A stretch of DNA of 64,000 nt. Source: Candidatus Altiarchaeales archaeon (GTDB lineage Archaea > Altiarchaeota > Altiarchaeia > IMC4 > SCGC-AAA252-I15). Under the pieces are notes generated by a model. The model did not search any database. It had not been told where the DNA came from and saw only the letters and a program-made list of their open reading frames with translations. The position numbers and the translations under genes were made by a program. How positions within the stretch are numbered: position 1 is the first letter of the stretch; each line of letters opens with the position of its first letter. Of the stretch, positions 1 through 64,000 are shown in pieces. Location of the stretch: assembly GCA_014727915.1 (NCBI GenBank), contig WJMO01000005.1, positions 416,001-480,000 on the forward strand. Reading direction: 5' to 3'.

Positions 1-1087
1 TGGGAGGCACCCTCTCGGGGCGGTCCTCGTCCGTCAGCTTTCCGCCTGCAGCCCAGTAGAGGAAGCTGTAGGTGTGGAAGTTCTGCTCTCCCTTCCCCGG
101 CGGGTCGACCACCTGCCCTGTCTCCGCGTTCACTATCTGGGTGTAGGGCCCGGGCGATATCATGAGCCTCTCGTCTGCGACGGCGATGCCCTCCTTCTGG
201 AATGCCTCGTTCACCCCTGATATCGTGACTGCGCCTGTCTTCTCGTCCAATCCCAGCTCTATCCCATACTTCCCGTACTTGTCGTTCAAACGCTTTACTC
301 CCGGCTTAAGCCTGGATACCTTCGCCCGGGTCATTTCAGCCAACTGCTCTTCCGTGTACCTGGGAGCAGGCCCCTCGATGATATCCACGTCGATGTGCTT
401 ATGCATCCTGGTGCCGGCTGTCACTGGCCTGGCATGGTCTGCGGTGGCCGGCGCTGATACTAGCATGAAGTCAGGGGGCAGTTCCTGCGCATATGAGAGT
501 TCCCTCCCATCCCCCCTTCTTTTTACTGGTAGGATGGCGGCGTCCGATCCGAGTCGGACCTCTTCTGCCTGGTCTAATGTCCTGTCCATGACCCCCTCCG
601 CGGAGCTGGATATGACGGTTCCCTTAGGCAGCATTATGCTGTCAGACGCTCTGAGTCCGCCGGGGATTATCGAGATCCTATCGCCTCCCCGCCCGTGGAC
701 TGTGACATCACCCCTTGCCCTGTTGTTTCGGATTGTGATCCTGTCGCCCTTTTTAAGCTCGTACCTCCTGGTCTGCATGGGCCCGATCTCAGGGTCGTGG
801 AATTCAAGGTCTCCACCGTAGGCCTTCGAAGCGCCTGCCAAACCCGCAGCCGCCAAACCTGCCGAAGCCGCCTTACCGAGGAAACCCCGCCTATCAATGG
901 TCTCACCTCCTGTTTTGGCCAGTGAGTCCGCAACCCCTACGGCAGCCGCGGAAGCGGAGGTCTCGGCGCCGATGACCATGGGCTGGTCCAGCCTCTCCCT
1001 GGCCCCGAATGCAGCATCATCCTGCTCGAATGCAGCCGATAGGCTGGTCCTCTGCCTTTCCCCTTGCCTGGCTGTTTTGACGCTCAT
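1..1087 (-). CDS. Hypothetical protein, 3' end runs off the window; contains a twin-arginine (Tat)-like segment
   Basis: Open frame read manually from ATG at 1087 (MSVKTARQ...ETIDRRGFLGKAASAGLAAAGLAGASKAYG...) to the window edge; not in the ORF track because it has no stop in the window. Confidence 0.7.
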   Translation of the reverse strand, partial: MSVKTARQGERQRTSLSAAFEQDDAAFGARERLDQPMVIGAETSASAAAVGVADSLAKTGGETIDRRGFLGKAASAGLAAAGLAGASKAYGGDLEFHDPEIGPMQTRRYELKKGDRITIRNNRARGDVTVHGRGGDRISIIPGGLRASDSIMLPKGTVISSSAEGVMDRTLDQAEEVRLGSDAAILPVKRRGDGRELSYAQELPPDFMLVSAPATADHARPVTAGTRMHKHIDVDIIEGPAPRYTEEQLAEMTRAKVSRLKPGVKRLNDKYGKYGIELGLDEKTGAVTISGVNEAFQKEGIAVADERLMISPGPYTQIVNAETGQVVDPPGKGEQNFHTYSFLYWAAGGKLTDEDRPERVPP

Positions 1088-1141
1088 CTTCTATATAATA
1101 TCCTGAAACACACACATAAAAGCTTTGAACATTGTATGATA

Positions 1142-1753
1142 CTATGGCCAGAGGGTTATTCTCCGGTCTGTGACCACATCTGGCGTTGTGAACTCGACTA
1201 TCGTGGAGCTGCCCACCCTCGGTATTATCTTGGTCCTGACCTTCTTGTTCTCGGCTATACCGCCCACGTCGTTGCTTCCCGTGCACTCATAGCACTTGAA
1301 CTTGACCTTCAGCACGTCCCCCCTGCTCAGATAGTCCGTCTCGAAATCGGGACCCTCTTTGGTGTAGGTCACCACAAAAACCTGGGTGTTGCTGGCAAGA
1401 ACATCGTCTGACACGTTCCCCCCGTAGTTTAGGCTCTGGGAGGTGGTGGAAGTGTCCACCAGCAGGAGGGTGTTGTTCAGGTTTATGGACTGGCTTCCCG
1501 CCTGCAGCTTCATTATCATCTCGAAGTCCTCCAGGTCGTGTCCCGTGCTCCCGTCCGTTCCCATGACATTGAGCACCTCGACTCCTGTGGCGACACCCTC
1601 CTCAGCCTGCGACCCGGTGGTGAGGGAACGCTGCTGCAGGCTGCCTGAAGTGGAGATTAGGACGGACGCCGCCACCGCGGCGACCAGTATGATGGCTATG
1701 AATATGATGAGGGTTCCAATGCCCATCATGCCCCTGTCTGAACGGATTAACAT
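1142..1753 (-). CDS. flaB: Archaellin (archaeal flagellin)
   Basis: Class III signal peptide DRG/MMGIGTLIIFIAIILVAAVAASVLISTSGSLQQR, the typical archaellin N-terminus. Confidence 0.9.
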   Translation of the reverse strand: MLIRSDRGMMGIGTLIIFIAIILVAAVAASVLISTSGSLQQRSLTTGSQAEEGVATGVEVLNVMGTDGSTGHDLEDFEMIMKLQAGSQSINLNNTLLLVDTSTTSQSLNYGGNVSDDVLASNTQVFVVTYTKEGPDFETDYLSRGDVLKVKFKCYECTGSNDVGGIAENKKVRTKIIPRVGSSTIVEFTTPDVVTDRRITLWP

Positions 1754-1791
1754 GGTTTATCGTAAATAATTGGTCTGCGACCGTTAAAAGC

Positions 1792-2394
1792 CTAGGAAGT
1801 CGGCCACACGGTAATCCTGCGGTCGACCATTGTCAGCGGAGTCTGGAACTTGATGACCGTCTGAGGGCCGTGGGGGGGTATGATATGGATCTTTATGTCC
1901 TCGTCCTCGCGTATGGGGTTGGTCCTGATGGAAAGCTTCGCAACGTCCCCCAGGTTCACATAACCTGCCTCATAGTGGGTTCCCTCCTTGAGATAGTAGA
2001 CCATGTACGAGTGAGTCGACGACGAGCTGCATTCGCTGGAGCATGAGCTGTTGAATACCGTGGTCTGCTGGAAGTCCCTCCCCTCAATGTATATGAGGGT
2101 GGTGTTCAAGTTGAGGGATATCGTCCCCGGTAGCAGCCGCACCATCATGTGCAGGTTCTCCAGCTGGTGGGGGGTGGAATCCGTCGGGTGGGCGTTAGTG
2201 CCAATGATGCTTACCACCTCCAACCCGGAGGAAACGCCCTTCTTCCCCTCCATGGCCTTGAGCTGGCTCTTCTGCTGGAGGCTGCCGCCGGAAGTCAGGA
2301 GTATGATGCCTGTGACCCCGACTATGAGCAGGACTGCTATGAACACGATCAAGGCCCCCAGTCCCATGATCCCCCTGTTGCTCCAAGACTTCAT
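1792..2394 (-). CDS. flaB: Archaellin paralog (divergent)
   Basis: NRG/IMGLGALIVFIAVLLIVGVTGIILLTSGGSLQQK; colinear similarity to the neighbouring archaellin through to the ITVWP C-terminus. Confidence 0.8.
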   Translation of the reverse strand: MKSWSNRGIMGLGALIVFIAVLLIVGVTGIILLTSGGSLQQKSQLKAMEGKKGVSSGLEVVSIIGTNAHPTDSTPHQLENLHMMVRLLPGTISLNLNTTLIYIEGRDFQQTTVFNSSCSSECSSSSTHSYMVYYLKEGTHYEAGYVNLGDVAKLSIRTNPIREDEDIKIHIIPPHGPQTVIKFQTPLTMVDRRITVWPTS

Positions 2395-2456
2395 TTAAAA
2401 CACAAGCACGTTTATATTATACTAATTTTGTTGATGTCGTATATAAGTGTTGTATC

Positions 2457-2630
2457 ATGGCGGGTGAGTCTGAGATAAACTGGAACTGGCCGGCGGAACA
2501 GATCGACAGGAGGCCTCCCAAACGCAGGGAGTCCAAGATGAGGCAGATAGGGAAGGTAGTGCTATTCTTCATCGACGAAGCCATCATACTCGTGGTGCTC
2601 GGATACATCCTCTACCGCATATTCACTTGA
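2457..2630 (+). CDS. Small 57-aa membrane protein
   Basis: Manual translation MAGESEINWNWPAEQIDRRPPKRRESKMRQIGKVVLFFIDEAIILVVLGYILYRIFT; fills the intergenic gap; C-terminal TM helix. Confidence 0.6.
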   Translation: MAGESEINWNWPAEQIDRRPPKRRESKMRQIGKVVLFFIDEAIILVVLGYILYRIFT

Positions 2631-2633
2631 GTC

Positions 2634-3203
2634 TCATCCTGTGACTAGCCTGCCCTCCCTGGTCTGGTTCAGGTCCTGGGGTATGACGCAGCTTATCAGC
2701 TGGCTGAACGAGGTCCCGCTGATGTCGCATTGGATGTAAAAGCACGTGTCACCCTCTATCTTCGAGTTGAACTCGTCATAACCCCCTACCGTGTTGTTGA
2801 TGCAGTAGGTGACCGTTGCCCTGATCTGCGTGTCATACCATTCGCTAGGCATCTTGCCCACCGAGCCTGGGGGCGGCTTGTCCTGGCATTGGGTCGGCAC
2901 CATCCCCGACTCGGTGAAAGAGTCCTTGCACACGTAGAACGGCGCGATCGTGGTCGAAGTCGAAGCGGTGGTCGTAGTAGAAGACGTGGACTCCGTCGTA
3001 GTCGTCGAAGACGTCGTCGTTGTGGATGTAGTGGATGTGGTGGTCGTTGTTGGATTCAAGATAGCCCCTACGTCGGGGAAATCCAAACCCCCAACATCTG
3101 ATTTGAACGCTATCACCCCGACTATCAACACCCCAACCAACAGTAGGGAGAGGAGCAATATGACTATAAGGCCTCCAAGAAGTATCTCGGGTTTAGCGCT
3201 CAA
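2634..3203 (-). CDS. Membrane-anchored protein with Thr/Ser linker and Cys-containing domain
   Basis: N-terminal TM helix, TTTTTSTTS run, Cys-rich C-terminal domain. Confidence 0.75.
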   Translation of the reverse strand: MSAKPEILLGGLIVILLLSLLLVGVLIVGVIAFKSDVGGLDFPDVGAILNPTTTTTSTTSTTTTSSTTTTESTSSTTTTASTSTTIAPFYVCKDSFTESGMVPTQCQDKPPPGSVGKMPSEWYDTQIRATVTYCINNTVGGYDEFNSKIEGDTCFYIQCDISGTSFSQLISCVIPQDLNQTREGRLVTG

Positions 3204-3239
3204 TGTGCATTGTTATTAGATGCTAAGCCTAAAAACAGA

Positions 3240-3563
3240 TCAGGGGAGCCTTGTAACCTGCTCGCCTGTCAACAGGGCGTCAAGGTTGAAGTCAGAACCC
3301 AGCAGGAAAGTCAGCGCATAGTATATCACCAGCAAGGCGATTATCAAGGCGATCGCCGAACCGATCGTGGAGAGCAAACCCCCCGACGACTTCTTGACCA
3401 CAGGATTCCCGCTGTCAACTACCCTGGCCTCCCCTGAAAAACCACCTCCAGATGATGGCCTAACATCAACAACTTCGGGTTTTCCGACACCCGCGTCAGC
3501 ATTGGGCGTTGCTCCCTCTTCAAAAACGCCGCCGTCCGATACGTCCTTATCCGTCTCAACCAT
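3240..3563 (-). CDS. Hypothetical membrane protein
   Basis: Low-complexity N-terminus and a single TM helix near the C-terminus. Confidence 0.65.
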   Translation of the reverse strand: MVETDKDVSDGGVFEEGATPNADAGVGKPEVVDVRPSSGGGFSGEARVVDSGNPVVKKSSGGLLSTIGSAIALIIALLVIYYALTFLLGSDFNLDALLTGEQVTRLP

Positions 3564-3593
3564 GTTAACTACAACTTTTTCAGGGTTAAAAAT

Positions 3594-4601
3594 CTAACTC
3601 TCGGGCCCGCATATTCCCTTGAAGAAGTCCTCGGCGTTGCATTCGTCATAGAGCGAGAACACGCACACCCCATATTCCCTACCGCTCGAGTACTTCCTAA
3701 TCTTGTAAACGTAACCCTGGGCCTCGCAGTAAGCCGCCTCCGGGTTTGTCATGTTCTTTGTGGGAATCGTTGTCGTAGTAGTCGGCGGGCATACCCCTAT
3801 CTTATAGCCTATGACCCTCCTGAACTTGCTCTCGGTCGTGCATGCGACGCACGGGTTACTGAACGTCATGGCTTCGAACGTGTACGGCGTCTGGTTGCCT
3901 ACCCTAACCTCAGCGCATACTGGATTATACTCCGAACTGCATAGTGTATCAGGCTCGTATCCCCTGCATTCTGTCATGCTGTCAGTGTAGGGGCTGCACC
4001 TCCCGTCATAGTATGATCTGATCTCGCATTCGTTGCCGTTGGAGAACACACACATGAGATAGGTCTCCCCCGTCACATGCTTCCTCATCTGGATCCTATG
4101 GCCCCGGTCAAGGCAGAACGTTGAAACATCGTCTGTGAATGCGGATTCCTGGCATGAACCGTTGACGCACTCGTACCTGACATTGTATTCCGCCACTTCC
4201 GGTATGCAGTCACCCACTGAAATGCACTTTAAACCGCCCTCATAATCCTCTATGCCCCGTAACCGCCCGTCATCGAAGGTTACGTTGACGAAATGCTCCC
4301 TTGTCATGGTCTCCCCGCCTACTTCAACCTCACAGTCGTACCTGAATGTGAACGACCAGCACCTGCTGCACCTGTGGTATTCAATGCCGACATAGTGGGG
4401 GCCCCTGCAGTCGCCCTGGTTGAAAATGCTCATCTGGCTTACGTTCTGCCTTGCTGCATCCTTCTGCTCCTTGATCATCTCGGAGAGGTCGAGCGTCGTG
4501 GTCGTGGCCGGGCCACCACCGCCCCCAAGGCACCCGCACACCAACACGGATAGCACGATAAACCTCAGGAATCGCATGGTAAATATCATGTCGCAGCCCA
4601 T
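3594..4601 (-). CDS. Putative lipoprotein with DUF333-like and Kazal-like Cys modules
   Basis: Lipobox-like LVCGC; two FC/YC..G......C.F....C....F/Y.G.C modules; CSSEYNPVCA...TFSNPCVAC Kazal-like motif. Confidence 0.7.
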   Translation of the reverse strand: MGCDMIFTMRFLRFIVLSVLVCGCLGGGGGPATTTTLDLSEMIKEQKDAARQNVSQMSIFNQGDCRGPHYVGIEYHRCSRCWSFTFRYDCEVEVGGETMTREHFVNVTFDDGRLRGIEDYEGGLKCISVGDCIPEVAEYNVRYECVNGSCQESAFTDDVSTFCLDRGHRIQMRKHVTGETYLMCVFSNGNECEIRSYYDGRCSPYTDSMTECRGYEPDTLCSSEYNPVCAEVRVGNQTPYTFEAMTFSNPCVACTTESKFRRVIGYKIGVCPPTTTTTIPTKNMTNPEAAYCEAQGYVYKIRKYSSGREYGVCVFSLYDECNAEDFFKGICGPES

Positions 4602-4640
4602 AATAAACAGTTTTCTTTATATACGCCAATTAATCTTACC

Positions 4641-5246
4641 ATGAAGATAAACTGGGCTGAGAGGATACTCGTCAACAACTTCATATGGGCGATTGTCCAG
4701 AGGAATGTCATAGCCCACTACTGGAAGAAGTCCGTCGAATTGGGCGATGAAGCGGTCGTATTGGAGATCGGCTGCGGCAGGGGAGCCGGCTCGGTCATAC
4801 TCTCAGACGAGTTCCAGCCCTCCCGGGTCGACGCATTCGACCTGGACGAGGAGATGATAGGGAAGGCCGAAGACTACATACCAATAGACTACAGGGAAAG
4901 GATAAGCCTGAGCGTCTGCGACGTCAAGAGCATAGGAGCATCGGACCAAACATACGATGCGGTATTTGACTTCTTCACACTACACCATGTGAAAGACTGG
5001 GAGAAGGGCGTTTCAGAAGTTGCTAGGGTGCTGAAGCCGGGCGGATACTTCGCGTTCGGAGAGCTTTACGGCCGGCTCCTCAACAACTACATAGTCCGGA
5101 ACATATTCGAACACCCCCTTGATAAGAGGTTCGAAAGGGAGGCATGGGTGAAGGCATTGGCCGAGAACGGTCTCAGGCTGATGGAGAACAACAGGGACAT
5201 CTGGGGATATGGGATAATAGGGGTAGCTAAGAAAATAGAAGATTAG
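4641..5246 (+). CDS. Class I SAM-dependent methyltransferase
   Basis: VLEIGCGRG motif I; YDAV...LHH; RVLKPGG. Confidence 0.9.
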   Translation: MKINWAERILVNNFIWAIVQRNVIAHYWKKSVELGDEAVVLEIGCGRGAGSVILSDEFQPSRVDAFDLDEEMIGKAEDYIPIDYRERISLSVCDVKSIGASDQTYDAVFDFFTLHHVKDWEKGVSEVARVLKPGGYFAFGELYGRLLNNYIVRNIFEHPLDKRFEREAWVKALAENGLRLMENNRDIWGYGIIGVAKKIED

Positions 5247-6339
5247 GCTCCACCTCATAGCCTGCCCCCCTCAACGTCACCTTGACAGTGTTCCCGTCCA
5301 TGATGTTGAACACATCCACTCCCGCGTCGGATAGGATGTCCAAAGTCTCCGGTGACGGGTATTCCTTACGGTCCTTCCACGGAGTGACGACCGCCAGTTC
5401 AGGCCCTACCCTGGAGATGAACTCCTCAGTGTTAGCCTGCTTGGCCCCGTGCCGGGGCACCTTAAGGATGTCCGCTGACAGGTCTCCCTCCAAGCTCCCA
5501 AGGCATTCGCCGTCGCAGTCACCGGTCATGAGTATCGTGTTGTCGCTGTATGTCAGCTTGTACACCAGCGCGTTCTCGGTAACCCTGCCCGACGTCGGCT
5601 TTGTCTCGGCCGGGTGCAACACGGTCACGTCAACACCGTCGAATGAGAGCGTGTAACCCTCTGAAACGAGCGTGTGCTCGCTCAACTGCGCATAACCCCT
5701 GTATCTGACGTAAATGTTCCGGTCTGAGAGGGCCTCCTGGCCGGTGTCCAAAACGTTCACCACATCCATGGTGTCCATCAGCGTCCAACACCCCCCGTAG
5801 TCTTCGATGGTGGGCTGGCTCACCAGCAGGTAGTCAATCCGCTCGACACCGATGTCGTCCAGTATCCTCTTCAGCCTGTTCGCGCTGGGCCCGCAGTCCG
5901 TCAGCATCGTAGTGTTGGATGTGACGACCAACGTGCTGTCCCCGTAGCCCACGTCCAAGAAGTAAACATCCACCGTCGCCTCCAAGGTGGTCGAGGTCGT
6001 GGAAGTGGTGGTTGCCGTGGTCGAGGTCGATGGGGCGGCCTTTTGGGTGGTGGACTTGACAGCCTTCACAGTAGTGGAGGTCGCCGCCTCCACGGTCGTT
6101 GTGGTCGTGTCCGCCTCAAACAGGAAATCCGACTTCTTCAGGCATTTTATCAGCAGGTCCTGGTCCTCGATCTTCTCGCAGATTGTCGAGTTGCTGGAGT
6201 TAACCGCCTCGGTCATGTGGCATATGTCCCTCCAGTAGGTGTCGTTTATGCCATCGCAGGAGGAGACTTCGCCTCTCTCCTCCACTGTTACGCAACCGCA
6301 CAGGAGCGCCAGCAAAAGTATAGAAGCCCGGGCTTTCAC
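5227..6339 (-). CDS. ComEC/Rec2-like metallo-beta-lactamase-fold lipoprotein with Thr linker, degenerate metal site
   Basis: LCGC lipobox; YFLDVGYGDS, TDCG, LMTGD, DILKVPRHG and YPSPETL motifs. Confidence 0.8.
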   Translation of the reverse strand: MKARASILLLALLCGCVTVEERGEVSSCDGINDTYWRDICHMTEAVNSSNSTICEKIEDQDLLIKCLKKSDFLFEADTTTTTVEAATSTTVKAVKSTTQKAAPSTSTTATTTSTTSTTLEATVDVYFLDVGYGDSTLVVTSNTTMLTDCGPSANRLKRILDDIGVERIDYLLVSQPTIEDYGGCWTLMDTMDVVNVLDTGQEALSDRNIYVRYRGYAQLSEHTLVSEGYTLSFDGVDVTVLHPAETKPTSGRVTENALVYKLTYSDNTILMTGDCDGECLGSLEGDLSADILKVPRHGAKQANTEEFISRVGPELAVVTPWKDRKEYPSPETLDILSDAGVDVFNIMDGNTVKVTLRGAGYEVEPNLLFS

Positions 6340-6417
6340 ATTACAGTATATGGTCGCGGTTTAATAATACCCCCCCAAACCGGTGCTTTTTTATTTGGGA
6401 GAACATAATTTGCTCTT

Positions 6418-6612
6418 ATGGGCTTGTTCGAACGTAACCTGACAGACCATGACAGGCTCGTCAGGGAGGCGGCCGGCTTCGCGGCCATGATAGTGGGTCT
6501 GTTCGCGATGTTCGTCTCCCCTATAGGGATAGCCATATGCCTGGTCGGCCTCTACTCGGTGGCTGAAGGCTACTATGGCGTTTCCGTATGGTCCAATTTG
6601 CGGAAAAAATGA
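6418..6612 (+). CDS. Small two-TM protein (DUF2892-like)
   Basis: ERNLTDHDRLVR followed by two hydrophobic segments. Confidence 0.6.
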   Translation: MGLFERNLTDHDRLVREAAGFAAMIVGLFAMFVSPIGIAICLVGLYSVAEGYYGVSVWSNLRKK

Positions 6613-7022
6613 AGGTTGCAGTCTTGTATTTCACTTTGACCGGGAACACGGGACGTGTCGCTGAGATTCTTGAGGATGATGACGTGGACCTGATCCAGGT
6701 GAAGGGCGGGTCCCGGCTGCTATCGCTCCTGGGCCTGGTGAGAAAGCCAAAGTTCGACGCTGTAAAATACGACCTGATCGTCGTCGGCTGCCCAGTATGG
6801 TATAAGAAGGCTGCTCCCCCGTTCGTGAAGGCCTTGAAGTCGATGGACTTCGGCGGCAAGCAGGTTAACGCCTTTATAACATATGCGTTGAAGGAGAAGT
6901 CGGCTTTGAAGGAGGTCATGAACGTCGTGAAGAAGAGGAACGGCTCCCCGGGGAGGACGGCGTCGTTCAACGTTTCCAAGGGATTGGAAGAGTCCGAGGT
7001 CCGGAAGCTGCTATCCTTCTGA
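6609..7022 (+). CDS. Flavodoxin family protein
   Basis: MKVAVLYFTLTGNT FMN loop; YDLIVVGCPVW; start taken at ATG 6609, overlapping the upstream stop. Confidence 0.8.
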   Translation: MKVAVLYFTLTGNTGRVAEILEDDDVDLIQVKGGSRLLSLLGLVRKPKFDAVKYDLIVVGCPVWYKKAAPPFVKALKSMDFGGKQVNAFITYALKEKSALKEVMNVVKKRNGSPGRTASFNVSKGLEESEVRKLLSF

Positions 7023-7027
7023 CTGAT

Positions 7028-7480
7028 TTATCCCTTCTTCTTGAAGAAAAGCCAGTTCCTGGGGTTCCCGCCCATTCTCGTCTGCAACAGCACATAACCG
7101 CCTTTCAGCTTCTCGCCTCGCAGGTCCAGCACATACTTCCCCCTGCCTTCCTCCAAGGCCTCGAACGTCCCCATGTCCCATATCCTGACTTCTCCGCCGC
7201 CGTATTCTCCTTTGGGTATGGTGCCTTCGAAGGTGGCGTAGGCTAGGGGATGGTCTTCGGTCTCCACTGCAAGCCGTTTCACACCCGCGTCAGAGGGCGG
7301 TTCCTTCGGGAGGGCCCAGCTCTTCAGCACCCCGTTGAATTCCAGGCGGAGGTCCCAGTGGAGGTGGCTCGCATGGTGTTCTTGTATCGCATAAACCGGC
7401 CGGGGCAGGTCCACTTCGTCATCGAACGGTTCTGTCGTCTTCCCCGGGTCTCGCTTGCTCCGGTACTCCTCCAATAGCAT
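7028..7480 (-). CDS. Stand-alone LigD 3'-phosphoesterase (PE) domain protein
   Basis: EEYRSKRD..KTTEP, IQEHHASHLHWDLRLE, LKSWALPK, RLAVETEDHPLAYATFEGTIPKGEYGGG. Confidence 0.92.
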   Translation of the reverse strand: MLLEEYRSKRDPGKTTEPFDDEVDLPRPVYAIQEHHASHLHWDLRLEFNGVLKSWALPKEPPSDAGVKRLAVETEDHPLAYATFEGTIPKGEYGGGEVRIWDMGTFEALEEGRGKYVLDLRGEKLKGGYVLLQTRMGGNPRNWLFFKKKG

Positions 7481-7490
7481 CGTTTAAAAT

Positions 7491-8270
7491 ATGCCGGTTT
7501 TAAATAAATTACAGGTGTTGGATGTGTCTGTTGAATATGAGATCATTGGGGATGACATGCAGGCTGTCATCTTCAAGTTGAAGAACGGGGAGAGGATAAG
7601 GGCCGAGGCCGGGGCGATGATGCTGATGGACGCTAGCATAAGGATGGAGACGACCACAGGCGGGGGCATAATGCAGGGTTTGAAGCGGGTGCTGACCCGG
7701 GAGAGCTTCTTCATACCTCATTTCGAGTGCACGGGCCCGGAGGGGGAGGTCGGCTTCAGCGGCCCTTTCCCGGGCAAGATCGTGGCTTTGGACGTGGGAG
7801 GGGGCAGGAGCATACTCTGCCAGAAGGACAGCTACCTCTGCTCCACCGACCGTGTGGATGTTAGCATCGGATTCACCAAGAAGTTGGGCGCGGGCTTCTT
7901 CGGCGGCGAGGGATTCATATTGCAGAAATTGGAGGGTGAGGGTCAGGTGTTCGTCCACGCCGGCGGCACGGTGATAGAGCGGGTGCTGCAGGCGGGCGAG
8001 GAGCTGCGGGTTGACACGGGTTGTCTCGTGGCGTTTGACGACTCGGTCCAGTATGACATCAAGTTTATCGGCGGCGTCAGGAACGTGTTGTTCGGCGGGG
8101 AGGGCCTGTTCTTCGCGTTGTTGCGGGGCCCGGGCAAGGTGTTGATTCAGACGCTGCCTTTCAGCAGGTTGGCTGACCGTGTGATCTCCGCTAGCAGGCT
8201 TGCCGGCGGCGGGGGCCGTGGTGAAGTAGGCGGTTTGCGCAGCGTCTTCGGCGGTGACAAGGGCTTCTAG
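7491..8270 (+). CDS. TIGR00266/AIM24 family protein
   Basis: AEAGAM, CQKDSYL, GFFGGEGFILQKL, LFGGEGLF, GPGKVLIQTLPFSRLA. Confidence 0.9.
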   Translation: MPVLNKLQVLDVSVEYEIIGDDMQAVIFKLKNGERIRAEAGAMMLMDASIRMETTTGGGIMQGLKRVLTRESFFIPHFECTGPEGEVGFSGPFPGKIVALDVGGGRSILCQKDSYLCSTDRVDVSIGFTKKLGAGFFGGEGFILQKLEGEGQVFVHAGGTVIERVLQAGEELRVDTGCLVAFDDSVQYDIKFIGGVRNVLFGGEGLFFALLRGPGKVLIQTLPFSRLADRVISASRLAGGGGRGEVGGLRSVFGGDKGF

Positions 8271-9127
8271 TCCCAGAAGAGGAGGAAATCCCACACTTTC
8301 GCCATTAGTTCTATCGTTATGTCCAGTGGAGTCTTGAACAATAGCTTCCCCAACAGTCCAGGTTCCGGCTGGGTGGTGCTGGTGGTTGTCGTTACCGTGG
8401 TCGCTGTCGTGGTCGTGGCTTTGACTGTCGTCGTCGTGGGCGCCCGGGTGGTGGTAGTCCTCCTCTGAGTCGTTGTCGTGCTCCTGTCTGTGGTGGTTGT
8501 CGCCCGCTGGGTGGTGGTTGTGGTGGAATCCTTCAAGGTCGTGGTAGTGGTGGTGGGTATGCACCTCCTACCCCCGTCTTGGAGGTAGTCTTCGTCGCAG
8601 TATTCGTCGTCCTTGCACTCGTCGTAGGGGTCGTCGTCCCGGTCGTCATCGTCTTCCCTGCACTCGTGTTCGTCATCGCATATGAAATGGATGAAATACC
8701 TCCACACGTCGCCCCTGTAGCACCTGTACTCGGTATCGTCGTCGCAGTCGTCGTCGTCCGCGCACTCCCAGTCATCTCCCATAGTGGTCGTAGTGGTTGA
8801 ATCTGTGGTCGTGGTGGTCGTGGCTATAGTCGTCGTGGTCGAGTTGGCTTGTAATGTTGTGCTCGTGGGAGCTACTGTTGTTGTTGTCGCGTTCACCAGG
8901 GTGGTGGTTGTGGGTGGCTGGGTAGTGGTTGTCTGATCCGGTAGTGTTGTAGTAGTCGGAGCCAATGTCGTTGTCGGTGCTAGCGTGGTCGTGGGTGCTA
9001 GCGTGGTCGTGGGTGCTAGCGTGGTCGTGGGTGCTAGCGTGGTCGTGGTCTGGTTGGTTTGTCCAGCAGAGTATGTTGAAAAGAGAACTAACACCAACGC
9101 TGCCATTGACATCCTTCCCACTTTCAT
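8267..9127 (-). CDS. Secreted Thr-rich (mucin-like) protein with acidic Cys module
   Basis: Signal peptide, PTTTLA repeats, central Asp/Cys-rich domain, hydrophobic C-terminus. Confidence 0.8.
   Translation of the reverse strand: MKVGRMSMAALVLVLFSTYSAGQTNQTTTTLAPTTTLAPTTTLAPTTTLAPTTTLAPTTTTLPDQTTTTQPPTTTTLVNATTTTVAPTSTTLQANSTTTTIATTTTTTDSTTTTTMGDDWECADDDDCDDDTEYRCYRGDVWRYFIHFICDDEHECREDDDDRDDDPYDECKDDEYCDEDYLQDGGRRCIPTTTTTTLKDSTTTTTQRATTTTDRSTTTTQRRTTTTRAPTTTTVKATTTTATTVTTTTSTTQPEPGLLGKLLFKTPLDITIELMAKVWDFLLFWD
8958..9047. repeat. 18-bp coding tandem repeat (PTTTLA)
   Basis: ggtgctagcgtggtcgtg x4 exact (8976-9047) plus one degenerate copy. Confidence 0.9.
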
Positions 9128-9226
9128 CTTTGAGTTATTCGGGTTATTCGGTTAAAAACTTCCAAACCCTCTGCCAATAATTATTTTGATTTTTTTATAA
9201 ATTATTACAACTTTTATTTCAATAGT

Positions 9227-9892
9227 TTATAATCCATTGCGTGGGCAGATGTGTTTGACCTGGCATTCGTCGCATCTGGGCTTGCGCGCCCGGCAAACCG
9301 CCCGGCCGTGCTCGACGAACACCCGGTTCACGCTGCTCCAATCCCCCCGGGGATATGCGTCCATGAGGTCCCTTTCGATCTTCACCGGATCAGTGTTACC
9401 TGTCAAACCCATCCGGTAGGACAGCCTCTTCACGTGGGTGTCCACGGCGATGCCCTCCACCCTGTCAAAGGCGGCGAACAACACGATGTTAGCAGTCTTC
9501 CTCGCGACACCCGGGAGCGTGAGAAGATCATCCATCGTGTCCGGAACCTCACCCCCATACTCCTCGACTATCCTTCCTGCAGCGCCCCGTATGTTCTTGG
9601 CCTTGTTCCTGTAGAACCCCGTGCTCCTGATATCCTTCTCCAAATCCTCCTGCCGCGCATTCGCATAGTCCTCTGCAGTCCGGTACTTCCGGAACAATTC
9701 CCTGGTCACGACGTTCACCCTGGCGTCAGTGCACTGAGCGGACAATATGGTGGCGACTAGCATCTCCAACGGCGTCCTATGCTCCAACGCGGTCTTCGGA
9801 GCCCTGGGATACACCCTCTTCAGCACAGCCAGTATCTCCCCCGCATGGTCAGGGGATGGTGCAGCAGCACCCGTCGATGTAGATTTCATCAT
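9227..9892 (-). CDS. nth: Endonuclease III (start uncertain)
   Basis: LVATILSAQCTD, HhH motif LPGVARKTAN, AVDTHV, C-x6-C-x2-C-x5-C 4Fe-4S motif; the ORF-track N-terminal extension overlaps the next gene. Confidence 0.92.
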   Translation of the reverse strand: MMKSTSTGAAAPSPDHAGEILAVLKRVYPRAPKTALEHRTPLEMLVATILSAQCTDARVNVVTRELFRKYRTAEDYANARQEDLEKDIRSTGFYRNKAKNIRGAAGRIVEEYGGEVPDTMDDLLTLPGVARKTANIVLFAAFDRVEGIAVDTHVKRLSYRMGLTGNTDPVKIERDLMDAYPRGDWSSVNRVFVEHGRAVCRARKPRCDECQVKHICPRNGL

Positions 9893-11279
9893 AAGAACAG
9901 TCGCTTTGGCTGTGGACCTTACGGCCTGCAGAATACTGACCCCACTGGCAGAACTCCTCGCAGTCCTGGTCAGTGTAATCCGGGATGCACCTGCACTCGC
10001 TACTCTGTTGCATGCACCAGCTGCCGCTGCTGCAGCTGCCACCGCAGTATGGGTATGTGACCTGGCAGGGAACAGCCAAGACGGTCGTAGGGGGACTCAT
10101 GGTCGTGGTCACCCTAACAGTGGTCGTAGTGGCCCTCAATGTGGTGGTCGACGATGTGGGAACGCACTCGCACATGGCCAGTCTCTTACCCACACCCGCG
10201 ATATACGTGCACTTCTGCCCCCGGGGGCAGATGCCGCCGGCGCAGGTCTTCGTGAAACCCGGCAGCACGAGGTTGCACGGCTTGCCAGGCTGGGTGGTCG
10301 ATGTGGTGGTCGTCGCATACAATGGGCCGAGGCAGAGGCACTCGCACGGCCCCCTCTCATCCTCTCCAAGGCAGCAACCGTCGCAGCCCCGGTATATGCA
10401 CCCCAGCCGGTCCCCCCTGTTGGAGGCGTCCGGGCATACAGCATGGCTGTTCTGCCAGACATCGCAGAGGCCGTCGACCGCGTAGAACCTCGGGTTGGCG
10501 CCCCTCGGGTAGTCCGCCCTGCACCTTTCAGGGCAGTTGACGTCTTCGCAGGGGTCGCCGGCATCCGGTACCGTTGTAGTCGTTGAATCCCCGTCTCCCC
10601 CCTCTATTGTGATGCAGCAGCATTCGCTGGGGTCGCAGTCCCCGTCGCCCAACGGCACGTGCGTGAACCCGTCCGGGCACGGCTCAAAGCAGAGGTGTGA
10701 CGTGTATCCACTGTCCTCGCACGCGTCCTTGCAGGTTATCAGGCTTGAGTTCACGCATTTCGCGTTCACGCAGGTCTCCCACTCCTCGCATCTGTCGTAG
10801 GCTTCGATGTCCGACTTCATGGTGCACGTTGCATCCGGCTTGCCCGGCCTGCTGCACCTGGGCTTCTCAACGTATGTCACGACGTTACCCCGGTAGCATT
10901 TCAGGTAGCTGGTCTCCTCCCCGCAGTCCTTGTGCATACGGCATGCGATAGTAGTGGACGTCGTAGTCGGCTCTGGCAGGGTTGAGTCGGTGGTGGTTGT
11001 TAAGCTTGATGACGTGGCCGGCACCGCCTTAACAGTCGAGGTCGTCTGCAGCGTAGATGTCGAAACGGTTATGGCGGTCTCCTCGTCGTCACAGACCCTG
11101 TTGCTGTTTATGTCCAGGCAGCATTCCTCCCCCTTCTGGAGGTATGGGGGGTTGCATACGAACGATTCCTCCCTGTCCGGCGGTGTGACCTCGATGCCGA
11201 GGGGCTCGCATAGGCACCCTGAGAGGAGCAGGAGGGACAGTAGGACTAGCATTGATATCAAATGATGCCTGGCCCTCAT
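9849..11279 (-). CDS. Cys-rich, Thr-linker multidomain lipoprotein/surface protein
   Basis: LLSGC lipobox; several small Cys modules separated by Thr runs. Confidence 0.8.
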   Translation of the reverse strand: MRARHHLISMLVLLSLLLLSGCLCEPLGIEVTPPDREESFVCNPPYLQKGEECCLDINSNRVCDDEETAITVSTSTLQTTSTVKAVPATSSSLTTTTDSTLPEPTTTSTTIACRMHKDCGEETSYLKCYRGNVVTYVEKPRCSRPGKPDATCTMKSDIEAYDRCEEWETCVNAKCVNSSLITCKDACEDSGYTSHLCFEPCPDGFTHVPLGDGDCDPSECCCITIEGGDGDSTTTTVPDAGDPCEDVNCPERCRADYPRGANPRFYAVDGLCDVWQNSHAVCPDASNRGDRLGCIYRGCDGCCLGEDERGPCECLCLGPLYATTTTSTTQPGKPCNLVLPGFTKTCAGGICPRGQKCTYIAGVGKRLAMCECVPTSSTTTLRATTTTVRVTTTMSPPTTVLAVPCQVTYPYCGGSCSSGSWCMQQSSECRCIPDYTDQDCEEFCQWGQYSAGRKVHSQSDCSYDEIYIDGCCCTIP

Positions 11280-11325
11280 ACGATATAAGTATTCGATGTG
11301 GGATTTAAAACTTGGGAGAGGGATT

Positions 11326-11530
11326 AGAAGCAGTGTGCCATAGGGTCAGGTAGGGTTTTTACGCCCACCTTCCTTGCGGAAGATATCCCTGATGCACCAT
11401 CTTGCGTAAGCTTAATGGGTTTCTTGACACCACATCACTCCTGAGAGCGTTCAACCAGGTTGAACCGATAACCTCCTATGCGGCTATCAATGGGATGTCC
11501 TTTTCAGGGTATTACCTGATTTCCCCGCAC
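11326..11530 (-). ncRNA. Candidate structured ncRNA, copy A (homolog of 59310-59513)
   Basis: Reverse complement aligns end to end with 59310-59513; compensatory changes in stems; upstream TATA motif; no ORF. Confidence 0.8.
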
Positions 11531-11552
11531 AAAAATTTGCGTATTACTACAT

Positions 11553-13979
11553 ATGATGTGCTCATATAAATACTTATCGATTGTCGTGTACATTCTTGTG
11601 CACTCAAACATGGTTTTTTTCAATTATTTAGAAAATCACCCAATAGATACTGGTAAAAAATTGAATTCCAAACATAAACTGTTCCTGGTGATGTCGATCG
11701 TTGCATTCGCTCAACTGGCAGTATCACAGCTTACCGTAGACCTGAACACACCAGTTGACGGCGGGAACGTATCGGACACGTCAGTCACCTTCAACTGCAC
11801 GGCATACTCCCCAGGCCCCGGCCTAGAGAACGTTACCCTGTACTTCTCAACCATTGGCGCGGGAATAACCCAGACGGCATATTTCCAGGACGATAGGGAC
11901 GGGTACACGGGAACCAGGGACGCTACCATAAAGGAGGGAGACCCGGACAACAACTACGAGACGGAGGCTCCATTGTACGTTGACGGCTCCACGCCGTCAG
12001 GTTATGAGAACTGGGCTCTGATGAAGTTCGACATATCCTCGATACCCTCCTACGCCACAGTAACCGGGGTCAACCTGTCAGTGTACATCGTGGACCAGGG
12101 CGACGCCTACGCATTCTACCAGGTCAAGCGGGACTGGGTCGAGTCTGAAGTCACCTATAACGAGTACTCTTCCGGGAACAGCTGGGAGACAGCGGGGGCC
12201 AAGGGTGCGAATGACATTGGCTCGACTGTGTTGGCAAGACTGCCCGGAACCGGCTATTCCGGGAACCAGACCATACAATTCAACCCGGACGGTATCGCCC
12301 TCGTCCAGGACTGGGTGGACGGCACGACCAGCAACTATGGCTTCATAATAGTGAACGTATCAATGACTGGCGGGACCGACATAGCATCGAGCGAGGGAGA
12401 CACGGAGAGGCACCCCGTCCTGGCCGTGACATACCAGTATGGGATCTCATGGCATGCCAACGAGACCAAATCCGCATCCGGCGCCGAGGACAATTTACTC
12501 TTCACCAAGACGCTCACAGACAACGTCGGATACGAGTGGAACTGCCTGGCTGTTGACACGCCAAACGCACAGAACTTCTCCATATCCAACTATACCTTCT
12601 CACTGAACACGAGCTTCATACCCGGCTACCCGAACAGCCCCCAACTGATCTATCCCCCAGACGGGTCTTTCCTATCGACGACGGACGTGCTGTTGAACGT
12701 GACAGTCGACGAACCGGAGGCTGGAGGCTTGGACGTCACATTCTACGGCCGGAACGTCTCGGAAAACTTCACCATGATCGCTTTGCCAGACACCCAAAAC
12801 TACGTCGAATACGAGGCTAACGCGCCGATATTCACAAACCAGACCCAGTGGATAGCCCAGCACTACAGCGACATGAACATAAAGATGGTATTGCACGAAG
12901 GCGATGTCGGAGACCACTGGAACTCGGACACGGAATACGTCCGCGCCAACACGAGCCTTTCAGTCCTCGACAACCACGACATACCCTACAGTGTGGTGCC
13001 CGGCAACCACGACCACGAAGGGGACACGGACAGCTCAACAGCCTACTATAACACCTACTTCCCCGTCTCCCGCTATGAGGGAGAGAGCTGGTGGGGAGGC
13101 AACTACAGCGGTAACGACAACAACTACCAGCTGATGACCATCAACGGCATGGACTTCATATTCCTGAGCCTTGACGTCTGCCCGTCAGACGACGAGATAC
13201 GATGGGCCAACGAGACATTCGAGGCATACCCCGACAGGAGGGGCATACTTACCACACACGCCTACTTGGACTCCAGCGGGGGCAGGACGCCCCACTACTG
13301 CTCGAACACCCAGTACATCTGGGACGACCTCATACGCCACCATGACAACCTCCAGATAGTCCTCTGCGGCCATGTACACTCTGAAAAACGGAGGACAGAC
13401 GACAACCTCGCGGGTAACCCTGTCCATCAGATGCTGGCAGACTACCAGGACCTGTCGAACGGCGGTAACGGCTATCTGAGGATCCTCACGTTCTCTCCAG
13501 CCGACGACACCATCTACGTGAAGACATATTCCCCCTACCTCGAACAATATGACACGGACTCTGAGAGCGAGTTCACCCTGGCCTACACGATGTCGAACGG
13601 CTACGCGGACCTAGGCGGCATCGTCGGCGTGGAAAGCGGGTCACACGCCAACATCACATGGTCGGAGCCCTGGGAGGACACCACCTACCAGTGGTTCGTA
13701 AGCGTGGTCGACGACGAATCCAAGATGACCAACTCTACCGTCTGGTCCTTCAACATAGACAATCTCATATGCACGGGCAGGGACTACACGGGAACAGGCA
13801 ACTGGGACGTGACATCGGACAACAGCTGCCTTGACACGGACATATCCGTGCAAGGGCTGCTGAACGTGAACAACTCGCTACTATCCGTGAATGGGCTCAC
13901 AATATCGCTCAACAATCCGATGCTCCGATTGAACGGTGGTCAGATCTCACTGGCTGACTCCGTCCTCGCATTCCCCTAA
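11553..13979 (+). CDS. Secreted calcineurin-like metallophosphoesterase with DNRLRE(CBM96)-like and Ig-like domains (start probably TTG 11661)
   Basis: GYTGTRDATI...ALMKFDISSIP..PVLAVTY domain; DTQ, HEGD, PGNHD, TTHAY and CGHVH metallophosphoesterase motifs. Confidence 0.85.
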   Translation: MMCSYKYLSIVVYILVHSNMVFFNYLENHPIDTGKKLNSKHKLFLVMSIVAFAQLAVSQLTVDLNTPVDGGNVSDTSVTFNCTAYSPGPGLENVTLYFSTIGAGITQTAYFQDDRDGYTGTRDATIKEGDPDNNYETEAPLYVDGSTPSGYENWALMKFDISSIPSYATVTGVNLSVYIVDQGDAYAFYQVKRDWVESEVTYNEYSSGNSWETAGAKGANDIGSTVLARLPGTGYSGNQTIQFNPDGIALVQDWVDGTTSNYGFIIVNVSMTGGTDIASSEGDTERHPVLAVTYQYGISWHANETKSASGAEDNLLFTKTLTDNVGYEWNCLAVDTPNAQNFSISNYTFSLNTSFIPGYPNSPQLIYPPDGSFLSTTDVLLNVTVDEPEAGGLDVTFYGRNVSENFTMIALPDTQNYVEYEANAPIFTNQTQWIAQHYSDMNIKMVLHEGDVGDHWNSDTEYVRANTSLSVLDNHDIPYSVVPGNHDHEGDTDSSTAYYNTYFPVSRYEGESWWGGNYSGNDNNYQLMTINGMDFIFLSLDVCPSDDEIRWANETFEAYPDRRGILTTHAYLDSSGGRTPHYCSNTQYIWDDLIRHHDNLQIVLCGHVHSEKRRTDDNLAGNPVHQMLADYQDLSNGGNGYLRILTFSPADDTIYVKTYSPYLEQYDTDSESEFTLAYTMSNGYADLGGIVGVESGSHANITWSEPWEDTTYQWFVSVVDDESKMTNSTVWSFNIDNLICTGRDYTGTGNWDVTSDNSCLDTDISVQGLLNVNNSLLSVNGLTISLNNPMLRLNGGQISLADSVLAFP
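11563..11578 (-). promoter_or_regulatory. BRE/TATA-like promoter upstream of ncRNA copy A
   Basis: Minus strand GATAAGTATTTATATG, matching GACAAGCTTTTATATG before copy B. Confidence 0.6.
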
Positions 13980-13990
13980 AAAGGACTATT

Positions 13991-14251
13991 TCAGAACATG
14001 TCAGGGGTTTTCCCCGCTGCTTTCACAACGCCCACGACGACTCCAGCGTCCAGCCATCCCTCAGCGTACTCCAAAGCTGCGAAGGCATTCACGTATTCTC
14101 CGTTGTCGCGGAAGTGGAGTGCGTCTTTGTAGTATCTTAATGCGCTGTCCCTGACCTTCTCCCCTCGCTCGTCCAGGGACTCTATGTTGTTGAAGGATGA
14201 TTCGGCCTTCTCCAGGTATCTCTCCAGCCGCTCTCTCAGCTCACTTGTCAT
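13991..14251 (-). CDS. DUF357 family protein
   Basis: YYKDALHF....YVNAFAALEYAEGWLDAG. Confidence 0.88.
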   Translation of the reverse strand: MTSELRERLERYLEKAESSFNNIESLDERGEKVRDSALRYYKDALHFRDNGEYVNAFAALEYAEGWLDAGVVVGVVKAAGKTPDMF

Positions 14252-14552
14252 GTTGTTCCAGGATACGATCGTGTAAGGTGGCCTCCTCCTGGACTACGGT
14301 CTTGCCGGCGGCCACCTCGTCAATGCTGTGGATGGTGGCGCCGATGTCCATGACAATCTTCTTGATGTTGTTTATGTCAGGGAACTTCCCCTCCACAGTC
14401 ACCTTGACGTTCTCCACCCTCTGGTCTATCTCGTAGACGCTGATGTTAACGCCCTCTATACCGTCCACTTCCGCTATGTTCTTGGCCAATACCGTTATGT
14501 TGGGGTCGTGGGGCTTGAGCACGTCCAACACCACACGTCGAAGCTCTATCAT
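14241..14552 (-). CDS. DUF211 family protein
   Basis: RRVVLDVLKPHDP...GATIHSIDEVAAG. Confidence 0.9.
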   Translation of the reverse strand: MIELRRVVLDVLKPHDPNITVLAKNIAEVDGIEGVNISVYEIDQRVENVKVTVEGKFPDINNIKKIVMDIGATIHSIDEVAAGKTVVQEEATLHDRILEQHDK

Positions 14553-14646
14553 TTTGGATTAGATTACACATCCCTCCTTAAATATGATGCGCTGGTATTT
14601 TTACCATTGAGGACATAAATAAACCCAGACCATCGGAGGAGAGCGG

Positions 14647-17310
14647 ATGCCGACTAAAGGCCTTAAGAACATATTCTACCCGGAGACGATAGCCGTCATC
14701 GGCGCCAGCAACGAGAAGGACAGCGTCGGCTACTCCCTCATGGCGAACATGATAGGCCACGGGTTCAAGGGAACCGTATATCCTGTGAACATCAAATCCG
14801 ACAGCGTACAGGGAGTCCACGCCTACAAGACGGTCAAGGACATACCACGGCAGGTTGACCTGGCGGTTATTGCCACCCCGGCGAAGACGGTTCCCATGGT
14901 GATGGGACAGTGCGGGGAGGCAGGGGTCAAAGGCGCGGTCATAATCTCCGCAGGGTTCAAGGAGACAGGGGATGCCGGCTTGAAGCTGGAATCTGAGGTC
15001 AGGGAGATAGCGACCAAACACGGCATAAGGGTCGTGGGCCCCAACTGCCTCGGCGTCATAAACCCACGGATAAACCTGAACGCCAGCTTCGCGATAGACA
15101 TGCCCCTGGAGGGGAACATAGCCTTCATCTCCCAGAGCGGCGCCCTCTGCTCGTCCATAATTGACTGGGCCAACGATGTGGGCATAGGGTTCAGCAACTT
15201 CGTGTCAGTGGGCTCAATGCTGGACGTGGACTACGGCGACCTGATAGACTTCTTCGGCAGGGACCCGAAGACCAAGAGCATCGTCGTCTACATGGAGTCA
15301 GTGAAGAACGCGGGTAAGTTCATGAGCGCGGCCAGCGGGTTCGCACGGCAGAAGCCCATAGTCATAGTCAAGTCCGGCAGGTACGAGGAAGGCCGGAAGG
15401 CCGTCGTATCCCACACCGGCGCCATCGCAGGATCCGATGACGTCTACAGCGCCGCCTTCCAGAGGGCGGGTGTGGTCAGGGTCAACGAGGTCGGCGACCT
15501 ATTCGACATCGCCGAGAAGCTCGCGAAGGGCCCGTTGCCTAAGGGCCCAGATATCGCGGTCATCACCAACGCAGGCGGCCCCGGGGTGATGGCAACCGAC
15601 AAGATAATCGAGGCCAACGGCAAGCTCGCTGAGATACCAGAGGACATGATAGGCCGTTTGGACAAGGTATTGCCGGCGAGCTGGAGCCGCAACAACCCAT
15701 TGGACGTCCTGGGCGATGCGGGAGCCGACAGGTACAGGCCAGCAGTTGAGGAATGCATAAAGGAGCGGGGCGTGGACAGCGTGATGGTGATGCTGACACC
15801 CCAGGCGGGCACGGACATCACAGAGACGGCTGAGGCGGTGGCTGAAGCGTGGCGTGGCAGCGGAAAGCCAATAACGGCCTGTTGGATGGGGGGCAGGTCC
15901 GTTGAGAGGGCGAAGCAGGTCCTCAGGGAGAATGACATACCCGTCTACCCCACCCCTGAAAAGGCTGTGATGCCCCTAATCGCAAGCTACAACTACGTCC
16001 ATAACCTGGAGCTCCTGCATGAGACTCCGATGGAACTGACCGACGCAGTATGCAGGGACAGGGAGAAGCTGGAGAAGATAATCGAGGAGAGCTACCGCAG
16101 CGGAAATCATGTCCTGTCGGAGCGGGAGTCCAAGGAGTTCCTCAGGGAATACGGGATAAACACGAACCATGCGGTTCTAGCCAAGACCCGGGAGGAGGCG
16201 GTGAAGGCAGCCAATGACGTCGGCTACCCGGTGGTCCTGAAGATCGACTCACCCCAGATAACCCATAAGACCGACGCCGGCGGTGTGATGTTGAGCATCT
16301 ACAACGACGCGGAAGCCGGAAAGGCCTATGATCGGATAATCGAGAACGCGACGAACTACGACGCCAAAGCGGACATAAGGGGTGTTGCTGTCATGAAGAT
16401 GGTAACGGACAGGGGTTTCGAGATGCTTCTTGGCTCCAAAAGGGACGAGGTGTTCGGACAGGTTGTGGTGTTCGGCGCAGGCGGAACCCTCGTCGAGGTG
16501 CTGCGGGACAAGAGCATAGGGCTGCCGCCTCTGAACCAGACCCTGGCCAGGAGGATGATGGAGGAGATCAAGGGCTTCAAGCTGCTGAGGGACGGCTCCC
16601 GTGACAGGTCCCCCGCGGACCTCACGGAGTTGGAGAAGGCCATCATAAACTTCAGCCAGCTGATAATCGACAACCCAGACATAGTCGAAGTCGACATAAA
16701 CCCCCTGCTCGCCTGCAAGGACAAGGTCATAGCATTGGATGCGAGGATTGTATTGGACAGGGAAAGGTCCAAGAAGGGAGGCGAGCACCTGTGCATCACA
16801 CCCTATCCGCGGGAGTACATTGAAGAGTATGAGCTGGCCGCGGGGGAGAGGATACTGCTCCGCCCGATCAAGCCCGAGGACGAGCCCAGGATGAAAGAAC
16901 TGTTCGAAAGCCTCTCCGAGAAGACCATCCACTACCGGTTCTTCCACGCCATAAGGGAGATAACCCATGAGATGCTCGTAAGATACTGCCACAACGACTA
17001 CAACAGGGAGATAGCGATCGTCGCCGAGAAGGACGGGCAGTTCAGGGGTGTGAGCAGGCTCATGTTCGACCCCGGGGAGAGGAGCGCGGAGTTCGCGGTG
17101 GTGGTTACGGACAGATGGCAGAACAAGGGCTTGGGGTCGAAGCTAGTGTCCAAGATAGTCGACGTGGCGAGGTCCAAGGACCTGGAGAAGGTCTATGCCA
17201 CGGTGATAAAGGAGAACCATGCCATGAAGCACGTCGCCGAGAAGCTGGGCTTCAAGGTCGAAGCCACCGACGACCCGCAGATAGACGCGCTGACGTTACG
17301 ACTAAGATGA
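14647..17310 (+). CDS. Bifunctional acyl-CoA ligase (ADP-forming)-like / GNAT protein acetyltransferase (Pat/PatZ type)
   Basis: CoA-binding AVIGAS, GPNCLG, SQSG, SHTGAIAG, ATP-grasp HKTDAGGV and DINPL; C-terminal GNAT AEFAVVV.DRWQNKGLG. Confidence 0.92.
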   Translation: MPTKGLKNIFYPETIAVIGASNEKDSVGYSLMANMIGHGFKGTVYPVNIKSDSVQGVHAYKTVKDIPRQVDLAVIATPAKTVPMVMGQCGEAGVKGAVIISAGFKETGDAGLKLESEVREIATKHGIRVVGPNCLGVINPRINLNASFAIDMPLEGNIAFISQSGALCSSIIDWANDVGIGFSNFVSVGSMLDVDYGDLIDFFGRDPKTKSIVVYMESVKNAGKFMSAASGFARQKPIVIVKSGRYEEGRKAVVSHTGAIAGSDDVYSAAFQRAGVVRVNEVGDLFDIAEKLAKGPLPKGPDIAVITNAGGPGVMATDKIIEANGKLAEIPEDMIGRLDKVLPASWSRNNPLDVLGDAGADRYRPAVEECIKERGVDSVMVMLTPQAGTDITETAEAVAEAWRGSGKPITACWMGGRSVERAKQVLRENDIPVYPTPEKAVMPLIASYNYVHNLELLHETPMELTDAVCRDREKLEKIIEESYRSGNHVLSERESKEFLREYGINTNHAVLAKTREEAVKAANDVGYPVVLKIDSPQITHKTDAGGVMLSIYNDAEAGKAYDRIIENATNYDAKADIRGVAVMKMVTDRGFEMLLGSKRDEVFGQVVVFGAGGTLVEVLRDKSIGLPPLNQTLARRMMEEIKGFKLLRDGSRDRSPADLTELEKAIINFSQLIIDNPDIVEVDINPLLACKDKVIALDARIVLDRERSKKGGEHLCITPYPREYIEEYELAAGERILLRPIKPEDEPRMKELFESLSEKTIHYRFFHAIREITHEMLVRYCHNDYNREIAIVAEKDGQFRGVSRLMFDPGERSAEFAVVVTDRWQNKGLGSKLVSKIVDVARSKDLEKVYATVIKENHAMKHVAEKLGFKVEATDDPQIDALTLRLR

Positions 17311-18419
17311 AGACCGGGATAGTATACCACGACGACTACCTGAAGCACAGGCAGGTGGAGCACCACCCCGAGTGCCCGGAGAGGCTTGAGACAACCCTCG
17401 AGTACTTCCTGAAGACGGGGTTGACCGACCAGGTGGAGATGATCAATCCAGGGCCCGCAGCCGTGGAAGCGCTGACCAGGGTCCACTCCAAAGAGCATGT
17501 GGAGTACATCAGGTGCAGGAGCAGCCAGGGCAAGGGAAAGTTCTCCGTCATCGACTCCGACACCTACATCTGCAGCGAAACCTACGATGTGGCTTTGCTC
17601 GCAGCTGGTGGTGTCATAGCGGCGGGGGAGGCCGTGTGGAAGGGGGAGCTGGACAACTGCTTCGCGCTGGTGAGGCCTCCCGGACACCATGCCTCCATGA
17701 ACCAGGCCACCGGCTTCTGCTACTTCGACAACACAGCGGTTATGATAAAGCACCTGCAGGCCAACCAGGGGCTGAAGAAGGTTTTCCTCTTCGACTGGGA
17801 CGCCCACGCGCCCAATGGCACGATGGGCACGTTCTACAGTGACCCCAGTGTGCTGAACATGAGCATACACCAGGATCCCCGGTCGTTCTACCCCGGCCAC
17901 GGTTTCGTGGACCAGATAGGCGAGGGCGCTGGCAAGGGCTATACCATCAACTTCCCGGTTCCAGGAGGCTCGGGGGACGCGGACTTCATCCACTTCATCG
18001 ACGAGTTCGTAATGGCCAGGGTGAAGAAGTTCAAGCCGGATATGATCGCCGTCTCAGCAGGCCAGGACAGCCACCGAGACGACCTGATATCCCAGCTTCA
18101 GGTGACCGACAACGGATACGCTCTGATGACCCGCAGGTTCATGGAATTGGCGGATGAGCTATGCGGTGGAAAGCTGGTGTTGGCCTTGGAGGGCGGCTAC
18201 AACCTGAAGACCCTTCCAATAACCCATCATACGATCACATCCACCCTCCTGGGAGTCAATGACCCGGAGCCTGCGGGCGGAGAGGTGCTGGATTCCACAA
18301 GGCAGATGATGTCCGAGCTACGGAACAAGCTGAAGGCCTCCACAATATGGCCGGAAGCCCCCGAATACGGCGAGTCAGCCGATTTAGAGGAGGGTGACAG
18401 GAGATGCACGCCCCCCTGA
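17307..18419 (+). CDS. Zn-dependent histone deacetylase family protein
   Basis: HPECPERL, RPPGHHA, GFCYFDN, DWDAH, SAGQD, LEGGY; ATG at 17307 overlaps the upstream stop. Confidence 0.92.
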   Translation: MKTGIVYHDDYLKHRQVEHHPECPERLETTLEYFLKTGLTDQVEMINPGPAAVEALTRVHSKEHVEYIRCRSSQGKGKFSVIDSDTYICSETYDVALLAAGGVIAAGEAVWKGELDNCFALVRPPGHHASMNQATGFCYFDNTAVMIKHLQANQGLKKVFLFDWDAHAPNGTMGTFYSDPSVLNMSIHQDPRSFYPGHGFVDQIGEGAGKGYTINFPVPGGSGDADFIHFIDEFVMARVKKFKPDMIAVSAGQDSHRDDLISQLQVTDNGYALMTRRFMELADELCGGKLVLALEGGYNLKTLPITHHTITSTLLGVNDPEPAGGEVLDSTRQMMSELRNKLKASTIWPEAPEYGESADLEEGDRRCTPP

Positions 18420-18949
18420 AAGCGGATAACACGGTGCTCGTAGTCGTGGACATGCAGGAGAAGTTCAAGCCTGTCATACGCGGCTGGGACGGTGTTGTGG
18501 ACAATGTCGTGAAGCTGGTGAAGGGGTTCAAAGTGCTTGGCGTGCCTGTGGTCCATACGGAACAGTACCCCAAGGGGTTGGGGAGGACCGTCCCCAAACT
18601 ATCCGGCGAACTTGATGGTGATCCGATCGAGAAGCTGCATTTCAGCTGCTTCGGAGACGATGGCTTCTGCCAACGCCTCGGAGAGCTTCAGAGGGAGAAC
18701 ATAGTACTGTGCGGCATCGAAGCCCACGTGTGCCTGCTGAAGACCACGTTGGATGCTTTGGACAGGGGCTATAGCGTCCACTATGTGCTGGACGGAACAT
18801 CCTCCAGGAGGCCGTTGGACAAGGAGGTCGCGGTGGAGCGTGTCATACAGGCGGGCGCGTATACTGTGACATCGGAGATGGTCCTGTTCCAGCTTTTGGA
18901 CAGGTCCGGGACCGAAGAGTTCACGGAGATAAGCAAGCTCGTGAAGTAG
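18404..18949 (+). CDS. Isochorismatase/cysteine hydrolase family protein
   Basis: VVDMQEKF, TEQYPKGLG.TV, EK..FSC, GIEAHVC. Confidence 0.9.
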   Translation: MHAPLKADNTVLVVVDMQEKFKPVIRGWDGVVDNVVKLVKGFKVLGVPVVHTEQYPKGLGRTVPKLSGELDGDPIEKLHFSCFGDDGFCQRLGELQRENIVLCGIEAHVCLLKTTLDALDRGYSVHYVLDGTSSRRPLDKEVAVERVIQAGAYTVTSEMVLFQLLDRSGTEEFTEISKLVK

Positions 18950-18953
18950 CTGC

Positions 18954-19202
18954 TTACTGTTGTAATCTTATCGTATGCCCTTTCAACGAAGCCTTCCGGG
19001 CCTTGGTCTTGGAGCGTATCTCCTCAGTGACCTGGTGCTTGTCCCTCTCGCCGAGTGAGGACTTGAGCATCTTGACATTGACTTTCTTGTGCTTTCTGAG
19101 TATGGTCCTTATCTCGGCGATCAGTTCAGGAGTCACTCCCTTCTTTCCAACCCGGACGGTGATGTCCTGTTCACCGGGCTTTTCCCTTGAGCTTCTTGAC
19201 AT
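18954..19202 (-). CDS. YhbY/CRM-domain RNA-binding protein
   Basis: TVRVGKKGVT...I...LRKHKKVNVKML...GHTI. Confidence 0.8.
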   Translation of the reverse strand: MSRSSREKPGEQDITVRVGKKGVTPELIAEIRTILRKHKKVNVKMLKSSLGERDKHQVTEEIRSKTKARKASLKGHTIRLQQ

Positions 19203-20154
19203 TCTTAGAGCCTGTCAGGAACATGGCCGTCCTGAACTCGGCGATGAACAATTCGACGTATTCCCTCACTGCCTTCTCCCCGCCAGATCCGTAGGCGCGC
19301 AGCACTGGCAGGGCTGCCCCGACCACGTCGGCGCCCAATGCTATGCACTTGGCCGCGTCCAACCCGTTCCTAACGCCTCCCGAGGCTATCAGCGGCTTCT
19401 TCACCCTGCTCAACTCCGCGATGGACTCTGCTGTCGGGGTGCCCCAGTCGGCGTATGTGACTCCGACAGACTTCATCTTCCCGTTGGTTCGGTGGCTTTC
19501 CACGAGGCTCCATGACGTCCCTCCCAGTCCTCCGCAGTCCAGGGCGGCGACCTTCAGCTTCCGGGCGGTCTTCAAGTCCAACCCGGAACCCACCTCTTTC
19601 ACAATGACTGGCACGTCCATTTTGGAGGCGACCGCGTTGATCTTCCCCGTCAATCCCCTGAAGTCGGTGTCGCCTTCGGGTTGTATGACCTCCTGCAATG
19701 GGTTGAGGTGCAGTGCCAGGGCGTCCGCGTCGATCATCTCGACAGCCTTCCTGCAATCCTCCAGACCGTATCCGCAGTTCAGCTGGACCGCGCCCAGGTT
19801 CCCGATCAACAGTATGTCTGGGGCTGCATCCCTCACCTTGTATGTCGTCGCTAGCCTGGGGTTCTCGAGGGCTGCCCTCTGGCTGCCCACGCCCATGCCA
19901 AGCCCGTATTCCTGCGCTACCCTCGCCAGTGCCTTGTTAACCTTCCTTGCCTCGCCGGTACCGCCGGTTATGGCCTCGAATATCAGGGGGAAATCAAGCC
20001 GCTTCCCGAGGAATCTCGTGCTGGTCTTCACCTCTGAGAGGCTTATCTCAGGGCTTGCCCTGTGGTCCAACCTGACCAGGTCGAAACCGGCATAACCTGC
20101 CTCCACATCCTCTTCCATGCAGATTCTCAGATGGTCCTTTTTCCTGCCTTTCAC
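19171..20154 (-). CDS. fni: Isopentenyl-diphosphate delta-isomerase type 2
   Basis: RKKDHL.IC, AITGG, GVGSQRAAL, HLNPLQE.IQPEGD, VKEVGSG, GGTSW; probable GTG start at 20154. Confidence 0.93.
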   Translation of the reverse strand: MKGRKKDHLRICMEEDVEAGYAGFDLVRLDHRASPEISLSEVKTSTRFLGKRLDFPLIFEAITGGTGEARKVNKALARVAQEYGLGMGVGSQRAALENPRLATTYKVRDAAPDILLIGNLGAVQLNCGYGLEDCRKAVEMIDADALALHLNPLQEVIQPEGDTDFRGLTGKINAVASKMDVPVIVKEVGSGLDLKTARKLKVAALDCGGLGGTSWSLVESHRTNGKMKSVGVTYADWGTPTAESIAELSRVKKPLIASGGVRNGLDAAKCIALGADVVGAALPVLRAYGSGGEKAVREYVELFIAEFRTAMFLTGSKNVKKLKGKAR

Positions 20155-20205
20155 CGTAACTGAAATTAAGACGCAGTAGGATATAAACATGTATTCGAAA
20201 AACAC

Positions 20206-20541
20206 ATGCAGATGAGGCTTAAAATAACCTATGATGGGCGGGAGATGGGATTGCGGGCGGTCTACATATCCCTCATGCTGTTCATAAAGCTCTCCCTCCT
20301 GTTCTACCCGTTTCCTCCGTTGATAGTCGCGAAGTTCCCATTCACCCTCGTGGACTTGGCTGTCATACTGGTGCTCTTGAGGCTGGTGGTCGCTGATAAC
20401 CGCGTCGGCTACGTTCTCTCGGTGCTTTTCTTCACGGTCACGACCGTGGGAGTGATACTCTCATATGGGGTCCTCGACCTAGCATGGCCCTTCTATCTGA
20501 TAGCGGTGGTAGCTGCGCTGACTAAGGCGTTGAAGAAATGA
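20206..20541 (+). CDS. Hypothetical membrane protein
   Basis: Three to four hydrophobic segments. Confidence 0.6.
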   Translation: MQMRLKITYDGREMGLRAVYISLMLFIKLSLLFYPFPPLIVAKFPFTLVDLAVILVLLRLVVADNRVGYVLSVLFFTVTTVGVILSYGVLDLAWPFYLIAVVAALTKALKK

Positions 20542-20553
20542 CCTTGGATGGGT

Positions 20554-21543
20554 TCACATGTTCCTGTCTATGAGGAAGTCGGCTATCTCGATGAGGCTAT
20601 CTTTGGCTTCGCAGTCGGGTAGTATTCCCAAAGCTCGTTTCCCCTCCGATATGAGCTCCGCGACCCTTTCATCCGCGTATTCTATGCTTCCGGTCTCGCC
20701 GAGCTTGTCTATTGCCGCCTTCACGTCCTCGTCGGATGCGCTGTCATTGCCCAACACCGCCTTTATCATGTCCCTGTCTTCCTCGCATGCTTTGGCGAGG
20801 GCGTGGACTATTATCAGGGTCTTCTTCCCCGACCTTATGTCCGACCCCACTGGTTTGCCCAGCTTTTTCGCGTCGGCGGTGAGGTCGAGCACGTCGTCTT
20901 TGATCTGGAACGCGACTCCGCAGTTGCTACCGTATATTCTGAAGGCTTCGAGTTGCTCTTCGCTGCCGCCGCCGACGATGCACCCTATCTTCACCGCAGC
21001 CTCTATCAGCGCCCCCGTCTTCTTCCCGATCATGGTCATATACTGGTCTTCTGTGACCTGGTCGTCCTTCTCGAATAGCATGTCCATTATCTGCCCTTCC
21101 TGGAGTTCCGTGTTGGCTTCCACGAGGGCTTCAACGGCCTTTAGTACTCTCGAGTCCTCTACGCCCTTGTTCCGCATGTCGATGAGCGCCTTGAAAGAGC
21201 TTGAGTAGAGGGTGTCTCCGATCATGATGCCCATCTCATCACCCCATATGCTGTGGACTGTTGGCTTCCCCCGCCTCTCCTCGTCATGGTCCATTATGTC
21301 GTCGTGGACGAGGGTGAACGTGTGCAGCAGCTCCACCGACGCCGCGGCGGGGAGTATGGACTCCGGGTCTCCCCCGACCGCCTCGGCGGCGAGCAACGTG
21401 AGACAGGGCCTTATCCGCTTTCCCCCCGCGTCCAGGGGGTGCAGTATCATCTTCTGGATCTTCTCATCCCCTATCTTCGAGTACTCCCTCATCACCGGCT
21501 CCACTGCCGCGCACCGGTTGATTATGACCTTCTTCACGTCCAT
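20554..21543 (-). CDS. idsA: Geranylgeranyl diphosphate synthase (polyprenyl synthetase)
   Basis: GGKRIRP, LVHDDIMD..RRG (FARM), KTGAL, FQIKDDVLD (SARM). Confidence 0.92.
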   Translation of the reverse strand: MDVKKVIINRCAAVEPVMREYSKIGDEKIQKMILHPLDAGGKRIRPCLTLLAAEAVGGDPESILPAAASVELLHTFTLVHDDIMDHDEERRGKPTVHSIWGDEMGIMIGDTLYSSSFKALIDMRNKGVEDSRVLKAVEALVEANTELQEGQIMDMLFEKDDQVTEDQYMTMIGKKTGALIEAAVKIGCIVGGGSEEQLEAFRIYGSNCGVAFQIKDDVLDLTADAKKLGKPVGSDIRSGKKTLIIVHALAKACEEDRDMIKAVLGNDSASDEDVKAAIDKLGETGSIEYADERVAELISEGKRALGILPDCEAKDSLIEIADFLIDRNM

Positions 21544-21659
21544 GATGTGTAAATACTATCCCCTAATCCCTATTTATACCATCCCCAAACGTCCGGGTTT
21601 AAATGTTAAACCTCCAGTATTTATATTTTGGTTTCAATTTTTGACATAGGTGCGGGGCG

Positions 21660-22427
21660 ATGGTTCATGAGCGGATTTCTGACATCATGACCCATAGGGT
21701 CATCACAGTCAACGAGTCCATGACAGTCTACGATGCGGCCTGCGCCATGGCGTCCAAGAACGTGGGTTCCATCCTGATAACCGAGAAAGCATCTTTGAAG
21801 GGCATACTCACCGAACGGGACATCCTCCGCCAGATAGGTCAGGGGAACAACGTTGATAAAATGCTAGTCTCCGACCTGATGACGAAGAATGTGATGACCG
21901 TCACATCAGACACCAGAATATCGGATGCTGGCAGGATCCTCGTGGAGCACAGGTTCCGCCGGCTGCCTGTGGTAGACGGCGGGGTGCTGGTTGGTATCGT
22001 GACCTCCACGGACCTGGTGTTCGAGCTGAACTCCCATCAGATATCAGGGCACATAAGCGATTACATGAGCACCACAACCTACACTGTCCGGTCTTCAGCC
22101 TCTGTCGGCGACGCGGTGGAGGTGATGATCAAGAACAACATCGGATCGGTGATCGTAGTGGACGACGATGACATCAAGGGCATACTCACCGAACGGGACG
22201 TGTTGAAGGCAGTTGTAGCCAAGAAAAAATCTTCCGACACCATCATATCCGAGGTCATGTCCCGCAACACACTGAACGTCCACCCCGACACGCAGATAAG
22301 CCACGCCTGCCACCTCATGTACTACAACGGCATTCGCAGGTTCCCCGTAGTAGACTACGACCACAAACTCGCCGGCATGATAACCGAACGAGACCTACTA
22401 CAAGCACTCATAAAACTCACAAGCTGA
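21660..22427 (+). CDS. CBS-domain protein (four CBS repeats)
   Basis: Repeated GILTERD / RRLPVVD motifs. Confidence 0.9.
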   Translation: MVHERISDIMTHRVITVNESMTVYDAACAMASKNVGSILITEKASLKGILTERDILRQIGQGNNVDKMLVSDLMTKNVMTVTSDTRISDAGRILVEHRFRRLPVVDGGVLVGIVTSTDLVFELNSHQISGHISDYMSTTTYTVRSSASVGDAVEVMIKNNIGSVIVVDDDDIKGILTERDVLKAVVAKKKSSDTIISEVMSRNTLNVHPDTQISHACHLMYYNGIRRFPVVDYDHKLAGMITERDLLQALIKLTS

Positions 22428-22444
22428 GACTCTGGATTTTTTGC

Positions 22445-23101
22445 CTACTGGACTCCCTTCACAGTTTCCACTTTAACTTCTTCCAGGCTTTCCACTATCA
22501 GGTCGGGTTTTTGCCTTTCCAGTTCTTCTTTTGTGTGTGTTCCTGTGGTGACGGCGATGACTTTCATCCCCGCTGACTTAGCTGCCTGCACTCCGAACAC
22601 GGAATCCTCCAATACAACGCAGTCTGATGGTTTGGCATCGAGTTCTTCCGCTGCCTTGAGGAATATGTCGGGTTCCGGTTTGCTCTTCAGTCCTTCGCTG
22701 CGGTAGACTTCAGCGTTGAAGTATTCTCTCACCCTGCAGGCGTCAAGTATTGCCTTACCGGTGTCGGGGGTGTTCGCCGTCGCCAACGCCAGCTTAAAAC
22801 CCGCGTTCTTCAGCGAATCCAAGATTTCAACCGCCCCGGGGAGCAACTCGCAGGTGCTCAGGTTCTCAACCACCTTCCGACGGCGTTTCACCACGAAATC
22901 GTCGTAGTCCACGTCCTCAACCCCCTTCTCCTCGAAGAAGGTCCTCGCGATCTCCTCTGCAGTCCGGCCGTAATGGGATTCCAGGTCCTCCCGGGCGAAC
23001 TCCAGCCCGTATTCCTCCGAAACAAGCTCCTGGAAGCCTCTAAGGTGCAATTCGAACAGGTCCACCAATGTGCCGTCCAGGTCGAAGATGACATAGTCCA
23101 T
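22445..23101 (-). CDS. HAD family phosphatase (beta-PGM-like)
   Basis: IFDLDGTLVD, KPEPDIF, EDS..GVQAAKSAGM. Confidence 0.9.
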   Translation of the reverse strand: MDYVIFDLDGTLVDLFELHLRGFQELVSEEYGLEFAREDLESHYGRTAEEIARTFFEEKGVEDVDYDDFVVKRRRKVVENLSTCELLPGAVEILDSLKNAGFKLALATANTPDTGKAILDACRVREYFNAEVYRSEGLKSKPEPDIFLKAAEELDAKPSDCVVLEDSVFGVQAAKSAGMKVIAVTTGTHTKEELERQKPDLIVESLEEVKVETVKGVQ

Positions 23102-23145
23102 AGAAGAATATATTATGCAACAAAAACAATTATAAGACAACTAAG

Positions 23146-24096
23146 ATGAAATCGCATTCAAACGCCATCGCATACCCGGGGTTGCCGGTGGTGTTCGCCG
23201 AAGGCTTCAGAGACTACAGGAAGAGGATATCAGGCCACAGCCACGCGAGCTTCGCCATAACAGACGCCTACGAGACCGTGAAGACCGAGACCAGCGCGGA
23301 AACTGTCAAAGCAGGGGTCGAGTTCACATTCGAAGGAAAGAGGCCAGCCGACCCCCGCTCGTCCGCCACCATGGACGTCATCCGCGAGATGATCTCCCTC
23401 GCAGCCGAGCGCACCGGCGTAAACGTCAGCTCCATCAACCACGGCATACTCACGGGCAGCAGCGACTCAGGCGCCGCAGCGCTGGTCACCGCATTGGACG
23501 ACCTCCTCGGCCTGAACCTGCCGCTGTGGCAGCTCAACGAGATCGCTAGCAGAGTCAGCGAAACAGCTTACAGGAGCCTCATCGGCGGTTTGAGCGAGCA
23601 CGTCATAAACGACGAAGGAGACGTCCGCATACGGCAGCTGAAGAAGGCCTCAGCATTCAAAGACCTAATGATCTACGCGATACCCTTCGATCTGAAGAGG
23701 TTCAGCGCAGACGACCTTCACAAGCGCGTGTCACAGCACCCCCGGTACAGCGACCGCCAGCTCCAGGTCGAATACAGGCTGGAGAACCTCAACAACCTAG
23801 CCAGGGGCGGCGACCTCCAGGGCATACTCGAATTGATGGAGTCCGAGGCCCGGACAGTCCATCAGATGTTCAATGATTTGGGGATGGAGGTCATCAAACC
23901 CGATATGAGGGAGGTCACAGAACTCGTCCAGGACATGCGGTCCAGCAGCCTGAAGGTGTACTGGAACGTCGCCGGCGGCAGCACAGTCTACGTTTTCACG
24001 TTGAAGAAGCATGCCAAGGAGGTGACCCGCGAGCTCAAGGACCGCGGATTTAAATACAAGCACTTCAAAGTAGCTGATGGGGCTAGAGTCATATGA
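23146..24096 (+). CDS. GHMP family protein resembling Thermoplasma mevalonate 3-kinase
   Basis: AYPGLPVV, NHGILTGSSDSGAA, VSETAYRSLIGGL, NVAGGSTVYV; recalled similarity to Ta1305. Confidence 0.7.
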   Translation: MKSHSNAIAYPGLPVVFAEGFRDYRKRISGHSHASFAITDAYETVKTETSAETVKAGVEFTFEGKRPADPRSSATMDVIREMISLAAERTGVNVSSINHGILTGSSDSGAAALVTALDDLLGLNLPLWQLNEIASRVSETAYRSLIGGLSEHVINDEGDVRIRQLKKASAFKDLMIYAIPFDLKRFSADDLHKRVSQHPRYSDRQLQVEYRLENLNNLARGGDLQGILELMESEARTVHQMFNDLGMEVIKPDMREVTELVQDMRSSSLKVYWNVAGGSTVYVFTLKKHAKEVTRELKDRGFKYKHFKVADGARVI

Positions 24097-24335
24097 TGGA
24101 CTTGATTGGTTGGCTGTCCAGCATGTTACATGGCAGTGGCAGGTACGTTTCAAGCAGGCACTCCCGGGAGCACCTATACCACAGCATCGAATGCGAATGC
24201 CCCTACCTCAAGAACATACAGAAAGGGAACAAGATATTCTACAGGAACCGGGACCGGGCTGCCAGCAACGGACTGAAATACTGCAGGATATGCCGGCAGC
24301 AGACGATGCAGAAAACACTCAAAGACTACACTTGA
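24093..24335 (+). CDS. Small metal-binding protein (Ada Zn-binding-like)
   Basis: YVSSR....YH...C.C....I...N...A...GLKYCRIC pattern. Confidence 0.6.
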   Translation: MMDLIGWLSSMLHGSGRYVSSRHSREHLYHSIECECPYLKNIQKGNKIFYRNRDRAASNGLKYCRICRQQTMQKTLKDYT

Positions 24336-24376
24336 CCCTCTTTTATACTTTTTTTACGAGTATCTTGTGATGTAAG

Positions 24377-25309
24377 ATGGCTGAAGGATACGGTTACGGG
24401 AAGACCATACTGTTCGGGGAGCATTTTGTCGTCTACGGGTTGCCAGCGATCGCGTCCGCGTTGGGCAACAAGACCACTGCGGTCGTGGAAGACGCGGGCA
24501 AGTACGAGCTCGTGGACGACCGGCCTGCAACGCCCCAGTACAAGAAGGAGAAATACGAAGAGCAGGTCGAATCCAACAAGCTCATATTCGACGCCTGCAA
24601 AGTGGACGTCGAGAAGACACCCCTGAAGATAACGTTGGCTGGTGACCTATACGCGGCCTCGGGTGTCGGCGCGTCCGCCGCGTCCGCTGCAGCCATCGCA
24701 AGGGCGTTGAACGACCACTTCCAACTCGGCTACGACGACAAGCGCATCAACGAAGTAGCCTACGAGGGGGAGAAAGGCTACCACGGGAAGCCCTCGGGTA
24801 TCGACAACACTGCAGCAGTCTACGGGGGTCTCATATGGTTCGTGAAGAACCTCGAAGGCGGTGCGAACACCATGGAACGGTTGAAGATGCCCGAGCCCAC
24901 GGAGATAGTTTTGGGCAACACCGGGCTGACCTCCAGCACCAAGGAGGTCGTCGGCGACGTGCGCGCCAACAGGGAAGCCGAACCTGAAAAGTATAAGAAG
25001 ATATTCGATGAATACAGTGAGATCGTGAAGTCAGCACGTGAAGCGCTCACCTCAGGAGGCCTGAAGGCGGTGGGCGAGCTGATGAACCGGAACCACAACC
25101 TCCTACAGGAGATAACCGTCTCCTGCAAGGAACTGGACTTCCTAGTCGAGCTCGCTCTGGACAACGGAGCCTACGGGGCCAAGCTGACAGGCACCGGCCG
25201 AGGAGGCCTCATGCAGGCATTGACGCCCGGGAAGGAACTCCAGGACAAGGTCGCAGCCGCCATGGAAAAAGAGGGTTTCACCACGTTCAAGACCCGGATA
25301 GGCGTCTGA
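24377..25309 (+). CDS. mvk: Mevalonate kinase
   Basis: GKTILFGEHFVVYG.PAI, SGVGASAA, HGKPSGIDN, GAKLTGTGRGG. Confidence 0.93.
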   Translation: MAEGYGYGKTILFGEHFVVYGLPAIASALGNKTTAVVEDAGKYELVDDRPATPQYKKEKYEEQVESNKLIFDACKVDVEKTPLKITLAGDLYAASGVGASAASAAAIARALNDHFQLGYDDKRINEVAYEGEKGYHGKPSGIDNTAAVYGGLIWFVKNLEGGANTMERLKMPEPTEIVLGNTGLTSSTKEVVGDVRANREAEPEKYKKIFDEYSEIVKSAREALTSGGLKAVGELMNRNHNLLQEITVSCKELDFLVELALDNGAYGAKLTGTGRGGLMQALTPGKELQDKVAAAMEKEGFTTFKTRIGV

Positions 25310-25317
25310 AATCCCGC

Positions 25318-25755
25318 CTATCCTACCAGGTCCATCCACAGTGCTATCAATAGCGCGACCCCGGAAAGGGCGAATATTATCAGGAAGTTGGCCTGCTCCT
25401 TCCAGTTGTCCTGGCTGCACACGATCTCCGCCAGCAGCATGTACTCGCTTTCGCTGAGGTCAGAGCCGGAGACGAGCTTCTCCTTCAACCCCTCAGACCT
25501 TATAATCTTCGACCTCCTCCGCGACTCCCTGTACTTGAATATGAAGAATATGAAGAAACCCGCAACCCCCACATACCATGACAGTCTCGCGTACATGGGA
25601 TTAACACTGTCCAAAGGGCCTATTACCCTCAAAGCGACCGTTGCAATAACGCCGATGAGGAAGAATATCCAAGAACTCTTTGAGTCCCTGCACACCCCCC
25701 TCATACTGCATGTGCGACATTCAGATCCAGCCATTATGAGATTAATAAACAACAC
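25318..25755 (-). CDS. Hypothetical membrane protein
   Basis: Three TM segments; N-terminal CxxC..C. Confidence 0.65.
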   Translation of the reverse strand: MLFINLIMAGSECRTCSMRGVCRDSKSSWIFFLIGVIATVALRVIGPLDSVNPMYARLSWYVGVAGFFIFFIFKYRESRRRSKIIRSEGLKEKLVSGSDLSESEYMLLAEIVCSQDNWKEQANFLIIFALSGVALLIALWMDLVG

Positions 25756-25769
25756 CCAGTTAAAAAAGT

Positions 25770-26051
25770 TTACCTATTCTTTCTCTTCTCTTCCATAGTA
25801 AGCAGGTCGAGCTTGGCCCTGTCGGTCGTCAATTCGTCCTGGAGCTTGACTATGATGTCCTTCATCTTCCGGTTCTGGGCCAGCAGCTTCCGGATCTTCA
25901 TGGACTTCTGGTCGTCGTACCTGCGTCCGTACTCGTCTATGGCCGCTTCCTCAAGCTCCTTCTCCCGCTTCGCAAGCTCCTTGGCAAGCCGGGCGTTCTC
26001 AAGCTTCAGCTGCTTGTTCTCCTCAAGCACTTCCCCCAGATCCCATGACAC
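25770..26051 (-). CDS. Hypothetical coiled-coil protein
   Basis: Heptad-rich, charged sequence. Confidence 0.6.
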   Translation of the reverse strand: MSWDLGEVLEENKQLKLENARLAKELAKREKELEEAAIDEYGRRYDDQKSMKIRKLLAQNRKMKDIIVKLQDELTTDRAKLDLLTMEEKRKNR

Positions 26052-26119
26052 CGTAGGACACCATTAACTCTACTTGCCGGCAGGCTATAAAAACCATCCA
26101 GTAACCTCATGGAAATGAT

Positions 26120-26503
26120 TCAATCCACTGTCACGGTGTCGCCGTCGACTTTCACAGTGTCCCCGGTCTTTATCCTGCTGATGTCCACCTGGTCGACGGC
26201 GGGTATGTCGCTGATTATGCAACCCACGGCGACGATGGTCTCGCACTCGCTGTTTATCATCGCCTTCGGGCCGGTTCCCAGCTTCGCCAGCTGGTAGATG
26301 GTGTAGGGGCCTACGGTGCTTCCCTTCCCGAATGGGAATACAAGGATCTTATCCTTTACGGAGACGCCGTCGAGTGCGTTGTCCTTGTCCGCTATCTTCC
26401 CTGTCTCAGGGTCAACGCCCCCGTAGAATGATATGGGGTCCTTCGAGACCAAAGCTTCACCCTCCACGGTTCCCCTGTTGATTATCCTTCCCTTCATCTC
26501 CAT
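26120..26503 (-). CDS. Aconitase X small subunit (DUF126); phosphomevalonate dehydratase small subunit
   Basis: EGEALVS..PISFYGGVDPETG, FPFGKGSTVG; adjacent to DUF521. Confidence 0.9.
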   Translation of the reverse strand: MEMKGRIINRGTVEGEALVSKDPISFYGGVDPETGKIADKDNALDGVSVKDKILVFPFGKGSTVGPYTIYQLAKLGTGPKAMINSECETIVAVGCIISDIPAVDQVDISRIKTGDTVKVDGDTVTVD

Positions 26504-27693
26504 TTTCCAGTCACCGCCGCGTCAAGGCACTGCTCGAAGCTGCCGGTCTTCACCAGCATCTTGTTCTTGCCCCGGCAGTAGAAGCATGCCTTAGCGCTTG
26601 TAGTCGCAACGTTCTTGAACCTGCCCTTCAACGGGGCCACCACCATGCACGTGTCGCATGCGAACTTCCCCCCCGCCTTCTCTATAACTTCCGTGTAGCC
26701 GCGGGTGTCCGACAGCTGCTTCGTGGGCCTCGCAGTGGCAATCCACAATTCAACACCGTCCTTCACCTTCTTTCCCTCCAGGAAGTCCGCTATCTCGCCT
26801 ATCTCTGCTATGGAGCAGTGGGGGCATCCGAGGGACACGAACTCTATGTCCCCGGTGTCGTCGTTCAGCGAATCATATGACTCCTTCAGGTCCTTCGCAG
26901 TCACCGTGATGCTCTCACCCGGCGCCTTGTGCTTCTCGGCCTCCGGGGTCATGTCCTCGATGTGGTATATGGGTTTGCTTCCGTAGGTGACCACCGAGGC
27001 GCCGAAGCTCTTAAGCTGGTCAAGCGAAGCAGACTTCAAACCCCTGATGTAGGGTATCTTCCCCTTGGCGTTGTTGCCTATGAAGTACCCTAGGGCTCCG
27101 AAGTCCGGCAGCGACTTCACATCGGCTTCCACTTCGAAGGTTATGTCAGGCTCCCTGTTCTCCTCCAGGTGCAGCCCGTAGGCGGGTGTCTTACCGATCA
27201 TCGCCGCAGCTATGGCGGACGGCCCGCCCTCCCGGTTGGTGCGGGCGCCGACAACCGAGTTGATGAAAGTGACAGCTGATGATTCGCTCCAGGCGATGTG
27301 CTCCCCATAGTGTGGGAGGTTCCCTATCAGATATGGGGTGCAGCTGCAGCATGTTATGACTCCCATCCTCTCAAAGGCTTCGATGACCTTCTCCTGCTTC
27401 TCGGCGAAATCCGGGGATATGCCCAGGTTCTTCCAGTTCTCCAGGTCCATCCCGGCAGGGTTCAACGTGGTCGTGACCTTCACCTGCCCGTCCTCCGCCA
27501 GCTCCGCCAGGTATTCGAGGCCGGGATCTCCCAGGTTGTGGTAGGATACTCCCGCGATCTGCACGGACCTTATGGGTATGAGGTTCTCCGCCCCGTATAT
27601 CTCCCCCAAGGCGACGAGTATCTTCATGCTCTTCGCAGCGGCGTTTCCCGCCCCTCCCGCGAGGATATTCTCCTCCTCCTTCGTCAGATGCAT
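26494..27693 (-). CDS. Aconitase X large subunit (DUF521); phosphomevalonate dehydratase large subunit
   Basis: TTLNPAG, CSCTPY, AWSESSAV..NSV.GARTNREG, LGCPHCS, DTCMVV. Confidence 0.92.
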   Translation of the reverse strand: MHLTKEEENILAGGAGNAAAKSMKILVALGEIYGAENLIPIRSVQIAGVSYHNLGDPGLEYLAELAEDGQVKVTTTLNPAGMDLENWKNLGISPDFAEKQEKVIEAFERMGVITCCSCTPYLIGNLPHYGEHIAWSESSAVTFINSVVGARTNREGGPSAIAAAMIGKTPAYGLHLEENREPDITFEVEADVKSLPDFGALGYFIGNNAKGKIPYIRGLKSASLDQLKSFGASVVTYGSKPIYHIEDMTPEAEKHKAPGESITVTAKDLKESYDSLNDDTGDIEFVSLGCPHCSIAEIGEIADFLEGKKVKDGVELWIATARPTKQLSDTRGYTEVIEKAGGKFACDTCMVVAPLKGRFKNVATTSAKACFYCRGKNKMLVKTGSFEQCLDAAVTGKWR

Positions 27694-27749
27694 TACACTA
27701 CACCCTGGTATCCGATGAGGTTATGTATTTGAAAACTCTTTAAAAACGT

Positions 27750-29033
27750 TCACTCGCCCAGGTTGGCCTTCAGGAACGCATCCCTGTCCTTGTCCCAGGG
27801 TATCGTCGCGTCCAACGCCACCTTCGCGGTCATAAGCCTGTCTGAGCCTTCTATCTTGCATGCGCTGGCGTCCAGGCTGGAGCCCTTGTCCTGCCAGACC
27901 TTGGCGTCCTTGTCCATCTGGCACCTTGTCGCAATAGCCCACTCCAGGTCGTTGAGGTCGTATATGTCTATGTCGTCGTCGACGACGATGCAGTGCTTCA
28001 GGCTTCCATGGCCTTTGAACGCCGCCTCCCCTGCCTTGATGCCGTCGTCGTCGTTCTTCTTCTCTATCTGCACTATGGCGTGCAGCCAGCTGCACCCGCC
28101 CGGCGACAGCATTACGTTCTTGCAATTCGCCACCTCGTTGACGGCCCTGTAGATGGTGGGTTCCTTGGGCATGCCCATCAGCAGCCGGTGCTCGTTGTAT
28201 GCGGGCAGTAGGCCCTGGTATATGGGGTCCTTCCTGTGGGTGATGCACTTCACCGTGAACACGGGCTCGTCCCGTACCTTGTCGAAGGTCCCGCTGATGT
28301 CCGGGAACGGACCCTCCTCGTGGGTTTCCGAAGCGGTGATGGTGCCCTCCAATACGAGTTCCGCATCCGCTGGTACCTCAACGTCTATGGTCTTGCACTT
28401 CACCAGCTCCACCGGTTTCATGGAGTTGGCTATCGCCAGCTCGTTGACGTCCGGTTTAGTCGATATCGAAGCTGCCAGCGAGACGGTCGGGTGAAGGCCG
28501 AGGCATATGGCGACCTCCAATGGGTCGTTCTTCTGCATGTACTTGTAGAGGTCACGGTGGCATATGCGCGCCACCAGCTTGTCCTTGGCGACGGGGCTGG
28601 CCCGGTGGTAGTCCGCGTTCAACCCCCATTCCTCGTCGTTGGCTATCCACACGCCCGCGCTTATGTAGGGTCCCAGGTCGTTGCTAGCATGTGTTAGTAT
28701 GGGTATTCTGGAAAGGTCGGCTTCCTTCTCCACCACCTCCTGGCAGACTCCCTTCTCAACCCTCTTGGGCTCGGTCGGCTTGTCGATGACCTCTGAGATC
28801 TTGAAGAGGAGCTCGTCCCTTTCGATGCCCATCGCCCTGGCGAAGTTGTCCCGTGACGCGCACACGCCGGCGACCACCCTGTACTCCGACCCCTTCACTT
28901 TCTCGAAGAGTATCGTGTCCTTGGGATGCTGTTTGATTATCTTCGCCGCCTCAAGCTTTGGGTCAACCTCGTCCGTTACGTGTATGACCTTCTCTTCCCT
29001 CTCAAGTTCCCCTATGAAATCGCGCAAACTCAT
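27750..29033 (-). CDS. UbiD family decarboxylase, probable anhydromevalonate phosphate decarboxylase
   Basis: MSLRDFI, EEGPF.D, EHRLLMG.P.EP, VVDDDIDI...LEWAIATR; in an operon with the AcnX pair. Confidence 0.88.
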   Translation of the reverse strand: MSLRDFIGELEREEKVIHVTDEVDPKLEAAKIIKQHPKDTILFEKVKGSEYRVVAGVCASRDNFARAMGIERDELLFKISEVIDKPTEPKRVEKGVCQEVVEKEADLSRIPILTHASNDLGPYISAGVWIANDEEWGLNADYHRASPVAKDKLVARICHRDLYKYMQKNDPLEVAICLGLHPTVSLAASISTKPDVNELAIANSMKPVELVKCKTIDVEVPADAELVLEGTITASETHEEGPFPDISGTFDKVRDEPVFTVKCITHRKDPIYQGLLPAYNEHRLLMGMPKEPTIYRAVNEVANCKNVMLSPGGCSWLHAIVQIEKKNDDDGIKAGEAAFKGHGSLKHCIVVDDDIDIYDLNDLEWAIATRCQMDKDAKVWQDKGSSLDASACKIEGSDRLMTAKVALDATIPWDKDRDAFLKANLGE

Positions 29034-29188
29034 GTTAATCCACCCTATGTAATTTCCGTGAAAGAGTATATGCAGGTGACTATAAAAAAATCAGCGGTTC
29101 ATGGCTTGGGATCGGACCTGAGGACGAACTCTGCCTTTATCCCCGCGTAATCGCCTTTTGGACACTGGCCTGGCTGGCGTGGTTGGGA

Positions 29189-29746
29189 TTACCCCTGTGC
29201 TTTACCCTTCTTAGGCGCAGTGAACACGATCTTGTATCTTGGATGCTCTGTCGGAGCCTGCTCTACGTCCGTGAAGTGGTCCAATAGTATGAGGCCCTGT
29301 CCTATGCCCCCGATCTTGCCTTCCGATTCGCTCCGTTCGCGTCGGCTCTCCGCTTCCTCCTCCAATGAAGGCCCGCTCAACGGCATCAGCTCCTGCTGTC
29401 TTGCGGCAAGCGATGCTTGGAAGTCGAATCTGACGTCCTGCTCCCACTCGACCTCCGTGCGGGCGCTGTCCTGTGCCACCGTGGTTTTCACCCTGGCCTG
29501 GCAGGGTCTGCAGTGGTTCGCGACGTTAGCCATGAAATCGTCGTATACGAGGAAGATCCCCCAGGTGCTGTCGCCGGTAAGGCCCTTGGTCTTCATCTCC
29601 GCCTCCACCTCCTTCCAGGCCGGCTTCAAAGGTGCCAGCGACCTTTCCCTGCTGCTCTTGTCGGACGGGTCCAGGTCCAGGACGACTTCCCTCGACCACT
29701 CGTCCTCCTTTTGCGGCCCGACTCGTGTGTTTGGCGGCTTGAGCAT
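29189..29746 (-). CDS. Hypothetical protein, degenerate HATPase_c (RsbW-like) fold
   Basis: N-box-like DDFMANVANH and G-box-like GGIGQGLILLDHFTD. Confidence 0.5.
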   Translation of the reverse strand: MLKPPNTRVGPQKEDEWSREVVLDLDPSDKSSRERSLAPLKPAWKEVEAEMKTKGLTGDSTWGIFLVYDDFMANVANHCRPCQARVKTTVAQDSARTEVEWEQDVRFDFQASLAARQQELMPLSGPSLEEEAESRRERSESEGKIGGIGQGLILLDHFTDVEQAPTEHPRYKIVFTAPKKGKAQG

Positions 29747-29837
29747 TTTTGTTTAATATACTCGGATCCTTGAGTTATTAAGCATAAAATAAAATATATT
29801 GTCAATTATTTGTATTTTTTCCAAAATAATTAAAAAA

Positions 29838-30236
29838 ATGGTAAAAATAGTCTTGGATACCAATCTGCTCGTCGCCGGCAGGTGGAACAAGAGGAGCAGC
29901 TCATCGAAGATACTGGAACTCTGCTTAAAGGGCACTCTGACCCCTGTTTACACGTCTGAGATAAAAAAGGAGAACCTCTACATCCTCGGGAAGGTGAAGC
30001 CCCCCAAGGAATACATGGACATGATAGGCAAATTCTACAAGAAAGGGAAGAGAGTGAAGTCCCCCAAGAATCGCATAACCGCTTCGGTGGACAAGAGCGA
30101 CAACCGTTTCCTGGAAGCCGCCGTGTCCGGGAGGGCAGATTATGTCATATCCAACGACCATCACCTCCTGGACCTCAAAGAATACGATGGCATACGAATA
30201 CTGCGCCCAGCCGCGTTCATGAGGATGTTCCCATGA
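29838..30236 (+). CDS. PIN-domain protein (putative toxin, TIGR00305-like)
   Basis: IVLDTNLLV, D.SDNRFLEAA...ADYVISND.HLL.L. Confidence 0.88.
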   Translation: MVKIVLDTNLLVAGRWNKRSSSSKILELCLKGTLTPVYTSEIKKENLYILGKVKPPKEYMDMIGKFYKKGKRVKSPKNRITASVDKSDNRFLEAAVSGRADYVISNDHHLLDLKEYDGIRILRPAAFMRMFP

Positions 30237-30598
30237 GACATGCGATACTCATGGCCCTGATGCTGGTGTTAGGATGCATTGGGGGCGAGGAATGCGAGGA
30301 AACCGGGTGCCCGGTCGACCTGCCCGATAAGCCATCTCCCATATTAGAGTGCAGAAGCCTCTGCAGGGACAGCGGATACGACAATGTGACAGTCGTGGGA
30401 GACGCCGGCTGCACCCATCTAAAGGGGGAAATCAGGGACTGCACCTTGGAATGCTCCTACAGGAAGATCCTCGAATCCTCTGAGGAGGGTATGATCTGCT
30501 GTTGCAGGACAGTGAAGTACGTTGAAGGCGTAGGCTGTGATGGAACAGACAACAGCAGCTACTCTAGAATATGCGGTGAAAACAAACCTGGGGGATAG
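30233..30598 (+). CDS. Cys-rich putative lipoprotein
   Basis: LVLGC lipobox; many Cys residues including CCC. Confidence 0.7.
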   Translation: MRHAILMALMLVLGCIGGEECEETGCPVDLPDKPSPILECRSLCRDSGYDNVTVVGDAGCTHLKGEIRDCTLECSYRKILESSEEGMICCCRTVKYVEGVGCDGTDNSSYSRICGENKPGG

Positions 30599-30608
30599 GC
30601 TTATCCTG

Positions 30609-30872
30609 TCAGTTGCTGACCAGGCCTATCCTCTCCAAGGAACTGATTATCTCCACAACATTCGCGTCCTTCTTCCCGTTCACCAAGCCCAGCTTGTCCT
30701 CGAACTTGTTCTGAATCTCTTCCATGCTGTTAGCCCCATTGCAGAGCTTCCAGACGATGAAGACCTTGGGGTCGACAATGTACGTTTTCTCATTGTCGTT
30801 CTTCAAAACAGGCTTAAGTCCGCACGAGTACGTTGTGGAACCCTTTGCTTGCGGATACATCACATTTACCAC
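30609..30872 (-). CDS. PqqD/RRE-like small protein
   Basis: Y.VD....VWKLCNG..SMEEI...........V.EII.SL.RIGLV, the winged-helix RRE pattern. Confidence 0.7.
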   Translation of the reverse strand: MVNVMYPQAKGSTTYSCGLKPVLKNDNEKTYIVDPKVFIVWKLCNGANSMEEIQNKFEDKLGLVNGKKDANVVEIISSLERIGLVSN

Positions 30873-31060
30873 CCCACATTAGGTTAAGGAGTTAGCGCCA
30901 ACCTCACCAGGCTACCTCCCTCAGAATAGATTAGATATGGAAGTATATAAACCACCTGAAAGCGGTTAAAACATGCTTCATACTCCATTCTAAGAGCGGA
31001 TTATGGTGTCATACACCCTATTACCGTATGGTCTGCCATTTATTTGTCTGAACTAAATAT

Positions 31061-33529
31061 TTGGCTATGCCCAAACCCAGATCCGGGATCATGGAGTGCC
31101 GGTTGGCACGCCTTTTCATCATATCACTGGCTGCATCTCTGCTGCTTGACATGTCATTCTTCCTTGTTCACGGGTCTCACGCAGTAAACCATGCCGAGCT
31201 TTGGACTTATGTAGGCGTTGCCGAGGGCAATCTAACCACTGCAGTCGGTAGCTCGGACCCGACGGTATGGCTGCTGCGGGCTGTTGGATTCCTCCTCGAC
31301 GGCGATGCCCTTTTCTACTCGATGGTTGTGCTATCCGCCGCATTAACGTCTTTGACTGCCGTGCTGGTGTGCCTTCTCGTCTCAAGGCTGGCGGACGACC
31401 GGGCCGGGGCCTACGCAGGCTACATCTACGCGTTCATGGTGCAGCCCCTCTCCCTGACAGCCGTCGGGTTCACACACGACCACATACTGACTCCCCTATC
31501 CCTCGCGGCATTGGTTCTAGCGGTCGAAGCCGTTAAAAACGCCGAAAGAAGGAGGAAGATGGCTTTTACAGCCTCTGCGGTGGTGTTGTTCTATCTTGGT
31601 TCAAGGGTCAACATCGGAGCATATGTCGCGGTAGCGGTAGCGGTAGTATACGCCCTATCTCAGGCGGTTGTGAAGAGGAAGGATATCATACCGCTCTACG
31701 CCATCGCATTGTTAACCTCGATCTATCTGTTCGGCACCTGCGTGGTGCCTGGCTTCATGGACTACGAGCTTGGGCGGCTTCCACAGGGCCGCCTCGGCAG
31801 CGCGGACATCAACCCGGTCACCGTAGGCAACCTGGCACTCCGATACAACCTGCTCCTGCTGGTCCTGCCTTTCGGCGCATACGCAGCCTATAGGAGGCGG
31901 GAGTTTGTCAGCCTGACATACGTGCTATTCGGCTTCATGCTTGCCATGTCCATGGACCGGGGAACTCGCGTCGTCGACTTGGGCATGGCGATGGTCACCG
32001 CATATTTCCTACGGGACTGGAAGCCCAGATGGCGCATGGGATTCACACTATACTCGATCCCCGCGTTGGCTTCAGCGACACTCCTAACACCCCTCCAAAT
32101 GCCCTACAGAGTCATATTAGCAGCTTCTGGTTTGGGGTTCATATTCCTGCACAGGTACCGGAAGGTCAACACCCTCATGATGCTCTCCCTGATATGTCTG
32201 ACCGGATTTTCACTGTCTTTTACGAACATGGCCTTTGAAAACCAGCATGTGATCTCCGAGTCAGAGTACATAGCATACAGCAGAATGGCTTCCCTCCCAG
32301 GTAAAAAGGTGCTCGCATCATGGGATGCGGGCTACATGCTGGAGTACCTGTCAGGTAAGAAGTCCGCTTCCACTCCGGGCCTCATAAGGTACGACCTTCA
32401 CGAAGCCCTTTGGATGGGTGAAAAGCAAGCTAACGCATACCTCTCCGCGTCGGGCGTTGACTATGTGGTGGTTTCGAACGCGCACTATAACATCGTGCAA
32501 GTCGATGGGGCGCCCAACTTCCTGCTAAGGGGAGGCCTCGTATTCAGGCCATTGGATCCTGTAACCGTCGAATTTGCACCCTATCTGGCCATCCACAAAC
32601 TGAGGTATGGCACCGCCGACCCCGAATACTTCAGGTTCCTGGGGGAGTCCGTGGACGAGCGCAGGTCCGAGAAGCACATGGTATATGAGGTGGTGGACCC
32701 TGACACGTCCGGCAGTTACATATCATTCATAGCGTACAACAACGGCGAAGAGAACCGGACCTCCCTTGTCAACGTTTCAGTGTGGGAATACACGGGCCGG
32801 AAGGCCGGGAAGAAGAGGAAGTCGATCATGGAGCTGGCCAACCCCCTCCCATACATCGAATGCCTCAGAGGCAAGTCGTTGAGGGTGCTGGCGTTGTATC
32901 TGCTGTTGCTGTTCGCATATCCGTTCAACGGCAGGAAAGCGGGGTTTGAACGTTACATTGTAAGGAACCGGCGCCTGATCGCAGTGGTTCTCCTAGCCGT
33001 TCTACTTATGGTCTACCTCATCCCGGGGGATGGTGCGACGGGAGAGGTTCCCATGCCCGGCCAGGAGGCAGAACCTCCCGAATACGCGCATAAGACCTTT
33101 GAGGTGTTCTTCGAGGCCGGAGCCCTGGCAGAGCACAGCCTGGACGTGGGAGACCTAGGCAGGGTGAGGGACTGCGAGGTGGGGGTCGTCGGCGGACAGA
33201 ACGGTGTCGTCGGCCACACCACCTTCCGGAACATATGCCCCTCCTTTGATGATGTGCTCAAGGTGCTCTTGGTGGACGCGAACTCGACCGAACTCTACGG
33301 CGAGGTTGCTGTGGTGGACTCCATGGAGCTCAGGCTTACCATGGGGGAGGGTGAGGAGAAGCGCGTCGACTACGTTTTGGAACGTGCGACTCCCAACCAT
33401 GACTACAAGATAGGCTACTGGAAGAGCAGCTGCCTGCAGGTGGTTCCCGAGAAGACAGAGGGCCCGGACATGGAAGGCATCGAAATATTCCATGTCTCAT
33501 GCGGCAGGTACAGGGAGGACCTCGGCTAG
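31061..33529 (+). CDS. STT3/AglB-like GT-C membrane protein
   Basis: Many TM helices, GFTHDH, and KVLASWDAGYML resembling the WWDxG motif. Confidence 0.6.
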   Translation: MAMPKPRSGIMECRLARLFIISLAASLLLDMSFFLVHGSHAVNHAELWTYVGVAEGNLTTAVGSSDPTVWLLRAVGFLLDGDALFYSMVVLSAALTSLTAVLVCLLVSRLADDRAGAYAGYIYAFMVQPLSLTAVGFTHDHILTPLSLAALVLAVEAVKNAERRRKMAFTASAVVLFYLGSRVNIGAYVAVAVAVVYALSQAVVKRKDIIPLYAIALLTSIYLFGTCVVPGFMDYELGRLPQGRLGSADINPVTVGNLALRYNLLLLVLPFGAYAAYRRREFVSLTYVLFGFMLAMSMDRGTRVVDLGMAMVTAYFLRDWKPRWRMGFTLYSIPALASATLLTPLQMPYRVILAASGLGFIFLHRYRKVNTLMMLSLICLTGFSLSFTNMAFENQHVISESEYIAYSRMASLPGKKVLASWDAGYMLEYLSGKKSASTPGLIRYDLHEALWMGEKQANAYLSASGVDYVVVSNAHYNIVQVDGAPNFLLRGGLVFRPLDPVTVEFAPYLAIHKLRYGTADPEYFRFLGESVDERRSEKHMVYEVVDPDTSGSYISFIAYNNGEENRTSLVNVSVWEYTGRKAGKKRKSIMELANPLPYIECLRGKSLRVLALYLLLLFAYPFNGRKAGFERYIVRNRRLIAVVLLAVLLMVYLIPGDGATGEVPMPGQEAEPPEYAHKTFEVFFEAGALAEHSLDVGDLGRVRDCEVGVVGGQNGVVGHTTFRNICPSFDDVLKVLLVDANSTELYGEVAVVDSMELRLTMGEGEEKRVDYVLERATPNHDYKIGYWKSSCLQVVPEKTEGPDMEGIEIFHVSCGRYREDLG

Positions 33530-34173
33530 TCAAGGGCTATGCGGTCTAATGTCTCGAACACCTTGTCTGCGCCGGCTTCCCTGAGCTCCTCCGCGGACGA
33601 GCATCCAGTCAGAACCGCGTATGCTGTCATGCCCGCGGACTTGGCGGCCTTCAAACCGTGCACGCTGTCCTCCACCACGATGCACTCCCCTGGCTCGGCA
33701 TCCAGCAGGGACGCGGCCTTGAGGAACATCCCAGGGTCTGGCTTGCCCCTTTCCACATCGTCCAAGCCAACCACAGCGTCGAAGTAGCTGTTAAGGCCTG
33801 CGGACTCCAACGTGGCCTCTATGTTCTCACGGGTCGTGTTGGAGGCGACGGCCGCCCTCACACCCGCCTTCTCCAAGCCTTCAAGAAGTACTACAGCCCC
33901 GGGCAACACCTTTGTCATGGGCAAATGCCGCTCCCTGAACAGCCTCTGCTTGTATTCCACCAGTGGCGTCAGGTCGCCCTCGTACTCCATCCCCCTGTGT
34001 CTGAGGAAGTCCTTGAATATCTCCTCCATGCTCATCCCGAACAATCCCCTGAACTCATCACGGGTGACAGATGCTCCGATCTTATCTCGGAACATGTCTT
34101 CCCACGCCCTGAAGTGGGCTTCGAAGGAATCCACCAATGTACCGTCCATGTCGAAGATAAAGGCCGAGCTCAT
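33526..34173 (-). CDS. HAD family phosphatase
   Basis: IFDMDGTLVDS, GKPDPGMF, VEDSVHG. Confidence 0.9.
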   Translation of the reverse strand: MSSAFIFDMDGTLVDSFEAHFRAWEDMFRDKIGASVTRDEFRGLFGMSMEEIFKDFLRHRGMEYEGDLTPLVEYKQRLFRERHLPMTKVLPGAVVLLEGLEKAGVRAAVASNTTRENIEATLESAGLNSYFDAVVGLDDVERGKPDPGMFLKAASLLDAEPGECIVVEDSVHGLKAAKSAGMTAYAVLTGCSSAEELREAGADKVFETLDRIALD

Positions 34174-34205
34174 CTTTTAAACATATGTGTCTAGAATTTG
34201 ACATC

Positions 34206-34898
34206 ATGCGTAAAAAAACATTGGCTGCGCTGACGGTCATGCTCGCGCTCTCGTCAGCAGTGTCAGCCGCCTCATGCTCTATGCAGGCCTACAAGAGCGC
34301 ATGCCAATGCCCATTCAACGGGGGAAAGGTGGATGAGGCCTGCAAGGAGAAGCGCAAGGACGCCGGCATACAGTGCATACTGAAGGCCCACCCGTCGCTT
34401 GGAGCAAGCAAGGTCGGGGGTATTCTCGGCGACATGCTGGGCACGGACCTGGGAGGGATACTTGGCGGATGTCCGGCTGTGGACCGGTGCAAGGCCACCC
34501 TCGAAATGTGCGTTGCAGAGACGGGCAGATGCCCTGGGAACGACCTGAACGACTGCCAGAGCGCCTACTGTGCGAGCTGCTACGCTGAAGCCGACGCATG
34601 CGTAGCCTACGCGGCCAAGAACTGCAAGAAGGAGGCGGAGTGCGGCGACGGGAACTGCGACATGGGCGAGAGAGAATCCTACCTCAACTGCTGCAAGGAC
34701 TGCAGATGCCCCGAGGGACAGTCGTGCGTCAACGACAGGTGCGCCGATGACGAGGAAGAGGGGGGCATGTCAACATCCACGACCCTACCCTACTATACGT
34801 CACCCTCTGACGCGGGCTTTGACATATTCTGCTTCCCGTTCCTGATAGTCCCCTTGACTTCGCTCTTGGCGGCGTTGGCCAGGGCCCTCCCAGTTTAG
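34206..34898 (+). CDS. Secreted Cys-rich protein with C-terminal anchor
   Basis: Signal peptide; CGDGNC..E...CC.DC.C motif; hydrophobic C-terminus. Confidence 0.75.
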   Translation: MRKKTLAALTVMLALSSAVSAASCSMQAYKSACQCPFNGGKVDEACKEKRKDAGIQCILKAHPSLGASKVGGILGDMLGTDLGGILGGCPAVDRCKATLEMCVAETGRCPGNDLNDCQSAYCASCYAEADACVAYAAKNCKKEAECGDGNCDMGERESYLNCCKDCRCPEGQSCVNDRCADDEEEGGMSTSTTLPYYTSPSDAGFDIFCFPFLIVPLTSLLAALARALPV

Positions 34899-35683
34899 CC
34901 TATGATGGTGCCTATGCCTTCCTCTCCCATCAAAGCCCTCTTCAGGTAGCCTGGCCTGGCCCCTGATATGACCTCCGACTTAATGCCGTCCTCCGATAGC
35001 GTCAGCAGTTCCCTGACCTTCCTCGCTATGCCTCCCGTGACGTCGGTGCCGTCGGTCTCCCTCTTTTCAAGTTCTGCCATGACATCCCCGTCAACCCTGT
35101 CGTACTTCACCGCGTTCTTGTCATCCGGGCTGCGGTCGTAGATGCCATTATGCGAAGTCGTGATTATCACCCTGTCTGCTCTTAGCCTCCCTGCAAGGTA
35201 TGGGACGAGGTGGTCGCCGCTCAGTATGTTGAATCCGGTCTTGAGGTCGGGCAGCACGTCACCGTATGCCACGGGGGTGAGCCCCAGCCCCAAGAGGAGT
35301 TCCACGGACCTCACAGGATACTCTGCCAGCTTCCTGCCATCAAGTATCCCGCCAGCCGACGGCTGGCATGCGATCGCGTTCACGCCCGAGTCGACGAGGG
35401 CTGACACCACTTTCTCGTTGAGGGCCTCCATGCTCTTATGCGTCAGGGCAAGGCCCCTAACCTGTTTCCTGCTCTGGTAGCCCCTGTCAAGCTGGTATTC
35501 CTTGGCGAGGACGTGCCCGAAGGGTCCTGCGCCGTGGACGACCACCAGGGTCATGCCCCCCTCGTACATGGCCTCGGATATCTCGCATGCCAGCCTCTTA
35601 AGGGTCTCTTCGTCCACTTCCATCTTGTCCTCGCTCTTCCTGGTTATAAGCGACCCTCCCAGCTTCAAGACAGTCAGACTCAT
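34895..35683 (-). CDS. ipk: Isopentenyl phosphate kinase
   Basis: LKLGGSLIT.K, VHGAGPFGH, GDV...ILSGD, DVTGGI..K. Confidence 0.88.
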   Translation of the reverse strand: MSLTVLKLGGSLITRKSEDKMEVDEETLKRLACEISEAMYEGGMTLVVVHGAGPFGHVLAKEYQLDRGYQSRKQVRGLALTHKSMEALNEKVVSALVDSGVNAIACQPSAGGILDGRKLAEYPVRSVELLLGLGLTPVAYGDVLPDLKTGFNILSGDHLVPYLAGRLRADRVIITTSHNGIYDRSPDDKNAVKYDRVDGDVMAELEKRETDGTDVTGGIARKVRELLTLSEDGIKSEVISGARPGYLKRALMGEEGIGTIIG

Positions 35684-36801
35684 CTTTTTATCAGTACTAT
35701 GTTGTCGTTGTTTATGACCTCCTTGCAGGCTTTCCTCTTGAGGATCTTCACTATCTCGCTGCACTGCCTTCCCCTGATCTTCGCCAGGTCGTCGGAGCTG
35801 AAGTTGCTTATCCCCCGCGCGAACTCCCTGCCCCTCCCGTCGACCACTGCCACCAGGTCTCCCCTGTCGAAGATGCCCTTCACCTTCGTGATCCCGGAGG
35901 GTAGGAGGCTTGCCTTGCCCTTGGACAGGACTCTCACCGCGCCTTCATCCACCACTATGAATCCCTTCGCGGCAGAGGAGAAGAGTATCCACTGCTGCTT
36001 GTTCTCCATCCTCTTGTCAGGTATGAATACGGTGCCCACAGGTTCTCCATTTATCAGCCTTGACAGGACGTCCTTCATTCCGGAATCCACTATGGCCATG
36101 GCTATCCCGCAGTCCATCATTATCTTCCCGGCCTGTATCTTGGACTGTATGCCGCCGACGCCGCCGAGCCTGGACTTCCCCTTGATGGACTTGATGTCCC
36201 CCGTCATCTTGTCCACGACGTCTATCTTTATGGCGTTCCTGTCCCTCACGGGGTCTCTAGTGTATAGTCCGTCCATGCTGGACATGAGTATGAGCAGGTC
36301 TGCGTTCAGGTTCGACGCCACCAGCGCGGAGAGCGTGTCGTTGTCGCCGACTTTGATCTCCTCGACTCCCACGCTGTCGTTCTCGTTGATTATGGGTGTG
36401 GTTCCCTGTTTCAATAGCGTGTTCACCGTGTTCCTTATGTTCAAATACCTGGACCGGCTGCAGAAGTCGTCTCTTGTGAGCAGTATCTGCGCGACGTTAA
36501 CCCCCTGTCGGTTGAACGCTTTTCCATATGCTTTCATCAGCTCGTTCTGCCCTACGGCGGCTGTGGCCTGGAGCATGTGCAGGTCCCTGGGCCTCTGTTC
36601 CAAACCCATCTTCCTGATGCCGGCGGCGATGGCCCCGGAGGAGACTATTATGACCTCCCGCCCGTCTTTCTTCAAGCCCATGATCTCCCGGACTATTTTG
36701 CCTACCTTACGGTCGCTCAACACCAGGTCGTCTGTTATGCTTGCCGTCCCCACCTTGACGACTATCCTCCCGGCCTTAGATAGTGTTTTGCGCCGTTCCA
36801 T
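35680..36801 (-). CDS. proB: Glutamate 5-kinase with PUA domain
   Basis: RIVVKVGT, VSSGAI, QATAAVGQ, PIINEND, GDNDTLSA, C-terminal PUA domain. Confidence 0.95.
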   Translation of the reverse strand: MERRKTLSKAGRIVVKVGTASITDDLVLSDRKVGKIVREIMGLKKDGREVIIVSSGAIAAGIRKMGLEQRPRDLHMLQATAAVGQNELMKAYGKAFNRQGVNVAQILLTRDDFCSRSRYLNIRNTVNTLLKQGTTPIINENDSVGVEEIKVGDNDTLSALVASNLNADLLILMSSMDGLYTRDPVRDRNAIKIDVVDKMTGDIKSIKGKSRLGGVGGIQSKIQAGKIMMDCGIAMAIVDSGMKDVLSRLINGEPVGTVFIPDKRMENKQQWILFSSAAKGFIVVDEGAVRVLSKGKASLLPSGITKVKGIFDRGDLVAVVDGRGREFARGISNFSSDDLAKIRGRQCSEIVKILKRKACKEVINNDNIVLIKR

Positions 36802-36857
36802 GGCAATAAACCATTTAGGTATTCCCTGTTTTAATAACCGGGGGCTAATATGGTAGC

Positions 36858-37442
36858 ATGGTCGATATGGTCGGTTTTGCCATTCCAGTGATCCTCCTCT
36901 CGATAGCAATATTCGCCGTCCTGGTGGTTTTGAACGCATTCTTCAAGCTGGCCATGTTCAACAGGTCCATGAGGTCCCTGGCCAGGGACATGGGGTTGAA
37001 CTACACCCAGACCCTAGTGTTCCGCCCTCCCAAAGTGAACGGCTTCTACAATGGCCGGGACGTGGTCGTGGACACCTTCGAGAAGCCCGGCGGCGGCGAC
37101 CGCATTCGAGTGCGCGTTTTCCACTCCGGCGAACTATCGGACGAGTTCACCGTCGGTTCGAAGGAGTTCTTTGAGGAGGAGAGCAAGGGTGCTGCTATAC
37201 CTCTAGAATCAGATAACACAGGCTTCACCGAGGGGTTCAGGGTTTCCGGCGGCGACAGGAAGCTGGTGAGAAAGTTCCTGGACGCCGACCTCCAGGAGAG
37301 GATTGTGTCTTCAGGCCTGTCCTTCATGGTGGGGAAATACTATGTCCAGCACGTTTCAAAGGATTTGACAGTGGACAAGGACAGGATCGTCAGGGCCCTT
37401 GACCTTCTGGTCGAGGCCGCCTCCCGGGCTGACACCCTGTGA
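36858..37442 (+). CDS. Membrane-anchored hypothetical protein (paralog of 55705-56301)
   Basis: N-terminal TM helix; LA..MGLNY...G.Y.GR...D...DK.RI...D.LV..A shared with 55705-56301. Confidence 0.7.
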   Translation: MVDMVGFAIPVILLSIAIFAVLVVLNAFFKLAMFNRSMRSLARDMGLNYTQTLVFRPPKVNGFYNGRDVVVDTFEKPGGGDRIRVRVFHSGELSDEFTVGSKEFFEEESKGAAIPLESDNTGFTEGFRVSGGDRKLVRKFLDADLQERIVSSGLSFMVGKYYVQHVSKDLTVDKDRIVRALDLLVEAASRADTL

Positions 37443-37446
37443 CGCC

Positions 37447-38172
37447 TCACATCCTTTTTTCGTCTACGAAGTCTCCGAATATGGTCTGGTGGGGCTGCAA
37501 TGTTATCCCCTTTTCCAGCACGTAGGGCACGAGGTTCGTCATGTGCCTGGCGCCCCTCATCTTCAGTATCTCCAGGGCTCTGACGCGCGTCTTGCCCCTG
37601 CGCAGGTTGTACAAGAGTATGACCCCGTCTACGATGGATTCCATGTTCCCGTGGTTGGACGCCGAATGCACGTCAACCGCCTTCTCATAGACCATCAGCG
37701 ATGTGCACCCGCTCTTCCTGAGCCATGTTATCAGCTTCAAGACGCCCTGCCGCTGCTCGAACTCGCTCTCTATCATCATCTCTATGCTGGTGACCGAGTC
37801 TATGACCACCCTGTCAGCGCCGAGCTCGTTTATGGCGTCCTCTATCCTGCCGTATTCTCCCCTGAGTATGTGCATTACGTCCTGCGGCTCTATGGCGAGT
37901 ATCCTGATCTTGTTCTCGTCCTCCATCTTTTTGATGTCCCACCCGTGGCCTTTCATGTTCTCCCTTATCTCTTCCGCGCCCTCCTCGAAAGTGACATACA
38001 CTCCTGGATGGCCCATCTTCGCCCCGTTGTAGATGAACTGCATGGCCATGGTGGATTTCCCTGACCCGCAACCGCCGACTATCAGGACGTTCGTGTTCTT
38101 CTTGAAACCTCCTTCGAGCATCTCGTCCAATCCTGGTATCCCCGTGGGGACCTTCTCCTTCATAACGCCCAC
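37447..38172 (-). CDS. KaiC/RAD55-like RecA-superfamily ATPase
   Basis: TGIPGLD, Walker A GGCGSGKS, RVVIDS, LEILKMRG. Confidence 0.9.
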   Translation of the reverse strand: MGVMKEKVPTGIPGLDEMLEGGFKKNTNVLIVGGCGSGKSTMAMQFIYNGAKMGHPGVYVTFEEGAEEIRENMKGHGWDIKKMEDENKIRILAIEPQDVMHILRGEYGRIEDAINELGADRVVIDSVTSIEMMIESEFEQRQGVLKLITWLRKSGCTSLMVYEKAVDVHSASNHGNMESIVDGVILLYNLRRGKTRVRALEILKMRGARHMTNLVPYVLEKGITLQPHQTIFGDFVDEKRM

Positions 38173-38225
38173 CTCATTTTGCAGATATATTTAACCCAAT
38201 TACTAATACCCTTACAGTCTTTAAA

Positions 38226-39092
38226 ATGGAGATGCTTGTTTTCGGGGGGACGAGGTCCTCTGGCATCGCCTGGTCGGTGGCCAAGGCGCTGAAGTCCGAG
38301 GTTGGTAAGTCTGAGGTGAAGACCTTCCCAGACGGGGAAAAATACGTGAAACTGCTCTCTAAGGCTGAGGGCCGTGAGTGCGCGGTCGTCCAGTCCGTCA
38401 GGTCCAACGACGATTTCATGGAGTTGCTGCTCATGCTGGACGCCCTGCGGGACATGGGCGCCGTCCAAGTGCATGCGATAATGCCCTACATGGCCTATAT
38501 GCGGCAGGACAAGAGGTTCACAGAGGGGGAGGCGCTGAGCGCGAAGACATTGCTTAAGGTGTTGGACGAGTTCGCGGACTCGCTGACGATGATAAACTGC
38601 CATTTCCTCAGCGAGGGCGGGGAGTCCTTCTACAAACACGTGCGTTTCATGAACTTGGACGCCGTGCCCCTGCTGGTCAAGTACTTCAGGTCCAAGGTGA
38701 AGAACCCGATCGTGGTCGCGCCCGACAAGGGGTCGATGGGGTATGCGAAGGCTGCTGCGGAGATACTCGACTGCGACTTCAACCACCTTTCCAAGAAGCG
38801 GATATCCGGGAGCGAGGTAGTCATCAAGTCCAAGGACCTGGATGTGAAGGGGAAGGACGTCATAATATTGGATGATATCATAAGCACCGGCGGAACCATA
38901 GTAGAGTCTGTGAAGGTCATACGAGGCTGGAAGCCGGCTTCCATCAATGTGGGCTGCGTGCACGGCCTCTTCCTCAAGGGCATAGAGTCTTTCACAGGCG
39001 TCGTGGACCGTCTGGTTTCAACTGACACGTTGGACAACCCGGTGGCCAAGGTCAACGTGGCAGACCTGATTGCCGAAGACCTTAAGAGATGA
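38226..39092 (+). CDS. prs: Ribose-phosphate pyrophosphokinase
   Basis: FPDGEKYV, PYMAYMRQDKRF, VAPDKG, ILDDIISTGGT. Confidence 0.93.
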   Translation: MEMLVFGGTRSSGIAWSVAKALKSEVGKSEVKTFPDGEKYVKLLSKAEGRECAVVQSVRSNDDFMELLLMLDALRDMGAVQVHAIMPYMAYMRQDKRFTEGEALSAKTLLKVLDEFADSLTMINCHFLSEGGESFYKHVRFMNLDAVPLLVKYFRSKVKNPIVVAPDKGSMGYAKAAAEILDCDFNHLSKKRISGSEVVIKSKDLDVKGKDVIILDDIISTGGTIVESVKVIRGWKPASINVGCVHGLFLKGIESFTGVVDRLVSTDTLDNPVAKVNVADLIAEDLKR

Positions 39093-39517
39093 AGCTTGCC
39101 TGCTATCTTCTGACTGTGTTGCTGACGCTCTCTGCGCTTTGCATGGATGATGGCACACCCACGGTCTGCTTTGGCCTTTCCTGCGTTTCCGTGGAGGTCG
39201 CCGACGACGACGGCGAGCGGACGGCCGGGTTGATGCACAGGGAGGGCCTTCCACCCGACGCGGGCATGCTGTTCGTGTTCGAGGATGAGGGCATGCACTC
39301 CTTTTGGATGAAGAACACGCTCATGCCATTGGACATGGTGTGGTTGGACTCCGACTACCGTGTCGTGCATGTGGTCAGCGCCCTGCCCTGCGAGTCCGAC
39401 CCTTGTCCAACCTATTCTCCGCCCACCCCATCCAGGTATGTGCTGGAGGTGAACATGGGATATGCTGAACAGCATGGCATCCGGGTGGGTGACGTGGCGG
39501 AGGTGACCGGCTTATGA
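39089..39517 (+). CDS. DUF192 family protein
   Basis: VEVAD...R..GLM.R, GMLFVF, FWMKNT..PLD, YVLEVN.G. Confidence 0.9.
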   Translation: MKLACYLLTVLLTLSALCMDDGTPTVCFGLSCVSVEVADDDGERTAGLMHREGLPPDAGMLFVFEDEGMHSFWMKNTLMPLDMVWLDSDYRVVHVVSALPCESDPCPTYSPPTPSRYVLEVNMGYAEQHGIRVGDVAEVTGL

Positions 39518-40998
39518 GGTCTTTCCCCTTGAAGTTCACGGTGTTCTCGGCGGGCGCTTCGGTCATGGTGGTGGAGATACTGGCGAGCAGGATAATGGCG
39601 CCCTACTATGGGTCGTCAACGTTCGTGTGGTCGGCTCTCATAGCGGTCGTATTGGCGAGCCTGAGCGTCGGATACTATGTTGGCGGCAGGTTGGCTGACA
39701 TGAACCCGACCGTGAAGACGCTCTCCCGGATACTAGTTCTTTCGTCCGTTTTCATAGGCTTGATACCGTTCTTCAAGGAGCCTGTGCTCCTGGCGTGCTA
39801 TTTCCTCATGGGGTTGAAGGCCGGCTCTATCGCAGCTTCCGCGATACTACTCTCCGTTCCCGCTGTGCTGTTGGGCACCGTCTCACCGTATGCTATCAAA
39901 CTTTCCGCCCGGGACCTCAAGGGGATTGGGACCACGTCAGGGGACATATATGCGCTTTCGACTGTGGGCAGCATAGTCGGAACCCTTGCGGCGGGCTTCC
40001 TCCTCATACCCTACCTGCCCCTTTCAACTGTGTTCTACTCCGTGTCGGTAACGCTGCTGGCTTCCAGCATACTGTTGCATTTCAGCAGTTGGCGTGTGGA
40101 CCAAGTAATACTCCTGGTCCTGATGGCGGGTTTGATGCTCTTCTTCCGCGAGCCATATGTGGGGGGCAGGCAGCTTTTGCACATGGAGTACTCGCCCTAC
40201 AACAGGATCATAGTCGAGGAGGACGACCACAACAGGTACATGTACCTGGACGGGCGGTCCACGGGCGCGATGGTGCTGTCTACGGGTTTTAGCCTCTACG
40301 AGTACGCCCACTACTTTGAGATACCCTTCCTCCTGAAACCTGACATTGGGGATGTGTTGTTCGTGGGCGGCGGTTCCGGAGTTGGTGTGAAGCAGGTGGT
40401 CGCAAACCACCCTAGCGCGTCTGTAACGGTGTCCGAGATCGACCCCCGGGTCTACGAGGCTTCCCACGAGTACTTCTATCAGGGCATGGACGATTCAGTC
40501 GACGTTCGGCTGATGGATGCGAGGATGATAGTGAAAGACGGCGGTGAATACGACTATGTCGTGTTTGACGTCTTCACGGGCAGGAATGCGATACCAAATC
40601 ACCTTGTGACCTCCGAGTTCTTCGCTGACGTTTCCAGGTCAACCTCCGATGATGCGATAATACTTTTGAACGTCATCTCCTCCGTTGAGGGAAGCCGCAG
40701 CCTGGTTCTCAAGTCGGTGCTGAAGACAGTCTCGCCCTATTTCCCCCATGCGAAAGTGTATCCTCTGCATTCCGTCAGCATAATGCCCCAGAACGTGATA
40801 GTGATTGCGTCGAAGAAGCCCTTACCATCCGACGGGGAGGTACGGGCCAGGATCGAGGATACCCGGGTCCTTTCCTCGTCGAAACTGCACAGCCTACTTG
40901 ACCGTGAGCTGAAGAAGCCGTTGTCCCTCGACGGCGGTGTGATGCTGACTGACGAGCACAACCCCGTGGATCAGATGTACGCTGAGGTCTGGGGTTAG
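39514..40998 (+). CDS. Fused membrane domain / spermidine synthase-like protein
   Basis: EILASR..APYYGSS..VW TM region; VLFVGGGSG, EIDP, DAR, FDVF, LTDEHNPV. Confidence 0.88.
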   Translation: MRSFPLKFTVFSAGASVMVVEILASRIMAPYYGSSTFVWSALIAVVLASLSVGYYVGGRLADMNPTVKTLSRILVLSSVFIGLIPFFKEPVLLACYFLMGLKAGSIAASAILLSVPAVLLGTVSPYAIKLSARDLKGIGTTSGDIYALSTVGSIVGTLAAGFLLIPYLPLSTVFYSVSVTLLASSILLHFSSWRVDQVILLVLMAGLMLFFREPYVGGRQLLHMEYSPYNRIIVEEDDHNRYMYLDGRSTGAMVLSTGFSLYEYAHYFEIPFLLKPDIGDVLFVGGGSGVGVKQVVANHPSASVTVSEIDPRVYEASHEYFYQGMDDSVDVRLMDARMIVKDGGEYDYVVFDVFTGRNAIPNHLVTSEFFADVSRSTSDDAIILLNVISSVEGSRSLVLKSVLKTVSPYFPHAKVYPLHSVSIMPQNVIVIASKKPLPSDGEVRARIEDTRVLSSSKLHSLLDRELKKPLSLDGGVMLTDEHNPVDQMYAEVWG

Positions 40999-41639
40999 CC
41001 GTCCCACCCGTCCTCGCCTATCAGGGGGACGAAAACGCAACCTCCATGGCATATCTCCTCCGGTCTTCCGCTGGCGTCCTTCCGTATCTCGAGGAGTGTC
41101 TGACCTGATCTTCCCCCTACTGGGATCAGCATCCTGCCGTCATCTGCCAGCTGGTCTGCCAGGGCCTTGGGAACGCCTGGGGATGCTGCCGTTACCAGTA
41201 TCCTGTCGTAGGGCGCCTTCCCAGCGTGTCCCATGGTCCCGTCTGCGTCCACGACTTCCACGTTATCGTATCTTAAACTCCTTAGAAGTTCTCTGCTCCT
41301 CTCAGCCAATTCAGGCACGCGCTCCACGGTGACCACATCCCCTTCCCTGGCTAGTTCAGCCAGTATGGCCGCCTGGTAACCTGACCCGGTGCCTACCTCG
41401 AGTATGTGGCTGTCTTCTCTCACGTCCAAGAGCTCGGTCATTATGGCCACCATATGCGGCGCGCTTATGGTCTGGTTTGATCCTATGGGCTGGGGCGTGT
41501 CCGCGTAGGCGCGGTCCCTTATGCCGCCCGGCATGAAAAGGTGGCGGGGGACCCTGCTCATGGCTTCTATGACACGCTTTGACTTCAGATATCCCCTGCT
41601 TACGAGTCTTTCTACCAGTTCCCTTCGTTCTTCGTCCAT
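40995..41639 (-). CDS. pcm: Protein-L-isoaspartate O-methyltransferase
   Basis: VPRHLF, QTISAPHMV, LEVGTGSGYQAA, APYDRILVTAA, FVPLIG. Confidence 0.95.
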   Translation of the reverse strand: MDEERRELVERLVSRGYLKSKRVIEAMSRVPRHLFMPGGIRDRAYADTPQPIGSNQTISAPHMVAIMTELLDVREDSHILEVGTGSGYQAAILAELAREGDVVTVERVPELAERSRELLRSLRYDNVEVVDADGTMGHAGKAPYDRILVTAASPGVPKALADQLADDGRMLIPVGGRSGQTLLEIRKDASGRPEEICHGGCVFVPLIGEDGWDG

Positions 41640-41640
41640 G

Positions 41641-42261
41641 TCACTTCCGCGACCTTCCGAACCGTCCTGTCTTCTTGGCTGCGGTCTTCTTGGACCCGAA
41701 CCCCCTGAAACCGGGTTTACCACCTATCTGGTCCTTGTAGTCTGTGGTGCCGAAGACCTTCATCATATGCTCCTTGTACGAGCGCGGCTTTCCCTCGGCC
41801 TTTTCGTGGTGTCCCTGGTGCATCTGCGAGAACGGGTTGCCTCGTCCGCCGCTTGTCTGCTTGCCCTCTTCCATCTTCTGCTTTATGTACTCTTTCATCT
41901 TCTCCTGTGTGCTGGCGTCATCGTCGGAGTCCAGCTGCGGGAGGTGGCTCGCGTGCTGTTTCCGCATGAACTTGGCCATACGCTCCTGGAGGGTGAGCTC
42001 ATGGGGCGCCTTCATCTCAGGCGGCTTCTCCTCCGGCGGGGGTTCCGGCGGCGGTTCGGGAGGCTGCTGTGATTCTCCGCTGTAGGTCTCGGATATGGTG
42101 TTGAAGTCCGCGTCGTATGCTGTGAAGCTCCGTCCCCCGACTTCGAAGTCGTCGCGGGTGGAGCCGTCGCTCAGGACTTCGAGTATCCTCCCGTCACCCA
42201 TCCTCCTGAAAAGCCGGTTTCCGATGTATTTCTCCTCCATCCACTGGCCGTCTTCGCCCAT
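41641..42261 (-). CDS. Hypothetical protein with Pro-rich linker
   Basis: ORF fills the gap and is co-oriented with uppP and pcm; no motif recognised. Confidence 0.6.
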   Translation of the reverse strand: MGEDGQWMEEKYIGNRLFRRMGDGRILEVLSDGSTRDDFEVGGRSFTAYDADFNTISETYSGESQQPPEPPPEPPPEEKPPEMKAPHELTLQERMAKFMRKQHASHLPQLDSDDDASTQEKMKEYIKQKMEEGKQTSGGRGNPFSQMHQGHHEKAEGKPRSYKEHMMKVFGTTDYKDQIGGKPGFRGFGSKKTAAKKTGRFGRSRK

Positions 42262-42285
42262 GTTTAAACATTTGATTGGGGCGGT

Positions 42286-43062
42286 TTAAAAGGCTAGGGT
42301 TGCCAGGACAGCCAGCAAACCGAATAGTATGCAGAAGATGTCGAACCTCACCCTTTTAGCGAACAATATCAGAGCGTCCATGAGGGCGTAGCCTGATATG
42401 AACGAGGCGAGCAATCCGGCGGCTCCCACGCCCAGTTCAACGCTGCCAAGCCCGTCCGTTAGCAACTCCAAAACCACTGCGCCGGCGACGGCGGGCACGC
42501 TCAACAAAAAGCTGAGCCTCAACGCCTCGTCCTGCCGGACCTCGCTCAACACCAAGGTGGAGACCGTGACCCCGCTCCTGCTAACCCCGGGCAATATGCT
42601 GAACCCCTGCGCCAAACCCACCACCGCAGTGTCAAAAAGAGAAAGCTGCTTGAGGCTTTTAACCCCAAAAACCTTCTTGTGGGATAAATAGAGGGCTATT
42701 CCTGTGACAATCAATAGGAAGCCGATTATTGCATTCATGAACCCCCCATCAAACGCCTTCAATGTAACCGACTTAAACCAGAAATACATGACTAACCCGC
42801 TGACCCCCGTGAACACGGATGCGACAGCCAGGAACTTCACCAATGGCTTGTCCTCGAAAACCTTCGCCCACGTCCCCCGGTACTTCACCAACACCGCCGC
42901 CATGGTCCCCACATGCAGGAAAATCCCATAGGCAAACGCCTCACCCGGACTCAATCCGAAGAAATCCAACAACACCAACATCGTCTGCCCACTACTGGAA
43001 ACAGGCAACCACTCACCCACACCCTGCAACAAACCCAACAACAAACCAGACAACAAATCCAC
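42286..43062 (-). CDS. uppP: Undecaprenyl-diphosphatase (BacA family)
   Basis: QGVGEWLPVSSSG, LPGVSRSG.T, SFLLSVPA. Confidence 0.9.
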   Translation of the reverse strand: MDLLSGLLLGLLQGVGEWLPVSSSGQTMLVLLDFFGLSPGEAFAYGIFLHVGTMAAVLVKYRGTWAKVFEDKPLVKFLAVASVFTGVSGLVMYFWFKSVTLKAFDGGFMNAIIGFLLIVTGIALYLSHKKVFGVKSLKQLSLFDTAVVGLAQGFSILPGVSRSGVTVSTLVLSEVRQDEALRLSFLLSVPAVAGAVVLELLTDGLGSVELGVGAAGLLASFISGYALMDALILFAKRVRFDIFCILFGLLAVLATLAF

Positions 43063-43095
43063 ATTATTTATAACTCATACCTCCCTAATAAAATC

Positions 43096-43169
43096 GGGCT
43101 CATAGCTCAGTCTGGTAGAGCGCTCGGCTTTTAACCGAGATGCCGCGGGTTCGAACCCCGTTGAGCCCA
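43096..43169 (+). tRNA. tRNA-Lys (anticodon UUU), no intron, CCA not encoded
   Basis: Cloverleaf: acceptor GGGCTCA/TGAGCCC, D arm GCTC/GAGC, anticodon arm CTCGG-CTTTTAA-CCGAG, T loop TTCGAAC. Confidence 0.95.
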
Positions 43170-43420
43170 ACCTTTCCCTCCCTAACGGTCGGCAAAAGCT
43201 TGACCAAAATACTGTTTCAGGATGATTCACCCCCAAAGAAAACGAACTACTTATCTAGTCTCTCAGTTACACTAGTTAGTTTATAAATGTGACTAATTCT
43301 ACTCAGTTTTTTTTAAGAACTGATATTTTTTTAATTATTTATACTTTTTTATCAATTATTTGTGTTTTTTGTCATTTATTTGTGTTTTTTTTTTTTTTGT
43401 GGTGTTTTATGTCTGTTGTC

Positions 43421-43588
43421 TTACTTTGTGAAGTATATTGTGGCTATGGCTGATGTGAGTGCCATGCCCCAGAAGAATATGAGGAACATGAGGTTCTCCC
43501 TGGCATAGTAGATGCCCGCGATGACGGAGGCGACAGCCAATGCTAGGAACAACAGCCTCAAAGCCAGTTTCTTCATGAAGTCCTCCAT
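43421..43588 (-). CDS. Small two-TM protein (55 aa)
   Basis: Manual translation MEDFMKKLALRLLFLALAVASVIAGIYYARENLMFLIFFWGMALTSAIATIYFTK. Confidence 0.55.
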   Translation of the reverse strand: MEDFMKKLALRLLFLALAVASVIAGIYYARENLMFLIFFWGMALTSAIATIYFTK

Positions 43589-43696
43589 GTTATTCTATCC
43601 GTGGATGTGGTTATAACCCTAGCTACCTGTTGGAAACCTCCATGTTCTTATTGCCAGCCAGGTCATTGATTACACCTGAGATAATATGGGTGATCT

Positions 43697-44077
43697 ATGA
43701 TGAAGAAAGGAATGGTTTTGTTGACGGCCCTGGTGTTGCTAGCCGCCTACGCGGTAGCGCAGCCGGGCCCAGGGAAGAGCAAGAACAAAAGAGTGGAACA
43801 CTGTAGCTTTACTGGTGGTGGCGTTGGAGTCGACGCAGTATTCCTATCAACCGGAAGCGGAGTAGTCCAGGAATGGCAGACAAGAGACGACGGAACATAC
43901 CAGCATGTGACATTCGTCCCCGGCGACAGGGAGATGCCAGAGGAAGAATGCACGGGCAACGGATGGTTCACTTGGGAGCCCCACGCCTACCCCGATGAAG
44001 ACCCCGCAGGCTGCGTGATGGACAACCTGCCGATGGACAGCTACTGGGTCTGCATAGAAGACATAATGATGGATTAA
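43697..44077 (+). CDS. Secreted hypothetical protein
   Basis: Signal peptide, four Cys; GGTGA RBS; T-run after the stop. Confidence 0.7.
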   Translation: MMKKGMVLLTALVLLAAYAVAQPGPGKSKNKRVEHCSFTGGGVGVDAVFLSTGSGVVQEWQTRDDGTYQHVTFVPGDREMPEEECTGNGWFTWEPHAYPDEDPAGCVMDNLPMDSYWVCIEDIMMD

Positions 44078-44105
44078 ACTAATCCATCAACCCCCCTCTT
44101 TTTTT

Positions 44106-44823
44106 TTAATTCACTCTCTTCTTACCTGCTTCTATGAACCCCTGCAGGTCCCCTCTCCCGGCCAGTTTTTCGATGTTGGATGCGAGCGCCTCCTGGAACA
44201 TCAGATAATCCATCGTTGAACCCGCCGACCCGGTGGGCATCACTCGAGTCACACCATCACTCACAGTCTTCTCCGTTACCGTGGGACTCTCCACGTTGTC
44301 GCTGTAGACAAGCGCATAGAGGTCGTTGGTGTAGCCCTGCGGGTACCTGTGCTGGTCTATCAAGTTCACCCTGGCCCTGGGCTCCACCAGATGTATCTCC
44401 CTGCTCAGCCGGGATAGGTTGCCTTCCACGCGCTGGCTGGTGTCCACCAGATTATAGGTTCCACTGCCGTCCAAGATATTCGACGCCTTCAGCGCCTCCC
44501 CCGCCTCGCCTTCAGTATAGGTTGGCTTCTCGCCCCCTTCGCTGGTGCTGTATATGAAGTACCTGAGCCTTGACTTCGGCACTAACCCCATGGCGTTGTT
44601 CAACCCGCTGGTAGCCTCGAACAATGCCCGCATACCCTGGCCCAGGAATATTGTCTTACCCTCCACCCGGCCCTCTCTCATGTCGAGGAGCAGGCGGGCG
44701 GAGAAACGAAGTATGTCCTTGGCAACACTGTCATAGTGGTCTCTCACAGAGTTCAAGTCGGGCAGCTCATCCGATCGGGCGTCCACCCGCTTGCCATAGT
44801 AGTCAGAATCCCTTAACCGCATC
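44106..44823 (-). CDS. Hypothetical protein (start uncertain)
   Basis: Long ORF directly downstream of the tautomerase gene. Confidence 0.6.
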
Positions 44824-44829
44824 TCCAAC

Positions 44830-45024
44830 CTACTTGATGTCCTTGAACCTGACGGAATGTTGTTCGCCGCCGGAACCCCAGTTCTCACGTCTGGTCTCGT
44901 GTATTACCACGGTCACAGCCTCGGCTGGTATCCCCAACCCTGTGAACACTTCCGTGATCCCCCTTATGACCTCCGGCTTCCTCTCATCATCCAACGGCCA
45001 CGTCTCCACTGTAACAAATGGCAC
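44830..45024 (-). CDS. 4-oxalocrotonate tautomerase family protein
   Basis: GTG start exposes Pro-1 (PFVTVE); ITEV...IPAEAVTVVIHE...ENWGSGG. Confidence 0.88.
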   Translation of the reverse strand: MPFVTVETWPLDDERKPEVIRGITEVFTGLGIPAEAVTVVIHETRRENWGSGGEQHSVRFKDIK

Positions 45025-45029
45025 CTGCT

Positions 45030-45332
45030 TCACCTCCTTTTCCTTCTGCTGAACGGCTGCGGGAGCACCTGAACCCTCCGTATCCTCTTCAACGGTATGC
45101 TGTACGTGTGGTCGTACCAGTCCGACTCGTCCTTCCCCTGCCCTATCTTCCGAGTCCCAGACACGTTTATGAACCCGCCCGTGCTAGTCTTATAGCAGGC
45201 CTCCAGGAAGTAACCCGTGCATATGCTGTTGTTGGTCCTGCAGGCGATGAAAGTGCCCTTCCTGATCCTCTTATCAGCCACGACCTTCTTGAACTCCGGC
45301 ACCCGCATAATGAAATATTGGTAGGGCCTCAA
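45030..45332 (-). CDS. Hypothetical basic protein
   Basis: ORF abutting the tautomerase gene. Confidence 0.5.
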   Translation of the reverse strand: MRPYQYFIMRVPEFKKVVADKRIRKGTFIACRTNNSICTGYFLEACYKTSTGGFINVSGTRKIGQGKDESDWYDHTYSIPLKRIRRVQVLPQPFSRRKRR

Positions 45333-45374
45333 TAAAACAGGTTTTATTTATTGGGTCGAGAGTAAGTTCTACCT

Positions 45375-45644
45375 ATGGAAGACGTCGTGGGTGTTAGGCT
45401 AGACCTCCTAGCCTCGATAGTCGAGGATATGATCTCCAGCAAAGACCTGGAGTCAGTGCTCGGCTCTCCGGTTATGGCGCACGTGGCCATGACAGTGGAA
45501 GACGGCCAGTTCAAGTTCAGGACCCTCATACCCGACGGAGAGGAACGTGAACCCTACACCGACGAGGAGGTTATCAGGGCGTCCGAGATAGTGGACCAGA
45601 TAGTCTCGGACAGACTTCCAGGCGACCTCCCGGAGGTCAAGTGA
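45375..45644 (+). CDS. Hypothetical acidic protein
   Basis: ORF with GC-rich third positions like its neighbours. Confidence 0.55.
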   Translation: MEDVVGVRLDLLASIVEDMISSKDLESVLGSPVMAHVAMTVEDGQFKFRTLIPDGEEREPYTDEEVIRASEIVDQIVSDRLPGDLPEVK

Positions 45645-45712
45645 GAGATGGAAGAGAGCGGAAAATGGCGGAACATCATAGGAGGGAAGTTAGGGAAGAT
45701 CATCGGCGCGAT

Positions 45713-47218
45713 CTAGCCGATCCGGTAGACCCTCACCGGCCTTAATGTGCCCACCGACTTCACGAGGGTTGCGTTCTCCGCGAGGAAACCGTAGAAGCCG
45801 CCGAATCCCGATACATCATACATCAGCGCAAAGCGCACGTCACCTGCGTGTTCCCTGTAGTACTCAGGCGAACGGTTGAGCGCTCCAACGTGCAACCCGT
45901 AGAATTCCATGAACTCCCCAGGTATCTCACGGCCCGTCCTGAACGCGACCGGGCAGGCCAGGTATGACAGGCCCATGATCTGCTCGTCCTCCCCCGAATT
46001 CTCCGAAACATAGGATGACAGGACGTTCACAACCATGTTCCCATAAGACTCGGATACTATGAACACATAGTAGGAGAACAGCGACACAAGCAGCAGAGAT
46101 ACGAGCACCGGCATCATGGACTCCCTGGCGTTGTCGAACGAGAAGCCCGCCAGGAGTGACAGGGGTATGATCGAGAGGGTGAAGTACAGGTAGGGGTGGG
46201 AGTAACCGCAAAGGTACTTCAGGAAGAGCACCGGCGGCAACGAGGACAGGAGATACATAAGTAGGTAATCCTCTTCGAACCTGCGCTTCCCAGACTTGAT
46301 GACATGGCAGGCTCCGAACACGGACGGCACGGTGAAGAGGGGGTCGACGGCCAGTACCTTCAGGAACTCGAACAGTTTGCACCCGAGGCCGCTGTCCTGG
46401 TAGAGGCTGTGGTGCACGTAGACCTGGTAGAAGTACTCGGGAGACCATAGGAGCGCGGTTGCAGGCGCGTATACGAGGATGAACCCGGCCACTACGGGAG
46501 CCAGACATGGTATGATGTTCTTCCGGTCTCTCAAGATGACTGTCAGAAACATGGGTCCCAAAGCCACCAACCCCAGCATCTTATACAAGGCGGCCGCCCC
46601 GACGCACGCACCCGAAGCAAGGAGATAGGCTCTCTTACCCCGGCTCCTACCCTCTAGGAACAGGTAGGCTGCGATGAGATGCAAGAGTATGAGTTCCGCG
46701 TAGGCGGTGGCCGCGTTGGTGAACTTGAAAACGAAATGGGAGAGCCCCAACACCGCAGTGGAGGCGAGCGCATGCTCCCTGCTCCAGAACCTACCTGCTA
46801 CATGGTATGTCAGGAGGATGGTTGCTACCGATGCGAGTGTGGGCACCAGCTTGGCCTGGAAAACACCCACCCCCAACAGGTTGAAAACAGCCGATGTGAC
46901 GTAGAGGTAGACGGGCTGCTGTGTGAACATGAAGTCGGCGTATGGTCGAGCGCCTGTGAAGTGCTTGTAGGCGGAGTATATGAAGAAACCCTCATCCGAG
47001 GTTATGGAGATTATGTTCAGCGTTGAAGCGCGCAACACCACAGATGCGAATATGACCGCTGCAAGGTATAAATGCCAGTATTCGCCCAACCTCATAGTGG
47101 ATGAGAGCATCCTACGGTCCGACAGCCTTTTCCCAGTAGCGGCCGCGACTATGCTCTGAGCCACCACCACGGCTATGAGGAGCACCAGCCATATGATGGT
47201 GTTCTGGAACGCTATCAT
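45713..47218 (-). CDS. ArnT/PMT-like (GT-C) glycosyltransferase
   Basis: SDEGFFIYSA...G..PY.DF...QQP motif, multiple TM helices. Confidence 0.8.
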   Translation of the reverse strand: MIAFQNTIIWLVLLIAVVVAQSIVAAATGKRLSDRRMLSSTMRLGEYWHLYLAAVIFASVVLRASTLNIISITSDEGFFIYSAYKHFTGARPYADFMFTQQPVYLYVTSAVFNLLGVGVFQAKLVPTLASVATILLTYHVAGRFWSREHALASTAVLGLSHFVFKFTNAATAYAELILLHLIAAYLFLEGRSRGKRAYLLASGACVGAAALYKMLGLVALGPMFLTVILRDRKNIIPCLAPVVAGFILVYAPATALLWSPEYFYQVYVHHSLYQDSGLGCKLFEFLKVLAVDPLFTVPSVFGACHVIKSGKRRFEEDYLLMYLLSSLPPVLFLKYLCGYSHPYLYFTLSIIPLSLLAGFSFDNARESMMPVLVSLLLVSLFSYYVFIVSESYGNMVVNVLSSYVSENSGEDEQIMGLSYLACPVAFRTGREIPGEFMEFYGLHVGALNRSPEYYREHAGDVRFALMYDVSGFGGFYGFLAENATLVKSVGTLRPVRVYRIG

Positions 47219-47256
47219 CTCAACTAGTATATTAACATTGAATATTAGATTAAGAC

Positions 47257-48441
47257 ATGGGAGAATCAAGTCCCTGGAAGCTGGCAGTATACGCGGTTGT
47301 CCTTGCTTTCCTGCTTTTCCAAGCCCAAAAGGTGCTGTTGCCCGTGCTGTCGGACATAGACAGCACTCAGTGGGATTTTGAGAAGGACTACTATGGTGCG
47401 GTCGCATACAGCAGGGGCTACAACCCCTACCATAACTCGGACCTAGCCCGCGTGTCCGGCAAGCACATGGCCCTCCCTTATGTCTACCCGCCCCTGACTA
47501 TCGGCTTCTACCGGCTATTCGCATTCCTCCGATATGACTCGGCCCAGTATGTTTTCCTGGCGTTGAAGGCCCTCCTCCTAGTCGGGCTCATGCGGCTGTG
47601 GGGTTGGAGGATGGTGGAATCCGGCAGCAAGTCAGAGTTCGCCGTCTTCACAGTGCTCGCCTATAACAGCACCGCGCTCATAGACCTCCACACAGGAAAC
47701 GTTGCCATGCTAGAGCAGGCCCTCCTCTGGCTGGGATTCCACTACTACCTCAAAGGCGACCTCATGCGGTTCACCGGGTTCACTTTAGCCGCCGCATCCT
47801 TCAAAGTCCTGCCGATAGCGTTCCTCGGTCTGCTCCTCTTCTCCGACGACGATCGTAGACACAAGTACCTGTTAACCTCGGCGGCCATATTCATGGCATA
47901 CCTGCTCCTGCCCGCTTTCCTGATGCCCGGTCTCTTCGACGGCTACGTTCGCAACCTGGAGATAACCATCTTCCACCTGCGGTCCGAGAGGGGCATGATA
48001 AACCCTTCCACGCTGGCGTTGGTCAAGGACCTCACCGTCCTGTGGTCTTTCATACTGGGATTGGAACCGCCTGCCAACGCCCATCTAATACTTTACCTGG
48101 CCATGGCCGCGGCGGTGGTCTCCGTCAGCGCCAGGGCAGTGTCCGAGCTTAGGAGGAGGAACGACCGGCGGATGCTCCTGTTCTTCCTGGTACTCGTCTA
48201 CGCCCTGTTGGCTCCGAGGATGAAAGACTACGGTTACGTGATCCTAATACCCTCGACGTTCTACGCGGCCGGACTGCCCAGGTTCAGGAGTTACAGGCCG
48301 CTCATACTGTTGGCGGGTATGGTGCCAGTCTCAGTCCTACAGCCCCACCCGGAGTTCCTGCTCGGCATGTGGGGATACTATGCGCTCGCATACGCATATC
48401 TCATATGGGTGTTGTACGTGATCGAGGCAGCGGGGGAATAG
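47257..48441 (+). CDS. GT87-like (GT-C) glycosyltransferase
   Basis: DF..YY.A....G.NPY, YVYPP, GN, FK..P motifs; multi-TM. Confidence 0.8.
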   Translation: MGESSPWKLAVYAVVLAFLLFQAQKVLLPVLSDIDSTQWDFEKDYYGAVAYSRGYNPYHNSDLARVSGKHMALPYVYPPLTIGFYRLFAFLRYDSAQYVFLALKALLLVGLMRLWGWRMVESGSKSEFAVFTVLAYNSTALIDLHTGNVAMLEQALLWLGFHYYLKGDLMRFTGFTLAAASFKVLPIAFLGLLLFSDDDRRHKYLLTSAAIFMAYLLLPAFLMPGLFDGYVRNLEITIFHLRSERGMINPSTLALVKDLTVLWSFILGLEPPANAHLILYLAMAAAVVSVSARAVSELRRRNDRRMLLFFLVLVYALLAPRMKDYGYVILIPSTFYAAGLPRFRSYRPLILLAGMVPVSVLQPHPEFLLGMWGYYALAYAYLIWVLYVIEAAGE

Positions 48442-48541
48442 GATTATTTATTAGTTCTGAATCGTTTATCTCCAAAAAATACAGGGGTCGAACAAAATAG
48501 CCAAGAAACTAAGCCTGAGGTTTTCCGTCGGCAGGAACCTG

Positions 48542-50560
48542 GTGCTTTTCCTAGTCTCATTCATAGCAGTCTTGGCATTCTACATAGGACTGACCTCCAT
48601 GCAGGTCCCCGCATACCAGTACCGGTGGTTCAACTGCCTCGACTACCTCAAAGAGGGGACACTATACGGGGGCCAGCCCGAGTGCGTCCAACCCCCAATG
48701 GTCTACTTCACAGGTTCCCTGATTTCGGTCTTCGGCGACGAATACCTCCACATGCTGTCGAACTTCACTCTCATACTCCTGAACACATTCTGCCTCTACC
48801 TCACGCTCCGGATGACGAAAGGAAGGAGATACTGGGTGGCGGGCACGGTCATACTCGTCTACTGCCTTCTGATACTGCCCCTCTCAGTCGAGTACAAGTC
48901 AAGCCCTGGCAAAGCCTATCTTGACACGGTCTTGTCTGCGTGCTTCATGATGGCGGGTGTGTACGTTTTCCTGAACAGGAAGTCCACTAACCATGTTGCT
49001 TTGGCTTCCCTGATGTTCGCCCTCGCGCTAATGTCAAAGCTGACGGTCCTCTCAGTCGTAGTGGGCTGCTTCACGGTGCTGCTGCTATCCCATGCCCAGG
49101 GAATGTTGAAGCTGAGCAGGGATGACCTGTACCTGGACTCGTCCAAGCTGCCGCCGCTGCTGAATGACGCCGCAGCTTTCCTGACGCCCATGCTCGCGTC
49201 CTTCATACTCTTGAAGCTCATCTTCCCCAACATCATAGTCTACACCGTGCTATGCCACACCTTCGCCGAGCAGATAGGGTACGTGGATACGGTCAAGGCG
49301 ATAGTCACAACCAACCCGCTCTCAGACAACAGCCTCCTGGTCTTCTACGCCCTTCTGGCTGGTGTGGCAGCATACTATCGCCGGAGCCGGGACGGCGTTG
49401 CCCTGATGTACCTGGTAGCCTCCCCGCTCACCTTCGTCTCTGTCTACAAGCTCAGAAGCCAGATGCCTGACGTCTTCAGCTCATACTATGCCGTCCTTCC
49501 CATCTTCCTGCTGCCCCTCATCTTGGGGAATCACGCATCATCACTGAAGGGAAACAGGAAGAAGATGGCCTGTGCGGTCCTGGTCGCAGCCGCATTGTTC
49601 TTCGGCAACATGCACTTCTACGGCCAGCCCAACGTAAGGGAGATAGCCTCCATGAAGTCGGCGGGCTACAGCCTCAAGGGCATATTCTACGACCTCGAGG
49701 ATGTGGAGGAGATAAGGGAGACCGTGGACACGGTCTACATGCTCCTGCCATCGAACTCGAAGAAGGTGCTCATAGACGGGAGGATGTACGACACCCTCCG
49801 CGCATACGAGACTGACCTGGTAATGCCCCTGGTGGACTGGAGGAGCGCCCCCCAGGACCGCGTGATAGACTCGGTTTTCGCCCCCGGGCTGATACACTAT
49901 GGCGTCCTATCCAAGGAGTACAACTTCACGGACAGCATGGCCGAGGAGAACATCAGCATGGAAAAATACGACTACCAGCTCTCCCTCTACATCTACGAGA
50001 TGAACCAGCGGGAGGAAGAGCTCATAGAAGACATCGAATCCGGCGAGTATGAGATGATAATCATCGGCCCCGCGGCGTGGAGCACCCACATATGGTATCT
50101 GCTTTCCACGCAGATAAGCCCCAAGACAATACAGGGATACTGCAGGGTCTACCTGCCGGTATTCAACGAGGAGAAGCACCTCCGTCACTGGTCCACGATA
50201 CTCATGCAGGACCAGAGCAAATGCAACCTACTGGGGAACAGGGCGAAAAGCTACATGGAGGCGGTCTTCGATAGCGTCTGCCAGAAGGACGAGTGGGCTG
50301 CCAACTACCTGCTCAGGCGGGTGTTCGCAATGAACACGGTTACCAACTGCGATGAGGGCGGGTGCAAGATGTATCGTGTCCTGCTGGACAAGGAATGCAA
50401 GTCCGGGGCCAACGTCCTGGGCAGGTACATGAACGCAAAGCAGGCGTGGGACCCCCGCAGGGCGGGGGTAGTGGCGTTTGCCGTCCTATGGCTGCTGATA
50501 CATGTGCGGTTGAAGGCAGGGTTCAAGGACAACTACCTCTACGTGAACGTCCGAGACTAG
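48542..50560 (+). CDS. Polytopic membrane protein, probable GT-C fold
   Basis: YGGQPECVQPP motif, about 10 TM helices, large soluble C-terminal domain. Confidence 0.6.
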   Translation: MLFLVSFIAVLAFYIGLTSMQVPAYQYRWFNCLDYLKEGTLYGGQPECVQPPMVYFTGSLISVFGDEYLHMLSNFTLILLNTFCLYLTLRMTKGRRYWVAGTVILVYCLLILPLSVEYKSSPGKAYLDTVLSACFMMAGVYVFLNRKSTNHVALASLMFALALMSKLTVLSVVVGCFTVLLLSHAQGMLKLSRDDLYLDSSKLPPLLNDAAAFLTPMLASFILLKLIFPNIIVYTVLCHTFAEQIGYVDTVKAIVTTNPLSDNSLLVFYALLAGVAAYYRRSRDGVALMYLVASPLTFVSVYKLRSQMPDVFSSYYAVLPIFLLPLILGNHASSLKGNRKKMACAVLVAAALFFGNMHFYGQPNVREIASMKSAGYSLKGIFYDLEDVEEIRETVDTVYMLLPSNSKKVLIDGRMYDTLRAYETDLVMPLVDWRSAPQDRVIDSVFAPGLIHYGVLSKEYNFTDSMAEENISMEKYDYQLSLYIYEMNQREEELIEDIESGEYEMIIIGPAAWSTHIWYLLSTQISPKTIQGYCRVYLPVFNEEKHLRHWSTILMQDQSKCNLLGNRAKSYMEAVFDSVCQKDEWAANYLLRRVFAMNTVTNCDEGGCKMYRVLLDKECKSGANVLGRYMNAKQAWDPRRAGVVAFAVLWLLIHVRLKAGFKDNYLYVNVRD

Positions 50561-50590
50561 CTTTTATTCCAGTCCTCCCTCTTCTATTGC

Positions 50591-50668
50591 ATGCCAGTCA
50601 AGGGCCGGAAGACCAGCTACAAGGATGCCAGGCGGAAGAAGAAGCACAGGAAGCGGATTGGGAGATAG
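50591..50668 (+). CDS. 25-aa highly basic small ORF
   Basis: MPVKGRKTSYKDARRKKKHRKRIGR; TTTTATT about 23 nt upstream. Confidence 0.5.
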   Translation: MPVKGRKTSYKDARRKKKHRKRIGR

Positions 50669-50669
50669 T

Positions 50670-50882
50670 CTAAGGGCACGGTTCGAACTCACAGTATGGG
50701 AGCATCCTATGGGCGACCGTCCCGTCAGGGCAGGTGAAATTGTCCCCCGGGCAGCCTTCACCCATGCTATCACGCTCGTTCTTCTCGTTCTCCACGGACT
50801 GTATGAAAGACGCTATCGTTATCGCTGAGAGCAACACCAGCACAGTAAGGAAGAATATTGCGGCCTTCGTCTCCGGTTTCAT
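50670..50882 (-). CDS. Small membrane protein with C-terminal Cys motif
   Basis: TM helix followed by CP..FTCPDGT...R..PYCEFEPCP. Confidence 0.65.
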   Translation of the reverse strand: MKPETKAAIFFLTVLVLLSAITIASFIQSVENEKNERDSMGEGCPGDNFTCPDGTVAHRMLPYCEFEPCP

Positions 50883-50920
50883 TCTGGATATATATTACCC
50901 GTCGTTTTTAATGTCTTAAG

Positions 50921-53900
50921 ATGGTACACAAGGGTTACAGGATTATCACCCTGTTGGCGGCGGCCCTCATAATCTGCTCTGTTTCCGTGTCCTCCCAGGA
51001 GGTGAACATGTCGGTCACAATACCAATAGTCCCCTGGAACAAGATAATCTACCCCGACGGCGTCTACGAACCCTACATGGAAGGGCTGAAGGGCACCCAC
51101 AGGCACACGTTCAAGCTTAAGTTCCTCAACTTCACCGCGGAGGCGGGGTCAACCCTAAGCTGCCTACTAAGGCGTTCTGACGGGAGCTTGCAATCCCTAT
51201 ATGAGATAGTCCCCCAGTCCAAGGACAGGGTGGAGGAGCTGGAATACACGGTCCAAGTCTCCGACCCCATAAACAAGGCGGTTCCTTGGTATGTGGTCAA
51301 CTGCACATTGAGGGATGGCCTGGGAGAGCTATTGTACGTCGACAAAAGCCACTATAACCACCCGCTGAAGAAGCAGATATACGTTCACGGGAACACGTGG
51401 ACCCGGTTCGACACAATATACGACGACGCGTATCTCGCGTCGAGGTGTTGGATGGGCATACCCAAGAGGTACTTCAACAACAGCGTCTGGTGCGACTACG
51501 CCGGGGACGTCGGATTCGCGGTGGCGATGAGCAGGGGCATGTACGTGGAGGGGGACTGCCACGACGGCGCCGACGGGATGGACCAGAACACGGACGTCGA
51601 CTGCGAGGACATATACTGCCAGGGGATGATATACAGTTGCAGCCCCAAGGCATGGGCTGGGGACCCGTTCCTCGGATCATGCAGCAGCGGGGTATGCTGG
51701 GAGACCAAGAGGTTCGCAGGACACGACGTCACCTACTACTACACGAGGTATGTCAGGGCTGGGGGGACATTGAAGGTGAGGTTCAAGCCTGACAGGTACT
51801 ACACAACGAAGCCCATATCCTACGCGTTGACCGGGCTTCCGGGGTTCAGCTCGGAGGGCACCTACACAGACCATGACTCCCATAAGCCGGAGAACGAGGA
51901 GGTGACTGGCACGAGCTACGCCCTGGAGGACCCGAAAGGCTACTATGGGGACATGGACTTCGTCATGTATCTGAACCCGGCCGGAGTCAGGCAGGGCTGG
52001 AACACCTTCAGCATATACATGGTCCACCACGGCCAGGACCTGCTCATAGAGGGCATTCCCTATTATGTTAGCGACAACGCTCCCTCTAACTGGGATGAAT
52101 CCGACATAATGCCCCCGGCGATTGACATACCCTGCGGTGACGGCCTGGACAACGACCTAAGCTACTCATACGACTGCCTTGACAGCAACTGCGACGGGGA
52201 GGTCGGGGGCAACGACTGCGAGGGAGGTCCAGCCTACTGCGAGTATGCGTTGGAAGGCGACTGCGACGACTGCTTCGACAACGACGCCGACTACTCCGTG
52301 GACTGCGGCGACTACAACTGCAACGGGGAGCCAGGCAACTACTATGACCCCTCGGACATATGCGAGTTCGGCTGCGAAGGCTGCGGCGGCAGCTACCCAA
52401 GCCACTGCGTGGACGGGTTCGACAACGACAAGGACGGCGTCATAGACTGCATGGACAGGTCCTCCTGCTGGGGGAGGGGGGGCGAGTCAGATTCGCAGCC
52501 CTGCCCTGCCTACGAGAGCAACAGCCCAAGCTGGTGCGCTGACGGCCTGGACAACGACTTTGATGGGGCAGTGGATTGTGAGGACTACGACTGCAGGGGT
52601 GTGCAGATAGGCGCCGCCTACGCCTGCCCCTATAATGAACTATACGATGTGGAGGGCAACTTCCGGCCCGACCAGTGCTTCGACAACAAGGACAACGACC
52701 TGGACAGCCCCGACCTGATATACCATGGTCCGGGTACTTACATTGACTGCGGGGACCCCGACTGCATAAGCATGGTAAACCCAGACAACCCCAGCCAGAA
52801 GTGCACGCAGACTGAGTACATGGAAGACCTGGGAGTCCAGCTCTGCGACAACGGCATAGACGACGACAGCGACGAAGACCAGGGCTGGCCCGGCGGCACA
52901 GACTGCACGGACCAGGACTGCTACCAGAAGTTCGACCTCTGCGGGCCCTGCCCCTACTTCGAGAGCTTCAGGTACGACAGCTGCACCAACGGCGAAGACG
53001 ACGACTTTGACTACATCCTCTACGGCGAGCAGACCGACTGCGCCGACCCGGACTGCATAGGCGAGGTGGGCAGCCTTGAGAACAGCCAATTATGCGAGGA
53101 GAGCGAGACAACGTGCAATGACCGATTCGACAACGACGCGGACACCCTCACAGACTGCGACGACCCGGACTGCACCGGCAGGACCGGCCCGGGCGGCGGA
53201 GTATGCGCGAACACAGAGGCTACGAGCACCCTGTGCAAGGACAACTTCGACAACGACGGGGACACCCTAATCGACTGCATAGACCCCCAATGCTGGGGGG
53301 TCTCAGGTTCCGGCTGCGCTGCCAAGACCTGGAGCGAGGGAACCCCCATCGAGATACCGTACATGACACCCCTGAAGAGGATACAGCCGACGAGCATCAG
53401 CTACAGCCACCTGGAACGGCTGCATGTGAATGAATCCTATGTGATAAGGTTCATAGGCGATGGGGAATACTCCGCGGTCGTGCACACACTCGGCGACGCG
53501 ACAAACCCCCTCCGGCTATTCCCCTATGATGCGGACTCATGCGTTCTCACAGGCCAATCAAAGCTGAGATGGGTGTCCAACCAATTGGATGTCGGCCAGA
53601 TACAGCACAAGCCCGACTTCGTGGACTCCGCCAACAAGCTGGACGGGTTCGACGTGACATTGACCTGCGACGGCGTTCCAAACCCCCAGAACAAGACCTA
53701 CCCGGCCACATTATCGAACCTCGACGGCACAACGCCGGAGATGGTGGACTTCCTCCTCAACACCCAGGTCTTCCCCGTCAAGAACCCCCTGATTGAGAAG
53801 CTGGAGGTCGAGCCATCTGAGGGGGGCAGGGTGGACATACCCTATGGCGGATACTTCGACATACGGGCCATCCCAAACATGTCAGTGACGGATGACGTCA

Positions 53901-55684
53901 GCCAATGCCACTTCAACATAAGCGACGTGACATACGTGACACCCTCCGACTGCATATTCCGCAACTCGGGCGTCATAGACGATGAGTTCATCGCGGTAAG
54001 CGTCGCATTGGAGGATGGCCTGGGCAACATAGGCCCCTCCAGCAGGATGAGGTATGTCGATGTCAATGTAATGCCCAAGCAGAAGAACATAACCTTGGAC
54101 CAGGTGTTCCTTAGGTCAGGCGACCGGCTGACTGTGACAGCGTCCTTCATAACCGCAGAGACAGGCCAGTTCATAGGCGAATGCATCATTCACCTGACAG
54201 ACCGGTCAGGCTTCGAGCTGGACACATTCAACCTACCTGGTGACGTTGTGATGAACGAGATAGAATGCACCGGGGAGATAGACACCTCAGGCCTGGTGAA
54301 CGGCATGTACCATATCACGGCAACCGCCGAGGACGAGGACGCCGACCAGGGAAGGTCCAACAAGAAGCTGTTCTACATATGCAACGACTACTCGAGCAGC
54401 GGAGACGGGTGGGACTGCGCAAAGGCAGACTTTGACCTGGATGGCATACCAGACCTGTGCGTCATAAACGGCTCCGTCGTGACCACCACAACCACTTCGA
54501 CAACATTGTTGAACGTGACGACCACGACACTGCCGCCGGAGACGATAGGATGCCAGACAATATGCGCGGACTACTACAACACGGACCAGTGGGCATGCAC
54601 TGGGGACCTGACATGCAACATAAACGGGTCCAAGTGGGTTTGGACCCACGATGACAGAGGGGACGTGGACTGTTTCCTCGCCGATCCTCAGACGAACTAC
54701 TGCTGCTGCCAGCTTGAAGGCCTGGAGACCACCACCACAATACCCTCGGTGAAATACCTGCCCTCATGCGACAACGGGTTCAGGGACGAGAACGAGGAGG
54801 GCATAGACTGCGGCGGCCCCTGCCCGCCCTGCCACTGCTTCAACGGCAAACAGGACATGGGAGAGCTTTGGATAGACTGCGGCGGCGTGTGTCCCCAGTG
54901 CGGAAGCTGTGACAATGGCATACAGGACCCCGGCGAGAACGGCGTCGACTGCGGCGGCCCCTGCCCGCCGTGCTCGGACGAGGACATAATAACCGGGACC
55001 AACCTTGGACTCCAGCCCAGGCTGTACATAATCGACCTCCCAGCCTATGTCTCAGCAGGCAGGGACGTCCACTTCAAAGTAGTTGACAACAGGGGACTGG
55101 GCACCAAGGCCTTCCTAGAGTATAAGATGCCGAACGGCATCGTGATACAGTCCTGGTCGGAGGAGAACGGGAACGCCAAGATGAACAGCTCCGTCGTCGG
55201 CCTATGGTCGGTTGAAGCGCGGAAGTTCGGTCACATACCGGCATCTGCGGTCTGGGCATCGACGCCGTCCACGGCATCGGACGCGGTATCCGCGACCGGG
55301 TCAATACTGGTTCCGCTGGCCGCGGCAGGTCTGCTGCTGCTCTGGTGGCGTAGGCGCAGGAAGGGATATGCAGCCAGCGAGCTGGCATTGAGGAGGCTGG
55401 AGACCTCAGACACCATAGAAGAGCTCGCTCCCATATACGTGACCGAGTCGGCATACAATAACCTCGTCGAGATAAGCAGTCTGCTGAAGCCGGTTAAGCT
55501 TTCGGACATGGAGCTAACTAAGGCCGATCGTATAGCCGACGAGCTGGGCGTCGACAACGAATGGGCTAAGCTGCTGGTAATAGCCGAGAAGAAGAAGGTA
55601 AAGAAGCTCATATTGGAGGGTGAACTCCAGTTCTCAGAGTATCATCTGACGAAGATAGTCCCGGTATGGAGCGAGATGAAATAG
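50921..55684 (+). CDS. Giant Cys/Asp-repeat cell-surface protein with TM anchor and cytoplasmic domain
   Basis: Signal peptide; about 10 C.DG.DND.D...DC.D.DC repeats; three DCGG.C repeats; Thr linkers; TM followed by WWRRRRK. Confidence 0.85.
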   Translation: MVHKGYRIITLLAAALIICSVSVSSQEVNMSVTIPIVPWNKIIYPDGVYEPYMEGLKGTHRHTFKLKFLNFTAEAGSTLSCLLRRSDGSLQSLYEIVPQSKDRVEELEYTVQVSDPINKAVPWYVVNCTLRDGLGELLYVDKSHYNHPLKKQIYVHGNTWTRFDTIYDDAYLASRCWMGIPKRYFNNSVWCDYAGDVGFAVAMSRGMYVEGDCHDGADGMDQNTDVDCEDIYCQGMIYSCSPKAWAGDPFLGSCSSGVCWETKRFAGHDVTYYYTRYVRAGGTLKVRFKPDRYYTTKPISYALTGLPGFSSEGTYTDHDSHKPENEEVTGTSYALEDPKGYYGDMDFVMYLNPAGVRQGWNTFSIYMVHHGQDLLIEGIPYYVSDNAPSNWDESDIMPPAIDIPCGDGLDNDLSYSYDCLDSNCDGEVGGNDCEGGPAYCEYALEGDCDDCFDNDADYSVDCGDYNCNGEPGNYYDPSDICEFGCEGCGGSYPSHCVDGFDNDKDGVIDCMDRSSCWGRGGESDSQPCPAYESNSPSWCADGLDNDFDGAVDCEDYDCRGVQIGAAYACPYNELYDVEGNFRPDQCFDNKDNDLDSPDLIYHGPGTYIDCGDPDCISMVNPDNPSQKCTQTEYMEDLGVQLCDNGIDDDSDEDQGWPGGTDCTDQDCYQKFDLCGPCPYFESFRYDSCTNGEDDDFDYILYGEQTDCADPDCIGEVGSLENSQLCEESETTCNDRFDNDADTLTDCDDPDCTGRTGPGGGVCANTEATSTLCKDNFDNDGDTLIDCIDPQCWGVSGSGCAAKTWSEGTPIEIPYMTPLKRIQPTSISYSHLERLHVNESYVIRFIGDGEYSAVVHTLGDATNPLRLFPYDADSCVLTGQSKLRWVSNQLDVGQIQHKPDFVDSANKLDGFDVTLTCDGVPNPQNKTYPATLSNLDGTTPEMVDFLLNTQVFPVKNPLIEKLEVEPSEGGRVDIPYGGYFDIRAIPNMSVTDDVSQCHFNISDVTYVTPSDCIFRNSGVIDDEFIAVSVALEDGLGNIGPSSRMRYVDVNVMPKQKNITLDQVFLRSGDRLTVTASFITAETGQFIGECIIHLTDRSGFELDTFNLPGDVVMNEIECTGEIDTSGLVNGMYHITATAEDEDADQGRSNKKLFYICNDYSSSGDGWDCAKADFDLDGIPDLCVINGSVVTTTTTSTTLLNVTTTTLPPETIGCQTICADYYNTDQWACTGDLTCNINGSKWVWTHDDRGDVDCFLADPQTNYCCCQLEGLETTTTIPSVKYLPSCDNGFRDENEEGIDCGGPCPPCHCFNGKQDMGELWIDCGGVCPQCGSCDNGIQDPGENGVDCGGPCPPCSDEDIITGTNLGLQPRLYIIDLPAYVSAGRDVHFKVVDNRGLGTKAFLEYKMPNGIVIQSWSEENGNAKMNSSVVGLWSVEARKFGHIPASAVWASTPSTASDAVSATGSILVPLAAAGLLLLWWRRRRKGYAASELALRRLETSDTIEELAPIYVTESAYNNLVEISSLLKPVKLSDMELTKADRIADELGVDNEWAKLLVIAEKKKVKKLILEGELQFSEYHLTKIVPVWSEMK

Positions 55685-55704
55685 TGCATTGTATGGGCTG
55701 GAGG

Positions 55705-56301
55705 TCACCTGACTCGCTCGGCCATGTTGGCGATGTATACCATCGCGTCGACTATGTGCTTCACCCGCTTCTTGTCCTCGAACACCTTCTCCTGGTGGTA
55801 TACGATATGCCCGTCTGAGAGGGTGAAGGGCATGTCCAAGGCTATCACCCAGTTGGCCACGTCCTTGGTGACTACCTTCTCTCCCTTCTTGGGGGAGCTG
55901 GAAAGGAACACGTACCTGTCGCCGAAACGCGGGTGGTCGACGTCGACTTCGCCCAGTTTCCTGCTGAAGAACCTTCCCCTGACCGCGATTATATGGGTGT
56001 CACGGACGCTCCTGTCGACTGACACCACGATCCTCGAGTGCGGGTGCCATTTGTCCACGTAACCTTTCTCGTTCAAAAGGTCCAGGGTCAGACCGCGCCC
56101 GCTGTAGGTTCCGGAAGCGAAGGCTGGCTTACCCTCAGTCTCAGGGTAGAAGTTGATCTTGAGCTCCCCAGCCAACTCCATCAAAACAGATTCAACAGGC
56201 TTTTTGGACGTGTGGTTGTAGACGAAGTATGCGCCGCCGCCTAGGCCTAGCAACCCTAGCAGAAGCCCGATGAAAAGGACCGCAAAGCTCAATAGGGACA
56301 T
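55705..56301 (-). CDS. Membrane-anchored hypothetical protein (paralog of 36858-37442)
   Basis: N-terminal TM helix; same layout as 36858-37442. Confidence 0.7.
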   Translation of the reverse strand: MSLLSFAVLFIGLLLGLLGLGGGAYFVYNHTSKKPVESVLMELAGELKINFYPETEGKPAFASGTYSGRGLTLDLLNEKGYVDKWHPHSRIVVSVDRSVRDTHIIAVRGRFFSRKLGEVDVDHPRFGDRYVFLSSSPKKGEKVVTKDVANWVIALDMPFTLSDGHIVYHQEKVFEDKKRVKHIVDAMVYIANMAERVR

Positions 56302-56342
56302 GGTAAAGACTATTATAATAGTCCATTAAATAACTGGGGTTT

Positions 56343-57686
56343 TCAACGCATGGTCTGCAAGAATTTCCTTAGACTATCATAGTCGTTTTCAAGGGGGGTG
56401 ACATTCTCCTCCAGGTCGTCCAAGCCCTTGAGGCTGTCGGGCAATTCAGGCTCGAACCCTAGGAGACTCTCTATCTCCTCCGGGAATTTAGCAGGGTCCG
56501 CAGTCTCAAGAGACACCGACAAAGCGCCCCCCTCAGATGCGAGGTAGTCCACTAACGCCTTCCAACCCACCGCGCCATGGGGTTCCAACAGCAGCCCATG
56601 CCTCTCATAGGCGTCCTTGATGGTCTTCCGCGTCTCATCATCCGAGACGGACACAGCCCAGAGGTCCCCTCTCATGGCTTCAACGTCCGGGTTCTCCCTC
56701 ACGCGCCCTGTTTCGTCAATCCAGCCTCCGTACACGTGGAAGAGCCGGGCAAGGTTGCTGGGATGGCCGACGTTCATGGCATTGCTGATGCAAGCCCTGG
56801 AAGGCCTTAACGGCTTGTAAACTCCGGTCTTTAGGAATTCGGGGAACTCGTCGTTCTCGTTGGTTGCCACCACAAATCGCTTGACGGGCAGGCCCATCTC
56901 CCTCGCGACTATGCCTCCCATAAGATCGCCGAAGTTCCCTGAAGGAACGCTGAATACGATCTCATCCCCCTCTCCGGCGAGTCGGGAGTATGCGTATACG
57001 TAATAGAACGACTGCGGCAGAAGCCTCCCGAAGTTTATGCTGTTCGCGGATGAAAGGCGGAGGCTATCGAGCGAACTGTCTGAGAACGCCCTCTTAACCA
57101 GCGCCTGGCAGTCGTCGAACTTGCCGTCCACCGAGATAGTGGAAACATTGCCTCCCAATGTGGTCATCTGGCGTCTCTGCCTCCCAGTCACCTCCTTTTC
57201 AGGGAACAAGACAACGACCCTTACGTTCTCCAGGCCATGGAATGCGTTCGCCACGGCGCTCCCTGTATCCCCTGACGTGGCAGTCAGGATCAACGCCTCA
57301 CTGTCGTCTTCACCCAGGAAATAGGACATCAGACGCGCCATCATCCTCGCGGCAAAATCCTTGAAGGACGCGGTTGGCCCACGGTCCAACCTCATGACAT
57401 AGGCGCTGTCAAAGACGTGCTCGATCGGAACGTCAAAGTCATAGGCCTCCCTGGTTATCCTGCCAACCTCCTCCGAGGGTATCTCCCCCTCAAGGAAGAG
57501 CATTGCCAGGTGGCGGGCTATCTCATGGTAGCTCATGCTACTGAAGCCCTCAAGGTCCGAAACTCCCATGCGTGGCACTTCAACGGGCGTGTAAAGCCCC
57601 CTGTCAGGAGCCTGACCCCTGATAAGCGCCTCTTTGAAGGATACCCTGTCACAGCCCCTGTTGGTGCTCTCGAACTCCACCGCCAT
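56343..57686 (-). CDS. thrC: Threonine synthase
   Basis: GQAPDRGLY, GPTASFKDF, ATSGDTGSA, SANSINFGRL, SVPSGNFG, ETADPAKF. Confidence 0.95.
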   Translation of the reverse strand: MAVEFESTNRGCDRVSFKEALIRGQAPDRGLYTPVEVPRMGVSDLEGFSSMSYHEIARHLAMLFLEGEIPSEEVGRITREAYDFDVPIEHVFDSAYVMRLDRGPTASFKDFAARMMARLMSYFLGEDDSEALILTATSGDTGSAVANAFHGLENVRVVVLFPEKEVTGRQRRQMTTLGGNVSTISVDGKFDDCQALVKRAFSDSSLDSLRLSSANSINFGRLLPQSFYYVYAYSRLAGEGDEIVFSVPSGNFGDLMGGIVAREMGLPVKRFVVATNENDEFPEFLKTGVYKPLRPSRACISNAMNVGHPSNLARLFHVYGGWIDETGRVRENPDVEAMRGDLWAVSVSDDETRKTIKDAYERHGLLLEPHGAVGWKALVDYLASEGGALSVSLETADPAKFPEEIESLLGFEPELPDSLKGLDDLEENVTPLENDYDSLRKFLQTMR

Positions 57687-57725
57687 CTTCCACTCTAATA
57701 ATGGTCCTAGCATTAATTAATAAAC

Positions 57726-58415
57726 ATGTTAAAGGCGGTTCTATTCGACTTGGACGGCACCTTATACGACACCAGACGGCAGGTGGACTCGGCGAGGAGG
57801 AACGCCGTGAAGGCCATGATGGCCGCGGGATTGGACGTGGACGAGGAAGAGGCCTTGACTGCATTGTCCGATGTGGTGTTGAAACGGGGGCCGAACTTCC
57901 AGCACCACTACGATGAGATGCTCGAGGTGCTGGGGTTCGAAACAGACCCCAAGATCATAGCTGCGGGGATAGTGGCGTACCATGAGACAAAGACAGCCTA
58001 TCTGGTCCCATACCCTGACACAGTATCCACGCTATTAGAGCTCCGTGACCTGGAGTACAAGCTTGCCGTAGTCACGGACGGCGTTCCCGTCAAACAATGG
58101 GAGAAGCTCATCCGACTCGGGCTGAAGGACTTCTTCCACACGGTCATAGTCTCATCGTCTGGAAGGGAGAGGAAGCCGTCCAAGAAGCCATTCCAGAGGG
58201 CTGCAGCCAGTCTGGGTGTGCGCGAGGAAGAATGCATGATGGTCGGGGACAACCTCGAGAGGGACGTGAGAGGCGGGAACAACGCGGGCATGAAGACCGT
58301 CCAGCTGCTGACGAACGTCAAGTCAGCGTCCAAGCCCGAGTCGGAGGACATGCTCCCTGACTATATCATTACGGAACTGAAGGAGCTCATCCCATTGCTG
58401 GAAGGCGAGGTATAA
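57726..58415 (+). CDS. HAD hydrolase, TIGR02253 family
   Basis: LFDLDGTLYD, AAGIVAYH.TK, KQWEKLIRLGL, MVGD. Confidence 0.9.
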   Translation: MLKAVLFDLDGTLYDTRRQVDSARRNAVKAMMAAGLDVDEEEALTALSDVVLKRGPNFQHHYDEMLEVLGFETDPKIIAAGIVAYHETKTAYLVPYPDTVSTLLELRDLEYKLAVVTDGVPVKQWEKLIRLGLKDFFHTVIVSSSGRERKPSKKPFQRAAASLGVREEECMMVGDNLERDVRGGNNAGMKTVQLLTNVKSASKPESEDMLPDYIITELKELIPLLEGEV

Positions 58416-58417
58416 GT

Positions 58418-58825
58418 TCAAACCACAACCTGGGTGCCCGCTATCTTGTCTCCCAACCGCAATCCTTCCGCGTCAACTACGGGCAGTAGCAGCTCCACCA
58501 CCCCCACCACTGGTATGATGAATGATATGTTCCTCAGACCGGAGGAGACCAGGTCGCAGCGGCTCCCGTCACACTTGACCACCCGCAGGCCCAACGCCTT
58601 CTTGCCCACGCTCCTGCCGCCCATGATCCCGTCCCTTGCAAGGGCATAACCCAAGAACGCTATCGAACCGCCCAGGACCATCAGCATCTGGGCTATCACG
58701 ACGATCGCACTGTCCGCTATCAAACCCAGGACATAACCCATGGCCAGGAATGCCAGCAGGGCCAGGAATGCCACGCCAACGTCGATCAGGAACGCCAGGA
58801 CCCTCCTGCCAAGAGGTGCTCTCAC
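58418..58825 (-). CDS. RDD family protein
   Basis: RRVLAFLID, GRSVGKKALGLRV, RLGDKIAGTQVV. Confidence 0.9.
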   Translation of the reverse strand: MRAPLGRRVLAFLIDVGVAFLALLAFLAMGYVLGLIADSAIVVIAQMLMVLGGSIAFLGYALARDGIMGGRSVGKKALGLRVVKCDGSRCDLVSSGLRNISFIIPVVGVVELLLPVVDAEGLRLGDKIAGTQVVV

Positions 58826-58874
58826 TTCAAACCACCTGCTCGATTAATTTATGTTAAGCGGCTGTATAAATAAG

Positions 58875-59243
58875 ATGGCATTCATACGAAGGGATGCGCT
58901 GGAGTTCATGCTCGGAGTCTCAAGGGAAGCGCATCCCAGGGAGTTCATAGGATTGCTCAGGGGTGATGAAAACACTGTGAGGGAGGTCATGGTCATACCT
59001 GCCAGCCTGTACGGGGAAGGGTTCTCCCACTTCAACTGGATGCACGTGGGCATGGACAAGAGCATAATCGGCAGCGTTCACAGCCACCCTTCCACCAACA
59101 ACAGACCGTCCAAGACCGACGTCAGGAACTTCTCGAAGACTGGGGACATACATCTGATAATAAAGTATCCCTATGAGACGGCCGCGGACGTCGCATGCTA
59201 TGACAGCAGAGGAAACAGGCAGGACATCATAGCATTGGAATGA
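58875..59243 (+). CDS. JAMM/MPN+ metalloprotease
   Basis: PREF..LL.G; IIGSVHSHPS....PS..D. Confidence 0.9.
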   Translation: MAFIRRDALEFMLGVSREAHPREFIGLLRGDENTVREVMVIPASLYGEGFSHFNWMHVGMDKSIIGSVHSHPSTNNRPSKTDVRNFSKTGDIHLIIKYPYETAADVACYDSRGNRQDIIALE

Positions 59244-59270
59244 ACATAAATGTGCAGGAAATTCGAAACC

Positions 59271-59286
59271 GACAAGCTTTTATATG
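59271..59286 (+). promoter_or_regulatory. BRE/TATA promoter upstream of ncRNA copy B
   Basis: GACAAGCTTTTATATG; the TATA ends about 24 nt before the 5' stem at 59310. Confidence 0.65.
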
Positions 59287-59309
59287 GGTGTTCGTATACG
59301 CTATCAAGG

Positions 59310-59513
59310 GTGTAGGGAAATCAAGTAATTCGCCCAATAGGCATCCCATTGATAACCGGATAGGGGGTTGTCGGTTCAACTTCGGTTGAACTCTCTCAGG
59401 AGTGATGCGGTGTCTGCAATCCGTCAAGCTTACGCAAGATGGTGGTTGGGGAATACTTCCGAAAAGGGAAGTGGGCGTAAAAAACCCTGCTTGACCCTAT
59501 AGCACCTGCTTCT
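59310..59513 (+). ncRNA. Candidate structured ncRNA, copy B (homolog of 11326-11530)
   Basis: End-to-end alignment with copy A; cUUCGg hairpin; covarying stems; T-run at about 59523. Confidence 0.8.
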
Positions 59514-59640
59514 TCTGCGACCTTTTTCCATACGGTCCCAGGATACCGTCAATTCCGCCTAATCGCCTTGAAAAATAGACTCTCTCGACCTTCCATTATA
59601 TAAACCCTGACACGAATAACTAGATACACGAGGGTGGAAG

Positions 59641-60057
59641 ATGGCTGAAGAAATCATAAAAATCGGGGAATTGACGCCGAAGGCCAAGCGAGTCAACGTT
59701 GTGTTCAAGGCGGTCAGCAAAGAGGATGTGAAGAAGGTAAGGTCAAAGAAGGATCATACGCCCCATGTGGTGACAGAGGCGACTGTGGGCGACGAGACGG
59801 GCACCGTTCTACTGACATTATGGGATGAGAACGTCGAGCAGCTGGAGACGGGCAAGACGTACAAGCTCGAGAACGGATATGTGACACTCTTCAAGGGCAC
59901 CATCCGGCTTAACATCGGAAAATACGGAGAGCTTTCGGAGGCGGAGGACCTTGACGTGGAAGTCGACATGGAAAACAACATGTCAGAGAAGGTGTTCGAG
60001 GAGTACCAGAGGAACAGGAGATACGAGGGATTCGGCTCCGGGAGCTTCTGGCCTTAA
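59641..60057 (+). CDS. Single OB-fold single-stranded DNA-binding protein
   Basis: KI.EL.P....VN, VGDETG.V.LTLWD, NGYV..FKG..RLNIGKYG. Confidence 0.88.
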   Translation: MAEEIIKIGELTPKAKRVNVVFKAVSKEDVKKVRSKKDHTPHVVTEATVGDETGTVLLTLWDENVEQLETGKTYKLENGYVTLFKGTIRLNIGKYGELSEAEDLDVEVDMENNMSEKVFEEYQRNRRYEGFGSGSFWP

Positions 60058-60084
60058 CGATAAACTAGAGGGGGTTAGACTAAG

Positions 60085-62505
60085 ATGACCGACCGCAGCG
60101 AAGAGCTCATATTATGGTTTGACGAATTAGGGATAGAGGACGTGCCGCTCGTGGGTGGAAAGAACGCGTCGCTTGGCGAGATGCACAGGAACCTGACGGG
60201 CAGGGGAGTGAACGTCCCAAACGGCTTTGCTATAACTGCGGCAGCCTACAGACTGCTTCTCAAAGACGCCGGGATAGAGGAGAGCATAAGGGACATACTC
60301 TCGGACCTTGACACCTCTGACATGGAGAACCTTGCGGACCGAGGCCACCGTGTCAGGGACCTGATAAGGAACAGCGAGTTCCCCCCCGCATTGAAGGATG
60401 CCGTTGTGGGGGCTTACAACAAGCTTTCCGAGCAGTATGGAGACCACTGTGACGTGGCTGTTAGGTCGAGTGCGACCGCCGAGGACCTGCCTGACGCCTC
60501 CTTCGCGGGGCAGCAGGAGACCTACCTGAACATCCGCGGGGAGTCCCAGCTGATAGAAGCGTGCAAGAAATGCTTCGCCAGCCTCTTCACGAACCGTGCA
60601 ATATCATACCGTGTGGACAAGGAATTCGACCACTTCAACGTGTACCTCTCCATCGGAGTCCAGAAGATGGTGCGGTCCGACAAGGCATCGTCGGGTGTCA
60701 TGTTCTCCATAGACACGGAGTCAGGGTTCAGGGAAGTCGTATTCATAACCGGCGCCTACGGCCTGGGAGAGAACGTCGTCCAGGGTGCGGTGACACCGGA
60801 CGAATACTATGTCTTCAAGCCCACGCTGAAGGAGGGCAAGAGGCCGATAATCAGCAAGAAGGTGGGGGCGAAGAAGATAAAGATGGTGTACAGCACCGAC
60901 GGGAACAAGCTCACCAAGAACGTTGACGTGCCGGAGAACGAACGGCGCAAGTTCGTGATATCAGACGATGAGATACTCAAGCTGGCAGAGTGGGCGTGCA
61001 TAATCGAAGACCACTACAGCGAGAAGGCCGGCCATTTCAAGCCCATGGACATGGAATGGGCGAAGGACGGGGAGAGCGGTGACCTGTTCATCGTCCAGGC
61101 CAGGCCCGAGACCGTCCAGTCCCAGAAGGAAGCCAACAAGCTAGAACAGTACATCCTTGACGAGAACGGTGATGTTATCGTGAAAGGGGACTCTGTGGGG
61201 GACAGGATAGGCGCCGGGAAGGTTCACGTGATAAAGGACGTCCATGACATCTCCAAGTTCGAGGAAGGAGAGGTCCTGGTGACGGACATGACAGACCCCG
61301 ACTGGGAGCCCATCATGAAGATCGCCGCCGCCATAGTCACCAACCGCGGCGGCAGGACCTGCCACGCGGCCATAGTATCCCGGGAGCTGGGGATACCCTG
61401 CGTCATAGGCACCGAGAACGGGACCGAAAACCTCGGGTCCGGGGATGACGTGACAGTATCCTGCGCGGAGGGCGAGGAGGGATATGTGTACCGCGGGCAG
61501 CTCAAGTTCCACATTGACTCGGTGAACATCGACGAGATACCCAAGACCAAGACGATGATAATGATGAACGTCGGCATACCCGAGCGCGCATTCGAGCAGT
61601 CGTTCATACCCAATGACGGCGTCGGCCTCGCAAGGGAGGAGTTCATCATAAACAGCTACATAAGCATACACCCGAAGGCTTTGATAAACTATGACAGCCT
61701 GGAGGACTCCGAGGTGAAGGCGAAGATAGACGACCTCACATTCGGCTACGAGGACAAGAAGCAGTTCTTCGTGGACAAGCTGGCCATGGGCATAGCGCAC
61801 ATCGCCGCTGCTTTCTACCCCAAGGATGTCATACTCCGGTTCAGCGACTTCAAGAGCAACGAGTATGCGAACCTCGTCGGGGGCGAGGCGTTCGAGCCCG
61901 AGGAGCACAATCCCATGATAGGGTGGAGGGGCGCCAGCAGATACTATGACGAGAAGTACAGGGACGCGTTCGCCCTCGAGTGCCAGGCGATAAAGAAGGT
62001 CCGGGACGAGATGGGGTTGGCCAACCTGAAGGTAATGGTGCCCTTCTGCCGGACAGTCGACGAGGGCAAGGCAGTCATCGAGGAGATGAGGGATAACGGT
62101 CTCGTGCAGGGTGAGAACGGGCTGCAGGTTTATGTGATGTGCGAGATACCGTCTAATGTCATATTGGCCGACCAGTTCAGCGAGATATTCGACGGGTTCA
62201 GCATCGGCAGCAACGACCTCACCCAGCTGACATTGGGGTTGGACCGTGACAGCGACATAGTCGCCCACCTCTTCGACGAGCGGAACGACGCCGTCAAGCG
62301 CATGGTGTCCCAGGTGATAAAGACGGCCAACGAGAAGGGTCGGAAGATCGGCATATGCGGGCAGGCCCCGTCGGACTATCCGGAGTTCGCGGAGTTCCTG
62401 GTCGAGTGCGGCATAAACAGCATAAGCTTGAACCCTGATACTGTGATCAAGACCAGATTGAAGATCGCGGAGAAGGAGAAGCAGCTGGGCGTAAGTCCAC
62501 AATAG
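60085..62505 (+). CDS. ppsA: Phosphoenolpyruvate synthase
   Basis: VGGKNASLGEM, AVRSSATAED, GGRTCHAAIVSRE, SDFKSNEY, ICGQAPSD. Confidence 0.97.
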   Translation: MTDRSEELILWFDELGIEDVPLVGGKNASLGEMHRNLTGRGVNVPNGFAITAAAYRLLLKDAGIEESIRDILSDLDTSDMENLADRGHRVRDLIRNSEFPPALKDAVVGAYNKLSEQYGDHCDVAVRSSATAEDLPDASFAGQQETYLNIRGESQLIEACKKCFASLFTNRAISYRVDKEFDHFNVYLSIGVQKMVRSDKASSGVMFSIDTESGFREVVFITGAYGLGENVVQGAVTPDEYYVFKPTLKEGKRPIISKKVGAKKIKMVYSTDGNKLTKNVDVPENERRKFVISDDEILKLAEWACIIEDHYSEKAGHFKPMDMEWAKDGESGDLFIVQARPETVQSQKEANKLEQYILDENGDVIVKGDSVGDRIGAGKVHVIKDVHDISKFEEGEVLVTDMTDPDWEPIMKIAAAIVTNRGGRTCHAAIVSRELGIPCVIGTENGTENLGSGDDVTVSCAEGEEGYVYRGQLKFHIDSVNIDEIPKTKTMIMMNVGIPERAFEQSFIPNDGVGLAREEFIINSYISIHPKALINYDSLEDSEVKAKIDDLTFGYEDKKQFFVDKLAMGIAHIAAAFYPKDVILRFSDFKSNEYANLVGGEAFEPEEHNPMIGWRGASRYYDEKYRDAFALECQAIKKVRDEMGLANLKVMVPFCRTVDEGKAVIEEMRDNGLVQGENGLQVYVMCEIPSNVILADQFSEIFDGFSIGSNDLTQLTLGLDRDSDIVAHLFDERNDAVKRMVSQVIKTANEKGRKIGICGQAPSDYPEFAEFLVECGINSISLNPDTVIKTRLKIAEKEKQLGVSPQ

Positions 62506-62554
62506 ATATCTTAAATTATCTGTATTTTTTTATGGATAATTTAGAATATTCTCT

Positions 62555-63178
62555 CTATTTTTTGTATTCTCCCCTGTCGACTTCCTCTTTGGCCTTGACG
62601 AGGCGGTTCAAAACATGCACCGGATCCTGGTCCATGAGATGTTCGACAGTGACTCGTATGAACCTTGTCTCCTCATGGTACTCGTCCATTTCCCGGGGAG
62701 GCTCTATCCTGAGCCAGGTCTCACGTGTCTCGTCAACCAGCCCCAAAAGCTCGTTCTTCTTCTCCTTAATGTCCTCGTACTTGTCCATGAAACCCTGCTT
62801 GAAAGCGAACAAGACCTTCGGCCGGTCCTCGTTGGACCTGAAGCTGGGTATGTACTTGAGGTTGGACAGCTCGCACGCCGCTATCTCCTGCGTGTAAACG
62901 TTGCCCTCCTCTAAAGTGGTGTGAGGGTCGTCGGGGACGTCCAGGAAGCTCTCCTTGTCCACCCGTGTGAGTATCTTGTCAACGGGGTTGAAGATGTAGT
63001 TGGTCTGGTAGCCGTCCTTGCTGCCGAAGACATATGCGAAGGCCATATGCATCCCAAGCTGGTAGGCGATGGTTATCTTATGCTCTTCCAGAACCTCGGG
63101 GCGCCTGTATGTGAGCTCGTTCAACGTGCTCCCAGGCACCCGGTCCATCACCACAAAAGCCCTATCGTCCAACATCAT
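62555..63178 (-). CDS. C-terminal half of a PI3/4-kinase/HipA-like protein
   Basis: VMDRVPG hinge, GSKDGYQTNY catalytic-loop-like motif, RVDKESF. Confidence 0.55.
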   Translation of the reverse strand: MMLDDRAFVVMDRVPGSTLNELTYRRPEVLEEHKITIAYQLGMHMAFAYVFGSKDGYQTNYIFNPVDKILTRVDKESFLDVPDDPHTTLEEGNVYTQEIAACELSNLKYIPSFRSNEDRPKVLFAFKQGFMDKYEDIKEKKNELLGLVDETRETWLRIEPPREMDEYHEETRFIRVTVEHLMDQDPVHVLNRLVKAKEEVDRGEYKK

Positions 63179-63810
63179 GCGCTCATCTGTAGATTAGCCT
63201 TCTCAGGCACGAACTTCAAGCTCAGCCGGTCATAGAACCTGCTGGCCATGACCTCATTGTATACCCCCCTGCTTCCCTTCAGCGTCTGCCTGGAAACTAG
63301 CCTCTCTGATTCCGTTCTCGTCTCTCCCTCGGCCTGCTCATCGCCGGCTTCAACGCCGAACAGGACCCGCACCTGTGGGAGATGCTGTCCTGTGTCCCGG
63401 TCCACGATCTCCAGTGTGAAGTCCCTGTTGTCGGTCCTGTGACCTCGCTTCACGGCCTTAATCTCGAGGTTCTTGCCCTCCCGTAGGAGGGAGGTTATCA
63501 GCTTTATTCCGTCGATGGTGTGGTCCACATTCATCCAGTCCCGGACCTGCTTCCTCACCCCCTGGGCCATCGCGACATCCACCTTTGTGCCCTGCGATGA
63601 TTGCTGCCTGAGGGCTTCACCACCCTCCTTGCCAGATCCCAGGTAGACCACGTCAGGGAAGGTCTTCTCGTCGATCCTGTCGTTGGCGTCCTCTATGCTC
63701 CGCTCCACGCGACGGCTCTCGGAGGTCACATCCTCCCTGAACTTCGCATTCAGCTCGTCCGACTCCAGGAGGCTCCTGAACTCGTCCAAGGTCATGACAG
63801 GAGACGGCAT
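63175..63810 (-). CDS. Hypothetical protein, probable N-terminal half of the same kinase-like protein
   Basis: Ends with RGVYNEVMASRFYDRLSLKFVP (HipA/PI4K-like alphaC region); stop overlaps the next ATG. Confidence 0.5.
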   Translation of the reverse strand: MPSPVMTLDEFRSLLESDELNAKFREDVTSESRRVERSIEDANDRIDEKTFPDVVYLGSGKEGGEALRQQSSQGTKVDVAMAQGVRKQVRDWMNVDHTIDGIKLITSLLREGKNLEIKAVKRGHRTDNRDFTLEIVDRDTGQHLPQVRVLFGVEAGDEQAEGETRTESERLVSRQTLKGSRGVYNEVMASRFYDRLSLKFVPEKANLQMSA

Positions 63811-64000
63811 ATCACATCAATATTAGATAAGGGAATCAATACCTAAATAACTGGGGTAGGTGATGGTGACAGCTGCCGAGTTCATGAACCCCTCCAAGCA
63901 TACGAGCCAGGACCGTGAGAGCATCTGGCCCAGGGAGCCCGAATTGTAGCCTCGGCACTCTAGCTTTTAATCTCTAATGCATAATTAGTAACCCGTTTAG

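What the first reader, a model, noticed from the sequence alone, without database searches (positions are those of the whole stretch)
59310..59513. Duplicated ~205-nt structured ncRNA candidate with covariation (copy B; copy A at 11326-11530 minus)
Seen: two intergenic segments about 48 kb apart, in opposite orientation, align end to end at roughly 80% identity (manual alignment). Identical blocks include AAGCTTACGCAAGATGGTG, CTCTCAGGAGTGATG, CATCCCATTGATA, TGGGCGTAAAAA and CTGCTTCT. Many differences preserve pairing. Closing helix: TCAGGTA/TACCTGA (A) vs TCAAGTA/TGCTTGA (B). Long-range helix: CCCTGA/TCAGGG vs CCCAAT/GTTGGG. Other stems: GACATC/GGTGTC vs GGCATC/GGTGTC; GATAGCC/GGTTATC vs GATAACC/GGTTGTC; CCAT/ATGG vs CCGT/ATGG. 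Hairpin GTTCAAC/GTTGAAC has a CTG loop in A and a UUCG loop in B. CTTCC/GGAAG has a GCAA loop in A and GAAAAG in B. G-U-tolerant changes argue for selection on RNA rather than DNA structure. The flanking genes are unrelated and no transposase is near. I do not see RNase P, SRP, tRNA, 5S, group I/II intron or common riboswitch consensus motifs. Inference: a possibly undescribed multi-copy archaeal ncRNA family.
Basis: partly seen in the sequence, partly recalled or inferred. Interest (0 to 1): 0.92.

Follow-up and report, generated by a model that had tools for sequence, protein, structure and literature searches.

The report
Likely circular archaeal structured RNA family
The two segments are copies of an uncatalogued, highly structured RNA gene of Altiarchaeota; its ends form the motif that archaeal tRNA-splicing enzymes cut and re-join, so it is probably made as a 181-nt circle of unknown function.

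Summary
Two 197-nt segments, 11334-11530 (-) and 59310-59506 (+), are 82% identical. Each has its own archaeal TATA box. Rfam 15 has no match. RNase P, SRP, 5S and 16S RNAs lie elsewhere in the genome.

A covariance model built here finds the RNA in 18 of 61 Altiarchaeota genomes, often in two copies and sometimes in promoter-less tandem arrays. Six metagenome contigs also carry it. On 30 sequences, 60 base pairs in 12 helices are 89.6% paired, and 52 pairs show changes on both sides.

The base of the RNA is a canonical bulge-helix-bulge (BHB) motif: outer helix, 4-bp helix and two 3-nt bulges on opposite strands. All 30 members keep the 4-bp helix and the bulges, and 24 are strictly canonical. 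The same genome's 16S processing stem has the same layout. EndA and RtcB genes are present.

The predicted product is a 181-nt circle. Its junction loop, CCCUAU|A, is complementary to a conserved hairpin loop, AUAGGG, with compensatory changes.

Function is unknown.

The parts
59310..59506 (+). Copy B, full covariance-model match (197 nt)
   Evidence: 189.5 bits, E = 3.9e-53 with model R1
59278..59285 (+). TATA box (TTTTATAT) of copy B, preceded by a purine-rich BRE-like stretch at 59264-59276
   Evidence: The sequence is. The box aligns with TATA boxes of homologues. A TATA-like hexamer lies 30-31 nt upstream of the first base of the model.
59308..59313 (+). BHB outer helix, 5' strand (GGGUGU)
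   Evidence: Six contiguous pairs with 59502-59507
59314..59317 (+). BHB central 4-bp helix, 5' strand (AGGG)
   Evidence: Pairs with CCCU at 59495-59498. This helix is 100% paired in 30 of 30 sequences and covaries.
59318..59320 (+). 5' three-nt bulge (AAA); predicted EndA cut between 59319 and 59320
   Evidence: Exactly 3 nt in 30 of 30 members. The third base is A in 29 of 30. The cut position inside the bulge is recalled from the tRNA 37/38 intron rule and was not tested.
59320..59500 (+). Predicted excised and circularised RNA of copy B (181 nt), holding helices P2-P10
   Evidence: The circular fold recovers the same helices. Covariation supports them.
59360..59365 (+). P5 hairpin loop AUAGGG, proposed partner of the junction loop
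   Evidence: 6-nt complement of CCCUAU
59495..59501 (+). Central helix 3' strand CCCU (59495-59498) and 3' three-nt bulge AUA (59499-59501); predicted cut between 59500 and 59501
   Evidence: The first bulge base is A in 30 of 30 members.
59502..59507 (+). BHB outer helix, 3' strand (GCACCU)
59523..59527 (+). T5 tract, likely archaeal terminator of copy B
   Evidence: The sequence is. Twelve of the 30 members have a run of four or more T within 40 nt of the 3' end. That oligo-T acts as a terminator is established knowledge and was not tested here.
11334..11530 (-). Copy A, full covariance-model match (197 nt)
   Evidence: 201 bits, E = 1.9e-56
11563..11570 (-). TATA box (TTTATATG) of copy A
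   Evidence: 39-40 nt upstream of the first base of the model
11520..11531 (-). BHB 5' strand of copy A: outer helix 11527-11531, central GGGG 11523-11526, bulge AAA 11520-11522
11340..11520 (-). Predicted circular RNA of copy A (181 nt)
11475..11479 (-). P5 loop AUAGG of copy A
   Evidence: 5-nt complement of CCUAU
11334..11345 (-). BHB 3' strand of copy A: CCCU 11342-11345, bulge AUG 11339-11341, outer helix GCACA 11334-11338

Best explanation
Each copy is a stand-alone gene with its own archaeal BRE/TATA promoter and a pyrimidine/T-rich end. It encodes a highly structured ncRNA found only in part of the phylum Altiarchaeota. The short leader and trailer of the primary transcript pair. Together with the first helix of the RNA they form a canonical bulge-helix-bulge motif (hBHBh'). 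The tRNA-splicing endonuclease EndA is predicted to cut in both 3-nt bulges. RtcB, or another ligase, is predicted to join the ends of the excised piece into a covalently closed RNA. The circle would be 181 nt here and 154-200 nt across the family. Excision removes the GGGG strand that masked CCCU. The new 7-nt junction loop CCCUAU|A can then pair with the conserved P5 loop (U)AUAGGG, a loop-loop pseudoknot that locks the mature fold. In some genomes two or three units sit head to tail behind one promoter, and each would be released by its own BHB.

Shown: the family, the secondary structure with covariation, the promoter, the BHB geometry, the loop complementarity, and the presence of EndA and RtcB genes. 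Inferred: cleavage, ligation, the circular end product, and the timing of the loop-loop pairing.

The cellular role is unknown. My best guess is an abundant, exonuclease-resistant scaffold of a ribonucleoprotein. This rests on its own strong promoter, the gene arrays, the invariant core GAGUGRUGYGRUG / CAUYCCA, and the absence of a fixed neighbouring gene.
For: - Family and structure. Model R1 finds 24 matches in 18 of 49 genomes of the order. It finds the RNA in 6 of the 14 metagenome contigs picked up by a pattern. On 30 distinct sequences, 60 pairs in 12 helices are 89.6% paired, against 72.3% in shuffles. Fifty-two pairs have changes on both sides. The covariation score is 0.502 against 0.206 in shuffles (0 of 500 shuffles reach it) and 0.05-0.12 when partners are slid by 1-3 columns.
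- Strand. Paired cells hold 171 G-U/U-G against 54 A-C/C-A.
- Promoter. Of the 25 first or only copies, 24 have a TATA-like hexamer 30-52 nt upstream and one has it at 58 nt. The 5 copies without one lie directly after another copy.
- BHB. All 30 members have a fully paired 4-bp central helix and two 3-nt bulges. Twenty-four of 30 also have at least 2 contiguous pairs in both flanking helices. The central helix covaries: GGGG/CCCU, AGGG/CCCU, GGGG/CCCC, GGAG/CUCC. The outer helix is extended by leader-trailer pairs of unrelated sequence, up to 10-15 bp. The 16S rRNA processing stem of the same genome folds into the same strand layout.
- Enzymes. The genome has one EndA gene of 178 aa with the N-terminal and catalytic domains, and one RtcB gene.
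- Literature. A BHB is a 4-bp helix flanked by 3-nt bulges. It is cut by EndA, and the excised piece is circularised (passages read in PMC4731332, PMC5829648, PMC7714728, PMC12558985).
- Retained bases are the conserved ones. The bulge bases that would stay in the circle are conserved: the third base of the 5' bulge is A in 29 of 30 and the first base of the 3' bulge is A in 30 of 30. The first two bases of the 5' bulge, which would be discarded, vary.
- Loop-loop pairing. The longest complementary run between junction loop and P5 loop averages 5.03 nt, against 1.4-2.1 nt for the five other hairpin loops. With shuffled P5 loops it is 3.43 +/- 0.15 nt, and 0 of 500 shuffles reach the observed value. 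Twenty of 30 members have a run of at least 5 nt. Compensatory variants exist: CCCUAA with UUAGGG (two copies in L064) and CCCUAAA with UUUGGGG (L025).
Against:
- Six of 30 members depart from the strict BHB. They have a mismatch next to a bulge or a weak first pair (L021, L024, L026, L065, L019 first copy, L020 second copy).
- The genome's single-unit EndA looks like the alpha4 type, which was classically thought to need strict BHBs (PMC5829648, passage read).
- The loop complementarity does not need the ligation junction. The genomic sequence after CCCUAU is also A in 21 of 30 members, so the pairing could form in a linear RNA.
- Five of 30 members have only a 2-3 nt loop-loop run (L020 both copies, L023, L026, L033).
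- Alignment A5 was fitted to the model's structure and the sequences are related, so the shuffle control overstates significance.
- No functional clue was obtained. The RNA was not found in family f6: 0 of 22 genomes at E <= 0.01, and 0 of 5 high-quality genomes at E <= 5.
Confidence: 0.65

Rival explanations
1. A stable linear ncRNA. The BHB-like geometry is only the shape of its closing stem and is not cut, or it is cut only to trim the ends without ligation.
For: There are no transcript data. Six of 30 members are not strictly canonical. The P5-loop partner CCCUAUA exists in the unprocessed sequence too.
Against: The exact 3-4-3 geometry is kept in 30 of 30 members, while the outer helix sequence changes freely and covaries between leader and trailer. 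The strand layout equals that of the 16S processing stem of the same genome. Promoter-less tandem units need some endonucleolytic release. EndA products carry ends that RtcB joins (PMC4731332 and PMC7714728, passages read).
Confidence: 0.15
2. A circularly permuted or very divergent form of a known housekeeping RNA (RNase P, SRP, 5S, an rRNA fragment). Rfam models would miss it because the gene order is permuted, as in Thermoproteus SRP RNA.
For: There is precedent for a BHB-circularised permuted SRP RNA (PMC4731332). The RNase P RNA of this genome scores just under Rfam's cut-off (80.5 against 84 bits).
Against: Full-length RNase P, SRP, 5S and 16S RNAs are found elsewhere in the genome. Rfam in E-value mode finds nothing credible on the locus. 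It also finds nothing on natural tandem arrays, where a permuted match could run across two units.
Confidence: 0.05
3. A BHB intron-like selfish or relic element. The 181-nt piece would be waste, and the spliced leader-trailer RNA or the host transcript would be what matters.
For: BHB introns occur in tRNA, rRNA and mRNA. ARAGORN calls introns of 49-190 nt in 7 tRNA genes of this genome; only the 190-nt one was inspected.
Against: The excised part carries the 10 inner helices (P2-P10) and nearly all conserved bases, with covariation in every helix. Leader and trailer are short and not conserved in sequence. The promoter sits directly in front of the element. The locus is syntenic across genera. 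No endonuclease or transposase gene is nearby.
Confidence: 0.05
4. A cis-regulatory leader (riboswitch-like) of the downstream gene.
For: Copy B lies 134 nt upstream of an SSB-like OB-fold gene. That gene is next to the RNA in 7 of 26 loci.
Against: The orientation relative to the SSB gene varies: same direction in 4 of the 7 loci and divergent in 3. Other loci have unrelated neighbours, including CTP synthase, glycosyltransferase, radical SAM, DEAD-box helicase and Asn synthase. Close SSB orthologues do not track the RNA across genomes. T-rich tracts follow the RNA, and a separate TATA-like box precedes the downstream gene.
Confidence: 0.03

Closest known systems
Circularly permuted SRP RNA of Thermoproteus (Plagens et al. 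2015, PMC4731332; passages read)
   Same: It is a stand-alone structured ncRNA gene. Leader and trailer fold into a BHB that the tRNA-splicing endonuclease cuts, and the RNA is then circularised.
   Different: There the RNA is a known family (SRP), and circularisation repairs a permuted gene. Here the RNA matches no known family, is not visibly permuted, occurs in multi-copy arrays, and coexists with a normal SRP RNA.
Circular pre-16S and pre-23S rRNA intermediates excised at BHB motifs of the processing stems (PMC7714728, PMC12558985; passages read)
   Same: Same motif and same strand layout. It is seen in this genome's own 16S processing stem. The enzymes are presumably the same.
   Different: Those circles are transient intermediates of long rRNAs inside an operon. 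This is a 181-nt RNA with its own promoter, and the circle would be the end product.
Functional tRNA introns, such as the tRNA-Trp intron that is a C/D box sRNA and is released as a circle (PMC12558985; passage read)
   Same: A BHB-excised circular piece that is itself a functional ncRNA.
   Different: There is no tRNA host here. The exons are only a short leader and trailer. There is no C/D box architecture: the CUGA is Watson-Crick paired and changes to CCAA or UCAA in four of the 30 members.
BHB intron in the 5' UTR of HVO_1309 of Haloferax volcanii (PMC7714728; abstract and passages read)
   Same: A non-tRNA, non-rRNA substrate of EndA found as a circle.
   Different: That one lies in an mRNA leader and is not a conserved multi-helix RNA family.

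Membership tests
Archaeal BHB (hBHBh') substrates of the splicing endonuclease EndA | Central helix of exactly 4 base pairs | tested here: met
   30 of 30 members have 4 of 4 pairs. Helix 2 is 100% paired and covaries.
Archaeal BHB (hBHBh') substrates of the splicing endonuclease EndA | Two 3-nt bulges on opposite strands, each directly 3' of its central-helix strand | tested here: met
   30 of 30 members by alignment. The MFE folds of leader-trailer mini-substrates show the motif in most members. The layout matches the 16S processing stem of the same genome.
Archaeal BHB (hBHBh') substrates of the splicing endonuclease EndA | Flanking helices on both sides (at least 2 bp) | tested here: met
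   24 of 30 members strictly. The other 6 have a mismatch or weak pair next to a bulge, and in 3 of them a 12-15 bp helix follows.
Archaeal BHB (hBHBh') substrates of the splicing endonuclease EndA | EndA and an RNA ligase encoded by the organism | tested here: met
   PF01974 at 109.5 bits in a 178-aa ORF with N-terminal and catalytic domains. RtcB PF01139 at 572 bits.
Archaeal BHB (hBHBh') substrates of the splicing endonuclease EndA | Observed cleavage in the bulges and a circular junction in RNA | not testable with these tools
Any Rfam 15 family | Covariance-model match | tested here: not met
   At gathering thresholds, only a tRNA elsewhere in the window. In E-value mode on the locus, the best matches are E = 2.4 and 4.8 to unrelated families. 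On 6 homologous loci, including tandem arrays, the best are E = 1.6 and 2.4.
RNase P RNA / SRP RNA / 5S rRNA | It is the genome's copy of that RNA | tested here: not met
   These RNAs are found at other places: C3:339220-339508, C6:120285-120560 and C5:71695-71810.
Box C/D sRNA | C box RUGAUGA and D box CUGA forming a K-turn near the ends, with guide regions | tested here: not met
   GUGAUGU is internal. The CUGA is Watson-Crick paired in P2, and that helix covaries in all 7 pairs. It reads CCAA or UCAA in 4 of 30 members. The box definitions are recalled.
IS200/IS605 omega-RNA or other transposon-end RNA | Adjacent TnpB/IscB or transposase gene, with a free 3' guide | tested here: not met
   The 18 flanking proteins from 10 loci scanned against Pfam include no transposase or TnpB. 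The 5' and 3' ends are paired.
Riboswitch / cis-regulatory leader | Constant position upstream of one functional class of genes | tested here: not met
   Neighbours and orientation vary.

The most novel reading that the evidence does not exclude
Altiarchaeota carry dedicated genes and gene arrays whose only product is a covalently circular, about 180-nt, ten-helix RNA made by the tRNA-splicing machinery. Excision works as a folding switch: it unmasks CCCUAU, which then docks on a distant loop. This would be the first archaeal ncRNA family of unknown function that is circular by design. It could be the RNA core of an undescribed ribonucleoprotein or a ribozyme.
Probability: 0.5. Interest if true: 0.85.

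Novelty: new variant of a known kind. Interest (0 to 1): 0.75.

Why it matters
Large, well-supported structured RNAs of unknown function are rare, and past examples have led to new biochemistry. This one has 12 covarying helices, a likely pseudoknot and strongly conserved single-stranded bases. It comes from an uncultivated archaeal phylum.

If the BHB is used as predicted, the known substrates of the archaeal splicing endonuclease would extend beyond tRNA, rRNA, one SRP RNA and a few mRNAs. They would then include a dedicated gene family whose product is a circle. It would also be a natural example of processing-coupled RNA folding.

The predictions are sharp and cheap to test: a junction read across CCCUAU|A, cleavage in vitro, and RNase R resistance.

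Tried and rejected
- Known RNA families. I checked Rfam at gathering and E-value thresholds on the window, the locus and six homologous loci. I located RNase P, SRP, 5S and 16S RNAs elsewhere in the genome. All were rejected as identities for this RNA.
- Box C/D, H/ACA and K-turn readings. The CUGA is a covarying Watson-Crick helix arm. No ACA box is conserved at the 3' end. I found no G-A/A-G arrangement next to a helix (by eye). The motif definitions are recalled, not tested.
- A possible 3-bp extension of P4 (CAU/AUG after a C-U mismatch). It has one compensatory case (L020 first copy) and two mismatching cases. I left it as only possible.
- SSB-like OB-fold protein as a partner. It is adjacent in 7 of 26 loci. 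Close orthologues do not track the RNA across the 61 genomes. No claim is made, and complex prediction was not used.
- Viral origin. The one pattern hit in viral contigs scores 14 bits over 67 nt with R1 and is not a member.
- Weak hit in family f9 (G056). It scores 21.4 bits over 90 nt, shares the P10-like GUGGGUGUAA..CCC and the GUGC/GCAC ends, and has no BHB. It was not accepted as a member.
- Resemblances seen by eye and judged to be chance, untested: UGGGCGUAAA resembles a universal 16S motif, and GGAGUGAUG resembles a Shine-Dalgarno-like string. The GGAG is paired in P7.
- ARAGORN on doubled circle sequences. The script gave no answer and this step was not repeated.
- A regex scan of the genome for other elements with the same ends returned only chance-looking hits besides the two copies. 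It was not followed up.
- Supplements of papers were not consulted.

Full report
**Observation**

The two segments are real. MAFFT aligns window 11290-11600 (-) with 59250-59560 (+) at 82% mean column identity. A BLAST search of the window's own 1.81-Mb assembly with copy B finds only itself and copy A (82% over 199 nt, E = 5.7e-46). Each single sequence folds only moderately better than shuffles (z = -2.7 and -2.6).

**Not a catalogued RNA**

- Rfam 15 at gathering thresholds finds only a tRNA at 43096-43169 in the whole window.
- In E-value mode the locus gives only E = 2.4 and 4.8 to unrelated families.
- Six homologous loci, three of them tandem arrays, also give nothing credible. A circularly permuted family could have matched across two units there.
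- The genome has its RNase P RNA (80.5 bits, just under the 84-bit cut-off), SRP RNA (159.6 bits), 5S rRNA (72.5 bits) and 16S rRNA at other places.

**A family with homologues**

- BLAST in the taxonomic family found six genomes with matches.
- R1 finds 24 matches in 18 of 49 genomes of the order, counting the window's genome. By family, not counting the window's genome: f1 14 of 20, f2 1 of 1, f5 2 of 2, f3 0 of 1, f4 0 of 1, f6 0 of 22, f7 0 of 1.
- The class and the phylum are the same 61 genomes. Under stricter filters, 18 of 61 match. One weak f1 match is lost. One 21-bit, 90-nt match in f9 appears; it lacks the BHB, and I do not accept it.
- Five high-quality f6 genomes give nothing even at E <= 5.
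- Most of these genomes are 57-93% complete, so absences are soft.
- A pattern scan of one genome per species gave 25 stretches. R1 confirmed the 7 with archaeal titles (three 'Candidatus Altiarchaeota archaeon', four 'uncultured archaeon') and none of the 18 with bacterial titles. That names the phylum.
- A second pattern over metagenome contigs gave 14 stretches, of which 6 carry members.
- One viral-contig hit is not a member.

**Structure**

I aligned 30 distinct members from 25 sources to R1. I left out the seven genome-contig loci because their scores equal those of loci already held. I also left out L066, which equals L019.

On this alignment:
- The 60 pairs in 12 helices are 89.6% paired, against 72.3% in shuffles.
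- Fifty-two pairs have changes on both sides, in 319 cells.
- The covariation score is 0.502 against 0.206 +/- 0.008 in shuffles (0 of 500 reach it), and 0.05-0.12 when the 3' partners are slid by 1-3 columns.
- Every helix has at least one pair with changes on both sides.

Caveats: the alignment is fitted to the model and the sequences are related. Paired cells contain 171 G-U/U-G against 54 A-C/C-A, so the RNA strand is the one given.

The most conserved bases are the 5' GnGcGGGGnnAUc, CAUYCCA, the P5 loop Rgg, CUC-N4-GAGUGRUGYGRUG, CCR...GRUGG, and the 3' ACCCUAnnGC.

**A gene of its own**

- A BRE/TATA element (consensus AACCGAAAAGnTTTTATAT) aligns upstream in the eight-sequence alignment.
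- Of the 25 members that are first or alone at their locus, 24 have a TATA-like hexamer 30-52 nt upstream, and one has it at 58 nt.
- The five members without one lie directly after another copy.
- Where the leader-trailer helix is long, the box sits further upstream.
- Trailers are pyrimidine-rich, and 12 of the 30 members have a run of four or more T within 40 nt.
- Neighbouring genes are ordinary and varied.
  - Here: a 476-aa ORF with no Pfam match, a metallophosphoesterase, a JAB protein, an SSB-like OB-fold protein and PEP synthase.
  - Elsewhere: radical SAM, glycosyltransferase, CTP synthase, mannosyltransferase, nucleotidyl transferase, a DEAD-box helicase and Asn synthase.
- No transposase was seen.
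- The SSB-PEP synthase pair is next to the RNA in 7 of 26 loci, in either orientation. Close SSB orthologues do not follow the RNA across genomes. I read this as synteny.

**Copy number**

- Six of the 18 genomes have two matches.
- In three genomes of one genus the two copies are 6-23 nt apart with no promoter between them.
- One metagenome contig has three BHB-bounded units in a row behind one promoter. The middle unit keeps the ends, P2 and the 3' part, but has a different interior (7 bits).
- Within-genome copies are about as similar to each other as to copies in the sister species.

**The key addition: a canonical bulge-helix-bulge**

Reading outward to inward on the 5' strand there is:
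- an outer helix (GUGC plus leader bases);
- a 4-nt strand GGGG;
- a 3-nt bulge;
- helix P2.

On the 3' strand there is P2, the 4-nt strand CCCU, a 3-nt bulge, and the outer helix (GCAC plus trailer bases).

This is the hBHBh' motif: two 3-nt bulges separated by a 4-bp helix (definition read in PMC5829648 and PMC4731332).

- All 30 members have 4 of 4 central pairs and 3+3 bulge bases.
- Twenty-four of 30 also have at least 2 contiguous pairs in both flanking helices.
- The six exceptions have a mismatch or weak pair beside a bulge. In three of them a 12-15 bp helix follows.
- MFE folds of leader-trailer mini-substrates show the motif directly in most members.
- The central helix covaries: GGGG/CCCU; AGGG/CCCU in 3 members; GGGG/CCCC in 3; GGAG/CUCC in 1.
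- The outer helix is made of unrelated sequences in different genomes.
- As a control, the 16S rRNA flanks of the same genome fold into a processing stem with outer helix, AGCU/GGCU central helix, AUA and AAA bulges and an inner helix, in the same strand order.
- The genome encodes one EndA (178 aa, N-terminal plus catalytic domain) and one RtcB.

EndA cutting at BHBs followed by ligation into circles is documented for tRNA introns, pre-rRNAs, a permuted SRP RNA and an mRNA leader (passages read in PMC4731332, PMC7714728, PMC12558985).

**Predicted product**

I assume cuts after the second base of each bulge. This is recalled from the position of the canonical 37/38 tRNA intron and was not tested. 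The excised pieces are then 59320-59500 and 11520-11340, 181 nt each, and 154-200 nt across the family. The bulge bases that stay in the circle are the conserved ones: A in 29 of 30 and A in 30 of 30. The first two bases of the 5' bulge, which would leave with the leader, vary. The third base of the 3' bulge is A in 21 of 30.

**A likely loop-loop pseudoknot**

After ligation, P2 would be capped by the 7-nt loop CCCUAU|A. The P5 hairpin loop carries (U)AUAGGG.

- The longest complementary run between the two averages 5.03 nt, against 1.4-2.1 nt for the other five hairpin loops.
- With shuffled P5 loops it is 3.43 +/- 0.15 nt, and 0 of 500 shuffles reach the observed value.
- Twenty of 30 members have a run of at least 5 nt, and 25 of 30 at least 4 nt.
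- Variants compensate: CCCUAA with UUAGGG in both detected copies of L064, CCCUAAA with UUUGGGG in L025, and CCAU with AUGG in L022.
- Five members have only a 2-3 nt run (L020 both copies, L023, L026, L033).

In the precursor, CCCU is held by GGGG, so excision would free it. However, the same 7-mer also exists in most linear sequences, so this pairing does not by itself prove a circle.

**What remains unknown**

Expression, cleavage, circularity and function are all untested. A better model from the 30 sequences could not be calibrated in time.

Five literature searches found no paper linking Altiarchaeota with such an RNA. The terms covered Altiarchaeota with ncRNA, structured RNA, BHB, circular RNA, splicing endonuclease and RtcB. 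The 2026 survey of rRNA circularisation does not mention the phylum.

**Verdict**

This is a real, uncatalogued structured ncRNA family of part of the Altiarchaeota. It is very probably a substrate of the tRNA-splicing machinery and is probably circular. I rate it a new variant of a known kind (BHB-excised archaeal circular RNAs), with interest 0.75.

Noticed in passing
L064:1104-1734 (-): Three BHB-bounded units lie head to tail behind one TATA box. The middle unit (about 1303-1520) keeps the BHB ends, P2, and P8-P10-like parts. Its interior is different and longer, and it scores only 7 bits with R1. It may be a diverged paralogue or a second RNA class that uses the same release system.
   Followed up: partly
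G000:C11:99288-99551 (outside the window): ARAGORN calls a tRNA-Arg(CCU) with a 190-nt intron in the anticodon loop. Acceptor and T arms look sound. The intron is not a member of this family: R1 finds only two matches in the genome.
   Followed up: partly
G000, whole genome: Default ARAGORN finds only 16 tRNA genes in the 1.8-Mb, about 91%-complete assembly. In intron mode, 7 of 11 calls carry introns of 49-190 nt. Many tRNA genes may be intron-rich, disrupted or unassembled.
   Followed up: no
G000:C3:339220-339508 (-) (outside the window): The RNase P RNA scores 80.5 bits, just below Rfam's 84-bit gathering score for RF00373, although the match is full length (1-288).
   Followed up: no
G000:C3, flanks of 343483-344973 (-) (outside the window): The 16S rRNA processing stem has a textbook BHB: central helix AGCU/GGCU with bulges AUA and AAA. 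An intron-containing tRNA-Ala lies downstream.
   Followed up: partly
window 59641-60057 (+) and 60085-62505 (+): An SSB-like OB-fold gene (PF21473) followed by PEP synthase is the neighbour of the RNA in 7 of 26 loci from several genera, in both orientations. The genome has a second, distant OB-fold paralogue on C3.
   Followed up: partly
window 11553-13979 (+): An 808-aa protein combines a calcineurin-like phosphoesterase domain with a weak disaggregatase-repeat match (24.3 bits, below Pfam's 33.9-bit cut-off). It is transcribed divergently from copy A.
   Followed up: no
L034:1501-1590 (+) (G056, family f9): A 90-nt stretch shares the GUGC/GCAC ends and a GUGGGUGUAA...CCC hairpin with the family. 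It lacks the BHB and the core (21.4 bits). It could be a chance match or a much reduced relative.
   Followed up: partly
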